Below, one piece after another: positions 1 to 41,286 of a stretch of DNA of 41,286 bases. Both the position numbers and the translations under genes were made by a program. Location: IMG/VR virus record IMGVR_UViG_2565956711_000007, one strand, 5' to 3'. The stretch comes from a virus (taxonomy: Duplodnaviria > Heunggongvirae > Uroviricota > Caudoviricetes). Under the pieces are notes generated by a model that saw only the letters and a list, made by a program, of their open reading frames with translations, made no database searches and was not told the DNA's origin. Numbering within the stretch: the stretch's first letter is position 1; the number at the start of each line of letters is the position of its first letter.

Positions 1-1284
1 TTACTTCTTCGCCTCTGCAACCACTTTACTACCCACGCCGCGGTTATTGTATTCCCACATGCGGTTGTAGTTAGTGTCATTCAGATTGCGCTGTATTTCG
101 TCGTTATCATCTACGCTGCCGGTATTACCCGCAAACGGACGATTAGAGATCACCGCATCGGCCCACGGTTTAGCCGTGTTAAAACCTTCGTTGATGGCGC
201 TATCACGGATCACCACCTGACCGTTGGTATTGGCATCAACATCCAGCGAGCGGCCCAGTTGCGCCACACCATCACCGAAAGCATTGAAACGGCTGTTTAC
301 GGCGAGGAAACCGTAGTAAATGTTGGACAGCGTAGCCGGTGCAAACACATACGCTTCTTGCTGAGTACGTGAGTTCACCACGCGGAATTCGGTGTTATCG
401 AACACCACTGCGCCGCGACCAGAAACGATATCCACATCCCCTTCAATGTAGCTGTTGGTCACCAGCGTACGCGGCTGACGATTCGTTTCCAGACGGTTCT
501 GCACACCGCTGTTGGTGACAAAGAAGGTGTTCTGACGACCGAGAATGTTAACGTTGTTAATCTGTACCTGGTCACCATCAGTACGCAGTGCCACCGCCGG
601 ATGGTTACCTGCATCTACGCTATCGCCCAGCGTGTTTTCGATGGTCAGATTTTGCAGTTGCAGGCCATTGTTTTGTGACCAGAAGACCGCAGAGCAGAGA
701 ACACCGATACTGTCGCTACGTTTGCTCTGGCAGCTATCGTACATATACCACGCTGGTTTACCTGGCATATATTTGCCGCGCGGGTTGACGTCGTGACGCC
801 AGTCGGCAGGGCTCATGCCACCATCAAGGGAAAGCCCAATCTTCACATCAATCGGTTTTTCACCTGTACCGTACAGAGTAATTCCACCCGGAGCGGCAGG
901 GACATATACCGTTCCCTGATACTCACCAGGCATCACGGCAATATACTGGCGCTTGTTGGTACGCTTGATAATTGCCGCATCTACCGCCGCCTGAATCGTG
1001 GTATGCGTTACACCTTGAGTGCCCGCCGGGCCGACAACAAATTCAGGTTGCGCAGGCAGGGTAATCGGGGAAGGATTCCACGCTGCAGCACCTGGTGTCA
1101 GGGATGCAAAATAGTGTTGAGCATCGAAATTCTGCGCTTCTTTTGCCGACAGAATCGGGCGAGAAGAGGTACCAGGCGCGGTTTGATCAGAAGGACGTTG
1201 ATCGGGCGGGGTTGAGCTACAGGCGGTCAGCGTCACGCCAAAAGCCAATGCCAGCGCCAGACGGGAAACTGAAAATGTGTTCAC
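1..1284 (-). CDS. ybhC: Host outer-membrane lipoprotein YbhC-like (pectinesterase family), flanking the prophage
   Basis: 427-aa ORF with lipoprotein signal (MNTFSVSRLALALAFGVTLTAC); lies about 45 nt from the lambda att core; recalled as the gene next to attB-lambda in E. coli (memory, not searched). Confidence 0.75.
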   Translation of the reverse strand: MNTFSVSRLALALAFGVTLTACSSTPPDQRPSDQTAPGTSSRPILSAKEAQNFDAQHYFASLTPGAAAWNPSPITLPAQPEFVVGPAGTQGVTHTTIQAAVDAAIIKRTNKRQYIAVMPGEYQGTVYVPAAPGGITLYGTGEKPIDVKIGLSLDGGMSPADWRHDVNPRGKYMPGKPAWYMYDSCQSKRSDSIGVLCSAVFWSQNNGLQLQNLTIENTLGDSVDAGNHPAVALRTDGDQVQINNVNILGRQNTFFVTNSGVQNRLETNRQPRTLVTNSYIEGDVDIVSGRGAVVFDNTEFRVVNSRTQQEAYVFAPATLSNIYYGFLAVNSRFNAFGDGVAQLGRSLDVDANTNGQVVIRDSAINEGFNTAKPWADAVISNRPFAGNTGSVDDNDEIQRNLNDTNYNRMWEYNNRGVGSKVVAEAKK

Positions 1285-1330
1285 AGGTTGCTCCGGGCTA
1301 TGAAATAGAAAAATGAATCCGTTGAAGCCT

Positions 1331-1345
1331 GCTTTTTTATACTAA
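1331..1345. other. attL core (lambda O region), junction of bacterial B arm and phage P' arm
   Basis: Exact GCTTTTTTATACTAA 15-mer; downstream sequence matches lambda P' arm (GTTG.CATTATAAAAAAGCATTGCTTATCAATTT). Confidence 0.9.
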
Positions 1346-1421
1346 GTTGTCATTATAAAAAAGCATTGCTTATCAATTTATTGCAACGAACAGGTCACTA
1401 TCAGTCAAAATAAAATCATTA
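1346..1421. promoter_or_regulatory. attL P' arm with IHF H' site and Int arm-type sites P'1-P'3
   Basis: TATCAATTTATTG (IHF-like) and AGGTCACTAT / CAGTCAAAAT arm-type repeats at about 1393-1411. Confidence 0.7.
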
Positions 1422-2489
1422 TTTGATTTCAATTTTGTCCCACTCCCTGCCTCTGTCATCACGATACTGTGATGCCATGGTGTCCGACTTATGCCCGAGA
1501 AGATGTTGAGCAAACTTATCGCTTATCTGCTTCTCATAGAGTCTTGCAGACAAACTGCGCAACTCGTGAAAGGTAGGCGGATCCCCTTCGAAGGAAAGAC
1601 CTGATGCTTTTCGTGCGCGCATAAAATACCTTGATACTGTGCCGGATGAAAGCGGTTCACGACGAGTAGATGCAATTATGGTTTCTCCGCCAAGAATCTC
1701 TTTGCATTTATCAAGTGTTTCCTTCATTGATATCCCGAGAGCATCAACATGCAATGTTGTAGGGATGGCAATTTTTACGCCTGTTTTGCTTTGCTCGACA
1801 TAAAGATATCCATCTACGATATCAGACCATTTCATTTCGCATAAATCCCCAACTCGCTGCCCGGTAACAACAGCCAGTTCCATTGCAAGTCTGAGCCAAC
1901 ATGGTGATGATTCTGCTGCTTGATAAATTTTCAGGTATTCGTCAGCCGTAAGTCTTGATCTCCTTACCTCTGATTTTGCTGCGCGAGTGGCAGCGACCGG
2001 GTTTGTTGTTATATGGCCTTCAGCTATTGCCTCTCGGAATGCATCGCTCAGTGTTGATCTGATTAACTTGGCTGACGCCGCTTTGCCCTCGTCTATGTAT
2101 CCATTGAGCATTGCCGCAATTTCTTTTGTGGTGATGTTTTCAAGTGGAGCATCAGGCAGACCCCTCCTTATTGCTTTAATTTTGCTCATGTAATTTATGA
2201 GTGTCTTCTGCTTGATTCCTCTGCTGGCGAGGATTTTTTCGTAGCGATCAAGCCATGAATGTAACGTAACAGAATTATCACTGTTGATTCTTGCTGTCAG
2301 AGGCTTGTGTTTGTGTCCTGAAAATAACTCAATGTTTGCCTGTATTGCTTCAGTAATTGCTATCCTCCTGTCTCTGCCTAATCCGAACTCTTTACCCGTC
2401 CTTGGGTCCCTGTAGCAGTAATATCCATTGTTTCTTATATAAAGGTTAGGGGGTAAATCCCGGCGCTCATGATTTCGCCTTCTTCCCAT
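1419..2489 (-). CDS. int: Integrase, lambda Int type (tyrosine recombinase)
   Basis: 356 aa; near-identical to recalled lambda Int (MGRRRNHERRDLPPNLYIRNNGYYCYRDPRTGKEF...); adjacent to att. Confidence 0.97.
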   Translation of the reverse strand: MGRRRNHERRDLPPNLYIRNNGYYCYRDPRTGKEFGLGRDRRIAITEAIQANIELFSGHKHKPLTARINSDNSVTLHSWLDRYEKILASRGIKQKTLINYMSKIKAIRRGLPDAPLENITTKEIAAMLNGYIDEGKAASAKLIRSTLSDAFREAIAEGHITTNPVAATRAAKSEVRRSRLTADEYLKIYQAAESSPCWLRLAMELAVVTGQRVGDLCEMKWSDIVDGYLYVEQSKTGVKIAIPTTLHVDALGISMKETLDKCKEILGGETIIASTRREPLSSGTVSRYFMRARKASGLSFEGDPPTFHELRSLSARLYEKQISDKFAQHLLGHKSDTMASQYRDDRGREWDKIEIK

Positions 2490-2685
2490 TTCTGATCCTC
2501 TTCAAAAGGCTACCTGTTACTGGTCGATTTAAGTCAACCTTTACCGCTGATTCGTGGAACAGATACTCTCTTCCATCCTTAACCGGAGGTGGGAATATCC
2601 TGCATTCCCGAACCCATCGACGAACTGTTTCAAGGCTTCTTGGGCGTCGCTGGCGAGCGTTCCACTCCTGAAGTGTCAAGTACAT
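2467..2685 (-). CDS. xis: Excisionase, lambda Xis type
   Basis: 72 aa MYLTLQEWNARQRRPRSLETVRRWVRECRIFPPPVKDGREYLF...; overlaps int start by 23 nt as in lambda. Confidence 0.95.
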   Translation of the reverse strand: MYLTLQEWNARQRRPRSLETVRRWVRECRIFPPPVKDGREYLFHESAVKVDLNRPVTGSLLKRIRNGKKAKS

Positions 2686-2710
2686 CGCAAAGTCTCCGCA
2701 ATTACACGCA

Positions 2711-2735
2711 AGAAAAAACCGCCATCAGGCGGTTT
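2711..2735 (-). terminator. Rho-independent terminator on the leftward transcript, upstream of xis
   Basis: Stem CCGCC / GGCGG with 4-nt loop followed by a U-run on the minus strand (plus-strand AAAAAACCGCCATCAGGCGG). Confidence 0.6.
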
Positions 2736-2892
2736 GGTGTTCTTTCAGTTCTTCAATTCGAATATTGGTTACGTCTGCATGTGCTATCTGCGCCCATATC
2801 ATCCAGTGGTCATAGCAGTCGTTGAAGTCCTCTGCTTCGATAACCCTGTTGAATGGTTCTCCATTCCATTCACCTGTGACTCGGAAGTGCAT
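2725..2892 (-). CDS. Small hypothetical protein (55 aa) upstream of xis
   Basis: Manual translation MHFRVTGEWNGEPFNRVIEAEDFNDCYDHWMIWAQIAHADVTNIRIEELKEHQTA; GGAG 8 nt upstream of ATG; stop lies inside terminator loop. Confidence 0.4.
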   Translation of the reverse strand: MHFRVTGEWNGEPFNRVIEAEDFNDCYDHWMIWAQIAHADVTNIRIEELKEHQTA

Positions 2893-3050
2893 TTATCATC
2901 TCCATAAAGCAAAACTCGCCGTAGCGAGTTCAGATAAAAGAAATCCCCGCGAGTGCGAGGATTGTTATTGTCTTTTCTTCGTGCATTTGTCGCACTTTCG
3001 GCACCATCCAGATAGGCACATCCGTCCGCAATTAACACATATAGGCCACA

Positions 3051-3329
3051 TCATTTTTCCTCTTTTGGTTTATGAATCTGAATGGTCATGCCGCTTTGAG
3101 TGGTGACTACAATGACAGAACCAGGCTGAAGACTGTTAAGATTGAATGCTTCGTAAAACGAATCCAAGGCCAGCGTTTTTTTATTCTTTCGGTTCCACCA
3201 ACGCCATCCCTTGCTACAGGCTACACTGACAATCCACTGCCCACTCCTGTAAGCCATATAAAACCAGATGAGCAAAACCTGAAGGAATGCTATCCAGTCA
3301 ATAATCGTATATTTCGCGAAGGAGTCCAT
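3051..3329 (-). CDS. Hypothetical membrane protein (N-terminal TM helix, beta-rich C-terminus)
   Basis: ATG at 3329 with AGGAGG 7 nt upstream; hydrophobic segment YTIIDWIAFLQVLLIWFYMAY; start overlaps upstream stop (TGATG). Confidence 0.5.
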   Translation of the reverse strand: MDSFAKYTIIDWIAFLQVLLIWFYMAYRSGQWIVSVACSKGWRWWNRKNKKTLALDSFYEAFNLNSLQPGSVIVVTTQSGMTIQIHKPKEEK

Positions 3330-4564
3330 CACTTCACCTCCTGCTGCGGTGCTGCTGGCATTTCACGCCAGTGCGTAACTGAGTGCGGATCCGGATATTC
3401 GGTGCCATCATCCCAGCGATTGCCATTCCACATTGCAGACCACATCTCACCGTCTTCATACATGACCATTACCGGAATTAACTTATCCGGCATTCGCTCA
3501 CTACAGCTTATCCAAGCATCCGGAGTTACCGGAGAATTGCCACCCTGAACAGTAGGCATATCCGGACCTTTGCGAATCGCCCTGGCAAGATCGATTGGGT
3601 CGTCGTACAACCAGTCACCTGTTTGCGGATGATTGGCTTCTGCCAATTGTGCAGCCCACTCCAGGCCGTCTTTGTGTCCTTGCAGATAGTCCAGCGGCAA
3701 CTCATCACGATTACTTACGGGTTCGATTTGTTCGGAATTACCGGACAACTGCATGGTACCTTCATTGGTGAGGGTACCATCTGCACCCTGAAGCATGGCG
3801 GCGCGGCAGGCATACTCAACGCCCTTAACTGCATCTGCGCAGTAGTTATAGCGATTGCATTCCACTAATTTCCGTTTGAGTTTTTCAATTGCCTGCGCGA
3901 CATCAGCCTGTATTACAGGAACTGGCGGAACGGCTGTTTGCTCTCGAACGTCATTAGTCGCTATCGGTTCTGCTGCCAACTGACTGGCATATTTGTTAAT
4001 GGTAACGATAAGCTCTTGCTCAGCCTCATCCAGACAATCACCGATACCTCGCCTGTCACCGTCAAAATCATCGAAATCGGCACGAATCTTGGCAACCTTC
4101 AGGATTGCGGACAACACCTCACTAGGAATTACCGGATAGTTGGTTGACGTTTCCGCGATTTCCCGAAAATTATTGGTTGACGAATTCTTGTTTTCCCGAA
4201 AGTTTCCGGACTGAAGCATGGCGGCGCGGCAGGCGTTCCAGCCTCTCACCTCTGCAATAGCGGCAACAGCATCAACCGTGTACATGCTAAGAGGATTAGG
4301 CATTGGTTTTTCTTCCGGTACTACTGGAACGGGGGGAGCGGCGTAGACCTCAATAATTCCATTATCAATAGGCCATTCTCCATCCTTGAGGTAGTCACTT
4401 GTGCCGTCAACTTGCTGTTCTGCAATGTGGAATGCACCTATTGGTTTTGCTTCGAGCGATGCCAGCGCAATCCGTGCCAGTTCCATTTGTTCACCACGGG
4501 TAAGCCCGTTTTCAAGCGGATTTTTAATGAACAATTCAATACGTTCTTTGGTAATAGTGCTCAT
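3329..4564 (-). CDS. Ea22-like accessory protein with internal duplication and DUF551-like C-terminus
   Basis: 411 aa; two copies of ACRAAMLQ motif encoded by a 24-bp perfect direct repeat (3788-3811 and 4211-4234); C-terminal W-rich region resembles phage DUF551. Confidence 0.55.
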   Translation of the reverse strand: MSTITKERIELFIKNPLENGLTRGEQMELARIALASLEAKPIGAFHIAEQQVDGTSDYLKDGEWPIDNGIIEVYAAPPVPVVPEEKPMPNPLSMYTVDAVAAIAEVRGWNACRAAMLQSGNFRENKNSSTNNFREIAETSTNYPVIPSEVLSAILKVAKIRADFDDFDGDRRGIGDCLDEAEQELIVTINKYASQLAAEPIATNDVREQTAVPPVPVIQADVAQAIEKLKRKLVECNRYNYCADAVKGVEYACRAAMLQGADGTLTNEGTMQLSGNSEQIEPVSNRDELPLDYLQGHKDGLEWAAQLAEANHPQTGDWLYDDPIDLARAIRKGPDMPTVQGGNSPVTPDAWISCSERMPDKLIPVMVMYEDGEMWSAMWNGNRWDDGTEYPDPHSVTHWREMPAAPQQEVK

Positions 4565-4567
4565 GGG

Positions 4568-4999
4568 TTAGTCCTCACCTTTCTGTTGCACTACCGGAAC
4601 CGATAAATCGACGCACCAGGAGATAACGCCGAATTGATCATCGTTCTGCGCTTCACCCCAAACGTAATATTTTGATCCTGGCCGACCCATTGCCGGGTCA
4701 AATACTTCTATGCCGCGTTCTGCCGTTAACGACATCAGAATCTGATGCAGGCCGCCTTTGATGTTCAGTGACGGAACGGTCAGGAAGTAAATAAACCCGT
4801 AAAGCAATTCGGCCTTGCGCTGGCTTCCGTAAAAATACGGGATTTTGTAATAATCCAGCGCGTCGTCGAGCCAGTCTGTTTTGTCGTGGAATTTCTGATG
4901 CCAGCGTTCCACTACCTCATCGACAGGTTGACCGGCAACCATTGCAACGCAGGTAGCCATGCAGGTGTTAAATGTTGGCTGCATTTGATGTTGAAGCAT
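4568..4999 (-). CDS. Putative papain-like (C39-type) cysteine peptidase domain protein
   Basis: 143 aa from ATG 4999; N-terminal Q....NTCMATCVAMV resembles the C39 peptidase Gln/Cys active-site motif; family assignment from motif only. Confidence 0.45.
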   Translation of the reverse strand: MLQHQMQPTFNTCMATCVAMVAGQPVDEVVERWHQKFHDKTDWLDDALDYYKIPYFYGSQRKAELLYGFIYFLTVPSLNIKGGLHQILMSLTAERGIEVFDPAMGRPGSKYYVWGEAQNDDQFGVISWCVDLSVPVVQQKGED

Positions 5000-5373
5000 C
5001 ACTCCCCCTTACCGATGCCAGCGGCGCTAAGCTTGGTATTCACATCACCTTCAAAAATAGGCAGTACACCAATTGCAGCGGCCCAGTTTTTAGCTAACTC
5101 AGGGTCAGATGTCTCGTCGGTGTAGTCTGATGCCCGCCACCCAATCAGTCGTTTCTGACCAGGAATGTCAGAGTTTCGCTTCTCCGTTGCTTGCTCTAGA
5201 GCATTAAGAAGTGTACGTATTTCATGCTGCTGAGTAGAGATGCTTGAGTCTTTGGCTTCCAGCTCATCAAGCAGCGCCAGCACATCCCGAGTGGGGACCA
5301 TAAAGTTCGGCATGAAGTTATCTTTTGCCTTTTCTGCTGTTAGGCGCAGCGCCTGTTTGTCGATGTTTCTCAT
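4999..5373 (-). CDS. Hypothetical protein
   Basis: 124 aa; AGGAGG 7 nt upstream of ATG 5373; stop overlaps next start. Confidence 0.5.
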   Translation of the reverse strand: MRNIDKQALRLTAEKAKDNFMPNFMVPTRDVLALLDELEAKDSSISTQQHEIRTLLNALEQATEKRNSDIPGQKRLIGWRASDYTDETSDPELAKNWAAAIGVLPIFEGDVNTKLSAAGIGKGE

Positions 5374-6107
5374 TGGGCGGCCTCCTGGCGGTCTATGCGT
5401 TCAATTTCAGCCAGAATAAGTGCGCCAGCTTTCACCAGGTCACGGCGTGGATTTGTCGGCTTCCACCATTCTGGTGTCCACGGCCAGCCAAATGGAATGC
5501 GGTTAAATGGATGGATGGCATTCAGTACGTAGCATGAGGATGCCCACAGTAACTGCGATTTGCTGTACTGGTCATCATGCTCAGGCGTCCATCCCTCAAC
5601 TGATTGATGGCGTTGACGCTCTGCAATTACTGACTGAACGGCATTGGATAGCGATTTCACACCCTGCGCACGCACTTCAGCCAGGAAAGCATCGGTGGCT
5701 GGGGTTTCTGGAATGGCGTCTGGAATAACCTCTGAGTAGACGCGTTCCATTGCCGACTCCCATCCGTAGTAACAAGCCGAATAGCCGTCGCGCTGGTAGC
5801 CGTGGTCTTCAACTCCACATCCCATGCCCTGGTCATGGTATTCAGGCTGATTGTCGGGATTAATGCAGTATTCAATGACCGACTTCATCCCCGCATTCTC
5901 CGCTGCCAGCGCAGTGCACTTGGCCTCAAGGTTATCAATCGTGATTCCAGCAGAACGACACTCCCGCAACGCCGTTTCCAGTTTTGATTCAAGTTCACCG
6001 AACTTACGGACAAGGTATTCAGCGTTTGTTTCGTTAACCTTTAAATCTCGTGGGATGCATTTACCTTTCAGAAAACCATCCATCTCAATTAGTGACATTT
6101 GTTTCAT
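5370..6107 (-). CDS. Hypothetical protein
   Basis: 245 aa ORF in the operon, ATGA-type overlap with upstream gene. Confidence 0.5.
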
Positions 6108-6286
6108 TTTTTCCCACTCCGAAACATCGCATTCAGATATTTGTTTTGATTCACTGACGGAAAAGCATTTCTCTTAAGCAATTCCTCTCTCGATGGCATT
6201 GGCTTTACGCGCTGGCGAATAATCATTTCTGCCGGAAGAATGCCGGGATTGTATGCAAGTCCTCTCATGGTAAATTCCTCAGTCAT
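6104..6286 (-). CDS. Hypothetical small protein (60 aa), start uncertain
   Basis: ATG 6286 overlaps stop of upstream ORF (ATGACTGA); no clear SD. Confidence 0.3.
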
Positions 6287-6572
6287 TACTGATAGCGCCA
6301 TAGCGTGAGCGGTAATTACGCAGGCGCGGGTCAATTTCAGGGAAGTGGGTATATGTGGCTTTGCGGAATGGTCGGATTGATGTCTGGTAAATTCGCTCGC
6401 GTTCTTCTTTCTCTGCAAGCCATATACAGTGACGAAATTCCTTTTCCTCTTTCGTTTCCTGCGGTAGCGACATTATCCGATCGTAGTTTTTTCTGAATTT
6501 ATCCAGCACCTCCGATACGGAATTGCCGGAACAGCGGCGCGCGTCGTCCGCACCATACAGAGGCGCTGGCAT
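6279..6572 (-). CDS. Hypothetical protein
   Basis: 97 aa; AGGAG 6 nt upstream of ATG 6572. Confidence 0.55.
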
Positions 6573-6585
6573 GATTTTCTCCTGA

Positions 6586-7065
6586 TTAAATTGCGTGAAT
6601 AGCGTGACGAGGGAAGGGGAGAGTTACTGGTTCCTCGTCTGGGTAGATAGGTTTGTTATGTTTGTGCCACTCGACATGACATGACTTGCAGAGCCACATC
6701 ACATCGGTTGGTTTGCTGTAGTCGCAGTGGTGCGCCTGTGGTTTACATTCTGATCCGCAGCACTCACATTGTGGTGGTCGGATTAGCTTACCGTCGCGCA
6801 AAAAATTACCCACAATGATGTGGGCTTTTCTTTTCCATGGGTTGCTCTGAATGAACCGCTTTTTGGCTGCGTTACACCGTTCTCTTCCGCGTTCCGATGA
6901 TTGATATTCTCTCCTTGCTGATACTCGATGTGGCAATCCAGCGCGTTCTTTGTCGTATTCAGCCAGGCAAGCCCGGCAAGCGGCAGTTAATCCATCTCTG
7001 GATGCTCTTCTGATTTGAAAGTCCCTTTCTTCCTTCTGTTGATGGCATCTTGAGCAGACTTTCAT
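6586..7065 (-). CDS. Putative HNH-type endonuclease / zinc-finger protein
   Basis: 159 aa; multiple CxxC pairs and HHCDY....WLCKSCHVEWH motif typical of HNH; AGGAG 6 nt upstream. Confidence 0.5.
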   Translation of the reverse strand: MKVCSRCHQQKEERDFQIRRASRDGLTAACRACLAEYDKERAGLPHRVSARREYQSSERGRERCNAAKKRFIQSNPWKRKAHIIVGNFLRDGKLIRPPQCECCGSECKPQAHHCDYSKPTDVMWLCKSCHVEWHKHNKPIYPDEEPVTLPFPRHAIHAI

Positions 7066-7074
7066 ATTCAGCTC

Positions 7075-7548
7075 CTAGAACGGAATATCCGAATCGTCGA
7101 AGTTCATAGGTGGTTCGCTGTGATTCCCATGCTGCTGAGATTGCTGTCTTTGTTGCTGGCCGTTATTTCGCTGAGGTGAAGACTGTTCATTGCCTCCTTG
7201 CTTGCCACCAAGCATTTGCATGGTTCCACCAACGCCCACGATGACTTCGGTAGTGAACCGATCCTGTCCGCTTTGATCCTGCCATTTTCTTGTCCGCAAT
7301 TTGCCTTCAAGATAAACCTCAGAGCCTTTTCGCAGATATTCGCTGGCAATTTCTGCCAGTTTCCCGTTCATTACCACGCGGTGCCACTCCGTCTGCTCCT
7401 TTTGCTCTCCAGTTTGCTTATCACGCCATTGTTCTGACGTAGCAACTGTAAGGTTTGCAAATGCCGTTCCTGATGGTGAATATCTGATTTCTGGATCATG
7501 CCCAAGGCGACCAATAATGATCACCTTATTTACGCCTCTGCTTGCCAT
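7075..7548 (-). CDS. ssb: Single-stranded DNA-binding protein
   Basis: 157 aa; OB-fold N-terminus, Gly/Gln-rich linker, acidic C-terminal tail DDSDIPF. Confidence 0.9.
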
Positions 7549-8256
7549 TTATGCCGCCTGTTTTAGCTCGTTAACTCTGATGTTCATTACCTGAACGCAT
7601 TTAGCCTGCGCATCCTCATTGCCAGCCATTAATTGCCAGTCATGCTGATAACGCTCGATGAGTTTTTTCTTGTCAGTTTCTGTTGATGCATAATCGCTGA
7701 AGTCTTTCAGGATTTGTTCGCAGTCAACCGATGGAGATGTCTGGTTGGTATTTTCTGGTGATGGTTTGTTATCTGATGCTGGGATTGCCCATCCCGGCAG
7801 CGATGGAGGGAGCCAGTAAAATCCTGTTCCATCCTTCAGTTTTGCCCTGTGCCACCCCTGTTTTTTATCAAGAGATGTTTGTGCGAAACCTTCCTCAAGG
7901 TTATACAGATACCGACCGATTCCCCACTGTACGGCAGCGCGCTTCATTGCACCGGAACGACCACCTTTGACGGCTTCTACCTGCGTGTTTTCAGCAGCAT
8001 CCCATTTGGTTACCCATTCGGAATCAATCCTGATTGATATGCCGCATTCAACGCCGCCGTTGTTAGGAATATCGCGGTATTCATTGCGCCATCCTGCTTT
8101 GCCACAAACATCGTCCAGGCGTTTCATGATTGCCCGGTTCGTGACATAAGCCAGCACCATAGCCCACACTTTGCCATCGCGTGTTTTACCGCTTTGCTGT
8201 ATTCGCCATTCGATATCTTCAGGGCTGAATGGCTCATCGAATTTATTCAAATCCAT
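7549..8256 (-). CDS. Rad52-family single-strand annealing recombinase (Sak/Erf-like functional slot)
   Basis: 235 aa; motif GKVWAMVLAYVTNRAIMKRLDDVCG...GISIRIDSEWVTKWDAAEN...GGRSGAMKRAAVQWGIGRYLY; sits beside ssb in the bet/erf position. Confidence 0.7.
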   Translation of the reverse strand: MDLNKFDEPFSPEDIEWRIQQSGKTRDGKVWAMVLAYVTNRAIMKRLDDVCGKAGWRNEYRDIPNNGGVECGISIRIDSEWVTKWDAAENTQVEAVKGGRSGAMKRAAVQWGIGRYLYNLEEGFAQTSLDKKQGWHRAKLKDGTGFYWLPPSLPGWAIPASDNKPSPENTNQTSPSVDCEQILKDFSDYASTETDKKKLIERYQHDWQLMAGNEDAQAKCVQVMNIRVNELKQAA

Positions 8257-8264
8257 AAATCACC

Positions 8265-8435
8265 TCAGAATGGACATGGCCCAAGAAAATAACGCTGATT
8301 TAATACTTCGACTCGGGACAAATTAAGGCATACCCGCATTCCTTCGCGGTCGCCATTATGTCGATACCAGAGAGCTTTTTGCGTGTACATGCGCCTCTGT
8401 AACTTGCTCTCCTTCACTGTGGTTGCAAGTGACAT
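8265..8435 (-). CDS. Hypothetical small protein (56 aa), overlaps next feature in another frame
   Basis: ATG 8435 with AAGGAG 6 nt upstream; MSLATTVKESKLQRRMYTQKALWYRHNGDREGMRVCLNLSRVEVLNQRYFLGPCPF. Confidence 0.3.
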   Translation of the reverse strand: MSLATTVKESKLQRRMYTQKALWYRHNGDREGMRVCLNLSRVEVLNQRYFLGPCPF

Positions 8436-8514
8436 GAATATCTCCTTCGTTACCGATTAATTCTTTCATCTGACGAATGAATTCTTCGTCTGACCAGTTA
8501 TCTGTAAAACTCAT
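8356..8514 (-). CDS. Hypothetical small acidic protein (52 aa), translationally coupled to kil-like gene
   Basis: ATG 8514 overlaps kil-like stop (ATGA); MSFTDNWSDEEFIRQMKELIGNEGDIHVTCNHSEGEQVTEAHVHAKSSLVST. Confidence 0.3.
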   Translation of the reverse strand: MSFTDNWSDEEFIRQMKELIGNEGDIHVTCNHSEGEQVTEAHVHAKSSLVST

Positions 8515-8663
8515 TTCCTGCGATACCACGGAAGGTTGATAGCTGATTTCATTGCTTTATTTGCTTCAAGCCACATTTTGGAATCACCAATAAATCTGGC
8601 TATTACTGCTTTGTTTTGTGCAGCACGAAGCATCTGGTGATTGATGGCTATTTCATTGCGCAT
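8511..8663 (-). CDS. kil: Kil-like small protein (putative host cell-division inhibitor)
   Basis: 50 aa MRNEIAINHQMLRAAQNKAVIARFIGDSKMWLEANKAMKSAINLPWYRRK; directly downstream of cIII as in lambda; FIGD.KMW motif recalled from lambda Kil (memory, uncertain). Confidence 0.45.
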   Translation of the reverse strand: MRNEIAINHQMLRAAQNKAVIARFIGDSKMWLEANKAMKSAINLPWYRRK

Positions 8664-8779
8664 AATAAGACCTCAACTCTTTTCCATCCGTCACGTAATT
8701 TACGGGTGATTCGTTCAAGTAAAGATTCATTTAGTTGGAAGGCACCCATGCGAGCGCCTCCCGCGATTGCGTAAATCAT
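8648..8779 (-). CDS. cIII: CIII-like protease (FtsH) inhibitor, short form
   Basis: 43 aa MIYAIAGGARMGAFQLNESLLERITRKLRDGWKRVEVLLCAMK; core ESLLERITRKLRDGWKR matches recalled lambda CIII helix; AAGGA upstream. Confidence 0.7.
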   Translation of the reverse strand: MIYAIAGGARMGAFQLNESLLERITRKLRDGWKRVEVLLCAMK

Positions 8780-8803
8780 GGGTGGTTCCTTATGTTGGTT
8801 TTA

Positions 8804-9772
8804 TTAGTAGGTTATTTTTGTTGCGAATACTTCGCCTTTTACGATGGCTGTTATGATATTTTTAGCAACATCTTCTGATGCGCCAACCTTGATAAGGTCA
8901 GCAAGTATTTTGTTATTTACTTCTTTCCGGTGAGCTTTATCCTTTGCTCTACGCTCTTCTTCTTCCTTGATTCTTTTTTCTTCTGCTATTCTGGCTTGCT
9001 CTTTTGCTTCAGCCTCGCGCCGGATTCGTTCAGCCTCCTCCTGTGCTTTTCTGCGTTCTGCTTCAATTGCTGCCTGCTTTTCTCTTTCAGCTCGTTCTGC
9101 TGCCTCTTTTGCTTCGCGCTGTGCTCGTTGCTCGGCTTCAATGCGTTCACGCTCTGCACGTTCCGCTGCGGCCTTAGCTTCTGCTTCTCGCCTTGCTGCT
9201 GCTTCAATTTCGGCTTTTGCCTTTGCTTCGGCTTCAGCTCTGGCTTTCTCTTCAGCTTCTCTTTTTAAGCGTTCTTCATGCTCTCGCTTTTCCTGCTCCG
9301 CTTTGAGTCTTGCCTCTTCTCTTTGGCGGTCAAATTCGCGATCCATCAAAATCGCTATTTCATGGTCAGACTCAATTTGCTTTGCGAGAGCTTCAGCTGC
9401 TGACTTAGCTTCTTCTTCGGCTTTAATCCGTGCCTGTTCCTCCTCATAATCAGTAAGAGGCTGGCGCGCCTTGGCTTTCAGTTCATCAAGGCGATCACGC
9501 ACTGTCTTGCGGTTAGCATCAATTAGCTTTGGAATTTCCTTCAGTTCAGCAACAAGGTCTTTGCCAAGACCATCGAGATATGTTTTCGTCTGCGCAACTT
9601 TATACGCCAGAGAAGCGATCTCCTTTCTGCCCTTTGCCGTTGTGATATCAGGCACAAAGGACATAACTTCACGTTCAACCTTTTGGAGAATTTCTTCAAT
9701 CTGGTCGGCAGACTGAAATACAGTCATTGCATTTGCTTTTTCAATAACAACTAAATCTGTTACTTCACTCAT
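8804..9772 (-). CDS. Hypothetical protein with long E/R/K/A-rich charged helix (single-alpha-helix or coiled-coil like)
   Basis: 322 aa from ATG 9772 (GGAGG 4 nt upstream); about 150-residue low-complexity EAERAEREKQAA-type segment between structured N- and C-terminal parts. Confidence 0.65.
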   Translation of the reverse strand: MSEVTDLVVIEKANAMTVFQSADQIEEILQKVEREVMSFVPDITTAKGRKEIASLAYKVAQTKTYLDGLGKDLVAELKEIPKLIDANRKTVRDRLDELKAKARQPLTDYEEEQARIKAEEEAKSAAEALAKQIESDHEIAILMDREFDRQREEARLKAEQEKREHEERLKREAEEKARAEAEAKAKAEIEAAARREAEAKAAAERAERERIEAEQRAQREAKEAAERAEREKQAAIEAERRKAQEEAERIRREAEAKEQARIAEEKRIKEEEERRAKDKAHRKEVNNKILADLIKVGASEDVAKNIITAIVKGEVFATKITY

Positions 9773-9784
9773 ATATCCTCCATC

Positions 9785-9811
9785 AAAAAAAATTGCCCTC
9801 ACACTGGAGGG
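9785..9811 (-). terminator. Rho-independent terminator (tL1-like) on leftward operon
   Basis: Stem GCCCTC / GAGGGC, 6-nt loop, followed by 7-U run on minus strand; sits just upstream of the SD of the following gene. Confidence 0.65.
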
Positions 9812-9916
9812 CAAAGAAGATTTCCAATAATCAGAACAAGTCGGCTCCTGTTTAGTTACGAGCGACATTGCTCCGTGTATTCACTCGTTGGAATGAATAC
9901 ACGGTGCTTATTCATA

Positions 9917-10387
9917 CTAATAAAACACCCAATTTTCTGTTTCTTTGTTGTGTCCAAAGTTATATTCAATATCTGGTGTTGATGTATCAATATTCTTCAT
10001 CCCATCAACAAGAGTTGATACAACAGCCAAATCTTGTTTGATTCTCATCAAATGGTATTTCTTCCGGCGCAATAAACTTTCAATGGCAAGTTTCTTCGTC
10101 GGGAACGCAAAAGATCTTTCTGCATTTTTTGCTACTTTCTTAATTGCATATCTATTTCTCCTTTGTTTCCATTCCTGTAACCACTGATTTGGTGCTGGTT
10201 TAAAATTAACAATCCAATGCGCAGGAACCAACCATGCATAATGCTCTGTCTGATGAAAAGCTATATATTGAAGTGCGAATATTTTGATTCCATCTTCTTC
10301 AACTGTCGCTTGGAATCTCCAGAAAACAGGCATTCCATCATGTTCAGTTTCTGATTCAGGAAAAGGTACGCTCCATGATTTTGTCAT
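9917..10387 (-). CDS. Hypothetical protein (156 aa), AT-rich, Trp-rich
   Basis: Intact ORF immediately following the upstream stop; visibly lower GC than flanks. Confidence 0.55.
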   Translation of the reverse strand: MTKSWSVPFPESETEHDGMPVFWRFQATVEEDGIKIFALQYIAFHQTEHYAWLVPAHWIVNFKPAPNQWLQEWKQRRNRYAIKKVAKNAERSFAFPTKKLAIESLLRRKKYHLMRIKQDLAVVSTLVDGMKNIDTSTPDIEYNFGHNKETENWVFY

Positions 10388-10390
10388 ATA

Positions 10391-10642
10391 TTACTCATCT
10401 CCAATGGCTTTGCTGATTGCTGACAGTGCTTTCGATACTTCATCAGGATAATGGTCATCCCAGTTTTGCTTGTATGCCTTGTTTAGCATCGCTTGCAGAG
10501 CTTCGAGCAAATCAGGAGCTGCCTCCATCAATCTCACATCACCTCGATGGATGGTTGTATCGTCAAACGTGAAATAAACCCCATCATCGTTAAATCCAGC
10601 GCCAACAACATTCCATGGCCTTTTCATTCTTCCTACTGTCAT
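10391..10642 (-). CDS. Hypothetical protein (83 aa)
   Basis: GAGGTGA 4 nt upstream of ATG 10642. Confidence 0.5.
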   Translation of the reverse strand: MTVGRMKRPWNVVGAGFNDDGVYFTFDDTTIHRGDVRLMEAAPDLLEALQAMLNKAYKQNWDDHYPDEVSKALSAISKAIGDE

Positions 10643-10674
10643 TATTCACCTCTGTTGTTTATGCCAAAGCAAAT

Positions 10675-10917
10675 TTAACCATCAACAAACTCTTCTGGTA
10701 ATTTATCAACCAGTTGATGACTTATTATCAGCCATTTGCCATCCTTCGTTTCGTATGCATATTTCTGGTCTTTTATCATCATGTGTTCGGCTACTGCCCT
10801 AACTGCCTGATCGGTGACATCTTCTCTCTTTCCTACCCACATTCCTTTTTCAGTGTTTAATGTTCCTTGAAAAATACGACCACTTAATGGGCTTGCGCCC
10901 ATAGTTTTTACTCTCAT
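10675..10917 (-). CDS. Hypothetical protein (80 aa)
   Basis: GAGG 8 nt upstream of ATG 10917. Confidence 0.5.
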   Translation of the reverse strand: MRVKTMGASPLSGRIFQGTLNTEKGMWVGKREDVTDQAVRAVAEHMMIKDQKYAYETKDGKWLIISHQLVDKLPEEFVDG

Positions 10918-10981
10918 GTATCAGTCCTCAAATAAGTGGTTTGCTGCCAAAACAATGAACCATCCGGAAATTCCAGATAGT

Positions 10982-11206
10982 TCATAATTCACTCTTCAAT
11001 ACTTCCAGCTTACTAATCGCCGAAAGATATCCGCGCTGATAGGGCATCATCATTCCTTCGAGCTTGCCACTTCTTAACTCCTCCCTGAGCAATTGTATTG
11101 CTTGATCAATAACCTCTGCCTTAGCGTCCTTTATGGCTTGCTTTCGGGGCTTTGCTTTCTGCTTTGGCAGATTTCTCAAGCATGATGGAATGTATGTCTG
11201 ATTCAT
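10982..11206 (-). CDS. Hypothetical protein (74 aa), basic N-terminus
   Basis: ATG 11206 with GAGG 6 nt upstream, directly after N stop. Confidence 0.5.
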   Translation of the reverse strand: MNQTYIPSCLRNLPKQKAKPRKQAIKDAKAEVIDQAIQLLREELRSGKLEGMMMPYQRGYLSAISKLEVLKSEL

Positions 11207-11209
11207 CAC

Positions 11210-11593
11210 TTACCTCGCCGTCAGTTGTTTTGATTTCCGGTAGCCTGCCGCGTAAATGGCTACGTTTGGAAGACATACACCAGTTTCTGGTTGCTTATGT
11301 CCAAACTCATTCGCGTACACAATGGCCGCTCGCTCCAGATTGCGTCTGTATTCTTTCTGTTGCCAGATCACGTCCTGTGCCATGAACTTAATTGGCTTAG
11401 CGTCTTCTATGCGCTCAGGCGTTTCGTGAGTACCTTTAGCCTGAATCTGCGCTCTGCTTAGAGTAGGGCGGTGTAATACTTCTGAACTTATTGCTTCTTC
11501 GCGGGCCAGTACGCCGTTAGCTAATGCCTTTGCCTTTAAACGCTCACGACGACGAGAACGTGAATTGCCTTTGAACTGAGTTCTGCGTGTCAT
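11210..11593 (-). CDS. N: Antitermination protein N (P22/phi21-like type)
   Basis: 127 aa; N-terminal arginine-rich motif SRSRRRERLKAKA; AGGAGG 5 nt upstream; preceded by P22-type nutL boxB. Confidence 0.8.
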   Translation of the reverse strand: MTRRTQFKGNSRSRRRERLKAKALANGVLAREEAISSEVLHRPTLSRAQIQAKGTHETPERIEDAKPIKFMAQDVIWQQKEYRRNLERAAIVYANEFGHKQPETGVCLPNVAIYAAGYRKSKQLTAR

Positions 11594-11854
11594 ATAGACC
11601 TCCTGATGAACTTTGGTGGTGTGGTGGCTGGTAGTCTAGCTCCAGCTTGTTGAGTCTCATTCGGAGGGGTATAACCGGCACCCCAGTGATTTTTCCATGC
11701 GACAACGTGCGCGTTATGGCGGCCTTATCGCCCGCGGCTCCCCATCTCGTCCACGCTATTGCTAGCGTTGGGAGCGCTTCACCGCTCAACAGTAGGTAAG
11801 CACTTGCCAGTGACTAGCTGGCTTCACCACACCCCAAAGTTCACTTTGGTTATT

Positions 11855-11869
11855 GCGCTTTGTCAGCGC
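11855..11869 (-). promoter_or_regulatory. nutL boxB hairpin (P22 type)
   Basis: Minus-strand GCGCTGACAAAGCGC, identical to the P22 nutL boxB sequence as I recall it; no canonical boxA found upstream. Confidence 0.7.
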
Positions 11870-11937
11870 CGTAGATTCATATTCGAATCGTTGTATATTC
11901 ACCGCCCTGGTGAGTAATGCGTCCTGCTGATGGCTTA

Positions 11938-12023
11938 AAGATAACTTAGGTTATAGGTGTGGTCAATAACCTAATTTATATTTTATGGTAAATAAGTTAT
12001 AAGTGATGGATAACAAAGGTATT
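11938..12023 (-). promoter_or_regulatory. pL promoter with OL operators
   Basis: Minus strand -35 TTGACC (11961-11966), 17-nt spacer, -10 TATCTT (11938-11943); operator-like ATAAC-N4-GTTAT at 11941-11954, degenerate copies at 11966-11979 and 12010-12023. Confidence 0.55.
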
Positions 12024-12152
12024 TTATTTTTGTAAATGTTGCTGATTGATTGGTGTTTGAGGGCTTGCGTGCGGGGTGAAGGTGTTACCTTTGGCTTGAT
12101 GCTTGTCTATGATGAGGATGGTTGATTGGGTGGTGAACGGCAGGAAAAGAAA

Positions 12153-12178
12153 ACCCGGCGCTGAGGCCGGGTGTTTTT
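12153..12178. terminator. Bidirectional rho-independent terminator ending the cI operon
   Basis: Stem ACCCGGC / GCCGGGT with 6-nt loop, T-runs on both sides; overlaps stop codon of the 98-aa ORF. Confidence 0.7.
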
Positions 12179-12473
12179 AGTCTTTTCTTTTGCTTAGCAT
12201 TTCGTCGATTTCTAAGTCAATACGATATTGATCTATTGCTTTTCTCTCGTTTGGGGTTGGTATTTTATACTGTTCAATTAGATCTGTTGTGTATTTTATT
12301 TCATCTAATGTTATTTTTATATCAGAGAGAATCTCTTTTATATCAATTATATGCTCTTCTTCTTTTGCGCGATTAGAGCTATGTTCAATCATTTGAGATA
12401 GCTTTTTGCTAATGCTTAGCAAAACAAAAAGAATGATGACCAAAACAACAACAAAAACTATCAGAAATTCCAT
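12177..12473 (-). CDS. Hypothetical small membrane protein in the rexAB slot, co-transcribed with cI
   Basis: 98 aa; N-terminal TM helix EFLIVFVVVLVIILFVLLSI then charged helical tail; GGAGGG RBS; 40 nt downstream of cI on same strand; strikingly AT-rich. Confidence 0.7.
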   Translation of the reverse strand: MEFLIVFVVVLVIILFVLLSISKKLSQMIEHSSNRAKEEEHIIDIKEILSDIKITLDEIKYTTDLIEQYKIPTPNERKAIDQYRIDLEIDEMLSKRKD

Positions 12474-12513
12474 TATCCCTCCGCACTTCCGTAAGTCTTC
12501 TTCTGATTATCGG

Positions 12514-13221
12514 TTACCAACTATGAGACGACCAGAATACTCTGCCAATAATCCTTACGGTTTCATGAAATTCATCTCTATCCATTACTTCATCCGGGTA
12601 CTCTTCGCGATTTATTGATCTGATTATCACCGATGTAGGGGTGGCGATTAATGTTTTTACTCGTAACAAATCAGACTGGCAAATAGCGTAGGTTTTACCA
12701 TCTCTGATTGTGGTATCTTGCGTGTTAACACCAACAACATCGCCATCGTGAAGGGTTGGTTCCATGCTTTGCCCTACAACCCTAACTAGCTTGGCTGATC
12801 TTTCAGATACTCCCATCTTTTTCAGATAGTGCTTTCTGAAAACCAAAGAGAACTCCGATGATTCCTCTAGCTCGCAGCTACCGCTTCCAGCTGAAAGCGA
12901 AACGTTAAGAAGAGGCAACGCAACAAACTCGTCATCGTTTCTTTTAATGTCTTCCCATACCACAGCTTTTAAAGATGACTCACGGACATTGGATGGTTCT
13001 TCATGTGCACCATCCCTCATTTCACCAATACCAGAACTAAGCCATTCAGGACGCACTTTTAAAGCATTGGCTAATTCAACCATCTTGCGAGATCCGTTTG
13101 TTTTACCGGACGACATCTTCTGTATGGCTGGCTGAGATATTCCAACCATGTCAGCAAGCTGTGATTGTGATACCCCTGCTGAGCTCATGGCTGCATTTAG
13201 TCTTTCTGCGAATGTTTTCAT
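12514..13221 (-). CDS. cI: CI-type prophage repressor (HTH plus S24 LexA-like autopeptidase domain)
   Basis: 235 aa from ATG 13221 (likely leaderless); HTH QSQLADMVGISQPAIQKM; S24 motif GQSMEPTLHDGDVVGVN; not the lambda cI sequence. Confidence 0.88.
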   Translation of the reverse strand: MKTFAERLNAAMSSAGVSQSQLADMVGISQPAIQKMSSGKTNGSRKMVELANALKVRPEWLSSGIGEMRDGAHEEPSNVRESSLKAVVWEDIKRNDDEFVALPLLNVSLSAGSGSCELEESSEFSLVFRKHYLKKMGVSERSAKLVRVVGQSMEPTLHDGDVVGVNTQDTTIRDGKTYAICQSDLLRVKTLIATPTSVIIRSINREEYPDEVMDRDEFHETVRIIGRVFWSSHSW

Positions 13222-13311
13222 ACCCACAAATCTATAACTACGGTTATCCAAAGTAAAATAACAAAGGTTATTGCTATTTTTTATAACTTGAGTTATCTTT
13301 GGTTATAACTA
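13222..13311. promoter_or_regulatory. OR region: divergent pRM and pR with three operators
   Basis: ATAAC-N4-GTTAT at 13234-13247, 13258-13271, 13283-13296; pR -35 TTGCTA (13271-13276) and -10 TATCTT (13294-13299); pRM -10 TAGATT 7 nt before the cI ATG. Confidence 0.65.
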
Positions 13312-13332
13312 ATGACCACAAGAGGTATGCTC

Positions 13333-13557
13333 ATGAATTTAGTAATTCAACGAGCCTTGAAAATTGTCGGTAGCCAAAAGCGCCTTGCCGACAAGTGTGG
13401 TGTAACGCAGCCAGCAGTACACAAATGGCTGAAAGGCGGGTTGGTCTCTCCAGAGAAAGTTACCGCCATCGTTAACGCCACTGGAGGGCAGATCAAGGCT
13501 TACGAAATTCGCCCCGATTTGCCACACCTGTTTCCAAAACCGAATCAGGCAGCATAA
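13333..13557 (+). CDS. cro: Cro-like repressor (HTH)
   Basis: 74 aa from ATG 13333 with GAGG 8 nt upstream; divergent from cI across the operators. Confidence 0.75.
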   Translation: MNLVIQRALKIVGSQKRLADKCGVTQPAVHKWLKGGLVSPEKVTAIVNATGGQIKAYEIRPDLPHLFPKPNQAA

Positions 13558-13564
13558 GTAACAC

Positions 13565-13610
13565 CGCTCTTTTCACAATGGACATTCGTCCTACGTCGCT
13601 GACAAAGCGA
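13565..13610 (+). promoter_or_regulatory. nutR (boxA-like CGCTCTTT and boxB hairpin)
   Basis: CGCTCTTT at 13565-13572; boxB TCGCTGACAAAGCGA at 13596-13610 with the same GACAA loop as nutL. Confidence 0.65.
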
Positions 13611-13695
13611 GTCCCAATATATCTGACCAACTAAGGCCATATGCGTTTCCACGCATACCTTTCAGCTAAATATTCACTATTGGAAATATTAAGAA

Positions 13696-13992
13696 ATGAC
13701 ACAAGCAAGTTACAGCAAGCCAACACAGCGAGAAATTGATCGCGCTGAAACTGATTTACTCATCAACCTGTCAACGCTTACCCAGCGCGGTCTGGCAAAG
13801 ATGATTGGCTGTCATGAATCGAAGATAAGCAGAACGGACTGGAGATTTATTGCTTCGGTCTTGTGTGCTTTCGGAATGGCATCAGACATCAGTCCGATTA
13901 GCAGGGCTTTTAAGTATGCGCTTGATGAAATCACAAAGAAAAAATCCCCGGCCGCCACCGAGGATTTTAAGCAAATTGATATGCAATTCTGA
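13696..13992 (+). CDS. cII: CII-like transcriptional activator
   Basis: 98 aa; C-terminus KKKSPAATEDFKQIDMQF resembles recalled lambda CII end KKRPAATERSEQIQMEF; HTH in middle. Confidence 0.8.
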   Translation: MTQASYSKPTQREIDRAETDLLINLSTLTQRGLAKMIGCHESKISRTDWRFIASVLCAFGMASDISPISRAFKYALDEITKKKSPAATEDFKQIDMQF

Positions 13993-14024
13993 GGTCATTA
14001 CTGGATCAATCCACAGGAGTCATT

Positions 14025-14870
14025 ATGACAAATACAGCAAAAATACTCAACTTCGGCAGAGGTAACTTTGCCGAACAGGAGCTAAGAGTGGCTGATATCG
14101 ATGATGGTTACACCAGATTCGCTAACGAGCTGCTGGAAGCTATCGCAAGTGCCGATTTAACCGCTCGCCAGTTGAAAGTTATGCTGGCCTACGTCCGGAA
14201 AACATATGGCTTCAATAAGAAAACAGATCGAATAGCCGATGAGCAAATTGCTCAGTTAACAGGACTGTCAAGGCAGAATGTTAACAAGGCTAAAAAAGAA
14301 CTGATTTCAATGAATTGCCTGTTTATGGATGGAAATCAAATCGGTGTAAACAGGGAGGTATCTGCGTGGCAATTCAGCAAGTGTCTCCAAGTTAGCAACT
14401 TTGTCTCGAAGTTAGAGACAAAAAATGTCTCCAAATTAGAGACACTCAATGTCTCGAAGTTAGAGACACACAAAAGACATTCTTTAAAGACAAAAGAAAA
14501 TATTAATAAACCCCCTATATCCCCCAAAAAAATTTCTCAGAAGTTCGACCCGCTAGAAACAGAGTTGCCTGATTGGTTATCGGCAGAAACATGGTTGTCG
14601 TGGGTTACCTATCGCAAGGAGATAGGTAAGTCGATCAAGTCTAAGCAAAGCGTCACTCAGGCTATCAACGTTCTAAGCAGAAGTCTGGAGAAGGGATATA
14701 CACCTGAAGAAATTATAAACCAGAGCATCGCCAGTGGTTGGCAGGGGATTTTTGAACCCAAGACTCCAAAGGGGAAATCTCAACCTAGGCCGCAGCAGCG
14801 AGCTATGCAGGAAAACTTTGCCGCCAAAGATTACGGGCAAACTGAAATGCCTTCATGGGCGCAGGAGTGA
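14025..14870 (+). CDS. O: Replication initiator O
   Basis: 281 aa; N-terminus MTNTAKILNFGRGNFAEQE close to recalled lambda O; origin iterons inside the gene. Confidence 0.9.
   Translation: MTNTAKILNFGRGNFAEQELRVADIDDGYTRFANELLEAIASADLTARQLKVMLAYVRKTYGFNKKTDRIADEQIAQLTGLSRQNVNKAKKELISMNCLFMDGNQIGVNREVSAWQFSKCLQVSNFVSKLETKNVSKLETLNVSKLETHKRHSLKTKENINKPPISPKKISQKFDPLETELPDWLSAETWLSWVTYRKEIGKSIKSKQSVTQAINVLSRSLEKGYTPEEIINQSIASGWQGIFEPKTPKGKSQPRPQQRAMQENFAAKDYGQTEMPSWAQE
14381..14535. repeat. Replication origin: four about 20-bp palindromic iterons plus AT-rich region
   Basis: Iterons around TGTCTCGAAGTTAGAGACA at 14381-14400, 14401-14420, 14426-14445, 14450-14470, followed by AT-rich 14471-14535. 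Confidence 0.8.
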
Positions 14871-14872
14871 AC

Positions 14873-15718
14873 ATGACGCTGGATGAAAAGATCTCCCAAC
14901 TGGAGAAAAAACTTGCAGAATTGAGTTCTCCGCCAATTGCTATCGAGCATACAGCTGTAGAAATTGGCACTGGCATCTGTGAAAAACACGGTGAGTTTGA
15001 GCAGCGTAACCGTTACTCGACTGGGCCAATTAAGTTTGCCTCAAGACCTAGCGAATGCCCGGAATGCATGGGAGATGAGCTTATTCGGCTACAGGCAGAG
15101 AAGATTAAAATCGACGAGGAATCACGTAAACGAAATGTCGATTTTTTGTTGAATAATCTTGATATTCCTGAACGATTCAAGGGTTGCACACTACAGAACT
15201 ACGAGCCAGTCAACGACGATGCAAAGAGAGTGCTCAGGGTGTGTCAGGCATACGCCAGCAAATGGCCTGAGAGGTTACAGAAAGGCGGTGGGCTGGTTAT
15301 GTGTGGAAAGCCTGGTACTGGAAAGAATCATCTTGCACTGGCTATCGCCCGGCACGCAATTACGGAACATCAAAGCTCAGCTATTTTCACAACGGCGCTG
15401 AAAATTGCCAGAGAATATAAATCAACATGGTCGAAAAACTCCACCCGCACAGAGGATGAAGTGATCCTACAGTTCACTAAACCTGACCTGCTAATTATCG
15501 ATGAGGTTGGTGTGCAGTTTGGAAGCGAGGCGGAAAAGATGATCATGTTCGAAATCATCAACACCCGCTACGAGCGCATGAAGCCAACAATCCTGATTAG
15601 CAACCAGAGCAAAGATGAACTGTCTGCATTCATTGGTGAGCGTGTTATTGACAGAATGAATGATGGCGGCGGATGCACCCTTGCGTTTACATGGGATAGT
15701 TACAGGAGCAGATCGTGA
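14873..15718 (+). CDS. DnaC-like helicase loader (IstB/AAA+ ATPase) replication protein
   Basis: Walker A GKPGTGKN, Walker B LLIIDEVG; N-terminal Cys cluster; ATG 14873 with AGGAG 5 nt upstream, overlapping O stop. Confidence 0.85.
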   Translation: MTLDEKISQLEKKLAELSSPPIAIEHTAVEIGTGICEKHGEFEQRNRYSTGPIKFASRPSECPECMGDELIRLQAEKIKIDEESRKRNVDFLLNNLDIPERFKGCTLQNYEPVNDDAKRVLRVCQAYASKWPERLQKGGGLVMCGKPGTGKNHLALAIARHAITEHQSSAIFTTALKIAREYKSTWSKNSTRTEDEVILQFTKPDLLIIDEVGVQFGSEAEKMIMFEIINTRYERMKPTILISNQSKDELSAFIGERVIDRMNDGGGCTLAFTWDSYRSRS

Positions 15719-16005
15719 CTGGAAAAGAAATCATCCTGGAATATCTGAAAACTCATGAACAATTCTCCCCACATGAATTAGCACTGATCACCGGAATACC
15801 AAATAACAGAATCGCTCAAGCAGCAAGGCATATGGTGAAACAAGGACATTTGAGTGTTGTTGAGCGTAAGTGGAAGACGGTTATTTATGCAAAACGCAAA
15901 GTGAAGAAGGAGCCAATTAAAAGAAATCCAGATGGTACGGGGTGGGGATGTGCAAATCCAATGACGGCGTTTATTAATAGGGCGCTTATGGAGGTAAGGC
16001 AATGA
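15715..16005 (+). CDS. Hypothetical protein (possible winged-helix)
   Basis: 96 aa; GTG start overlapping the preceding stop, AGGAG upstream. Confidence 0.5.
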   Translation: MTGKEIILEYLKTHEQFSPHELALITGIPNNRIAQAARHMVKQGHLSVVERKWKTVIYAKRKVKKEPIKRNPDGTGWGCANPMTAFINRALMEVRQ

Positions 16006-16331
16006 CCATCTACATCACTGAGCTAATAACAGGGGCCACTTACACAGTGGCCTTTTTATTTGAGGATAGAGATATGCCAAAGAAATATGACATGTATGAC
16101 TTGAGACAAATTCTTGAAGAAATGCGCGCCTACAACCCAAAGGCAGATGAGTATGGTGGGAAACACATTATACCCGGCTGGGCTGATCGTATCGAAGTTG
16201 CACTGAATCGGATGAATGCTGGCACATGCCAAAGATGCAACGGAACCGGAATGGAAGATAGCGGCGGAGTCCAACCATGGGGCGAGCCAATTCTTATTGA
16301 GTGTCAGTGTTGCGGAGGGAATCAATCGTGA
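16002..16331 (+). CDS. Hypothetical Cys-rich protein (start 16002 or 16074)
   Basis: ATG 16002 has GGAGGT SD; alternative ATG 16074 has GAGGA SD and follows a terminator-like hairpin. Confidence 0.5.
   Translation: MTIYITELITGATYTVAFLFEDRDMPKKYDMYDLRQILEEMRAYNPKADEYGGKHIIPGWADRIEVALNRMNAGTCQRCNGTGMEDSGGVQPWGEPILIECQCCGGNQS
16034..16057 (+). terminator. Terminator-like hairpin (tR2-like position)
   Basis: GGCCACT / AGTGGCC stem, 5-nt loop, then TTTTT. Confidence 0.45.
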
Positions 16332-16543
16332 AAGTTAAAACAGCAGAGCTGAGCGAAAAGCAATCAAAACATCTTTTTGAGCAATGGTTTGAAAGAACAT
16401 TTCGTACGCACATTAAAGAAAGAGCGCTACCTGCGATTGAACAACGCAAGCTGATGACCATGGCATGGTTCGGGTGGAGTGAAAGAAGCCTGTTGGGCGA
16501 TGAGGTAGACATTCCCGATGAGCTGATGGAGGTGGGAGAGTGA
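16328..16543 (+). CDS. Hypothetical protein
   Basis: GTG 16328 overlaps previous stop (GTGA) with GGAGGG upstream. Confidence 0.45.
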   Translation: MKVKTAELSEKQSKHLFEQWFERTFRTHIKERALPAIEQRKLMTMAWFGWSERSLLGDEVDIPDELMEVGE

Positions 16544-16758
16544 CTTGCATCAGAATACCTGGCGGAATTATTACTCTGAATGATTCCTACCGACTGCGCC
16601 TTGAAGATGGAACTTGTGTCTTTATGAGTTGGCATCATTACTGCGGTCCTGAGTTTTACAGAGACAGAAGCGAGCGCAGATATATCGATGAGTGGTGGGA
16701 AAATCCGCTAATTGTCAAAGCACTCGATTGGTTTGTTGGTCGCGGTGAAAAAGCATAG
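16540..16758 (+). CDS. Hypothetical protein
   Basis: GTG 16540 overlapping previous stop; GGAGGTGGGAG upstream. Confidence 0.45.
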   Translation: MTCIRIPGGIITLNDSYRLRLEDGTCVFMSWHHYCGPEFYRDRSERRYIDEWWENPLIVKALDWFVGRGEKA

Positions 16759-16788
16759 CAGCCAGCCTTCTGGCATGTGGAGGGGAAT

Positions 16789-17067
16789 ATGGAAGAGTCA
16801 CGGAAACAGTTTGAGCAGGAGATTAACAAAAAGTTTGGCGACCTTATCGACCAGCGTATCTGCAAAAATAGCGATGGCGATTATATGGCGTGGGATATGC
16901 AGGTAGCATGGTGGGCATGGCAGGCAAGCAGGCGGGCTATTGCGGTAAACCTCGGAAAGCCGATTTATGTGAAGCATAACGGTGACTATATCCATGCATG
17001 GCCAGCTTATAACGTTGATATAGCCATACGCGCCGCTGGTCTTACAGTAAAAGGGGACAGCAAGTGA
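16789..17067 (+). CDS. Hypothetical protein
   Basis: ATG 16789 preceded by GGAGGGG. Confidence 0.5.
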   Translation: MEESRKQFEQEINKKFGDLIDQRICKNSDGDYMAWDMQVAWWAWQASRRAIAVNLGKPIYVKHNGDYIHAWPAYNVDIAIRAAGLTVKGDSK

Positions 17068-17339
17068 GCGAGTTGAAACCTTGTCCGTTTTGTGGGAGCT
17101 CTGTGAAATGGTGTGGTGAGCATGAGCATGACCCATCAGATAATCATCTTTGCGATCATATTCAATGCACAAATGAACATTGCAGGGCTGATTTTAGCTT
17201 TATCTATGGGAATGATCTTCTTCCAGATGACTGCGAAGATATGTCACCAGAAGAGATGATGGATATTTTTCGCAAAAAAGCAGTTGGTTTGTACAACCAA
17301 AGGTCCAGCCATGAAACAAACAATCTTCCTTCGAAGTAA
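17064..17339 (+). CDS. Lar-like putative restriction-alleviation zinc-binding protein
   Basis: 91 aa; N-terminal LKPCPFCG motif plus further Cys/His; family recalled from memory. Confidence 0.45.
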   Translation: MSELKPCPFCGSSVKWCGEHEHDPSDNHLCDHIQCTNEHCRADFSFIYGNDLLPDDCEDMSPEEMMDIFRKKAVGLYNQRSSHETNNLPSK

Positions 17340-17664
17340 GCAGCAACAGCAGTCAGCAATAAACGCCATCCTCGCATCACCCCTCGACACCGACAAACCA
17401 GTAACCATCCGCATCTCCGACTACAAGCGCAACCTTGACCAGAACGCAAAATTTCACGCGATGCTGGCGGATATCGCACGTCAGGTTCAATGGTGCGATA
17501 AATGGTTAAAACCAGAACAATGGAAGGTTTTGTTGATCAGCGGTCATGCAGTGGCAACAAAGCAGGAAGCTGATGTTTTGCCCGGCCTTGAAGGCGAATA
17601 CGTCAACATTCGCGAAAGCAGCGCGCAGATGAGTGTGAAGCGTATGGCAAGTCTGATCGAGTAA
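17311..17664 (+). CDS. ninB: NinB-like recombination protein
   Basis: Motif DQNAKFHAMLADIARQVQW resembles recalled lambda NinB (DQNRKLWACLGDVSRQVEW). Confidence 0.7.
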   Translation: MKQTIFLRSKQQQQSAINAILASPLDTDKPVTIRISDYKRNLDQNAKFHAMLADIARQVQWCDKWLKPEQWKVLLISGHAVATKQEADVLPGLEGEYVNIRESSAQMSVKRMASLIE

Positions 17665-17955
17665 ATGGCTAATCTACGCAAAGAAGCACGTGGCAGAGAA
17701 TGCCAGGTACGTATTTACGGCATATGCAATGGCAATCCTGAAACTACAGTTCTGGCACATTACCGGATGGCTGGAATTTGCGGAACGGGAATGAAGCCGG
17801 ACGACCTGATCGGCGCATGGGCTTGTAGTGACTGCCACGCGGAGATCGACCGACGCACAAGGATTCTCGACAACAAAGACGCCAGACTTTACCACCTCGA
17901 AGGCGTGATCAGGACGCAGGCGATACTGCTGAAGGAGGGGAAGATTAAGCCATGA
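17665..17955 (+). CDS. ybcO: YbcO-like (DUF1364) putative nuclease
   Basis: 96 aa; RGRECQVRIYGICNGNPETTVLAH and CSDCHAEIDRR motifs match recalled DLP12 YbcO. Confidence 0.7.
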   Translation: MANLRKEARGRECQVRIYGICNGNPETTVLAHYRMAGICGTGMKPDDLIGAWACSDCHAEIDRRTRILDNKDARLYHLEGVIRTQAILLKEGKIKP

Positions 17956-18314
17956 ACGAATATCAGTTTGTGCTTCCATACCCGCCGTCGGTGAACACCT
18001 ACTGGCGAAGACGGGGAAGCCAATACTACATCAGCGATAAAGGCCAGAAATACCGAAAAGACGTTCAGCAAATCATCCGCCAACTCAAGTTAGACATTTT
18101 CACCAAATCACGACTCCGCATCAAAGTCATCGCAGACGTTCCAGACTCCCGCCGCCGCGACCTCGATAACATCCTGAAAGGTTTACTCGACTCACTTATC
18201 CACGCCGGATTTGCGGAAGACGACGAGCAATTCGATGACATTCGCGTAATTCGTGGTGTGAAAGTACCAGGCGGACGGCTTGGAATAAAAATCACCGAAC
18301 TGGAGAACGTATGA
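17952..18314 (+). CDS. rusA: RusA Holliday-junction resolvase
   Basis: 120 aa; DRRRRDLDN and GGRL motifs typical of RusA. Confidence 0.88.
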   Translation: MNEYQFVLPYPPSVNTYWRRRGSQYYISDKGQKYRKDVQQIIRQLKLDIFTKSRLRIKVIADVPDSRRRDLDNILKGLLDSLIHAGFAEDDEQFDDIRVIRGVKVPGGRLGIKITELENV

Positions 18315-18499
18315 ACGCCACAATTCAAACGATACCAGAGCTTCTTATCCAGACACGAGGCAATCAGACCGAAGTGGCGAGGATGCTTTCCTGCGCAAGA
18401 GGAACAGTGCTCAAGTACAACCGAGACAGCAAAGGCGAGCGTCACGTAATAGTTAACAGCGTCCTGATGGTCAAACAGGGCAAGAGGGGAAGACGATGA
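18311..18499 (+). CDS. ninH: NinH-like protein
   Basis: 62 aa; GNQTEVARMLSCARGTVLKY resembles recalled lambda NinH. Confidence 0.7.
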   Translation: MNATIQTIPELLIQTRGNQTEVARMLSCARGTVLKYNRDSKGERHVIVNSVLMVKQGKRGRR

Positions 18500-19119
18500 G
18501 ACTCGAAAGCGTAGCTAAATTTCATTCGCCAAAAAGCCCGATGATGAGCGACTCACCACGGGCCACGGCTTCTGACTCTCTTTCCGGTACTGATGTGATG
18601 GCTGCTATGGGGATGGCGCAATCACAAGCCGGATTCGGAATGGCTGCATTCTGCGGTAAGCATGAACTCAGCCAGAACGACAAACAAAAGGCTATCAACT
18701 ATCTGATGCAATATGCACACAAGGTATCGGGGAAATACCGTGGTGTGGCAAAGCTCGAAGGAAATACTAAGGCAAAGGTACTGCAAGTGCTCGCAACATT
18801 CGCTTATGCGGATTATTGCCGTAGTGCCGCGACGCCGGGTGCAAGATGCAGAGATTGCCACGGTACAGGTCGTGCGGTTGATATAGCAAAAACAGAGCAG
18901 TGGGGGAGAGTTGTTGAGAAAGAGTGCGGAAGATGCAAAGGAGTCGGCTATTCAAGAATGCCAGCAAGCGCTGCATATCGCGCTGTAACGATGCTAATCC
19001 CAAACCTTACTCAACCCACCTGGTCACGCACTGTTAAGCCGCTGTATGACGCTCTGGTGGTGCAATGCCACAAGGAAGAGTCAATCGCAGACAACATTTT
19101 GAATGCGGTCACACGTTAG
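18496..19119 (+). CDS. Q: Late antiterminator Q (lambda type)
   Basis: 207 aa; essentially the lambda Q sequence as recalled (MRLESVAKFHSPKSPMMSDSPRATASDS...). Confidence 0.95.
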   Translation: MRLESVAKFHSPKSPMMSDSPRATASDSLSGTDVMAAMGMAQSQAGFGMAAFCGKHELSQNDKQKAINYLMQYAHKVSGKYRGVAKLEGNTKAKVLQVLATFAYADYCRSAATPGARCRDCHGTGRAVDIAKTEQWGRVVEKECGRCKGVGYSRMPASAAYRAVTMLIPNLTQPTWSRTVKPLYDALVVQCHKEESIADNILNAVTR

Positions 19120-19161
19120 CAGCATGATTGCCACGGATGGCAACATATTAACGGCATGATA

Positions 19162-19190
19162 TTGACTTTTTGAATAAAGTTGGGTAAATT
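19162..19190 (+). promoter_or_regulatory. Late promoter pR' with overlapping qut site
   Basis: -35 TTGACT (19162-19167), 17-nt spacer, -10 TAAATT (19185-19190); sequence matches recalled lambda pR'. Confidence 0.85.
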
Positions 19191-19196
19191 TGACCA

Positions 19197-19390
19197 AACG
19201 ATGGGTTAATTCGCTCGTTGTGGTAGTGAGATAAAAAGAGGCGGCGCTTACTACCGATTCCGCCTAGTTGGTCACTTCGACGCATCGTCTGGAACTCCAA
19301 CCATCGCAGGCTGAGAGGTCTGTAAAATGCAATCCCGAAACAGTTCGCAGGTAATAGTTAGAGCCTGCATAACGGTTTCGGGATTTTTTA
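19197..19390 (+). ncRNA. 6S RNA (short pR' leader transcript ending at tR')
   Basis: Distance from predicted start to tR' U-run is about 194 nt, as in lambda. Confidence 0.6.
19332..19390 (+). terminator. tR' rho-independent terminator
   Basis: ATCCCGAAAC ... GTTTCGGGAT long hairpin followed by TTTTTT. Confidence 0.85.
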
Positions 19391-19928
19391 TGTCTGTGCA
19401 ACAGGTAAGAGCATTGAGCCGATAATCGTGAAGAGTCGGCGAGCCTGGTTAGCCAGTGCTCTTTCCGTTGTGGTGAATACGCAGGCTGATGCGTTAATCA
19501 GGTGAACGAGACACCCGCCGGTCCGTGATATGGCACACTGTGCCGGTCATATCTGCCGCGGTTAGGTTTACGAGGATTTCGTAAAGCTGGTCTAGGGTGA
19601 AGCCGTGAAAGCGGAGGAAGTAAAACGAGGCGTCGGTACACGCCTATCGTCATTAAGTCGGAGTTCAGCACCGACCGCCACAACCCAACCTGAGCCGTAG
19701 CCACTGGCTGTCCTGAATTCATCAGTGATAGTTATGCTGCGTCCTTCTACACATGACCTTCGTGAAAGCGGGTGGCAAGAGGTTGCGCTAACAACCTCCT
19801 GCCGTTTTGCCCGTGCATATCGTTCACGAACAAATCTGATTACTAAACACAGTAGCCTGGATTTGTTCTATCAGTAATCGACCTTATTCCTAATTAAATA
19901 GAGCAAATCCCCTTATTGGGGGTAAGAC

Positions 19929-20252
19929 ATGAAGATGCCAGAAAAACATGACCTGTTAGCCGCCATTCTCGCGGCAAAGGAACAAGGCATCGGGGCAATC
20001 CTTGCGTTTGCAATGGCGTACCTTCGCGGCAGATATAATGGCGGTGCGTTTACAAAAACAGTAATCGACGCAACGATGTGCGCCATTATCGCCTGGTTCA
20101 TTCGTGACCTTCTCGACTTCGCCGGACTAAGTAGCAATCTCGCTTATATAACGAGCGTGTTCATCGGCTACATCGGTACTGACTCGATTGGTTCGCTTAT
20201 CAAACGCTTCGCTGCTAGAAAAGCCGGAGTAGGAGATGGTGGAAATCAATAA
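19929..20252 (+). CDS. S: Holin S (S107 antiholin start at 19929, S105 holin start at 19935)
   Basis: [20 protein letters not shown]..., dual-start Met-Lys-Met motif; lambda S as recalled. Confidence 0.95.
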
Positions 20253-20712
20253 TCAACGTAAGGCGTTCCTCGATATGCTGGCGTGGTCAGAGGGAACTGA
20301 TAACGGACGTCAAAAAACCAGAAATCATGGTTATGACGTCATTGTTGGCGGAGAGCTATTCACTGATTACTCCGATCACCCTCGCAAACTTGTCACGCTA
20401 AACCCCAAACTCAAATCAACAGCCGCCGGACGTTACCAGCTTCTTTCCCGTTGGTGGGATGCCTATCGTAAGCAGCTTGGCCTGAAAGACTTCTCTCCGA
20501 AAAGTCAGGACGCTGTGGCACTGCAACAGATTAAAGAGCGTGGCGCTTTACCGATGATTGATCGCGGTGATATTCGTCAGGCTATCGACCGTTGCAGCAA
20601 TATCTGGGCTTCACTGCCGGGCGCTGGTTATGGCCAGTTCGAGCATAAGGCTGACAGCCTGATTGCAAAATTCAAAGAGGCTGGCGGAACGGTCAGAGAG
20701 ATTGAGGTATGA
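20236..20712 (+). CDS. R: Endolysin R (lytic transglycosylase)
   Basis: 158 aa, lambda R-like [26 protein letters not shown]. Confidence 0.95.
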
Positions 20713-21146
20713 GCAGAGTCACCGCGATTATCTCCGCTCTGGTTATCTGCATCATCGTCTGCCTGTCATGGGCTGTTAATCATTACCGTGATAACGCCAT
20801 TACCTATAAAGAACAGCGCGATAAAGCCACGTACATCATCGCTGACATGCAGAAGCGTCAACGTGATGTAGCAGAACTCGACGCCAGATACACAAAGGAG
20901 CTTGCTGATGCTAACGCGACTATCGAAAGTCTCCGTGCTGATGTTTCTGCTGGTCGTAAGCGCCTGCAAGTCGCCGCCACCTGTGCAAAGTCAACGACCG
21001 GAGCCAGCAGCATGGGCGATGGAGAAAGCCCAAGACTTACAGCAGATGCTGAACTCAATTATTACCGTCTACGAAGCGGAATCGACAGGATAACCGCGCA
21101 GGTTAACTACTTGCAGGAATACATCAGGACGCAATGCCTTCGATGA
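20709..21146 (+). CDS. Rz: Rz i-spanin
   Basis: 145 aa, N-terminal TM; first 35 residues match recalled lambda Rz, remainder diverged. Confidence 0.9.
20908..21093 (+). CDS. Rz1: Rz1 o-spanin lipoprotein embedded in +1 frame of Rz
   Basis: AGGAG 7 nt upstream of ATG 20908; lipoprotein signal with Cys (LLVVSAC), Pro-rich mature part. Confidence 0.7.
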
Positions 21147-21319
21147 TAGCGATAATTTTACTCATCATCCTTCACATCTGGCTCTGTAGACAGGGTGGTG
21201 ATCACTTCTGGAGTGAATCCAGATTAAACATCTCATTGCTGATGCTTGATATTGAGCATCTGGCGCGCGGTAAGGGGCTGCGTTGAGATAAGAGCCAGTC
21301 ATTACAAATACCAGGGTTT

Positions 21320-21346
21320 AGCCTCGCATTCGCGGGGCTTTTTTAT
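21320..21346 (+). terminator. Rho-independent terminator after lysis cassette
   Basis: 8-bp stem (one G-U), loop ATTC, then TTTTTT. Confidence 0.6.
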
Positions 21347-21491
21347 ATCTGCAACAAACGCGCTTCACACGCGCGACTTCTGAACACAGAACCTTTCAGG
21401 ATGACCCTTGAGGATGCCGGTTTGGTGATCGGTGCCTTTCTGTGGGCCGGAATCCTGTGTGACAAGGTTCATCACTAAAAGGTAATCACTG

Positions 21492-22022
21492 ATGAAGTAC
21501 CCAACAGTTATTGTCAATGGTGTGTCCGTTCGTGTTGATGAGGATGGACGCTACAACTTAAACGATCTCCATGCAGCAGCAGTTGCAAATGGAGAGGCTA
21601 CAGAGCAACAGCGCCCAAGCCAGTTTTTGCGTAGCGCGCAGATAAAACGCTTCATAAAAGCACTGGAGGCCAAAGTGCAAAAAAGCACTTTGGAACAAAT
21701 TCAACCACTTAAAATAATCAAAGGTGGTGCAGAACCAGGTGTGTGGGGTGTTGAACTTCTGGCAATCAGATATGCAGCATGGATTAAGCCGGAATTTGAA
21801 ATCGAAGTTTATGAAGTTTTCAAAACGGTTGTCCGTCTCGGCGTTGGCGCAATGTCCCGTCTGAATAGAATCGATCACATCATCAATACTGAAACCAAAG
21901 CGATAAGCCAGTGCGCAAGCCAAATGGCTAAGTGGGGCGTTGGTGGGCGAAAAAGATTGCTTCATGTTGCACGCGAGAGAGCGGCAAATGAAGTGCAAAT
22001 GTATTTGCCCGGGATGGTGTGA
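21492..22022 (+). CDS. KilA-N domain protein
   Basis: 176 aa; N-terminal VRVDEDGRYNLNDLH motif, shared with the N-terminus of the ant-position protein. Confidence 0.6.
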   Translation: MKYPTVIVNGVSVRVDEDGRYNLNDLHAAAVANGEATEQQRPSQFLRSAQIKRFIKALEAKVQKSTLEQIQPLKIIKGGAEPGVWGVELLAIRYAAWIKPEFEIEVYEVFKTVVRLGVGAMSRLNRIDHIINTETKAISQCASQMAKWGVGGRKRLLHVARERAANEVQMYLPGMV

Positions 22023-22278
22023 TTTCGCAGGTTAATCCAGTTTTTGCATTACGGCAGCACCGCGAAACAACCCAAGCCAGAAAGTGGGGAAATAACACTG
22101 GCAGCCACTGAAAGATGAACCTCCAGCCTTATGGCAAAAAAGATTCTTTGTGGTGGCGGACTGATGGAAAGACATCGGTTATTGCAGAGGCCATTCAATG
22201 AGTGGTCTCGACAATGGCTTATACCCTATACGGGATAACTTAATTGATATCCCTTTTAACGGATAAACGGAGCCAACA

Positions 22279-22521
22279 ATGGCAGAGATTATTCCCATGA
22301 CTGAAGAACAGAAATTCCAGTTAGAGATTTACAAACTGGTCATGAACCAGAACGCAGCAGCAGAAGAAGCATTTCAGTTCATTGGCACTGACGAACTGAA
22401 GCTTGAGCTATTCAAAATTCACTTCCAGTCAGGCGGCGCTAATTCAGATATCACGACCCGTACTATCGAAGCGGTGCGTAAATCGAAGGAAGCGTTAGAC
22501 CTGTTCACCGCTGGAGTGTGA
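22279..22521 (+). CDS. Hypothetical protein (80 aa)
   Basis: GGAG upstream; stop abuts next gene. Confidence 0.5.
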   Translation: MAEIIPMTEEQKFQLEIYKLVMNQNAAAEEAFQFIGTDELKLELFKIHFQSGGANSDITTRTIEAVRKSKEALDLFTAGV

Positions 22522-22522
22522 T

Positions 22523-22912
22523 ATGGCTAAGGCCAAATGGCACAAACTCCCGGCGTTCACCATTCCGCTGTTTCAAAGTGCACACGTCTACCTCGCAACA
22601 ACCAGAGAACAGTTTCAGCACGCTGATAAATTCCTTGGCGGCAGCGGGGATGAGAAGCCATTCAATCTTGGGCTTGCAAGCAACTATGAAAACACTGATA
22701 CGGGTGAGAGATGCTATCTGATTGGAGTATTCGATCAGCAGATCGCTACGCTCGTTCATGAGTGCGCCCACGTCTGCTTTTACGTTTGCTCTGATGTCGG
22801 CGTGACGACAAGGCCTGAAGATGCCAACGAGACGTACTGTTACATGCTGGACAGGATGGTTAATCACTTCCTGCCATTCATTCAGGAGAAACAAGATGTA
22901 TCACTGGAATAA
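22523..22912 (+). CDS. Small putative zinc metallopeptidase-like protein (HExxH)
   Basis: 129 aa; motif LVHECAHVCF (HExxH); GGAG 4 nt upstream. Confidence 0.55.
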   Translation: MAKAKWHKLPAFTIPLFQSAHVYLATTREQFQHADKFLGGSGDEKPFNLGLASNYENTDTGERCYLIGVFDQQIATLVHECAHVCFYVCSDVGVTTRPEDANETYCYMLDRMVNHFLPFIQEKQDVSLE

Positions 22913-23090
22913 TCAATCCCCTTATTGCCAATGCCAACGCTGCCCGTGCTGCGGGAAGATTGTTAACCAATTTACTGGCAACAATTTCTTCAAGACTGGT
23001 TATGGATATGGTGTTGCGGGTAGCGTTAATTGCTCTGGGGCTGCTGCTGAAACGACATCAAACACAGGCAAGCAGGAAGGAGCTAAGTAA
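22896..23090 (+). CDS. Small Cys-rich, Gly-rich hypothetical protein
   Basis: 64 aa; AGGAG 7 nt upstream of ATG 22896; CQCQRCPCCG cluster. Confidence 0.4.
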   Translation: MYHWNNQSPYCQCQRCPCCGKIVNQFTGNNFFKTGYGYGVAGSVNCSGAAAETTSNTGKQEGAK

Positions 23091-23184
23091 TGGTAATCAA
23101 AGTTTGTTCATGCTCTCAGGGCTTCGACAACCCATCCAAATTCCGCGAAGAGTGGGATAAGCAAACAGAAGGGAAATAATCAAT

Positions 23185-23673
23185 ATGGCAGCACCAAAGG
23201 GCAACCGATTTTGGGAGGCCCGCAGCAGTCACGGGCGCAACCCGAAATTCGAATCGCCTGAGGTGCTGTGGGAAGCATGCTGCGAATATTTCACATGGGT
23301 GGAAGAGCATCCACTGTGGGAAATGAAAGCATTCTCGTATCAGGGTGAAGTGACGCAAGAGCCTATCGCCAAGATGCGTGCAATGACGCTCACCGGCCTA
23401 TGCCTGTTCCTCGATATAGCCGATGAAACATGGCGAAGATTTCGCGCTGACGAAGATTTTTGTGGGGTCACCACGCGAGCAGAGAAAGTCATCTACGACC
23501 AGAAATTCTCCGGCGCAGCTGCTGACCTTCTCAACGCTAATATCATCGCCCGTGATTTGGGCCTCAAAGAGCAGTCGCAAGTTGAAGACGTGACACCTGA
23601 TAAGGGAGATCGCGATAAGCGACGCTCTCGTATCAAGGAGCTATTCAACCGTGGAACTGGACGCGATTCTTGA
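23185..23673 (+). CDS. Terminase small subunit (P22 gp3-like)
   Basis: 162 aa, same length as P22 gp3; directly precedes TerL. Confidence 0.8.
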
Positions 23674-25150
23674 TAACCTGAGCGACGAAGAGCAAATCGA
23701 ATTGCTCGAGCTACTCGAAGAAGAAGAGAACTACCGGAACACACACCTGCTATATGAATTTACGCCATACAGCAAACAGCGTGAGTTCATCGACGCCGGA
23801 CATGACTATCCAGAGCGATGTTTTATGGCTGGTAACCAGCTTGGTAAGTCATTTACTGGTGCTGCTGAAGTCGCGTTTCACCTTACCGGGCGTTATCCTG
23901 GCACAAAAGGCTATCCTGCTGATGGTAAATATGGTGGGGAGTGGAAAGGTAAGCGTTTCTATGAGCCTGTTGTCTTCTGGATTGGCGGCGAGACAAACGA
24001 GACTGTAACCAAAACGACTCAACGCATCCTGTGCGGTCGTATCGAAGAGAATGATGAGCCAGGCTACGGTTCCATACCTAAAGAAGACATCATTAGCTGG
24101 AAGAAGTCTCCTTTCTTTCCGAACCTTGTTGATCATCTTCTGGTTAAGCATCACACAGCTGATGGCGTTGAAGATGGCATTTCAATCTGCTACTTCAAAC
24201 CATACTCGCAAGGCCGTGCTCGCTGGCAGGGTGACACAATCCACGGCGTGTGGTTTGACGAAGAGCCACCATACAGCATTTATGGCGAAGGGCTTACCCG
24301 TACCAACAAATACGGGCAATTCTCAATTCTGACGTTTACCCCGCTGATGGGGATGTCTGACGTTGTTACCAAGTTCCTGAAGAATCCCAGCAAGTCGCAG
24401 AAAGTGGTCAACATGACCATCTATGACGCTGAGCACTACACAGACGAACAGAAAGAGCAAATCATCGCATCCTATCCCGAGCATGAGAGAGAGGCGCGTG
24501 CTCGCGGTATTCCTACGATGGGTAGCGGGCGAATCTTCCAGATACCGGAAGAGACGATTAAGTGTCAGCCGTTCGAGTGTCCTGATCACTTCTACGTAAT
24601 TGGCGGGATGGATTTCGGATGGGATCACCCGCAGGCGCAGGTTCAGCTTTGGTGGGATAAGGATGCAGACACAATCTACGTTTCACGCGTGTGGAAGGCG
24701 AAAGAAAAGACAGCCGTTCAGGCGTGGGGAGCCGTTAAACCATGGGCGCATAAAGTGCCAACCGCATGGCCCCATGACGGAAACCAGCACGAGAAGGGCG
24801 GCGGTGAGCAGCTCAAAGGGCAGTATGCGGACGCTGGATTTATGATGTTGCAGGAGCATGCGACATGGCCTGATGGCGGTAATGCTGTTGAGCCTGGAAT
24901 CACTGAATTGCGCGACATGATGCTAGATGGTCGCTTCAAGGTATTCAACACCTGTGAACCATTCTTTGAGGAGTTCCGCCTCTATCACCGTGATGAAAAC
25001 GGGAAAATCGTCAAGCTTAACGACGACGTGCTATCAGCCGTTCGCTATGCATACATGATGCGCCGCTTCGCCAAAATGATGCGCGACATCAAAAAACCAA
25101 AAGAGAAAAAGATACCAGCCCCAATCAGGCCCATCGCACGGAGAACTTAA
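23651..25150 (+). CDS. Terminase large subunit (P22 gp2-like)
   Basis: 499 aa; ATPase then nuclease domain; GTG start overlapping TerS end. Confidence 0.9.
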
Positions 25151-27316
25151 ATGGCCGACGAAAACAGACTCAATTCCATTCTGTGTAAGTTTGACGCAGA
25201 CTGGATGGCGAGCGATGAAGCCAGAACCGAGGCGACAAATGACCTGTATTTTAGCCGAGTGTCGCAATGGGATGACTGGCTATCAAACTACACCACCCTG
25301 CAATATCGCGGACAATTCGATGTTGTCCGCCCGGTGGTCAGGAAGCTGGTCGCAGAGATGCGCCGGAACCCTATCGACGTTCTCTTCCGACCAAAAGACG
25401 GTGCTAATCCTGATGCAGCCGATGTGTTGATGGGGATGTATCGTACTGATATGCGCCATAACACGGCAAAAATTGCCGTTAACGTTGGCGTTCGTGAGCA
25501 GATAGAGTCCGGCGTTGGTGCATGGCGTCTGGTCACGCAGTACGAAGACAACGATCCAACAAGCAACAATCAGGTAATTCGACGCCTGCCAATTCATGAA
25601 GCCTGCTCACACGTCATATGGGACGCCAACAGCAAGCAGATGGATAAGAGCGACGCTAAGCACTGCACGGTGATTAACGCCTTGTCGCGCAATGGCTGGA
25701 AAGAGTTCGCAGAGGATTACGGTATTGATCCGGACACCTTGCCATCTTTCCAGAATCCGAACGATACATGGCTGTTTCCGTGGGTATCGAATGATGTCGT
25801 CTACGTCGCTGAGTATTACGAGGTCGAAGAGAAGAAAGAGAAAGTCTTCATCTACCGCGACCCGCTGACAGGTGAGCCGGTCAGCTATTACCAGCAGGAT
25901 ATCAAAGACGTCATCGACGACCTGGCTAATCGTGGATTCATTAAGGTAGCAGAGCGCAAGGTGAAGCGTCGGCGTGTGTATAAGTCGATCATCACCTGCA
26001 CGCAGATACTGAAAGACCGCGAGAAGATAGCCGGAGAGCATATTCCAATCGTTCCAGTGTATGGCGAATGGTCATTCGCTGGTGACAAGGAGTGCTACGA
26101 AGGAGTGGTAAGGCTGACGAAAGACGGTCAACGCCTTCGTAACATGATCATGTCGTTCAACGCCGATATTGTTGCTCGTTCACCGAAGAAGAAACCGACC
26201 TTCTTCCCTGAGCAAATCGAAGGCTACGAATACATGTACGGTGGAAATGATGACTATCCGTACTATCTGCAGAACAGGACCGATGAAAACGGTAACGACC
26301 TGCCGATTGGTCCAATCTCCTACATGGAAAACCCTGAAGTGCCGCAAGCCAACGCTTACATGCTTGAGGCTGCCACCAACGCAGTGAAAGAGGTGGCTAG
26401 TCTTGGTGTGGATGCGCAGGCAGCAAACTCTCAGGTCGCTTTCGATACCGTCAATCAACTGAACATGCGGGCAGACCTTGAGACATACGTGTTTCAGGAT
26501 AACCTGGCTACCGCAATGCGACGTGATGGCGAGATTTATGCCTCAATGGTCAACGATATTTATGACGTTCCTCGCCATGTAACGCTGACACTTGAAGATG
26601 GTAGCGAGAAAGACGTTCAACTCTACGCGCAAGTTGTCGATTACCAGTCCGGCAATGTGGTCACACTCAACGACATTCGCGGTCGCTATGAGTGCTATAC
26701 AGACGTTGGGCCATCCTTCCAGAGCATGAAGGAACAGAATCGCGCAGAGATTCAGGAGTTGCTAACCAAGGTTCCGCAAGGTACTCCAGAGTTCCAGATG
26801 CTGATGCTGCAATACTTCACGTTGCTTGACGGTAAAGGCGTCGAGATGATGCGAGAGTACGCGAACAAGCAACTGGTGATGATGGGGCTGAAGAAACCAG
26901 AAACACCTGAAGAGATGGAGATGGTGCAGCAGGCACAACAACAGCCGCAGCAGCCATCAGCAGAGCAAATTCAGGCGCAAGGTATCCTTCTGCAAGGTCA
27001 GGCTGAATTGCTCAAGGCAGAGAACCAACAGGCGCAGATTCAGGTTGAAGCCGCCAAGGTTGAAGCCCAAAACCAACTCAACGCCGCGAAGATTGCAGAA
27101 ATCTTCAACAATATGGACCTCGACAAGCAGGCAGAACTGCGTGAGTACCTCAAGCTCGTAGGTCAATTACAGCAACAGCGCAGCAAAGATGCTCGTGCTA
27201 ACGCTGAGCTGCTTCTTAAAGATGCAGACCAGACTCATTCACAACGCATGGATTTCGCGAATCTTATGCGTCAAGTTCAAATCCCCTCCGGCGGAGTAGC
27301 CGAGACACCTCAATAA
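25151..27316 (+). CDS. Portal protein (P22 gp1-like)
   Basis: 721 aa; strong similarity to recalled P22 portal throughout, including Q-rich C-terminal barrel. Confidence 0.95.
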
Positions 27317-27329
27317 GAGAGAGTTAATC

Positions 27330-28241
27330 ATGGACCAAACCACCGACATTCAGGCTTCTGAAGAATTAACCCTGCCCGGCAATCATGCAGCGGCATCTGC
27401 TGATGGCTTAGTTGTCGATAATGCCAACGACAACGCAGGTCAGGAAGAAGGCTTCGAGATTGTCCTGAAAGACGATGAGAAACCAAAACAAGACCCGGCA
27501 ACTAATGCTGAATTTGCCCGTCGCCGCATCGAACGCAAACGCCAGCGTGAGCTTGAGCAGCAGATGGAAGCGGTTAAGCGTGGAGAGTTGCCGGAGCACC
27601 TGCGGGTGAACCCTGAGTTACCAAAACAACCAGACCCTAACGATTATCTTTCCGAAGATGCACTGGCTAAGTTCGACTATGACCAGAGCCGCGCACTGGC
27701 TGCCTTCCAGCAGGCAAACAGTGAATGGCAGATCAAGGCTATGGACGCACGAAGCCAGGCTGTCGCCGAGCAGGGTCGCAAAACTCAGGAGTTCACCCAG
27801 CAATCAGCGCAATACGTCGAGGCAGCCCGTAAGCACTACGACGCAGCGGAAAAGCTCAATATCCCTGACTATCAGGAGAAAGAGGACGTATTCATGCAAC
27901 TGGTGCCGCCAGCAGTCGGTGCCGACATCATGCGCCTCTTCCCGGAGAAATCCGCCGCTCTCATGTATCACCTTGGTGCTAATCCTGAGAAAACACGCCA
28001 GTTGATGGCGATGGACGGGCAATCCGCGCTGATTGAACTCACTCGACTGTCAGAACGTTTAACTCTCAAGCCTCGAGCCAAGCCTGTTTCAGAAGCCCCG
28101 TTACCTGATGAACCCATTCAGGGACACGCTGTTGCTGCAAATATCTCTGCGATTGAAAAGCAGATGGAAGCGGCAGCAAACAAAGGGGATGTAGAGACGT
28201 ACCGCAAGCTCAAGGCGCAACTGAATAAAGGAATTCGATAA
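27330..28241 (+). CDS. Scaffolding protein (P22 gp8-like)
   Basis: 303 aa; close to recalled P22 gp8. Confidence 0.92.
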
Positions 28242-29536
28242 TGGCATTAAATGAAGGTCAACTGGTCACGTATGCTCTGGATGAAATCATCGAAACCGTC
28301 CAGAACCTGACGCCAATGGCGTCAAAAGTGACAAAATACACCCCTCCGGCAGAATCCATGCAGCGTTCAAGCAACACCGTGTGGATGCCTGTTGAGCAGG
28401 AAGCGCCAACCCAGACTGGCTGGGATTTAACTGGCAACGCAACCGGGATTCTGGAACTCTCCGTGAAATGCAACATGGGCGATCCGGATAACGATTTCTT
28501 CGAGCTTCGTGCAGATGACCTGCGTGATGAGCGTTCTTACCGTCGCCGCATCCAGGCATCCGCCAAAAAACTGGCGAATAACATTGAGTCAGCGATTGCC
28601 AAACAGGCAACTGAAATGGGCTCGCTTGTTGTTCACGATACCCGCGCAATTGGTCCATCTACTGGCCTGTCTGGCTGGGATTTTGTGTCTGATGCAGAGC
28701 GCCTGATGTTCTCCCGTGAGCTAAACCGCGATATGGGCATCAGTTACTTCCTGAACCCTGACGATTACCGCAAAGCAGGCCGCAACCTGGTAGATGGTGA
28801 CATCTTCGGGCGCGTTCCTGAAGAAGCGTATCGCAACGGTACTATTCAGCGTCAGATTGCTGGCTTTGATGAAATTCTTCGCTCACCGAAACTTCCGGCA
28901 GTTACCAAGTCAACCGCTACTGGTGTAACTGTGTCTGGTGCGCAGAAGTTTAAGCCGCAGGCATACACCCTTGATACCGATGGTAACAAAGAGAACGTCG
29001 ACAACCGTGTTGCAACGGTGACCGTATCCTCCACCACCGGATTTAAGCGCGGCGACAAAATCAGCTTCACTGGTGTGAAATTCCTGTCTCAGATGGCGAA
29101 GAACGTGCTGACTGATGATGCGACTTTCTCAATCACCCGTGTGATCGATGGTACTCACATCGAAATCACGCCGAAACCGATTGCACTGGATGACGCGTCA
29201 CTGACAAAAGAAGAGAAGGCTTACGCTAACGTAAACACCTCTCTTGCTGATACCACTCCGGTAAACGTTCTGAACGTGGCAACAACCACCGCTAACGTGT
29301 TCTGGGCTGATGACTCAATCCGACTGCTGTCTCAGCCTATCCCGGTAACCCATGAGCTGTTTGCTGGCATGAAAACGTCTTCCTTCAGCATTCCTGGTAT
29401 TGGTGTTAACGGCATCTTCGCAACGCAGGGTGATATCAACACTCTGTCTGGTAAGTGCCGTATTGCTGTGTGGTATTCAGCATGTGCTGTACGACCAGAG
29501 GCAATTGGTGTTGGTCTGCCTAACCAGACCGCGTGA
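28241..29536 (+). CDS. Major coat protein (P22 gp5-like)
   Basis: 431 aa; MALNEGQ.VT...DEIIET... as in P22 coat. Confidence 0.95.
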
Positions 29537-29544
29537 TAACCAGA

Positions 29545-29566
29545 GGGAGCTTCGGCTCCCTTTTCT
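29545..29566 (+). terminator. Rho-independent terminator right after coat gene
   Basis: GGGAGC TTCG GCTCCC then TTTTCT. Confidence 0.65.
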
Positions 29567-29579
29567 ATTGGAGATACCA

Positions 29580-30173
29580 ATGAGCGTAATGATTTTTCAG
29601 GCTGGCGGAGATACCAAAATCTGGGGGCGCAAGCTGAAAACGAAAACCGTTGATCCTGATGATGTAGCTGTGCACTTAGCAAATGGCTGGTATAAGCACC
29701 CTGACGATGTTCCTGATGATCCTCTTGTTGGTGATCAAATTGGGAGTGTTGGCGGAGGTGAAACTTCCCCAGTTGATATGGGCGAAGTGTCCGACGGTTA
29801 TCACACTTTTAACGAGCTTTACGCTCACCGAGTGCGCCTCTTCTCATCGCTGATGCATGCTTACGCTGAGCTTTCGTGGTGGTCTCGCAAACACAGTGAC
29901 GGTGAAGAGTGGGATGGCTGGATCATTGCTGGTATCACCACTCCAGAAGGCGAAATCACTTATCACCTACCTGTTGAAGAAATCGAGTTCCTTCCTGAAG
30001 GTACTGAGCTTGAGTTCGGGAAAGAGTGGGATGGTCATGAAGCAAATGATGTTCTTGGACGACTCCTGAGTTTGCGTCCGGCTATTGCAGAGCCAGAGCC
30101 AGAAGAAAAACAGCGTAAAAAGCCTGGTCGAAAACCTAAGGCGGCAGCAGATGAACCTGACAACGAAGGGTGA
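29580..30173 (+). CDS. Hypothetical acidic protein between coat and gp4
   Basis: 197 aa from ATG 29580 (GGAG 6 nt upstream); longer tool ORF from 29400 runs through the terminator. Confidence 0.55.
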
Positions 30174-30651
30174 TTTAGTCCTTGCAGCATTACGTAAGCT
30201 CGGTGTTGCATCAAATGCCACGTTAACCGATGTCGAACCGCAGTCTATGGAAGACGGCGTCAACGACCTTGAAATGATGATGGCTGAATGGCTTGGCGGT
30301 GATGTGTCACCTGGTATCAACGTTGGCTACATTTTTGCTGATGCAGATGTCGCTCCGGATCCGGGCGATGAGCACGGTTTATCAAATAACGCTATCAATG
30401 CCGTCATTTTCAACCTTGCCTGCCGCATTGCTCCGGATTATGCGCTGGAATCGTCAGCAAAACTTATAACCACTGCCAGATACGGGAAAGAGCGACTCGT
30501 CAAACTGTCTGCAATGGACAGAGCAAAAGCCGCTAAATGTAAGTCCGGTTATCCAAACCGTATGCCTGTTGGTAGCGGTAACCAGTTGGCGAAGTGGAAC
30601 GGTTGGAATTACTTCCACCGGAAGGAACCTTGCGATAACGGGAGCGAATAA
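30148..30651 (+). CDS. Head-to-tail adaptor / tail accessory factor (P22 gp4-like)
   Basis: 167 aa from ATG 30148; [26 protein letters not shown] as in P22 gp4. Confidence 0.85.
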
Positions 30652-32070
30652 ATGCCGATTCAGCAACTTCCGCTTATGAAAGGTGTCGGCAAAGACTTTC
30701 GAAACGCTGACTATATCGACTATCTGCCAGTGAATATGCTGGCTACACCCAAAGAAATACTCAACAGCAGCGGATATCTTCGCTCATTCCCGGGCATTGC
30801 CAAACGTTCTGATGTGAATGGTGTATCGCGCGGTGTCGAGTACAACATGGCGCAGAATGCTGTTTATCGCGTGTGTGGTGGCAAGTTGTATAATGGCGAA
30901 AGCGAGGTCGGTGATGTTGCCGGAAGTGGTCGCGTATCAATGGCGCATGGGCGAACATCTCAGGCGGTAGGCGTTAATGGTCAACTGGTCGAGTATCGCT
31001 ATGATGGCACGGTTAAAACAGTCTCAAACTGGCCTACAGACAGCGGATTCACTCAGTATGAGTTAGGTTCGGTTCGCGACATTACGCGCTTACGTGGGCG
31101 TTATGCGTGGTCAAAAGACGGAACTGATTCATGGTTTATCACTGACCTTGAAGACGAATCGCACCCTGACCGATACAGTGCGCAATATCGCGCAGAATCG
31201 CAGCCTGACGGCATCATCGGCATAGGTACATGGCGAGACTTCATCGTCTGCTTTGGTTCATCGACGATTGAATATTTTTCCCTGACAGGTGCAACCACCG
31301 TTGGTGCCGCTTTGTATGTCGCACAGCCATCGCTGATGGTGCAGAAAGGTATTGCCGGGACTTACTGCAAAACGCCGTTTGCTGATTCGTATGCGTTCAT
31401 CAGCAATCCGGCAACTGGTGCGCCGTCTGTATACATCATTGGCTCCGGTCAGGTGTCACCAATCGCCAGCGCGAGCATTGAGAAAATTCTCCGCTCCTAC
31501 ACTGCTGATGAACTGGCTGATGGTGTGATGGAGTCTCTGCGATTTGATGCGCATGAGCTGCTGATTATCCATCTTCCGCGCCATGTTCTGGTGTACGACG
31601 CATCTTCAAGCGCCAATGGTCCGCAATGGTGTGTGCTGAAAACAGGCCTGTATGACGATGTGTACCGCGCTATCGACTTCATTTACGAAGGCAATCAGAT
31701 AACGTGCGGCGATAAGCTGGAATCGGTTACTGGCAAATTGCAGTTCGATATCAGCAGCCAGTATGGGCTTCAACAGGAACACCTGCTGTTTACTCCACTG
31801 TTCAAAGCGGATAACGCCAGAGTGTTCGACCTTGAGATTGAATCGTCAACTGGCGTTGCGCAGTATGCTGACCGCCTTTTTCTCTCTGCAACCACTGACG
31901 GCATCAATTACGGGCGTGAGCAGATGATTGAGCAGAATGAACCGTTCGTTTACGACAAACGCGTTTTGTGGAAGCGAGTAGGGCGCATCAGGAAAAATGT
32001 CGGCTTCAAATTGCGCGTTATCACGAAGTCACCTGTCACTCTGTCTGGCTGCCAGATAAGGATTGAGTAA
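30652..32070 (+). CDS. Tail hub protein (P22 gp10-like)
   Basis: 472 aa, same length and position as P22 gp10. Confidence 0.85.
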
Positions 32071-32771
32071 TGGCTGATTCGAATCTCAACACCCCTGTTA
32101 TTGTGCAGGCGACGCGGCTCGATACATCAATACTTCCACGCAATATCTTCTCGCAGTCGTATCTGCTTTACGTTATTGCACAGGGCACTGATGTTGGTAA
32201 CGTAGCTAACAAGGCCAACGAGGCCGGACAGGGTGCTTATGACGCACAAGTCAGGAACGATGAGCAGGATGTGATTCTGGTCGATCACGAAGAAAGAATT
32301 CGTCAGCTCCGCATTGAAGTAGATGACCATGAAATCCGTATTGCTGCGAATACTGCGGCAATTGCAGCGCTGGATGTCAGACTAACCACGGCTGAGGGAG
32401 AAATAGTCACCTTACAGGATGACGTCAGCGCTCTTGATGGCCGGGTTACGACTGCTGAGAGCAACATTTCTGCATTACAGGACGACTATGTATCGAAAAC
32501 AGCCACTGCAACACAATCGCTGGCATCTCCCCTCAATGTAACAACATCCTATTCGGTCGGCGGCACCAAGGTTATTGGTGCTCGTCAGACAGGGTGGACG
32601 CCGGGAACTGGTACCGCCAATCTCGGCACTTTCAATGCCGATCAGTCATTCACTGTCGGCGCGGCATACTCACAGGCAGAGGTTAAGGCCATTGCCAATG
32701 CGCTTATAGCGGCTCGCAAACGCATTCTGGCGCTTGAGCAGGCCATGAGAACCCACGGACAAATCGACTAA
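32070..32771 (+). CDS. Tail needle / cell-envelope penetrating protein (P22 gp26-like)
   Basis: 233 aa; N-terminus [18 protein letters not shown] and coiled-coil heptads as in gp26. Confidence 0.9.
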
Positions 32772-32779
32772 GGACACCC

Positions 32780-33148
32780 ATGTTAACAAAAATCGATGCT
32801 CTCACCGGGCAGGGGTTGATGCGCCTGTGGGGCGTCCCTTCATGGCCTGATTTCGATGCCAGTTACTGGCTTTGGGAGGTTTGCGGAGTGTTCGTGACGA
32901 TTGACCATGGCGACCACGTCGACCTACACATGGCGATGAAGCCTGGCGAGCGCCACCGATGCCGGGATGCCGTGGCGGATGTATTGGGGATGATTGGCGA
33001 CCGGGAAGTGCATGCACTGATTGAGGATCAGTACAAGAAGGTCACTAACCTGGCAAAAAAAATGGGATTCCGTCACGAAGGGATGTTCACAGGTGAACGC
33101 CTCGACGGTTCCGTGACAAAAGTAATCAAAATGGTGAGGTTTGTATGA
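32780..33148 (+). CDS. Virion protein in P22 gp14 position
   Basis: 122 aa; AAGGA SD; assignment by position only. Confidence 0.5.
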   Translation: MLTKIDALTGQGLMRLWGVPSWPDFDASYWLWEVCGVFVTIDHGDHVDLHMAMKPGERHRCRDAVADVLGMIGDREVHALIEDQYKKVTNLAKKMGFRHEGMFTGERLDGSVTKVIKMVRFV

Positions 33149-33741
33149 GCTTTGTAGGCAAGGCGCTAAATAGCGTTGTGGGTGGCATCACTGGCGCTAA
33201 TAAGGCCGCCGATGCTCAGATAGGCGCGGCGAAAGACTCTAACCAGATGGCCTGGAATATCTACCAGGACCAGAAGAAAACCAACCAGCCATTCCTGAAT
33301 GCAGGATTGACCGGTTTAACAGGGTTGCAGGGTATTGCAGGTAAGCCAATCGACCGTAACGCCTCGCTCGCTGAGTATTACGCGTCTCCGGAATACCAAA
33401 TGCTTAGCGACCAGGCTCGCTATCAAAGCCTTAATGCTGCGGAGGCAACCGGCGGCCTGGGGTCAACCGCTACCGGGAATATGCTCGCTTCTATTGCACC
33501 ACAGCTCGGGCAAAACTACCTGTCAATGCTGACCGATCAGCAGAACAACATGTACGGCCAGTTGCTCGGCCTCACTAACGTAGGGCTTTCTGCGGCAGGA
33601 GCTAACAACGCGGCGGCTGGCGATTACTCAAACGCTTATGGCAATAACATGCAGCAGATCGGGGCTTCCAAAGCAGGCAAGGCGCAATCCGGCTTCAATT
33701 CGCTTATGCAGATTGGTGGCGTGGCTTCTGGCTTCTACTAA
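33145..33741 (+). CDS. Ejection (internal) protein, gp7 position
   Basis: 198 aa; Gly/Ala/Asn-rich; by position. Confidence 0.6.
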   Translation: MSFVGKALNSVVGGITGANKAADAQIGAAKDSNQMAWNIYQDQKKTNQPFLNAGLTGLTGLQGIAGKPIDRNASLAEYYASPEYQMLSDQARYQSLNAAEATGGLGSTATGNMLASIAPQLGQNYLSMLTDQQNNMYGQLLGLTNVGLSAAGANNAAAGDYSNAYGNNMQQIGASKAGKAQSGFNSLMQIGGVASGFY

Positions 33742-33757
33742 ATATCAGAGGTGAATG

Positions 33758-35062
33758 ATGGTTGTCGAACCTATTGATTATTCTGCGTCCACTGGTCGCG
33801 CACTGCTTCAAGGGCTTACTGCTGGCCGGGCAATTCAGGGGATGCGTCAAACTTCTCAGGAGATGGATGCGGCAGCACAGCAACGAGAGCGCCAGCAAGC
33901 CGCATATACTGCGTTGCAGAATGCCAGGCCGGAGGATTTACCAGCGCTGCGCATGCAGTATCCAGAGTTTGCAGATGTTATTCAGAAAGAAATCGGCATT
34001 CAGGATGCTGAACATGCAGCGTTCGTTAATAAGGCGCTCAATAACCTCTCGGTGGCCTATGCATCAGGTAACCCGCAGATGATGCAGCAAGCCATTCATT
34101 CCGGCGCCCCGGCATTAGCTTCGATGAATGTTCCAGCTGATGAAGCTTGGCAGCTCTATCAGAGCGATCCGCAGCAGTTCGGCTCCCTGTTGAAAGCGTC
34201 AATGTACGCAACGATGCCTATTGAGAAGCAGGTAGATGCGCAGCAGAAAGAAGCTGAACTTAAGGAGGACGCCCGCCAGGCTGACATGCAGAACGCCACC
34301 ACGCGACAGGGGCAGCAGCTCTCATATGGCGCTCAGATGGCTCGTCTGAATCACGATAAATACGTATACAGGCAGTCACAGGCGGCGCTTAAAAAATATG
34401 GCGACGTTCAGGACATGGACACCCTGGCGTTAAACTCTCAAATCGCCTCTACGGGAGTTGACCCTTTAACCGGCAAGCCAGCAACCGGCGCGCGAATGGG
34501 GCAGGCCAGAAAGTGGCTTGAGGGTAATAACGGCTATAACGAAGCGCTAATCACTGGCGAAAGGGGGATCGAGAAGATTGATTCCGTACTGGGTAAGCCA
34601 GAATTAGAAGGCATTGGCAGGTATGCGGGAAGGATGCCTGATGCAACCACCTCAGAAGAGGGCCTGTCGAACAGGAACGCCATTGAAGAGCTTAAGTCTG
34701 GCGCTTTCGTTCAGAACGTTCAGATGCTCAGAGGCTTGGGAGCACTGTCGAACGCAGAAGGCAGCAAGCTCGAAAACCTGATCGCCCGCCTCGATGTTAC
34801 ACAACCAGCTGACGTGGTGAAAAAGCAGCTTGGAGAAATTCGCAGCCAATATTCTGTACTGCAAAAGGTGGCAGGCCGTGAAGCTGAGTCCATGGGCTAC
34901 AGCTCGCAGGGTTACGATACCTATGTGTCAGAAAGGCAAGCGCAGAAGGATCAACCGCAGGCAGGCGCAGCAGGGCAGTCAACTCGTGAAGGCATGACAG
35001 CCACAAATCCAAAAACGGGGCAGCAAATCATTTATAGGAATGGGAAATGGCAACCGATGTAG
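33758..35062 (+). CDS. Ejection protein, gp20 position
   Basis: 434 aa from ATG 33758 (GAGGTG 5 nt upstream); by position. Confidence 0.65.
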   Translation: MVVEPIDYSASTGRALLQGLTAGRAIQGMRQTSQEMDAAAQQRERQQAAYTALQNARPEDLPALRMQYPEFADVIQKEIGIQDAEHAAFVNKALNNLSVAYASGNPQMMQQAIHSGAPALASMNVPADEAWQLYQSDPQQFGSLLKASMYATMPIEKQVDAQQKEAELKEDARQADMQNATTRQGQQLSYGAQMARLNHDKYVYRQSQAALKKYGDVQDMDTLALNSQIASTGVDPLTGKPATGARMGQARKWLEGNNGYNEALITGERGIEKIDSVLGKPELEGIGRYAGRMPDATTSEEGLSNRNAIEELKSGAFVQNVQMLRGLGALSNAEGSKLENLIARLDVTQPADVVKKQLGEIRSQYSVLQKVAGREAESMGYSSQGYDTYVSERQAQKDQPQAGAAGQSTREGMTATNPKTGQQIIYRNGKWQPM

Positions 35063-37017
35063 GATTACCTGAAGGTTTTGTACTGGATAGTCAGTCTGAC
35101 AATTCACAATTGCCAGAAGGTTTTGTGCTTGATTCGCAGCCATCTACTGATAATTCACTTGCATCAGGATATGCACAGCTTGCTACTCAGCAGAAGGAAG
35201 GTCTAGATCGCTCTGCTGAGCAAGGGGCTGGGTTAGGTGCTGCAATGCGCGATGCCGTTACTGGTGAAAGCCGGATGACACCAGAAATGGAGAGATTGCA
35301 AAATGTTGGTTCTGCTCCAGAGCTTAATAGCCTAAGCACCGACGCGCTGCGTGCTGGATGGGGTCAACTATTTGGCTCCGACGCTTCACAGGAGAAGATC
35401 CTACAAAGCATGGGCGGGAAAATCAGACAGGATGAGAAGGGTAATTCCATCGTCACTCTTCCTTCTGGCGAATATGCACTTAACAAGCCTGGCCTGTCAC
35501 CGCAGGATGTAACGTCATTCCTGGCAAACGCCCTTGCATTCACCCCAGCAGGCAGAGCAGGGTCTGTTGCAGGTGCAACGTTAAAGTCAGGTGCTACTGA
35601 TTTAGCCATACAGGGGGTTACACAGGCGGCAGGCGGTGAGGACATCAATCCAGCTCAAGCTGCAATTTCCGCTGGCCTTGGTGGGGTATTGAAAGGAGCT
35701 GAAAACACCGCAAGCGCTGTGTCCCGTTCGGCCATGGGTAAGATAGCACCTGAAAAGCAGGCGCAGATTGATTTTGCCAGGCAGAACAACCTGCCACTGA
35801 TGACAACAGATCTTGTGGAACCGGGAACAAATATTGGTAAGCAAGCACGAGCTATGGCTGAGCGAATCCCAATAGCCGGAACAGGTGGGATAAGAAATGC
35901 ACAGCAAAAGGCCAGGGAAGATTTAGTTAGAACATTTAGCGATAATGTTGGCGGAATATCTGACGCACAACTTTACCAATCAGCTACTCGTGGTCAGCAG
36001 CAATTTATTCAGGCTGCTGGCAAGAGGTACGACAGGATCATCAGTTTGATGGGGGATACTCCTGTTGACATCACTGGAACAGTGAAAGCAATTGATGATC
36101 AGATTTCCAAGTTAACTCGCCCAGGAGTATCGCAAGACCGCTCAGCTGTTTCTGTCCTTCAACAGTTTAGAAATGACATCACCAGCGGTCCAAATAACCT
36201 GCAATTAGCTAGAGAAAACCGCACAAACTTACGTAAGCGCTTTATGGCAGCACCTGACGAGGTCGATAGAGATACGCTGGAGAAAGCTGCGCAGTCTGTT
36301 TATAACGCATACACAACGGACATGAAAAAAGCGGTTGGCGCAAAACTAGGTGCGAAGGAAGCGCAAAACATGTCGCGTGTTGATCGTTCTTGGGCAAAGT
36401 TCAACGACATGATGAGCAATACACGTGTCCAAAAAGCTATTCAGAGTGGTAAAACAACGCCAGAAGATGTCACTAAACTAGTATTCAGCCAAAGCCCAGC
36501 GGAAAGGGCGCAACTTTATAGATTGCTTGATGACAAGGGGAGGCAGAATGCTAGGGCTGCAATTGTTCAAAGAGCCATGGATAAAGCTGTGAAACCTAAT
36601 GGGGAACTGAGCGTTGAGAATTTCATTAATGAAATGCATCGAAATAGGAAGCAGGCAGCGACTTTCTTTCGTGGTGAGCACGGAAAACAACTTGATGGGG
36701 TGATTAAATATCTTGACTCAACAAGGCAGGCGGCAACAGCAGCGGCTAGCCCTCTTACAGGACAAATGTTCGCTGGCCCAGCAGCCTTGGTGACAGCTCT
36801 AACCTCATCAATTAGCCCTCCAGTGGCAAAGGTAGCGGCAGTCGGCACTGCGATTGGGTTGGGTGGTAGAGCATATGAATCAAGAGCAATGAGAAATGCA
36901 TTGCTAAAACTTGCTAATACCCCAAAGGGAAGTACAGCCTATGATCGAGCTATCAGAAATGTATCTGAGAAACTAGCTCCAATAATGCAGGCCTCTGTTG
37001 AAAAGGGTCAGCAATGA
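35047..37017 (+). CDS. Ejection protein, gp16 position, with N-terminal duplicated LPEGFVLDSQ motif
   Basis: 656 aa; 30-nt direct repeat at 35065-35094 and 35110-35139. Confidence 0.7.
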   Translation: MATDVGLPEGFVLDSQSDNSQLPEGFVLDSQPSTDNSLASGYAQLATQQKEGLDRSAEQGAGLGAAMRDAVTGESRMTPEMERLQNVGSAPELNSLSTDALRAGWGQLFGSDASQEKILQSMGGKIRQDEKGNSIVTLPSGEYALNKPGLSPQDVTSFLANALAFTPAGRAGSVAGATLKSGATDLAIQGVTQAAGGEDINPAQAAISAGLGGVLKGAENTASAVSRSAMGKIAPEKQAQIDFARQNNLPLMTTDLVEPGTNIGKQARAMAERIPIAGTGGIRNAQQKAREDLVRTFSDNVGGISDAQLYQSATRGQQQFIQAAGKRYDRIISLMGDTPVDITGTVKAIDDQISKLTRPGVSQDRSAVSVLQQFRNDITSGPNNLQLARENRTNLRKRFMAAPDEVDRDTLEKAAQSVYNAYTTDMKKAVGAKLGAKEAQNMSRVDRSWAKFNDMMSNTRVQKAIQSGKTTPEDVTKLVFSQSPAERAQLYRLLDDKGRQNARAAIVQRAMDKAVKPNGELSVENFINEMHRNRKQAATFFRGEHGKQLDGVIKYLDSTRQAATAAASPLTGQMFAGPAALVTALTSSISPPVAKVAAVGTAIGLGGRAYESRAMRNALLKLANTPKGSTAYDRAIRNVSEKLAPIMQASVEKGQQ

Positions 37018-37034
37018 GTTTTAGCCAAGGATGG

Positions 37035-37136
37035 CTAGTTGCTTTCTAAATCTTTAACTCGCTTCTTGAGAGCCACTAACTCTGCATAGAGTGCGCAACA
37101 GGCTATGCCAAGCACGAATACGATTATTTCTAACAC
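37035..37136 (-). CDS. Putative small hydrophobic peptide (33 aa)
   Basis: GTG start with AGGAGG 5 nt upstream; MLEIIVFVLGIACCALYAELVALKKRVKDLESN; too short for the ORF track. Confidence 0.25.
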   Translation of the reverse strand: MLEIIVFVLGIACCALYAELVALKKRVKDLESN

Positions 37137-37160
37137 ACTAGCCTCCTATAAGGAAATGCC

Positions 37161-37346
37161 ATGACCATAGAAGAACGCCTGAACAACATCGAGTTGAATC
37201 AAACCCTGCTTGACCAGCGCCTTTCAGATCTTGAGCTTAAAGATCTTGATGCGCAAATATCAGAAGCAGAAGCCAAGCTCTCCAGCTTAAACCACCGTAA
37301 GAAGCAAATCCGCAATAGAATTACTCAGGGACGCGGAAGTTGTTGA
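37161..37346 (+). CDS. Hypothetical coiled-coil protein (61 aa)
   Basis: AAGGA 6 nt upstream of ATG 37161. Confidence 0.4.
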   Translation: MTIEERLNNIELNQTLLDQRLSDLELKDLDAQISEAEAKLSSLNHRKKQIRNRITQGRGSC

Positions 37347-37355
37347 AATCATAGT

Positions 37356-37673
37356 CTATTTTTTCTCAGAGCTCATATTGTAATAGGTGGTATAAATAGA
37401 GATTGATTTCTGACATGCTTCAAGAAATTGCTGCGGAGTCATCCCAAGCCTTGCTTGCTCTGTAGTAAGGAATCTCTGTAAGAATTCATTCCCACCCGGC
37501 ATGTTTGTAGATTCTTGGAATATTGCCATTTGTTTGATTGCACCACACATACCAGCCATTTTCGAAGCTATCATGAGGCCTTGTATTTCATCAAAACTGC
37601 TATCGTCTGATTTTGTTTCTGCGTTAGCTATGCTCGAGAGACACAGGAGCAATAGGATAGCGATACGTTTCAT
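37356..37673 (-). CDS. Secreted small protein (signal peptide, two Cys), co-transcribed with mnt
   Basis: MKRIAILLLLCLSSIANA signal; ATG overlaps mnt stop (ATGA); AT-rich. Confidence 0.6.
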   Translation of the reverse strand: MKRIAILLLLCLSSIANAETKSDDSSFDEIQGLMIASKMAGMCGAIKQMAIFQESTNMPGGNEFLQRFLTTEQARLGMTPQQFLEACQKSISIYTTYYNMSSEKK

Positions 37674-37921
37674 TTTTCACCATTGCCATGCATACATTTT
37701 AACTTCTCAACATCATGCTCAAGCTCTATCAGTCGCGATGCTATAGTTGCAAGATCTAGTGCTTGAATGTGTTTGTTTTTTTCGGTCCATGCTTCAAGTG
37801 CTGCGACCATCTCAGCATTTAATGAACGAGAATTAGCCTCAGCCAGTTCAATAAGACGTTCCTTTATCTCTACAGGAAGCCTCAGATTCACTTGAGGGTT
37901 TTTGTACTTACGATCAGACAT
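37670..37921 (-). CDS. mnt: Mnt-like ribbon-helix-helix repressor
   Basis: 83 aa (same as P22 Mnt); RHH N-terminus QVNLRLPVEIKERLIELAEANSRSLNAEMVAAL. Confidence 0.75.
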   Translation of the reverse strand: MSDRKYKNPQVNLRLPVEIKERLIELAEANSRSLNAEMVAALEAWTEKNKHIQALDLATIASRLIELEHDVEKLKCMHGNGEK

Positions 37922-38026
37922 CGGCGCATCCTGAATAATTTTTTACCACAGGATATGTAGGTATCTATTGACTATCAATGCGTACCTAAATACTATGTAT
38001 GCGTACCACATACAACGGAGGATGCA
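37922..38026. promoter_or_regulatory. Divergent Pant / Pmnt promoter and operator region
   Basis: Pant -35 TTGACT (37968-37973), 17-nt spacer, -10 TACTAT (37991-37996); palindrome ATTGA-CTA-TCAAT (37967-37979); direct repeats TGCGTACC at 37979-37986 and 38000-38007. Confidence 0.6.
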
Positions 38027-38167
38027 ATGAAGGTAAAAACACTGCGTATGCCAGAGAAGCTAGAAAAAATTCTTGAAGAAAAAGCAAAGGAAGAGTGTCG
38101 CTCATTCAGCGCAGAAGTAATTAAACGGGTGCTGGACAGCCTGAGGAGAGAGGGGATAACGGTGTGA
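38027..38167 (+). CDS. arc: Arc-like ribbon-helix-helix repressor
   Basis: 46 aa [46 protein letters not shown]; GGAGG 5 nt upstream; too short for ORF track. Confidence 0.7.
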
Positions 38168-38191
38168 TTCGCTTGGATGCGGCAAAGAAAT

Positions 38192-38292
38192 CAAAACAGT
38201 GAAGCCCCAACTGCTGGAACAGTCAGGGCTTCGGTATCAACAAAACTTACGAGGTATTATTGATATGTCAAGCTTAGCAAAGTCAACTGTAA
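38192..38292 (-). ncRNA. Predicted sar-like antisense RNA covering the ant ribosome-binding site
   Basis: Minus-strand -35 TTGACG (38321-38326), 16-nt spacer, extended -10 TGcTATTAG (38299-38307); hairpin 38201-38232 then U-rich tract. Confidence 0.35.
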
Positions 38293-39155
38293 ATTGCACT
38301 AATAGCATCATCATTTCTGACGTCAAGATTCATATGGATTCAGAGGGTCGTTACTCGCTTAATGACCTTCATGTAGCATCTGGAAAGGAGGAAAAACATC
38401 AGCCAGCTTTCTTCATGCGTAGAAATGAAACTATTGAATTGATTAATGAAATTTTTAATTCTGCGGATATGCAGAATAAGAATCCCGTCCTTTCTAAGAA
38501 AGGTAGATATGGTGGAACCTACGTTTGCAAGGAGCTTGTTTACTCCTACGCCATGTGGATTAGCGCAGCCTTTGCGCTGAAGGTTATCCGTGCATATGAC
38601 GCAATGGTTACTACCACACAAGAGAGGAAGGCTATTGGCGGTAAAACTTCAGTAGCTGAACGCACACCGCTACGCGATGCAGTAAACATGCTGGTAGGAA
38701 AGAAAGGACTTCGCTATGACGATGCATACAATATGGTTCATCAGCGTTTTGGTATTGACAGCATTGATGAACTTTCAATTGAACAAATCCCGCTGGCCGT
38801 AGAGTACATCCACAGGGTAGTGCTTGAAGGCGAGTTTATCGGCAAACAAGAGAAGAAAGCAAACGAGCTTTCTGCAAAAGAAGCAAACAGCCTTGTATGG
38901 CTATGGGATTATGCTAACCGTTCACAGGCATTATTCCGCGAACTGTATCCGGCATTAAAACAAATTCAATCGAACTATTCCGGCAGATGCTACGACTACG
39001 GTCATGAATTCTCGTATGTTATCGGAATGGCGAGAGACGTTTTAATAAACCACACACGAGATGTTGATATTAATGAACCAGACGGACCAACGAATCTTTC
39101 CGCATGGATGAGACTTAAGAATAAAGAATTACCTCCTTCAGTACATAACTACTGA
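38265..39155 (+). CDS. ant: Antirepressor Ant-like protein with KilA-N-type N-terminal domain
   Basis: 296 aa from ATG 38265; follows arc as in P22 immI; N-terminal [10 protein letters not shown] motif. Confidence 0.7.
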
Positions 39156-39173
39156 CAGATAACCAACGCAACG

Positions 39174-39197
39174 ACCCAGCTTCGGCTGGGTTTTTTT
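39174..39197 (+). terminator. Rho-independent terminator after ant
   Basis: ACCCAGC TTCG GCTGGGT then TTTTTTT. Confidence 0.85.
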
Positions 39198-39333
39198 ATG
39201 CCCAAAATTCACCGTAGCTACTCAGCGGCTATGGCCTTGAGAGATAGCACTACACAAAAAGTGTAGTGCAAAAAGCAAACAAATACTCACCGTAGCCACG
39301 CTGCGGCGATTACTTGTATCTGGAGCAAATTAA

Positions 39334-41286
39334 ATGACAGACATTACAGCCAATGTTGTAGTGAGTATGCCTTCGCAACTCTTCACTATGGCACGTTCTT
39401 TTAAAGCCGTAGCCAATGGTAAAATTTATATCGGTAAAATTGACACTGACCCGGTAAATCCAGAAAACCAGATTCAGGTTTATGTGGAGAACGAAGACGG
39501 TTCTCACGTTCCTGTTTCGCAACCAATCATCATTAACGCTGCTGGTTATCCGGTATATAACGGACAGATTTCCAAATTCGTAACTGTGCAAGGCCATTCT
39601 ATGGCTGTTTATGATGCATATGGTGCTCAGCAATTCTATTTCCCTAATGTGCTGAAGTATGACCCTGATCAATTTTCTGTATGGGCAAAAAATCATTTCA
39701 GACTTAACTTCTATTTTAAGTCTGATATTAGTTTTTCATCAGGTGGACATATTGATGATGAGCGCTATGCTGTTCTTTATGATAACGATCCTGATGGAAA
39801 CATGTATTTTTATGCCAGGAAATATATAGCAGAAGGCGGTTATGATGTTGATGCTGGAAGCCATCCAGATGATAATTGGATATGCGTTGGACTACTTAAT
39901 GGCTTTAACTTAAACACCCCAGAGAACTTCGGCGCCAAACCTTATTCTGAAAGTGATTGTTTAAATGCAATTAACATGGCAATTAAAACAGGGTTTATTG
40001 AGTTAACGCCTGGTTGTACATATTTTGTTAGCGATGAAGTTGTTATCCCATCGTATTTAGTGATGGAAACAAACGGCGCAACTATTAAAGCGATGAGTGG
40101 CTATTCATGGGGTGGAAAGGCTGTAGTTCGCGCCAGCAAAAAACCAGTAGGAACATCCCCGGATCTTTCATTGCCTGAACAACAAGTTCGTGGAATTAGA
40201 CACATTGGTACATTAAATATTGATGCTAACAATGTTGCGCCTTACGGTTTTTATGGTTTTGGTGTAGTTGCAGAATCTGCCACAGACATTATATATGCTT
40301 ATAATGCCACAGAAGTTGGAATTGTACTTCTTGGGAGTTGGTATCATAAAGTAAATCAATATATGGGAATTGATTGTGCAAGAGGTGTATCTTTGGCGCA
40401 TGGTTTCTCCGGTGAAACCGGAGATGTAAACGTTAATGGTGTTGAATTTGGTGTCGTCGCCGCGTATAACACATCAAAATCTTTGTCCTATGGGTATGAT
40501 CCGTATTCATCATCTTTAACCCCACAACTCATAGGTGCCGGTGTCACCCTCGGGCAAGGATTGGCATCAAGAATAGGAACATTAATAGCTGAAACCACAG
40601 CAGGCGCTGGTTTAGCTACTGTTAACGCTGTTAGTTGGTCTGTTGGTTCTATGTACTTCGAAAAATGCAGTGAAGCGCTTGAAGATAGTGCAGAGCCTGA
40701 TATTGCGATATTATCAACTACAGGAAATGTCGAGGACCACGTATTTGACGTCGGTAATATCCATTTTGGCATAGGGACTGGTATACTGCAAAGAGCGACG
40801 GCAAGTGAGTTTCTCAACATCCAATCCATATACCGTATAGACAATAAAAAAACATGGCATAGTTCTTCAAAGGCGTCTTCAAGTTTTGTAAATTTCGTAA
40901 ACTATTACGTTCTCAACCCTTATGATTACGTTAAACCGGTTCAACTGACTAATGACGTAGGCAAGGATGTTATAAGTTCATCGGCAATGCTTAACTTTAA
41001 GGATTTTTCAAATACGCCAAATATCCCATTTTTTTATACTGGCGGTGATCTTGATATTAATATAAGCATATCAGAGGGTTCGATTATTGGGCTTGGTATT
41101 CAGGTTCAGTCTGAAGATGGAATTGAATATATAACATGCACATCATCACCGTTTTCAGCAAAGCTAACAAAAAGGAGAAATGCTTATTCTGTTTATTGGG
41201 TATCAATGGGAACTCCAGTTCAAGCAGCTACTGGCATGGGGGCGATTATAATAACAAAACAAAAAACTTCTCAATGGCTTCGTTAG
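39334..41286 (+). CDS. Tailspike protein (P22 gp9-type head-binding domain, divergent receptor-binding domain)
   Basis: 650 aa; first about 115 residues match recalled P22 tailspike N-terminus ([12 protein letters not shown]...[20 protein letters not shown]); remainder AT-rich and unrelated to what I recall of P22. Confidence 0.9.

Follow-up and report, generated by a model that had tools for sequence, protein, structure and literature searches.

In this E. coli prophage the interval between the coat protein gene and the gp4 homolog is, judged by gene order and sequence, the known 't-coat terminator + gene 6 / orf186 / orf69' slot of P22-like phages. We are highly confident of the identity of the open reading frame in the slot, ORF197, and of the non-structural nature of its product. 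The central WDGH domain of that product may be a late-expressed counter-defence module acting on a nucleotide-type signal, a reading that depends on guilt by association and that we hold at clearly less than even confidence. The account as a whole, in which a conserved slot, a hairpin, a non-virion accessory protein and a counter-defence WDGH domain are combined, is the best explanation and falls only a little short of an even call. As a sequence feature the locus is ordinary, the slot being already annotated in relatives and the allele common in E. coli prophages; interest lies solely in the function of WDGH, a large, highly conserved family that is repeatedly fused to proven anti-defence sponges. 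Coordinates below are those of the window, that is, the whole stretch of 41,286 nucleotides that was analysed.

28241-29536, plus strand: coat protein gene (P22 gp5 homolog, 431 aa), the upstream neighbour, from the ORF list
29542-29569, plus strand: 't coat' intrinsic-terminator-like hairpin, from its fold, shuffle statistics and conservation in relatives
29570-29573, plus strand: Shine-Dalgarno (SD) sequence GGAG, 6 nt before the ORF197 ATG, read from the sequence
29575-30084, plus strand: mosaic cassette (N-module, linker, WDGH), from blastn junctions against Bas106 and IME10
29580-30173, plus strand: ORF197 (gene 6 / orf186 family), 197 aa, ATG at 29580 and stop at 30171-30173, from PHROG 3769 and purifying selection
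29580-29714, plus strand: N-terminal module, aa 1-45, beta-hairpin and helix with a GW..HP motif (AF2 pLDDT 79-89; phrog_1175)
29715-29780, plus strand: acidic disordered linker, aa 46-67 (pLDDT <50 at aa 48-63)
29781-30074, plus strand: WDGH domain, aa 68-165 (Pfam PF25311; AF2 pLDDT 88-98)
30075-30170, plus strand: Pro/Glu/Lys tail, aa 166-197, from alignment A2
30151-30651, plus strand: gp4 homolog (head-tail adaptor, 166 aa), from the ORF list and RefSeq coordinates

The slot is conserved in P22, L, Sf6 and epsilon34, and the order of coat gene, slot ORF and gene 4 is the same in L, g341c, P22, Sf6 and Bas106, on the late-operon strand. PHROG 3769 matches ORF197 over its full length (E 4e-101), and the protein is 62% identical to phage L Orf186, ST104 ORF54 and g341c gene 6 and 98% identical to P0001, a cluster of 1,929 sequences. 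Near-identical copies are present in 42 of 5,426 complete E. coli genomes; among the 217 genomes that match any part of the query, 42 carry the full ORF. RefSeq often misannotates the intact gene as fragments. At the nucleotide level the coat gene, whose product RefSeq names 'P22 phage major capsid protein family protein', is 97.6% identical to the head protein gene of Bas106 and 72% identical to gene 5 of P22. The first-pass annotation could not place the ORF in the P22 head pathway, and it does fall outside the classical one: the P22 counterpart orf69 is truncated, an internal deletion according to the epsilon34 paper, and is given as non-essential in a report that cites Eppler 1991 (PMC2629481). 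That annotation would have counted likeness to an established head-module protein against its own proposals; such likeness was found by position (gene 6 / orf186 family, within the head cluster) and not by function. The literature searched for orf69, WDGH and PF25311 offered nothing relevant.

The coat stop codon ends at 29536, and 9 nt later begins a hairpin whose core stem pairs GGGAGC (29545-29550) with GCTCCC (29555-29560) around a TTCG loop (29551-29554). The stem can be extended to nine pairs (29542-29563), and a T-run, TTTTCTATT, occupies 29561-29569. The hairpin has an energy of -14.4 kcal/mol, and the 56-nt region around it folds at -19.2 kcal/mol (z = -2.5). A G+C-rich stem of 6-9 bp, a short UUCG loop and then UUUUCUAUU is the make-up of an intrinsic terminator, and the terminator that had been called after the coat gene (29545-29569) holds up as a strong hairpin with a T-run. 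An automated terminator scan made no call here, apparently because greedy stem extension consumed the T-run. A strict custom scan of both strands of the 41 kb, for which a perfect 6-bp stem with at least five G/C and TTTT directly after it were required, returned four sites in the window, the coat hairpin among them, against a mean of 0.01 in 200 shuffles. P22, L, Sf6 and Bas106 have the hairpin at the corresponding position, with compensatory changes to both partners of two pairs, and it is found in 78 of 80 related IMG/VR loci. The records of L, g341c, P22 and Sf6 carry a terminator or stem-loop annotation at this place, marked as putative in P22 and Sf6. The hairpin could serve as an intrinsic terminator or as an RNA-stabilising stem-loop within the late operon. 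A Q-family antiterminator is encoded at 18496-19119, and RNA polymerase modified by an antiterminator of the Q type would be expected to pass through the hairpin. From its position and the annotation in relatives, the hairpin likely marks a step in expression, from the procapsid genes, which are expressed at very high levels, to the genes for low-copy head-completion proteins.

The acidic ORF with its own SD that had been described after the terminator is confirmed: GGAG lies at 29570-29573, and the product (22 kDa, pI 4.68) ends in 32 Pro/Glu/Lys-rich residues. Against phage L orf186, pN/pS values are 0.165/0.933 for the WDGH domain, the former obtained with synonymous sites saturated, and 0.31/0.90 for the N-domain; because pN/pS is low in both, ORF197 is regarded as a real gene. 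Other starts and frames fared poorly. An in-frame TTG at 29400 falls within the coat gene, Met67 (the RefSeq start, for a 133-aa product) lacks an SD and would leave out the conserved N-module, and reverse-strand ORFs at 29332-29682 and 29967-30320 are unsupported. A small SD-covering hairpin at 29567-29581, considered as a regulator, is not conserved in phage L. Since the ATG of the gp4 homolog is at 30151, which gives 166 aa as in P22 and agrees with the RefSeq call, the overlap with ORF197 is corrected from the 26 nt first given to 23 nt (30151-30173). Such overlaps are present in 79 of the 80 related IMG/VR loci (17 nt in 53, 23 nt in 24, and 20 nt and 26 nt in one each), the remaining locus being without a called gene 4 start. 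This arrangement suggests translational coupling, in which the end of ORF197 probably hands ribosomes to gene 4. The 1 kb upstream of the ORF197 ATG contains no promoter-like site; the closest one is at 28328-28355, and the gap between T-run and start codon measures only about 10 nt. Directly downstream there is no terminator, and the 3′ end of the ORF lies inside gene 4. The lack of an own promoter and of a following terminator, together with the gene 4 overlap, indicates that ORF197 is read within the late operon, and it would be translated off the late transcript via its own SD.

The protein is modular. The N-terminal module matches phrog_1175 over aa 1-44 (E 2e-14), and a profile search with it found 328 proteins, of which the best 120 are all 45-84 aa long; the short slot proteins, P22 orf69 and Bas106_0006 among them, have this module too. 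The linker that follows is the most variable segment (pN 0.42). Pfam PF25311 covers the WDGH domain at profile positions 1-97 of 97, with E 1.3e-39 and 134.8 bits for a cut-off of 27. The motifs SDGYHTF, HR, H.DG, YHLP and WDGH are all there, and the signature SDGYHTF..LY.HR is complete. In alignment A1 the invariant residues are S71, D72, G73, H75, T76, F77, L80, Y81, H83 and R84, as well as Y128, L130, W150, D151, G152 and H153, and Y74, H105, D107, G108, H129 and P131 are at least 90% conserved. The signature residues are at least 90% conserved in 150 WDGH representatives too, in a list that does not include L130 and P131. The tail, made up of a (Pro-Glu)n stretch, a basic patch KKPGRKPK and an acidic end, is conserved in short and long slot proteins and is identical in Bas106_0006. 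Slot proteins of related loci show a length polymorphism of 186-211 aa, and invariants in alignment A2 are G9, G36, W37, H40, P41, G183, K185, P186 and K187. Searches with ORF197 gave no Pfam match besides PF25311 at E up to 1, no match in PDB sequence and profile searches, and none in PADLOC and NCBIfam; the AF2 model resembled no solved structure in a fold search, decoration proteins included.

The N-module, linker and WDGH domain form a mosaic cassette, in place of which the nearest sequenced phages have a segment of 147-186 bp. By blastn the flanks (28241-29574 and 30085/30088-30700) are 97.6-98.2% identical to Bas106 and IME10, and the middle is unmatched. The third codon positions of ORF197 have a GC content (GC3) of 0.41, compared with 0.49-0.53 in the neighbouring genes, and overall GC equals that of the flanks. 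In alignment, P22 orf69 and Bas106_0006 amount to the N-module joined to the tail, with WDGH missing, and Sf6 gene 6, a 61-aa ORF in the same slot, aligns poorly to both.

The WDGH family has 3,663 cluster representatives (50% identity) in a library of 1.84 billion proteins and spans phages of Gram-positive and Gram-negative hosts. Among 150 representatives that are mutually at most 50% identical, 28 of about 98 positions are at least 90% conserved, and these are mostly polar or aromatic, with many His, Asp, Ser, Arg, Trp and Tyr. Copies from E. coli are 45-50% identical to those of Listeria, Bacillus and Streptococcus phages, which speaks for a small molecule as a universal target and against a protein specific to the host. 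A first scan of viral contigs yielded P22-like loci only, and a second, with a distant query, yielded about 29 other contexts. The WDGH genes of Listeria, Bacillus and Klebsiella phages belong to runs of small genes of early or accessory type. About 11 of the 29 or so contexts are metagenomic phages of one lineage, in which WDGH is found between DnaB or dCMP deaminase and family-2 glycosyltransferases, so that the counts of neighbours (11 for glycosyltransferase, 5 for deaminase) lack independence. This setting fits nucleotide or DNA metabolism as well as immunity.

Domain fusions bear on the counter-defence reading. In the best 150 representatives, WDGH is fused to Sequestin in six cases, to a Lar restriction-alleviation domain in three, and to an Acb2/Tad1 hairpin and a Tad2-like domain in one each. 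About 11 of these 150 have a known anti-defence partner; the other partners are mostly unassigned, and RNase_T, DUF551 and YodL, also from this set, point to no particular function. Sequestin-WDGH fusions exist in both domain orders, and one protein (P0101) has the architecture Tad2-like, WDGH, Sequestin. At two loci (L012 and L141), probably one lineage, the gene immediately before a WDGH-Sequestin gene is Tad2-like, and at a third (L098) an Acb2/Tad1-hairpin gene lies two genes upstream of the WDGH gene. Pfam added no extra domains for the ten longest WDGH proteins and recurrent partner segments. A 'MRFRKKPVVIEAFQF' N-module was considered as Acb4-like and was set aside, having no significant Pfam match.

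Sequestin, which binds 3'cADPR, was itself discovered by the same fusion logic; WDGH is not mentioned in that paper or its supplements (bioRxiv 10.1101/2025.07.12.664507). Fusion or adjacency to sponge domains, the criterion that led to Sequestin, is seen in WDGH relatives and not in ORF197 itself, and Pfam at E up to 1 gave no membership of ORF197 in the Tad1, Tad2, Acb2, Acb4, Sequestin or Lockin profiles. The literature searched contained no experiments on any WDGH protein. By analogy, WDGH could serve counter-defence by binding or, more probably, cleaving a small molecule derived from a nucleotide, cleavage being favoured because the conservation is enzyme-like; candidate targets would be immune signals of the Thoeris, CBASS or Pycsar type. 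ORF197 itself is, with high confidence, an accessory protein of the cytoplasm and not of the virion, in which WDGH has been inserted between an orf69-type N-module and the Pro/Glu/Lys tail. On the counter-defence reading it would be produced in quantity late in infection, at the time when structural proteins set off such defences. Known P22-type anti-defence genes are early, and this atypical late-operon placement counts against the counter-defence reading. The broader proposal, that WDGH is an unrecognised, widespread counter-defence family, likeliest an enzyme and otherwise a sponge, which P22-like phages use in the late operon, is tentative. If the association is true, phage L, P22 (a natural deletion form) and Bas106-type phages would be a ready isogenic test system.

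The strongest competitor, which we consider unlikely, is that WDGH is an auxiliary enzyme of nucleotide metabolism or DNA modification, a small hydrolase or transferase that might, for instance, trim a nucleotide pool or assist base modification, and does not target an immune signal. The enzyme-like conservation of His, Asp, Ser and Arg would suit it, as would the deaminase and glycosyltransferase neighbours in the roughly 11 related metagenomic phages, the occurrence elsewhere of a thymidylate kinase and of DNA methyltransferases as WDGH neighbours, and one fusion to an RNase_T-type exonuclease. However, the deaminase/glycosyltransferase context is that of a single lineage, and in P22-like phages the gene sits well away from those for replication, while close relatives lack it or can do without it (PMC2629481). 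No likeness to known nucleotide-metabolism folds was seen, and fusions to Sequestin, Tad2 and Acb2/Tad1 outnumber any metabolic partner.

The gene for lambda gpFI lies between the major capsid and head-tail adaptor genes, and its product has a flexible linker, is absent from virions and is conditionally dispensable. A non-virion helper of head assembly or packaging in such a gpFI-like position, in which the N-module and basic tail act on procapsid, terminase or DNA and WDGH is an add-on, is an improbable account of ORF197, more so than the metabolic one. A small ORF with the N-module and a KPGRKPK-type tail occupies the slot of every P22-like phage examined, and the gene 4 overlap, the disordered acidic linker and the AT-hook-like basic patch would also fit. 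But the tail may owe part of its conservation to the ribosome-binding region of gene 4, which the same DNA encodes, the P22 homolog is non-essential (PMC2629481), and the helper account leaves the conservation of WDGH and its occurrence outside head clusters unexplained. Besides WDGH itself, no Pfam, solved-chain or fold match lends it a partner; the likeness of gpFI to ORF197 is one of gene position and flexible linker, and sequence or fold similarity was not found.

It is quite improbable that the ORF is a spacer for translational coupling in which WDGH is a neutral or selfish passenger. As a spacer might, the slot ORF differs in content, from 61 to 211 aa, and yet always reaches 17-26 nt into gene 4, but purifying selection on WDGH (at the pN given above) and the N-module is strong, and the family has 3,663 representative clusters and near-invariant motifs, which together indicate that the protein itself is under selection.

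The first-pass annotation had offered a decoration or accessory virion protein as one possibility, and a decoration or minor virion role now seems very improbable. The gene lies in the head cluster and would be expressed late. In LC-MS/MS of phage L virions, 22 phage proteins were detected, of which the text names 13, Orf186 not among them; the nine further proteins are not all named there, and a low-level presence would be compatible with that unnamed part. The same text gives Dec as the only extra virion protein of phage L (PMC8022706). Against a virion role, phages with 97.6-98% identity in coat and gp4 genes may carry or lack the WDGH segment, WDGH genes turn up in early or accessory regions of unrelated phages with quite different morphologies (myo-, sipho- and jumbo phages), and neither sequence nor fold resembles known or solved decoration proteins. 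A virion role is thus unlikely, because WDGH is lacking in phages with near-identical coat and gp4 genes, the P22 homolog is dispensable and locations elsewhere are non-structural.

Of the moron also suggested at first, mosaic, exchangeable cargo is what survives: sharp junctions, slightly low GC3 and a terminator directly upstream would suit an independently expressed, prophage-active lysogenic-conversion gene, but in the roughly 10 nt between T-run and ATG there is no room for a promoter, so ORF197 is not an independently transcribed moron, and with no terminator after it, a 3′ end within gene 4 and overall GC like that of the flanks such a gene is about as improbable as a virion protein.

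Several known systems resemble parts of this locus. The 't coat' stem-loops of lambda, HK97, P22 and Sf6 likewise lie directly after the major capsid gene and are built from a GC stem, a tetraloop and a T-run; relative to these, the stem is longer by one A-U pair in this phage and in Bas106 (GGGAGC versus GGGGC). Phage L Orf186, epsilon34/g341c gene 6 and ST104 ORF54 share the slot, terminator, gene 4 overlap and all three modules with ORF197. The two lineages differ in host, E. coli for ORF197 and Salmonella for the phage L/ST104/epsilon34 group, and ORF197 has 62% amino acid identity to that group over aa 1-167, with colinear DNA at 68%; compared with phage L Orf186, its linker is eight residues longer and its tail has one more Pro-Glu repeat. 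P22 orf69, Sf6 gene 6 (HK620 hkbT) and Bas106_0006 have the same slot, terminator, gene 4 overlap and basic tail, but are 61-76 aa long and lack the linker and WDGH (phrog_1175). In unrelated phages the domain is full-length with all signature motifs, as in ORF197, and stands alone or behind other N-terminal modules, in early or accessory regions or beside replication genes, whereas only P22-like phages have it embedded in an orf69-type protein of the head cluster. Sequence and fold give WDGH no membership in the families of sponges (Tad1, Tad2, Acb2, Acb4, Sequestin, Lockin) and degraders (Acb1, Apyc1), and its residue conservation is, in our judgement rather than by measurement, well above that expected of sponges. 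Like these proteins, WDGH is small and modular and is found widely, in phages of many phyla, and its fusions to, or positions next to, Sequestin, Tad2-like and Acb2/Tad1 domains recall the way in which sponges combine with one another.

The window is a P22-like prophage of E. coli whose late genes follow the P22 order (terminase, portal, scaffold, coat, gp4, gp10, gp26, ejection proteins). The features that frame ORF197, the 197-aa ORF between the coat gene and the gp4 homolog, are:

1419-2489, integrase
18496-19119, Q-type antiterminator
28241-29536, coat gene, in the late region
29545-29560, hairpin GGGAGC-TTCG-GCTCCC, extendable to nine pairs, then TTTTCTATT
29570-29573, GGAG, six bases upstream of ATG 29580
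29580-30173, ORF197, ATG 29580 to TGA 30171-30173 (197 aa, pI 4.68)
30151, ATG of the gp4 homolog (166 aa, as in P22; RefSeq uses the same start)
ORF197 aa 1-45, N-module, with a GW..HP motif
ORF197 tail, a (Pro-Glu)n stretch, the basic patch KKPGRKPK and an acidic end

At the P22 gene 14 position (DUF2824, 151 aa in relatives) the window holds a 122-aa ORF (32780-33148, + strand) with no Pfam match, followed by the gp7 homolog (33145-33741).

The first-pass annotation described an acidic ORF with its own Shine-Dalgarno (SD) sequence, and a Pro/Glu/Lys-rich tail (the last 32 residues) that it could not place in the P22 head pathway, and all of this holds; the sole correction concerns the overlap with the gp4 homolog, which is 23 rather than 26 nt. 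PHROG 3769 matches ORF197 end to end (E 4e-101), and the Pfam domain WDGH (PF25311) matches aa 68-165 (E 1.3e-39). Residues 1-167 are 59-63% identical to phage L Orf186, ST104 ORF54, g341c gene 6 and BTP1 (tblastn). A database protein 98% identical to ORF197 (P0001) heads a 1,929-sequence cluster, and full-length ORF197 occurs in 42 of the 5,426 complete E. coli genomes, with at least 98.7% identity among the matches listed. RefSeq (PGAP) calls for the intact gene are inconsistent (L015 20548-20637; L016 542-937; L017 542-943): the gene appears either split into two pseudogene fragments marked 'partial in the middle of a contig', or reduced to one fragment from the tail, or as a 133-aa 'WDGH domain-containing protein' whose start is placed at Met67. 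In all three genomes checked, the frame of 197/199 codons was open.

Alignment with phage L Orf186 and with the short proteins P22 orf69 and Bas106_0006 divides ORF197 into three modules; the N-module and tail are common to long and short forms, whereas the linker and WDGH are confined to long ones. AlphaFold2 predicts a beta-hairpin plus helix for the N-module (pLDDT 79-89), a compact alpha/beta domain for WDGH (pLDDT 88-98), and disorder in the linker (aa 48-63) and tail. An N-module profile search returned 328 proteins, the best 120 of which are short forms or fragments of 45-84 aa, all from enterobacteria where a source is named. Compared with phage L, synonymous sites have reached saturation (pS ~0.9), and pN rises from 0.165 in WDGH through 0.31 in the N-module to 0.42 in the linker, indicating purifying selection on ORF197, strongest in WDGH. 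Tail and linker length varies by (Pro-Glu)n repeats (window 30075-30120; loci L018-L097); P0001 is one PE unit shorter than the window, and another database protein, P0004, has PEPEPEPAPEPEPEPEPE.

Bas106 and IME10, the nearest phages with a known sequence, share 97.6-98.2% identity with the window across the coat gene to 29574, and identity resumes at that level at 30085/30088 and continues through gp4. For the intervening 510 bp (N-module, linker, WDGH) neither phage has a DNA match; both carry 147-186 bp instead, encoding only a different N-module. Cassette GC equals that of the flanks, with GC3 somewhat lower. By these alignments, this part of ORF197 is an exchangeable cassette in a fixed frame.

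The WDGH family comprises 3,663 representatives at 50% identity (E 0.001 or better). In 150 of them, conservation is 90% or higher at 28 of ~98 positions, including four His, three Asp, two Ser, two Arg and several Trp and Tyr. Copies from E. coli and Listeria/Bacillus phages are 45-50% identical, and such conservation across hosts is easier to reconcile with a small molecule common to all of them, as ligand or substrate, than with a protein target particular to one host. Variable N- or C-terminal partners are attached to most members; those recognisable by Pfam in the 150 were Sequestin/crAss001_48 (6), Lar restriction alleviation (3), DUF551 (2) and, once each, the Acb2/Tad1 hairpin, Tad2-like, RNase_T and YodL. 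Sequestin is fused on either side of WDGH, and the Serratia protein P0101 reads Tad2-like - WDGH - Sequestin. In two loci (L012, L141) the gene immediately before a WDGH-Sequestin gene is Tad2-like, and in L098 an Acb2/Tad1-hairpin gene precedes WDGH by two genes. Sequestin, which binds 3'cADPR and blocks type I Thoeris, was itself found via Pfam families fused to the sponges Tad2 and Acb4 (2025 preprint, 10.1101/2025.07.12.664507); WDGH is not mentioned there, nor was it found in the literature searched. By the same logic, fusion or adjacency to sponge domains makes WDGH a candidate counter-defence module. It may, by this analogy, be a new anti-defence family, a testable hypothesis that we hold tentatively and rate somewhat below even, and in which alone the wider interest lies. 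Cleavage would be favoured over passive sequestration because the conservation is enzyme-like.

In some gene contexts a nucleotide or DNA-metabolism role would fit equally well: ~11 metagenomic phages of one lineage carry WDGH with DnaB or dCMP deaminase on one side and family-2 glycosyltransferases on the other, and at another locus it sits amid DNA methyltransferases. In that lineage (L099, L100, L101, L105, L107, L114, L117, L118, L121, L140, L145; ~2800-6000 each) the stand-alone WDGH gene belongs to a conserved block: DnaB helicase or dCMP deaminase lies upstream, a family-2 glycosyltransferase adjoins it, on the upstream side in most loci, and other conserved genes without family assignment follow downstream. 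Some family members (P0138, P0152, P0232) have the domain in tandem duplicate, with an additional, degenerate WDGH-like copy (LDGYHTYKELDDH...) on the N-terminal side of the canonical one. DUF551, a WDGH partner in other phages, also ends a 411-aa early-region protein of the window (3329-4564, - strand).

An intrinsic terminator had been noted directly after the coat gene, and folding, a strict scan and conservation bear out a terminator-like hairpin there. The hairpin begins nine bases past the coat stop codon and folds at -14.4 kcal/mol (56-nt region, -19.2 kcal/mol, z = -2.5). It is absent from standard terminator scan output for the window, apparently because the stem, once extended by G-U and A-U pairs, consumes the T-run; a strict custom scan of both strands gave four sites, against 0.01 in mononucleotide shuffles. 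Its sequence aligns with those of Bas106, L, P22 and Sf6, two base pairs having changed on both sides, and it was found in 78 of 80 related IMG/VR loci. The other three strict sites are 39175-39199 (+), 12171 (-) and 2733 (-); that at 39175 (CCCAGC-TTCG-GCTGGG then TTTTTTTAT) lies directly 3' of an Ant-like gene (KilA-N + P22_AR_C, 38199-39155) and has the AGCTTCGGCT core in common with the coat terminator.

The gap of only ~10 nt between T-run and ATG leaves no room for an own promoter. No promoter-like site was found for ORF197 and no terminator 3' of it, and its end falls within gene 4, which together imply expression by late-transcript read-through, as the Q-type antiterminator should permit. 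Of the suggestion of a moron, the exchangeable accessory cargo stands, but ORF197 is not independent or self-transcribed. A small hairpin, AUUGG-AGAUA-CCAAU (29567-29581, +), could form base pairs between part of the SD and the first base of the ORF197 start codon; as neither phage L nor P22 conserves it, it is probably fortuitous.

A decoration or other virion role, also proposed at first, is unlikely, and ORF197 is very probably not a virion protein, because these coat and adaptor proteins function both in phages that have the WDGH part and in phages that lack it, the P22 version is reported as dispensable (PMC2629481), WDGH-carrying phages have unrelated virions, and structure comparison found no solved structure resembling the model. 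In Listeria pecentumviruses, Bacillus Tsamsa-type phages and Klebsiella lastaviruses, WDGH genes belong to extended arrays of small accessory genes; a pneumococcal siphovirus has one between its portal and minor head genes, and a Serratia prophage has one between its lysis and terminase genes. Thirteen proteins are named in the LC-MS/MS study of phage L virions (the P22-type set together with Dec, scaffold and small terminase), and Orf186 is not one of them; nine more were detected, not all named in that account, and Orf186 could be present at a low level (PMC8022706).

The observation was thus confirmed with one small correction, and its interpretation was partly right. The arrangement of coat terminator and following gene is conserved and already annotated, the function of the protein not being part of that annotation; the phage L genome paper labels orf186 'detailed function unknown' (PMC8022706). 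Across the 80 related IMG/VR loci the ORF in this slot is 186-211 aa long, and in 79 it overlaps gene 4 by 17, 20, 23 or 26 nt. Phage L is colinear with the window throughout (68% identity), and in the L and g341c records the homolog sits between the coat gene and gene 4, downstream of an annotated terminator. In P22 an annotated stem-loop is followed by the 69-aa orf69 and then gene 4, and in Sf6 't coat' is followed by the 61-aa gene 6 and then gene 7.

Follow-up and report, generated by a model that had tools for sequence, protein, structure and literature searches.

A repeated N-terminal motif in a gp16-family ejection protein and its probable docking partner at the C-terminus of gp20

The protein encoded at the gp16 position of a P22-like phage genome carries the same ten-residue peptide twice close to its N-terminus, which raises the question of what such a repeat might recognise. 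We addressed this for a 41,286-nucleotide stretch of a Caudoviricetes genome (IMG/VR record IMGVR_UViG_2565956711_000007), referred to throughout as the window. Its late operon has the gene order of a P22-like (Lederbergvirus-type) genome: gp10 (30652-32070; PF11134), the tail needle gp26 (32070-32771), an ORF of 122 amino acids, a gp7 homologue (33145-33741; PF25688), gp20 and gp16, with ant and the tailspike gene following. The gp20-position ejection protein of 435 amino acids (33755..35062, + strand) matches phrog_2534, 'released from the phage upon host infection', with an E value of 5.8e-73. The gp16-position ejection protein of 656 amino acids (35047..37017, + strand) matches phrog_770, 'DNA transfer protein' (E 2.4e-159), over residues 36-650, and this match, together with the gene order, bears out the identity given to it in an earlier sequence-only reading of the window. 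There were 332 gp16 homologues, the best of which have a precomputed PF26808 assignment and are named 'injection protein'; a search of gp16 against a local copy of Pfam gave no match. By body homology and operon position it belongs to the P22-type gp16 ejection/injection family (phrog_770, PF26808), of which it is an ordinary member. P22 gp20/gp16 and Sf6 gp12/gp13 share the operon position and the families (phrog_2534, phrog_770, PF26808) of the window proteins.

The N-terminus of gp16 reads MATDVG-LPEGFVLDSQ-SDNSQ-LPEGFVLDSQ-PSTDNS. The first copy of the repeat (amino acids 7-16) is encoded at 35065-35094 on the + strand by TTACCTGAAGGTTTTGTACTGGATAGTCAG and the second (amino acids 22-31) at 35110-35139, also on the + strand, by TTGCCAGAAGGTTTTGTGCTTGATTCGCAG. 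Both lie in the frame of the 656-codon ORF and start 45 nt, that is 15 amino acids, apart, precisely as the sequence-only reading had placed and spaced them. That reading called the two segments near-identical, which is true of the peptides; the DNA is less alike, with 23 of 30 bases matching, and all seven of the differences are synonymous, including a change between the serine codon families (AGT and TCG). A DNA repeat search found 84% identity over a 25-nt core of the two copies, and Tandem Repeats Finder did not call the repeat. Across all six frames of the window LPEGFVLDSQ is the sole local peptide repeat of at least 8 residues, and none of that length arose in 50 codon-block shuffles; the repeat is therefore real and non-random. 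A regular-expression search for xPxGFx[LIVMF][DENQ] found no further occurrence in the window. Since the synonymous sites are heavily diverged while the peptide is constant, the repeat is old and under selection at the peptide level.

The interval of the repeat had been correctly delimited, but the unit that probably functions is larger, and takes in the C-terminal tail of gp20 on the other side of the gene boundary. Direct reading of the sequence shows that the two genes overlap by 16 nt (35047..35062, + strand), so that the gp16 ATG is made up of the last base of a Lys codon and the TG of a Trp codon (A-TG-G) in gp20. The same 16-nt overlap is found in the GenBank annotations of Kapi1 and SEN22 and, under the ORF-start rule of this analysis, 53 of 68 unique loci place the start codon of the downstream ORF in this register with the Trp codon. 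The gp20 tail, GMTATNPKTGQQIIYRNGKWQPM, contains the sequence GMTATNPKTGQQIIYRNGKW (34991..35050, + strand), followed by QPM and the stop codon. This is the only regular-expression match in the window to a Trp-containing motif with the consensus EGxTATNPxTGxxhxhxxGxW, which is present at protein termini in more than 150 loci. The gp20 end EGxTATNPKTGQxxIYRNGxWQPM is common to the window, Kapi1 and SEN22, and is absent from phage N7. In AlphaFold2 models of chimeras built from window sequences the tail forms three short strands (TAT, QIIYR and KWQP) with a block-mean pLDDT of about 80-88, and it is most likely a small Trp-containing β-hairpin or three-strand unit. We refer to it below as the hairpin.

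Comparison with relatives indicates that hairpin and repeat are borne on an exchangeable junction cassette of approximately 160 bp (34984..35145, + strand, as delimited by the limits of similarity), comprising ~25 codons at the end of gp20 and ~33 at the start of gp16. Kapi1, SEN22 and one further locus (L006) match the window at the DNA level only from 34984/34988 to 35132/35142, at 79-81% nucleotide identity, and the flanks are unrelated. The similarity of another locus, L262, to the window stops at 34977. The gp16 body is closest to those of phage N7/HZ41 and many E. coli prophages, which match it at 88-89% nucleotide identity from 35149 (about amino acid 35) onward and have a P22-type gp16 N-terminus where the window has the repeat. 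The converse is seen in Kapi1, SEN22, E212, EC.P3 and S.Kent 1-2-1, whose gp16 resembles that of the window in only the first ~35 residues and is unrelated in the body. Window similarity is thus confined to the gene junction, with the end of gp20 co-varying, and this points to the ~160-bp cassette as the unit. Judged from these similarity limits, it travels between phages as a single unit.

We next asked how widely the two motifs occur together. A degenerate DNA pattern in which two copies of the motif stand a fixed distance apart returned 50 viral loci, 49 of them real; the upstream ORF encodes the hairpin in all 49, and in 48 of these it lies at the very end. A second degenerate pattern, for the hairpin alone, returned at least 120 loci. 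Among the matches listed, 53 unique new loci have a hairpin within 5 residues of the C-terminus and a downstream ORF, and in all 53 that ORF contains xPxGFx[LIVMF][DENQ] within its first 120 amino acids: 3 loci have one copy, 48 have two and 2 have three. Two copies are therefore usual, though not obligatory. Over the 68 unique loci from both scans the copies are mostly spaced by 14-15 residues (range 11-28), the first usually starting at residue 3-10. The motif has the consensus [LI]PxGFx[LIVM]D, and many loci read LPPGF. When the junctions are aligned, conservation is limited to the hairpin and the two motif copies, and the spacers vary in both length and composition. The viral loci belong to diverse metagenomic phages. 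A C-terminal hairpin followed by the motif was also found in bacterial genomes, in prophages of Alpha- and Gammaproteobacteria and of Planctomycetota, with two copies in 16 of 22 loci; the carriers include Sphingomonas, Sphingopyxis, Phenylobacterium, Xanthobacter, Proteus, Providencia, Xenorhabdus, Symbiopectobacterium and Planctomycetota MAGs. Even a divergent locus, L058, retains gp7-like and gp20-like flanking genes.

These results bear on the view of the repeat as a tandem duplication, as the sequence-only reading described it. The repeat itself stands, and two identical 10-residue peptides 15 residues apart are what a recent, selectively neutral duplication would leave. Recency does not stand: the bases that differ do so synonymously throughout, copy number is almost fixed at two, and two copies are the rule (48 of 53) in unbiased loci from distant phages among the matches listed. 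Copy-number variation among homologues, which had been put forward as the thing to look for, was absent in close P22-like relatives with the cassette, all of which have two copies. A recent neutral duplication is accordingly extremely improbable. The suggestion that the repeat is an interaction motif gains from the same data, in that two copies have been kept across very distant phages where the spacer has not, and a partner motif is found on the neighbouring protein.

The motifs are also found in the opposite order. In 10 viral loci (among the matches listed) and in 8 of 10 genomic loci, a protein bears the hairpin at residues 3-10 and a single [LIP]PxGF[IV]LD closes the ORF directly upstream, with an intergenic gap of -4 to +12 nt. 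Hairpin and motif thus co-occur on the facing termini of adjacent gene products in either order. The hairpin-bearing protein of the reversed loci, of ~240 amino acids, is weakly similar to the C-terminal region of gp20 (phrog_2534 E 2.5e-6; hhalign E 0.004, probability 9%), and the upstream protein ending in LPxGF has no similarity to gp20; a reading of these loci as a split gp20 was not established. Reversed loci carry, in addition, a second junction pair that resembles the P22 pair, with RYNPxTGxFE at the end of one protein and MPIEIEGPDGxxYEFPDGT at the start of the other.

A pair of motifs that face each other across a junction in either order is what a docking pair predicts, and an element acting at the nucleotide level is hard to sustain in the light of it. 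The 16-nt overlap with its start codon embedded in a Trp codon, and the coincidence of the cassette edges with recombination junctions, might be taken to indicate that the repeat serves translational coupling, RNA structure or recombination as a linker. Against this, conservation is at the level of the peptide, with free synonymous change both within the window and across loci recovered with N-rich degenerate patterns, the motif is at C-termini in the reversed arrangement, and a search of 34700-35500 against Rfam found nothing. We regard a role in nucleic acid as very unlikely.

Variation among P22-like phages provides a further test of the pairing. We compared 76 P22-like loci, made up of 70 loci with a 99%-identical gp10 and six reference loci, and found six unrelated pairs of gp20 tail and gp16 N-terminus and no mixed pair. 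Within the 70 gp10-anchored loci each gp16 N-terminal form occurs with exactly one gp20 tail form. A gp20 ending in SLWGD is paired with a gp16 starting MAKAWK in 29 loci, FTVE with MKVTANG in 23, the hairpin tail with LPxGF in 7, LPSLGQ with MANYRD and KYLGGQ with MAYSRE in 5 each, and YGYLP with MANFFD in 1. The P22 and Sf6 junctions conform to the same scheme of one tail for one N-terminus, although both differ from that of the window and have neither hairpin tail nor LPxGF repeats: P22 gp20 ends in SGIKFTVE, and Sf6 represents a third pair, in which NFSSLWGD at the end of one protein is followed by MAKAWKDVIASPQYQ at the start of the next. At least six unrelated N-terminal forms were found among 120 homologues of the gp16 body, and one of these, MANFFDQFDE...GNFFDQFDE, is a second two-copy form. 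The pairing is not due to the protein bodies, because each junction type is found with several clusters of gp20 bodies and several of gp16 bodies. Nor does junction type follow the rest of the virion: its adjusted mutual information with the fine types of portal, scaffold, coat, gp4, gp10, needle, gp14 and gp7 is about 0.

A natural swap is provided by L260, a Citrobacter freundii prophage, and L262, whose gp20 bodies are 88-100% and gp16 bodies 95-100% identical. The last ~25 amino acids of gp20 and the first ~32 of gp16 have been replaced jointly between the two: L260 has the hairpin facing two copies of LPEGFTLD, and L262 has a gp20 ending in ASQFKAKYGYLP (KAKYGYLP before the stop codon) facing two copies of NFFDQFD. 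In L262 the genes are separated by a 10-nt gap and do not overlap. Over the 76 loci, in the L260/L262 comparison and at the cassette edges, neither element is exchanged without the other. Linkage alone will keep the halves of a cassette together to some degree, the two being adjacent and the downstream ATG mostly overlapping the Trp codon. One apparent gp20-gp16 fusion (P0091) proved to be a deletion fusion inside another cassette type and was uninformative.

Strict pairing of this kind could in principle arise if hairpin and motif each bound a common third partner, for instance a component of the host envelope at the inner membrane or another phage protein. Both motifs are found on different carrier proteins in different phage groups, as would be expected of portable targeting tags, and AlphaFold2 docking of one to the other was unconvincing (see below). 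However, the six unrelated pairs are found alongside shared fine types of portal, scaffold, coat, gp4, gp10, gp26, gp14 and gp7, and this among closely related hosts; strict pairing is not something that an invariant third partner would demand. The motifs are, furthermore, always on facing termini of consecutive proteins, whichever comes first, and hybrids between P22 and Sf6 show that gp16 and gp20 must match (PMC10461980). We consider a shared third partner unlikely.

Those hybrids provide genetic evidence on the requirement for matching. P22 with Sf6 gene 16 alone or with Sf6 gene 20 alone is dead, and P22 with both is functional. Sf6 gp16 is still incorporated into P22 particles, and gp16 and gp20 each reach the virion independently of the other; DNA delivery needs the cognate pair, and the last 33 amino acids of P22 gp20 are essential (PMC10461980). 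The published hybrids are whole-gene swaps of other cassette types, those of P22 and Sf6, and do not involve the hairpin/LPxGF cassette. The two P22 proteins, which must be cognate, are thought to meet at the C-terminal plinth of gp20 (PMC10461980; bioRxiv 10.64898/2026.09.03.749273). Gp20 forms a dodecameric periplasmic tube, and its plinth has been proposed as a template for the assembly of gp16, modelled as six copies; in AlphaFold3 models the extreme C-terminus of gp20 changes when gp16 residues 1-205 are added (bioRxiv 10.64898/2026.09.03.749273).

Taken with the pairing, the joint swapping and the reversed arrangement, these observations lead us to favour, with some confidence, a model in which the LPEGFVLD repeats are a bivalent linear motif that docks onto the C-terminal hairpin tails of gp20 after ejection. 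We infer from the sequence pattern that the two elements would bind one another physically, that they would do so once ejected, and that two copies would serve either avidity or the engagement of two gp20 tails by one gp16. The gp16 motif would be one half of a cognate pair and the C-terminal ~25 residues of gp20 the other; as peptides, the candidate docking halves are GQSTREGMTATNPKTGQQIIYRNGKWQPM and MATDVGLPEGFVLDSQSDNSQLPEGFVLDSQPS. Once both proteins had been ejected, gp20 would form a periplasmic tube with its C-terminal end abutting the inner membrane, and the gp16 N-terminus would latch onto the gp20 tails, so placing gp16 where it could finish the channel across the cytoplasmic membrane. 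The two copies may give avidity; a more speculative possibility is that every gp16 engages two gp20 tails, thereby linking 12-fold to 6-fold symmetry. A linear motif and a small hairpin would seem suitable for proteins that have to traverse the tail unfolded and then reassemble rapidly.

Single-sequence AlphaFold2 predictions for two chimeras did not dock the repeats convincingly. In the first, two residues of repeat 2 form a β-bridge, with block-mean pLDDT values of 72 and 56 over repeat 2. In the second, which joined the gp16 N-terminus to two tails, both repeats were disordered (pLDDT 43-47) and the hairpins were folded. That the hairpin folds alone in these models fits an alternative in which it is a foldon-like self-association unit bundling the C-termini of gp20, the LPxGF repeats being unrelated to it, for example a flexible membrane-proximal or periplasmic segment, and co-occurring with it through overlap and linkage. 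The overlap of the downstream ATG with the Trp codon in most loci is in keeping with this, as is a sub-threshold profile match to the T4 fibritin foldon tag of haemagglutinin constructs (P..GQ..V...DGEW; E 0.3-1.5, not significant). Like the hairpin, the T4 fibritin foldon is a Trp-containing β-hairpin of ~20 residues with a [DN]G turn (APRDGQAYVRKDGEWVLL versus NPKTGQQIIYRNGKWQPM) that follows an [IL]PE[AG] segment; the foldon is, however, the trimerisation unit of a fibre, and at that level of significance the resemblance is a lead only. The pair persists in inverted order with little or no gene overlap, the L, P, G, F and D of the motif are conserved across phyla where the spacers are not, and pairing is just as strict in cassette types that lack the overlap, such as that of L262 with its 10-nt gap. 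A self-association unit accompanied by unrelated repeats is therefore quite improbable, and we retain the docking model.

Other known folds were considered for the hairpin. WW domains are likewise small three-strand sheets with a conserved Trp, as AlphaFold2 predicts for the hairpin, and bind Pro-containing linear motifs, and LPPGF resembles PPx[YF]. The hairpin was nonetheless rejected as a WW domain, having no Pfam WW match, no Foldseek match at E <= 0.001 and no second Trp. Foldseek against the PDB gave neither a WW nor any other significant match for the hairpin, a profile search of the PDB found nothing significant, and neither Pfam (at E values up to 10) nor NCBIfam contains a family for either motif.

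Precedents for the logic, though not the sequences, of such an arrangement exist. Consecutive gene products of modular polyketide and non-ribosomal peptide synthases carry docking domains, short matched C- and N-terminal modules that determine which partners associate and that can be swapped in pairs. These belong to an unrelated system with unrelated sequences, and the analogy is one of logic only. Phage T7 offers an arrangement similar in outline, in which the inner-membrane ejection protein uses an N-terminal segment to stabilise the periplasmic tunnel protein at its C-terminal end (PMC8954989). The T7 proteins have no sequence relation to those of the window, however; the T7 segment is about 70 residues long (157-228), follows a transglycosylase domain and has a stoichiometry of 6:6, unlike an 8-residue motif repeated at the very start of the protein. 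Motif-level pairing of gp20 and gp16 is not described in the accessible papers on P22 and Sf6, and searching the full-text literature with the motifs returned only unrelated papers. The motif pair and the behaviour of the cassette thus appear to be undescribed in the searchable literature, earlier papers on P22-like mosaicism aside; Casjens and Thuman-Commike in 2011, and Casjens and Grose in 2016, may describe mosaic sections in genes 20 and 16.

How the expelled ejection proteins of P22-like phages recognise one another, and how the dodecameric gp20 tube couples to gp16 in the inner membrane, is a question pursued in current cryo-EM work. The present finding names a concrete candidate interface, about 60 residues in size and accessible to mutational analysis, whose conservation extends from phages of enterobacteria to those of alphaproteobacteria and planctomycetes. 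More tentatively, phage ejection proteins may bear terminal 'docking codes' that are interchangeable, with six or more unrelated pairs in P22-like phages alone, and that would set which protein stacks on which in the trans-envelope channel. Under the same tentative proposal, copy number in the hairpin/LPxGF code might encode stoichiometry, with two motifs per gp16 acting as a 2:1 adaptor from a 12-fold gp20 tube to a 6-fold gp16 assembly and the single C-terminal copy of the reversed order fitting 1:1. The unrelated NFFDQFD cassette also has two copies. The finding would also account for the avoidance of the gene boundary by mosaic junctions in genes 20 and 16, and the rule for functional hybrid phages would be to exchange the gp20 tail and the gp16 N-terminus jointly. 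The hairpin and the LPxGF motif also provide two sequence signatures by which ejection-protein genes may be recognised in metagenomic phages where they are at present without annotation.

A second two-copy N-terminal cassette, MANFFDQFDE...GNFFDQFDE, was found on homologues of the body of gp16, the downstream member of the gp20/gp16 ejection-protein gene pair, including P0062, P0070, P0075, P0118 and others, with one example at 2624-2720 of the compared locus L262. It is unrelated to the LPxGF motif, and the partner of this N-terminus is a gp20 tail that ends in ASQFKAKYGYLP immediately before the stop codon. Two copies therefore recur in an independent cassette type. A further homologue, P0091 (1019 aa), is an apparent gp20-gp16 fusion (PF16928 + PF26808) that arose by deletion, with gp20 at approximately residue 360 joined to the middle of a MAKAWK-type cassette; given such a junction, its source is probably a defective prophage. 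In the window, a 54-aa antisense ORF (34979-35143, minus strand) spans the entire gp20/gp16 cassette. Since it lies within two well-supported genes and is itself without any support, this ORF is probably spurious.

Paired termini of other kinds, and other placements of the Trp-containing β-hairpin that pairs with LPxGF, were seen among the compared loci. In alphaproteobacterial-type phages there is a second junction pair, in which one protein ends in R[YW]NPxTGx[FI]E and the next starts with MPIEIEGPDGxxYEFPDGT (L086 10101-12586, reverse complement; L121 3638-6375; L066); it resembles the P22 pair, formed by the gp20 end SGIKFTVE and the gp16 N-terminus. Three consecutive proteins are connected by two different terminal pairs in both L086 and L121. 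Two copies of the hairpin motif occur in a single protein in L128 (6877-10614), where they are N-terminal and in tandem, and in L256 (4629-5276), where they lie at residues 3 and 199; the ORF upstream of each double-hairpin protein has a single LPxGF-type C-terminus. In L076, L106, L133 and L142 the hairpin lies 15-17 residues short of the C-terminus of a protein of ~265-310 aa, followed in L106 and L133 by a small peptidase-like ORF. Further on in L076, L106 and L133 is a protein of 914-982 aa with a single LPxGFVLD close to its N-terminus; the LPxGF motif was not found in L142.

The ejection-protein set of the window (32780-35062) is atypical among P22-like phages. The ORF at the gp14 position encodes 122 aa (phrog_17333) and is unrelated to P22 gp14, gp7 is short, at 198 aa, with neither the propeptide region at its N-terminus nor the Gly-rich tail at its C-terminus, and the conserved MATWQQGINSGG N-terminus is absent from gp20. 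The same set, of 122, 198 and ~435 aa, is also present in L260, a Citrobacter freundii prophage, and in L262.

Other repeats were observed elsewhere in the window. An imperfect inverted repeat of 27 nt (74% complementary) has one arm at the 3' end of gp16 (36885-36911) and the other just beyond its stop codon (37017-37043). A degenerate hexanucleotide array, GCTTCT x14 with 61% matches (9177-9260), is adjoined by a 15-nt repeat at 9275-9304. At 14402-14473, three tandem copies of the 24-nt unit TGTCTCGAAGTTAGAGACACACAA, which includes the inverted pair TGTCTC/GAGACA, are enclosed by an O-like replication initiator gene (14025-14870; phrog_678) that adjoins a DnaC-like loader gene. These copies are probably origin iterons and, if so, would be nothing unusual in a phage of the lambdoid type.

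Follow-up and report, generated by a model that had tools for sequence, protein, structure and literature searches.

A secreted protein encoded directly behind mnt in a P22-like phage belongs to a widespread family without a characterised member and is possibly a superinfection-exclusion or enzyme-inhibitor factor

The analysed stretch of 41,286 nucleotides, in the following called the window, is a P22-like (Lederbergvirus-type) phage or prophage of E. coli. In the structural genes it shares about 96% identity with the phages IME10 and HZ41, its lysis cassette is located at about 19.9–21.1 kb, and a typical immI region is found at its right end. There, a gene 16-like DNA-transfer gene (35047–37017, plus strand) is followed by orf33 (37035–37136, minus strand), which lies on the same strand as mnt. 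This small gene shows a GTG start, a strong AGGAGG Shine-Dalgarno sequence and one transmembrane segment, and it matches the first 32 positions of phrog_8100. The next gene, orf61 (37161–37346, plus strand), belongs to phrog_7586, encodes a coiled-coil protein with a weak XhlA-like match and converges on the gene for the secreted protein, leaving a gap of 9 bp. The secreted-protein gene itself (37356–37673, minus strand, stop codon TAG at 37356–37358) encodes 105 amino acids and belongs to the phrog_19844 family. It directly follows the gene of a mnt-type Arc/ribbon-helix-helix repressor of 83 amino acids (37670–37921, minus strand, stop codon TGA at 37670–37672), the product of which matches the Pfam family Arc (PF03869) at 3e-10. 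The mnt DNA is about 95% identical to CUS-3 mnt. Upstream of mnt, a Pmnt-like site (37978–37950, minus strand) and a Pant-like site (37968–37996, plus strand), both assigned by consensus match only, overlap as a pair spanning 37950–37996. They are followed by arc (38027–38167, plus strand), ant (38199–39155, plus strand) and the tailspike gene (39334 onward). The PF03869 match, the divergent promoter-like pair and the presence of arc and ant identify this region as a Mnt/Arc immI module.

The mnt gene and the secreted-protein gene share the sequence ATGA at 37670–37673 (minus strand), exactly as originally predicted. It combines the start codon ATG (37671–37673) of the downstream gene with the stop codon TGA (37670–37672) of mnt. 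A Shine-Dalgarno sequence GGTGA (37677–37681, minus strand) is located within the last codons of mnt, 4 nt upstream. Relatives of the secreted protein are encoded on 43 IMG/VR viral contigs, and on 22 of these the gene directly follows mnt. In all 22 P22-like contigs the ATGA overlap is exactly identical, with downstream proteins at 100%, 99% or 72% identity to the window protein. Four different mnt alleles precede the gene, namely the window type, a P22-type allele (locus L012) with a Mnt protein 82% identical to P22 Mnt, and the types of loci L014 and L017. These other alleles are only about 30–35% identical to the window Mnt. Nevertheless, all four end in M(H/Y)G(N/K)(G/D/S)(E/A)(K/E), the window tail being M-H-G-N-G-E-K. 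The corresponding regions are 37670–37695 (minus strand) in the window, 2401–2655 in L012, 4768–5004 in L014 and 4596–4844 in L017. In contrast, the authentic P22 Mnt ends in DLYKKTT. The Shine-Dalgarno sequence and the ATG from which the secreted protein is translated are contained in the same approximately 20 nt that encode the shared tail (about 7 codons). This places the boundary of the cassette within the 3'-terminal part of mnt and means that the coupling moves with the cassette. The proposed translational coupling to mnt is supported by the conservation of the overlap behind several Mnt alleles. No earlier description was found of a cassette that is joined to the end of mnt in this manner, with at least four different repressor alleles in front of it.

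Between the Pmnt-like site and the secreted-protein gene no further promoter-like site was detected; the divergent pair upstream of mnt was the only one found. Furthermore, the minus strand beyond the secreted-protein gene showed no intrinsic terminator. A transcript from Pmnt would consequently pass through orf61 in the antisense direction and continue into orf33. In P22, immI is transcribed in the lysogen from Pmnt. Mnt is a repressor of Pant that favours transcription from its own promoter, and Arc shuts off both. It is therefore likely that the secreted protein is co-expressed with Mnt in lysogens. RNA sequencing of a Kapi1 lysogen did not detect mnt (PMC12922286), so that expression in the lysogen should not be assumed for every P22-like phage.

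The amino acid sequence of the secreted protein starts with a Sec-type signal peptide, in agreement with the original prediction. Residues 1–18 (MKRIAILLLLCLSSIANA; 37620–37673, minus strand) comprise a positively charged n-region (MKR), a hydrophobic core of about 12 residues (IAILLLLCLSSI) and the motif A-N-A with small residues at positions −3 and −1, which are the features of a substrate of the Sec system and signal peptidase I. The predicted cleavage after A-N-A was deduced from the −3/−1 rule only. A cysteine residue within the signal peptide lies outside any lipobox. The mature domain of 87 residues (37359–37619, minus strand) begins with E-T-K. It contains the two expected cysteine residues at precursor positions 43 and 87 (codons 37545–37547 and 37413–37415, minus strand, read directly from the DNA), and both are invariant throughout the family. 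On the basis of these features, Sec-dependent export to the periplasm is plausible. The ORF had also been described as AT-rich. This is correct with respect to the whole window (GC content of 40.3% vs 47.7%), but the ORF is not distinctive, because a similarly low GC content is seen in its neighbours mnt (40.5%), ant (42.3%) and the tailspike gene (39.6%).

A comparison with the 72% identical E. coli variant yielded a dN/dS ratio of 0.175 for the whole gene. The core had a ratio of 0.075, and the signal peptide together with the N-terminal segment one of 0.39. In PHROG searches the protein matched phrog_19844, a family of unknown function, with an E value of 1.1e-69 (residues 1–105 aligned with profile positions 1–105 of 105). 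This was the sole PHROG matched by the window protein and 16 relatives, and all 17 of these diverse sequences matched it. With a word-indexed search, the close clusters numbered only about 10 and came from E. coli, Salmonella and Citrobacter. When 1.84 billion representatives were searched exhaustively with an HMM, 257 clusters (50% identity) were retrieved, of which 164 had E < 1e-10, and nearly all members have lengths of 95–115 amino acids. Members with a named source come exclusively from Gram-negative lineages, namely Escherichia, Salmonella, Citrobacter, Yersinia, Pseudomonas, Methylophaga, Nitrosomonas, Chromatiaceae, Oceanospirillales, Rhizobiales, Sulfurimonas, Deferrisomatales and Pseudobdellovibrionaceae. 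Every family member from these sources is labelled as hypothetical.

An alignment of 120 diverse members showed that C43, E72, R75 and C87 are invariant. At least 90% of these sequences also share K38, G41, G44, F52, Q53, T56, G60, G61, F64, R67, F68 and Y94. The family consensus is AK..G.CG...QM..FQ..TKM.GGDEF..RF..TEAARLG...(9)...C......Y. According to our own heuristic, the n/h/c layout of a signal peptide with small residues at −3 and −1 was present in 220 out of 220 typical members. An N-terminal hydrophobic stretch was found in 239 of 241 members, and only four of the 241 contained a lipobox-like motif. P0147, with the lipobox-like sequence LLVGC, is a possible lipoprotein variant. The invariant cysteine pair, the signal peptide and the occurrence in Gram-negative sources make a periplasmic disulfide the natural reading, and the secreted protein is probably disulfide-bonded. 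Two members, P0022 (202 amino acids) and P0156 (174 amino acids), consist of two tandem copies of the domain; such copies may hint at dimers in the case of the single-domain proteins. P0006 and P0010 are mosaic within the gene. In both, a Kapi1-type signal peptide and N-terminal segment are joined to another core, which is of the window type in P0006 and of the 72% type in P0010.

The structure of the mature domain was predicted with AlphaFold2. With 105 homologues a pLDDT of 89.5 and a pTM of 0.72 were obtained, and the full precursor with nine sequences gave a pLDDT of 74. The model is a three-helix bundle with helices at mature residues 6–38, 43–58 and 62–85, in which C43 is located in helix 1 and C87 in helix 3. 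The conserved stretch T-x-M-P-G-G-x-E-F (37482–37508, minus strand; family consensus T-K-M-P-G-G-D-E-F) forms the end of helix 1, the following loop and the start of helix 2. The letters GGDEF in this loop were considered as the diguanylate cyclase motif. This was rejected for a predicted exported protein of 87 residues that has no GGDEF match in Pfam.

Among solved structures neither HMM nor fold similarity to the secreted protein was detected. The fold searches returned only generic helical matches, and thus the structure gives no hint at a function. The structure prediction and fold search that the original prediction had proposed as a check provided a confident three-helix model and no informative fold match. 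Profile scans revealed no match of the protein in Pfam or NCBIfam, and the Pfam scan of 120 relatives produced only three single chance matches. The anti-phage defence profiles of PADLOC-DB returned no family at E values up to 1. Literature searches with accessions and locus tags retrieved no paper and no experimental datum on any family member. The profile, sequence and fold searches were all negative, which bears out the initial view that the protein does not resemble any characterised one. The phrog_19844 family is widespread, and it has no characterised member, Pfam entry, solved structure or literature.

The gene was found as a single chromosomal copy in 54 of 5,426 complete E. coli genomes (about 1%). 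Among those of the 54 genomes that were listed, an Arc-family gene overlapped or adjoined it in 25 out of 25. The carriers include the O104:H4 2011 outbreak strain 2011C-3493. In the prophage of this strain the order of genes is mnt, the gene of the secreted protein (72% variant) and, on the same strand, a gene for a lipoprotein of 161 amino acids (O3K_RS07755, phrog_6067 of unknown function; 3841–4326 of locus L064). Of 50,697 deposited phage genomes only two, Kapi1 and S.Kent 1-2-1, contain the gene, and searches with two different queries found no homologue among 72,556 plasmids. The dN/dS values, the family of 257 clusters, the 22 identical ATGA junctions and the Arc-family neighbour in E. 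coli show that the ORF does not exist by chance. We are highly confident that it is a real gene for a secreted protein.

A version with 47% identity is encoded by Kapi1_059 and on 10 viral contigs (L041–L049 and L051). It is found in the same interval and on the mnt strand, apart from mnt, from which it is separated by the opposite-strand orf61 in most of these loci, and it adjoins a further small ORF with a signal peptide. In Kapi1 (L001), Kapi1_060 (3207–3389) and Kapi1_059 (3441–3749) are adjacent in the interval between gene 16 and mnt, and both are annotated with a signal peptide. In E. coli GPEC1405 (L002, 1763–3820) a P63C-domain gene interrupted by an insertion of an IS5-family transposase lies between gene 16 and orf61. 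This interval is a variable cargo region.

Other genomic contexts were diverse. In lambdoid siphovirus-type prophages of Yersinia, an Arc-like gene encoding 148 amino acids is followed, after 209 bp, by a homologue with 50–61% identity. Antirepressor genes are oriented divergently to this pair, and the tail gene cluster harbours the entire module as an insertion. On Pseudomonas-like prophage contigs the gene is located on the opposite strand within a RecT/exonuclease early-left operon near a CI-like repressor gene. On further contigs it is flanked, again on the opposite strand, by baseplate genes or, in another podovirus, by ejection-protein-like genes. Integrase-flanked islands contain the homologue in P. 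nitroreducens and Methylophaga. The island of P. nitroreducens (L003, 3128–4665), flanked by integrase and resolvase genes, looks like a defence island with a CBASS-like pair (CD-NTase and Cap15) and a HSDR_N-domain gene. Copies in apparently non-mobile chromosomal contexts (L006 and L061) were found in Sulfurimonas, adjoining CMD, TetR and EamA genes, and in Pseudobdellovibrionaceae between scpA and scpB. In the latter case (L061, 2168–4385) the homologue is accompanied by a GIY-YIG-like ORF, with scpA and scpB as well assigned by eye. In an Oceanospirillales locus (L057, 5028–6638) a second, N-terminally truncated copy adjoins an ORF of 404 amino acids that by eye resembles a group II intron reverse transcriptase. 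An all-against-all BLAST comparison of the neighbours in 21 distant loci revealed no conserved partner gene. The recurrent neighbours in these loci were members of the family itself, lineage-specific prophage genes and spurious ORFs in overlapping frames. As judged from these contexts, the secreted-protein gene behaves as a mobile accessory ("moron") cassette.

In P22 the slot between gene 16 and mnt holds ORF59a and sieA, and in the window this slot is occupied by the secreted-protein gene. The original prediction had placed superinfection-exclusion genes in the vicinity of P22 mnt. Indeed, sieA is present there, with mnt, ORF59a and sieA on one strand. When the type A SieA of P22 was used as a tblastn query, neither the window nor any of the loci with the secreted-protein gene gave a match. 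SieA blocks the DNA conduit formed by gp16 and gp20, and sieA is present in only 22 of 66 P22-like phages (PMC10883804). For the P22-like prophage BTP1, a lysogenic transcript from the interval between gene 16 and gene 9 was reported to be highly expressed and to confer exclusion (PMC7067206). The secreted-protein gene resembles sieA in its slot and in sharing the strand of mnt, and SieA is expressed in the prophage and located in the envelope (PMC10883804). In contrast to SieA, which has 3–4 transmembrane segments and no signal peptide, the secreted protein is predicted to be a soluble helical domain of 87 amino acids. Its sequence is not similar to that of SieA, and members of its family also occur outside the P22-like phages. 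With a single N-terminal hydrophobic segment instead of the 3–4 transmembrane segments of SieA, a protein further marked by the motif FxRYPxEAxxFNK, and with no tblastn match to type A SieA, it does not qualify as a member of the P22 SieA family.

Several other known proteins were compared. T4 Spackle (Sp, gp61.3) is a periplasmic, cysteine-containing protein of about 100 amino acids with a cleavable signal peptide which excludes superinfecting phages by inhibition of the tail lysozyme. The secreted protein resembles it in being phage-encoded, about 100 amino acids long and equipped with a signal peptide and cysteines. No sequence or profile similarity between the two was found (hhalign probability of 2.3% with 3 aligned columns). 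P1 Sim and Glo of the Vibrio phage K139 are prophage-encoded, processed by signal peptidase and block infection after adsorption. They are larger than the secreted protein and share no PHROG match with it, phrog_19844 being its only one. The lysozyme inhibitors Ivy, MliC/PliC and PliG are likewise small and periplasmic with an invariant loop, which in their case inserts into the active site of the enzyme. These families are beta-rich. The all-alpha model and the lack of a corresponding Pfam match for the window protein and 120 relatives exclude membership. [quoted passage not shown] The secreted-protein gene is comparable, with predicted expression from the prophage. They differ in that the cassette described here has no promoter-like site of its own and uses the transcript and the ribosomes of mnt, and no sequence relationship exists. 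The gene is of a known kind, namely a moron that occupies the immI/sieA slot of a prophage and encodes an envelope protein, and it is the protein family that is unfamiliar.

Our best explanation, which as a whole we put forward tentatively and at somewhat less than even chances, is a lysogen-expressed periplasmic accessory protein that excludes incoming phages. On the leftward transcript from Pmnt, the secreted-protein gene would follow mnt as the second cistron, coupled to it translationally through the ATGA overlap. Because of this coupling, production of Mnt should always be accompanied by production of the protein, and in P22 Mnt is produced in the lysogen. The mature protein would bind a conserved component of the envelope or of the phage in the periplasm and thereby interfere with the periplasmic stage of an incoming infection, i.e. 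act in superinfection exclusion. The T-K-M-P-G-G-D-E-F loop together with the polar cluster of K38, Q53, R67, E72 and R75 might form the binding surface. Many of the conserved polar residues share helix faces with core aromatics and could therefore be structural instead of forming a binding site. By analogy with T4 Spackle, P1 Sim and K139 Glo, superinfection exclusion would be the most economical specific function. Position and regulation of the gene are what points to phage exclusion at the level of the envelope; we regard this function as speculative, a possibility that is more doubtful than not. In general terms, the protein probably acts in the periplasm of the lysogen and may serve in superinfection exclusion or as an enzyme inhibitor.

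Conservation of the core motif extends from Enterobacteria to Sulfurimonas, Nitrosomonas and a genome of Pseudobdellovibrionaceae and across podo-, sipho- and myovirus-type prophages. Such conservation across phyla and morphotypes fits a conserved host target, a cell-wall enzyme or a ligand better than fast-evolving ejection proteins. In terms of the sequences compared, the breadth of conservation argues against a target that is specific to P22-like phages. It is conceivable, if rather doubtful, that the entire family consists of prophage- and island-borne periplasmic three-helix proteins that block a conserved envelope step of infection across morphotypes, with the present protein as the first member to be recognised. 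If this were true, the proteins would be a new class of soluble periplasmic exclusion or inhibitor factors acting, for example, on cell-wall penetration or on the assembly of the DNA conduit, and in P22-like phages the exclusion factor would be hard-wired to Mnt by a cassette with its boundary inside mnt.

A function unrelated to phage entry is somewhat unlikely and deserves consideration. The protein might be a periplasmic host-fitness factor that binds a ligand or metal, acts as a chaperone or modulates an envelope sensor and that is spread by prophages as a benefit to the lysogen in the manner of lambda Bor and Gifsy-2 SodCI. The buried-looking set of polar residues named above, two of which are invariant, could line a ligand site. 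The wide occurrence of the family in environmental bacteria and the non-phage chromosomal neighbourhoods of some members, in Sulfurimonas and Pseudobdellovibrionaceae, agree with such a role. However, most loci with a readable context are prophages or integrase-flanked islands, no conserved neighbour, sensor or transporter partner was found, and CpxP/Spy, HdeA and metal-binding Pfam families gave no match. Another candidate is a periplasmic inhibitor of peptidoglycan-cleaving enzymes that is similar to Spackle or Ivy in function and unrelated to them in descent. It would plug a conserved active site with the invariant loop and the E72/R75 pair, and its targets could be virion lysozymes or transglycosylases, muramidases or amidases of type VI secretion, or lytic transglycosylases of the host. 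A small, cysteine-containing and predicted periplasmic protein with a strongly conserved loop protruding between helices 1 and 2 would suit this task. Conservation across phyla and phage morphotypes is compatible with a conserved active site as target, and the gene is carried by prophages on its own, with no partner gene. The protein belongs to none of the Spackle, Ivy, MliC/PliC and PliG families, and we judge an inhibitor of this type to be unlikely.

In contrast to these functions, a role in the lytic cycle of the phage itself, for example in lysis timing or in the control of an anti-holin, spanin or endolysin, is extremely improbable. Periplasmic lysis regulators such as T4 RI exist, and besides the XhlA-like match of the neighbouring orf61, Kapi1_061 carries a CDD note for XhlA. 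But the coupling links the secreted-protein gene to the maintenance repressor, and the lysis cassette lies at a great distance. Elsewhere the gene is found on the strand opposite to the lytic operons and also in islands without lysis genes. It is also very unlikely that the N-terminal segment is an uncleaved signal anchor tethering the protein to the inner membrane, comparable to the membrane-bound SieA. This idea draws on the fact that cleavage was deduced solely from residues −3 and −1. The short hydrophobic core, the canonical A-N-A|E site and the small residues at these positions in all typical members argue for cleavage instead.

Two thirds of the sequenced P22-like phages do not contain sieA (PMC10883804), and the contents of the corresponding slot are largely unannotated. 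The family described here is compact and easily testable, with 87 amino acids, a confident fold and a sharp motif. The junction embedded in mnt is a clean example of an accessory cassette that takes over the transcript and the ribosomes of a repressor gene. If the secreted protein is an exclusion factor or an enzyme inhibitor, it would add a new class of proteins to prophage-mediated defence and would provide a function for several hundred clusters of hypothetical proteins.

Follow-up and report, generated by a model that had tools for sequence, protein, structure and literature searches.

An unannotated homologue of the P22 sar antisense RNA between arc and ant of a P22-like phage, with a probable promoter inside ant

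The right end of the window (by which we mean the whole stretch of phage DNA analysed here, 41,286 nt long) is an immI region of the P22 type, in which mnt, the divergent promoters Pmnt and Pant, arc, ant, a terminator and the tailspike gene follow one another (Table 1). This region is the "ant moron" of a P22-like phage. A preliminary description, made from the letters and their open reading frames, had placed a sar-like antisense RNA in an arc/ant setting, and all the parts of that setting were found: Mnt and Arc, both matching PF03869, the overlapping Pant and Pmnt, and the ant gene itself. Pant (TTGACT-17-TACTAT, plus strand) and Pmnt (TTGATA-17-TATCCT, minus strand), which are annotated in the same arrangement in P22, are the only matches in a sigma-70 consensus scan of 37300-39400. 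The mnt region is 94.6% identical to that of CUS-3 (BLAST), the stretch from sar to ant shares 98-99% identity with Salmonella phage Emek and with many E. coli prophages (98% with ant of Emek over the first 436 nt of the gene), and the remaining window resembles E. coli lambdoid and P22-like phages. The Ant protein consists of an 11-codon leader followed by KilA-N and then by a P22_AR_C domain; the Shine-Dalgarno sequence of its gene stands 10 nt from the ATG, as in P22.

Downstream of mnt, a 105-aa open reading frame (37356-37673, minus strand) begins like a signal peptide (MKRIAILLLLCLSSIANA) and matches nothing in Pfam; its product may be a moron-type secreted or membrane protein. The spacer between arc and sar (38168-38200) is variable among phages and has only 33 nt here, readable as an open frame of 12 codons that starts with GTG (38164-38202). 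In Emek and E. coli QML220601, an additional open reading frame of 73 codons stands between arc and sar.

Table 1. Features of the immI region (positions in the window)
Feature	Position	Strand	Basis
mnt, 83 aa, Arc-like repressor	37670-37921	-	Pfam PF03869, 3.1e-10
Overlapping divergent promoters Pant and Pmnt	37950-37996	both	sigma-70 consensus scan
arc, 46 aa, Arc-like repressor	38027-38167	+	Pfam PF03869, 1.2e-7; ORF list
U-rich tail ACUGUUUUGAUUUCUUU past the terminator	38184-38200	-	sequence, terminator scan
Predicted sar antisense RNA, about 72 nt	38193-38264	-	RF00262, covariance model R1, fold
3' stem-loop, predicted sar intrinsic terminator, 14 bp, 4-nt loop	38201-38232	-	terminator scan
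5' stem-loop AUCAAUAA/UUGUUGAU, anti-Shine-Dalgarno CCUC in the loop	38236-38264	-	folds, family comparison
ant Shine-Dalgarno GAGG (38251-38254) and start codon ATG (38265-38267)	38251-38267	+	sequence; putative sar target
ant, antirepressor, 296 aa	38265-39155	+	Pfam PF04383 (4.4e-19), PF10548 (3.5e-29)
Candidate Psar extended -10 TGcTAAGCT (hexamer 38276-38271, TG 38279-38278)	38271-38279	-	P22 offset, conservation
Candidate Psar -35 GTGCAA, 17-nt spacer	38294-38299	-	P22 offset, conservation
TTGACG-16-TGcTATTAG, motif of the preliminary description, probably not the sar promoter	38299-38326	-	sequence, relatives
Terminator after ant	39173-39192	+	sequence scan
Tailspike gene, P22-type N-terminus	from 39334		ORF list/sequence

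The element lying between the end of arc at 38167 and the ATG of ant at 38265, and read on the opposite strand (38264-38193), is a homologue of the P22 sar antisense RNA, that is to say, an unannotated member of the known sar family. The Rfam family RF00262 (sar) matches 38263-38198 of the minus strand over its full model (positions 1-68 of 68) with 58.4 bits (E 1.3e-9, for a gathering score of 43), and this is the only Rfam match anywhere in the window. A covariance model of our own (R1), built from 30 family representatives, scores 80.9 bits against 38264-38197. The parallel with P22 sar proposed in the preliminary description is therefore stronger than was claimed, these two scores making it a case of homology.

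The 70-nt RNA beginning at 38264 folds with -29.2 kcal/mol (z -6.3), and its minimum free energy fold consists of two hairpins, the same architecture as in the sar RNAs of P22 and Kapi1. The CCUC in the loop of the first hairpin faces the GAGG of ant (38251-38254). The second is the hairpin with U-rich tract that had been pointed out in the arc-ant intergenic region, and it is there as described, with 14 pairs and a 4-nt loop at 38232-38201, followed by ACUGUUUUGAUUUCUUU (in relatives of the same lineage the tail reads ACUGUUUU(U/G) or AACUUUUU). Of the six terminator-like sites found in 2.1 kb (shuffles give 1.4 +/- 1.3), this hairpin has the longest stem; with its homology match and its conservation in well over 100 loci, it is clearly beyond chance. 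The 5' end of the RNA would be at 38264 and its 3' end near 38193, in the U run. So delimited, the predicted sar is by construction fully complementary to the arc-ant intercistronic leader, and it overlaps the ant Shine-Dalgarno sequence and leader while ending short of the AUG, as P22 sar does. P22 sar has been detected in infection RNA-seq, and small-RNA-seq coverage there extends over 104 nt (AF217253 38468-38571), starting 6 nt upstream of the annotated +1, so that it covers the ant AUG, and running about 28 nt past the annotated 3' end (PMC13397905). As this coverage exceeds the annotation, the experimental boundaries of sar are looser than the annotated ones.

The hairpin is nearly palindromic and forms in a plus-strand transcript too, and some loci give weak plus-strand matches to the covariance model; it might be argued on these grounds that it works on that strand, either terminating or attenuating transcription after arc or stabilising the arc mRNA. 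We find this hardly credible. What follows the hairpin on the plus strand is GGTATCAACAAAAC, which has no T run, so that the hairpin is not an arc terminator; the terminator scan flags the minus strand only, and the G-U pairs of the minus-strand RNA become A-C mismatches on the plus strand. Moreover, ant needs read-through from Pant.

The family comparison was made on relatives of the Ant of the window, gathered from IMG/VR and GTDB genomes (the loci are labelled by L-numbers), and on 120 IMG/VR loci retrieved with the hairpin pattern itself, so that the invariance of the 3' stem seen in these 120 loci is a matter of construction. Compensatory changes in that stem are found in the diverged relatives L147, L148, L165 and L206. 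The 5' hairpin starts at the base adjoining the ant ATG in all 30 representatives, with stem sequences that differ from one to another, and five of its seven pairs have changed on both sides. In an alignment of 45 rows, fitted to the covariance model and with most 3' stems fixed by the search pattern, 90.8% of the cells are paired and 9 of the 21 pairs have changed on both sides. The covariation score of 0.233 is reached by none of 500 shuffles, which give 0.153; in a slid-partner control the score is at most 0.089, and pairing drops to about 40%. This alignment (A2) holds four opposite-strand matches to the near-palindromic hairpin (L084-, L090+, L005+ and L054+), which were left in and add noise to helix 1. 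With a plain MAFFT alignment, RNAalifold found no more than the invariant 3' hairpin, since the 5' stems of the various classes are out of register there, and the covariance-model alignment was used instead. That both stems show compensatory changes among the relatives points to selection at the level of the RNA. Within the lineage of the window (28 loci) the sar element is invariant save for two single-base variants.

Sar-like matches to the covariance model (38-46 bits, at about 133-206) are also present in Xenorhabdus (L155, L208 and L209; X. ehlersii / X. bakwenae), where another gene separates them from a KilA-N gene about 400 nt downstream. It appears that the sar family reaches into Xenorhabdus prophages.

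For the start of transcription, P22 is the natural reference. Its record annotates sar at 15021-15090 on the minus strand, the ant ATG at 15091 and Psar at 15097-15125; read from the sequence, this promoter is GTGTTA-17-TGcTATACT, lies in ant codons 3-12 and has as its +1 the base adjoining the ATG. At the identical offset from the ant ATG, the window has GTGCAA-17-TGcTAAGCT (38299-38271, minus strand), and we think that this is probably the sar promoter, with its +1 at 38264, next to the ATG. The -35 at this offset reads GTGTTA in P22, GTGAAA in Kapi1 and GTGCAA in the window, the last being invariant in the nine loci (window included) that have this ant leader.

The position of this promoter is conserved well beyond these loci. 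In 28 of the 28 genuine ant N-terminal classes found behind a sar-type hairpin, the -10 has T-12, A-11 and T-7, which on the ant strand are A, T and A at nt 7, 11 and 12 (read from T-7 to T-12), and the same 28 classes have T and G at positions 2 and 3 of the -35, or C and A at ant nt 33-34. Four spurious N-termini admitted by the loose search pattern (MDNF*, MLVSLG, MSITFA and MTPRWS) are left out of this count. Position 12 of ant is a synonymous third codon position and is nevertheless fixed, in the form of the rare codons ATA or TTA, which argues for selection on the DNA rather than on the peptide. The conservation of the sar cassette across the family ends at about the Psar -35.

The -10 hexamer of the window, TAAGCT, agrees with the consensus at only three of six positions and is the weakest of the family; it reads TAAACT in diverged relatives and TAAGAT in L144. 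A rough position weight matrix, built from consensus frequencies and able to rank several local sites though not to decide alone, gives 6.3 bits to Psar of the window against 9.8 for that of P22 and 12.2 for that of Kapi1. The consensus promoter scan reports neither this candidate nor the one of the preliminary description, and we rely on the comparative evidence instead.

Such weakness could be taken to mean that Psar has decayed, and that hairpin and leader are a relic, a recombination boundary sequence producing no functional antisense RNA, with Arc and Mnt alone in control of ant. In CUS-3 (L280, CP000711 6505-6986) the stretch from mnt to the sar hairpin is indeed annotated 'bsq2; boundary sequence', and the hairpin is where the BLAST matches of many phages begin or break off, in keeping with a mosaic recombination joint. 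We consider this reading very improbable, given that both stem-loops, the anti-Shine-Dalgarno loop, TGn, T-12, A-11 and T-7 are all intact, that 38192-38342 is essentially invariant in the 28 loci of the lineage, and that the variant of L144 strengthens the -10 at the cost of an amino-acid change. The compensatory changes in the stems also speak for selection on the RNA, and TGnTAnnnT is a workable extended -10.

The preliminary description had put the promoter elsewhere, in the "first codons of ant", and had predicted an RNA of about 100 nt across the ant start. The motifs it named are present on the minus strand (TTGACG at 38326-38321, a 16-nt spacer, TGC at 38307-38305 and TATTAG at 38304-38299); they fall in ant codons 12-21. 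Transcription from there would start at about 38292 and yield an RNA covering the ant start and codons 1-9, instead of or alongside the 72-nt form. This is not without merit: the -35 agrees with the consensus at five of six positions, the spacer is of 16 nt and TG stands at -15/-14, and on the same rough matrix, by itself not decisive, the motif obtains 8.2 bits (rank 94 of about 412,000 configurations) against 6.3 for the homologous promoter. The 103-nt stretch from its start site (-33.1 kcal/mol, z = -4.0) keeps both sar hairpins. Sites of this class (defined by a -35 of at least 5/6, a spacer of 16-18 nt, TGn and a -10 of at least 4/6) are rare, at about 4.5 per 82 kb of strand; the window has 4, against 4.5 +/- 2.2 in first-order Markov simulations, and none of these sites in the window has both A-11 and T-7. 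The chance of finding one such site in the roughly 60 nt upstream of the RNA body is about 0.003-0.07, and the motif is borderline in this respect.

The -10 of this motif, TATTAG, has G at -7, and the consensus scan, requiring A-11 as well as T-7, does not report it. A T at -7 is nearly invariant in sigma-70 promoters. Seven diverged relatives with the same leader (L143, L145, L147, L148, L149, L165 and L206) have TGTTAG or TGTTGG in place of this -10, A-11 being lost, while they keep the leader, the sar RNA and the homologous promoter (GTGCAA and TAAACT); the Xenorhabdus-type KilA-N fusions L153, L154 and L210 lack the motif altogether. It does not belong to the conserved sar cassette but to the portion of ant that is specific to KilA-N, where the sequence is set by the codons for S-D-V-K (TTGACG being the complement of the D-V-K codons), and the 5' hairpin starts at the equivalent of the P22 +1 in every family member folded. 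The lineage of the window itself cannot discriminate between the two promoters, since its 28 loci are nearly invariant (both motifs are constant except for TAAGAT in L144 and a spacer change in L016 and L142). We thus regard the start at about 38292 as unlikely. In our view, the promoter, the length of about 100 nt and the extension across the ant start were probably wrong, the homologue of P22 Psar being 28 nt closer, with its +1 at 38264.

An intermediate reading would have two nested antisense promoters, the ancestral Psar weakened to TGcTAAGCT and, 28 nt upstream, a lineage-specific TTGACG-16-TGcTATTAG giving an isoform of about 100 nt that would also sequester the ant start codon and the first nine codons, with the sar cassette as a portable regulatory module whose promoter is set in the first five codons of any antirepressor recombining behind it. 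In the lineage of the window, the homologous -10 went from TAAACT to TAAGCT while a synonymous change, AAC to AAT, created A-11 in the other motif (TGTTAG to TATTAG), which can be read as a promoter shift. We would give such an arrangement a rather small chance only.

Other promoter-like sites occur nearby. TTGACT-15-TATCAA (38286-38260) was rejected: it has a poor spacer and no T-7, L016 and L142 have a disrupted -35, and its +1 would land within the anti-Shine-Dalgarno loop. TTGACA-16-TAAGTT (38271-38244, minus strand), inside the sar gene, obtains 11.3 bits and rank 11 in the window on the rough matrix; it would start transcription at about 38237, past the 5' stem-loop, and its TTGACA arises from the lineage-specific codons ATG-TCA-A.

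Our preferred reading is that this is the sar gene of a P22-like (Lederbergvirus-type) phage of E. coli or Salmonella, whose RNA of about 72 nt, starting at 38264, masks the ant ribosome binding site. We hold this to be very probable, considering together the homology, the structure, the covariation, the conserved position of the promoter and the immI context; from these we infer the firing of Psar, the exact 5' and 3' ends and the repression of ant. In this scheme, a weak extended -10 promoter in ant codons 3-12 would start minus-strand transcription at about 38264. Termination would occur at the hairpin of 38232-38201 with its U tract, and the RNA so made, about 72 nt long, would have two stem-loops, the first of which would present the anti-Shine-Dalgarno CCUC. 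Being fully complementary to the intercistronic leader, sar would pair with ant mRNA, whether made from Pant or by read-through of the late operon, and the paired RNA would occlude the ant ribosome binding site, so that antirepressor synthesis would be shut off or limited, as P22 sar is known to do.

The make-up of the ant gene is a further comparative argument for this promoter site. KilA-N relatives without sar begin with MTNQIIISD, which suggests that the Ant of the window is an 11-codon cassette leader fused to KilA-N; it looks like a fusion in which the leader was attached to the second codon of a KilA-N protein, with the junction at about 38296-38300, immediately beyond the Psar -35. The cassette, from the terminator through the Psar -35, is common to at least 28 antirepressor N-terminal classes, and the embedded Psar would impose on whatever ant gene lies behind it the leader M-x-S-[I/L/V]-A and the rare codons ATA or TTA. 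The Xenorhabdus-type proteins L153, L154 and L210 have a different leader of the same length (MTSIAIREPHN or MTSIATNETYN), apparently from an independent fusion.

Little changes for the biology as such, sar having been a textbook antisense regulator since 1987, with an Rfam family of its own. There is, however, an annotation gap: sar is unannotated in the record of Emek, a 99%-identical relative and the closest public record, and in such E. coli prophages, and pipelines miss it. Whether the 5' end is at 38264 or at about 38292 matters for the design of probes, fusions and ant knock-outs in this phage group. Finally, a promoter kept across at least 28 antirepressor N-termini is a case of a regulatory cassette that constrains the coding sequence fused to it, and it shows where mosaic joints fall.

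Other short, structured antisense RNAs that end in a terminator and come from a constitutive weak promoter in or beside the target gene are oop of lambda and P22 and sas of P22, neither of which has any sequence relationship to the sar of the window. The oop RNA leads to RNase III cleavage of cII mRNA, and sas switches the translation starts of sieB. Both are listed in PMC13397905.

The closest comparison remains that with P22, in which the antisense role of sar is summarised in PMC2629481 (and also in PMC12111858), the original work being that of Liao et al. 1987, Wu et al. 1987 and Schaefer & McClure 1997, as cited in PMC2629481. Our statements on the P22 mechanism rest on GenBank annotation, on reviews within papers and on general knowledge. 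The two elements have in common that they are antisense to the arc-ant intercistronic region, have two stem-loops with an anti-Shine-Dalgarno sequence in the 5' loop and lie in the same immI gene order; their 3' hairpins have the same stem, with a difference confined to the 4-nt loop, and the promoters share ant codons 3-12, the TGn extended -10, a GTGxxA -35 and a +1 adjoining the ant ATG. They differ in the 5' stem (AUCAAUAA/UUGUUGAU in the window, GUUGGU/ACUGAC in P22), in the first base (A in the window, G in P22) and in the -10 (TAAGCT, the weaker, against TATACT). The U tract of the window is longer and better than that of P22, a spacer of 33 nt separates the arc stop from the terminator whereas the two abut in P22, and the N-terminal domain of Ant is KilA-N instead of P22_AR_N, with P22_AR_C in both (Pfam).

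Kapi1, PhiR12, EC.P3 and similar P22-like phages of E. coli also have sar-type elements, unannotated in their records, whose 5' stem (GUCAAUA/UGUUGAU), linker and terminator are almost those of the window (81-84% identity over 38193-38285); unlike the window, they have the family consensus TGcTATACT as their -10, and their ant N-termini are different (MKSIAKAQNDF...). In Salmonella phage epsilon34 (NC_011976), sar is a misc_RNA at 15539-15606 and Psar is 'located by similarity', both annotated by homology alone, as here; epsilon34 is of the P22 type throughout, whereas in the window the 5' half of sar and the ant gene belong to another class.
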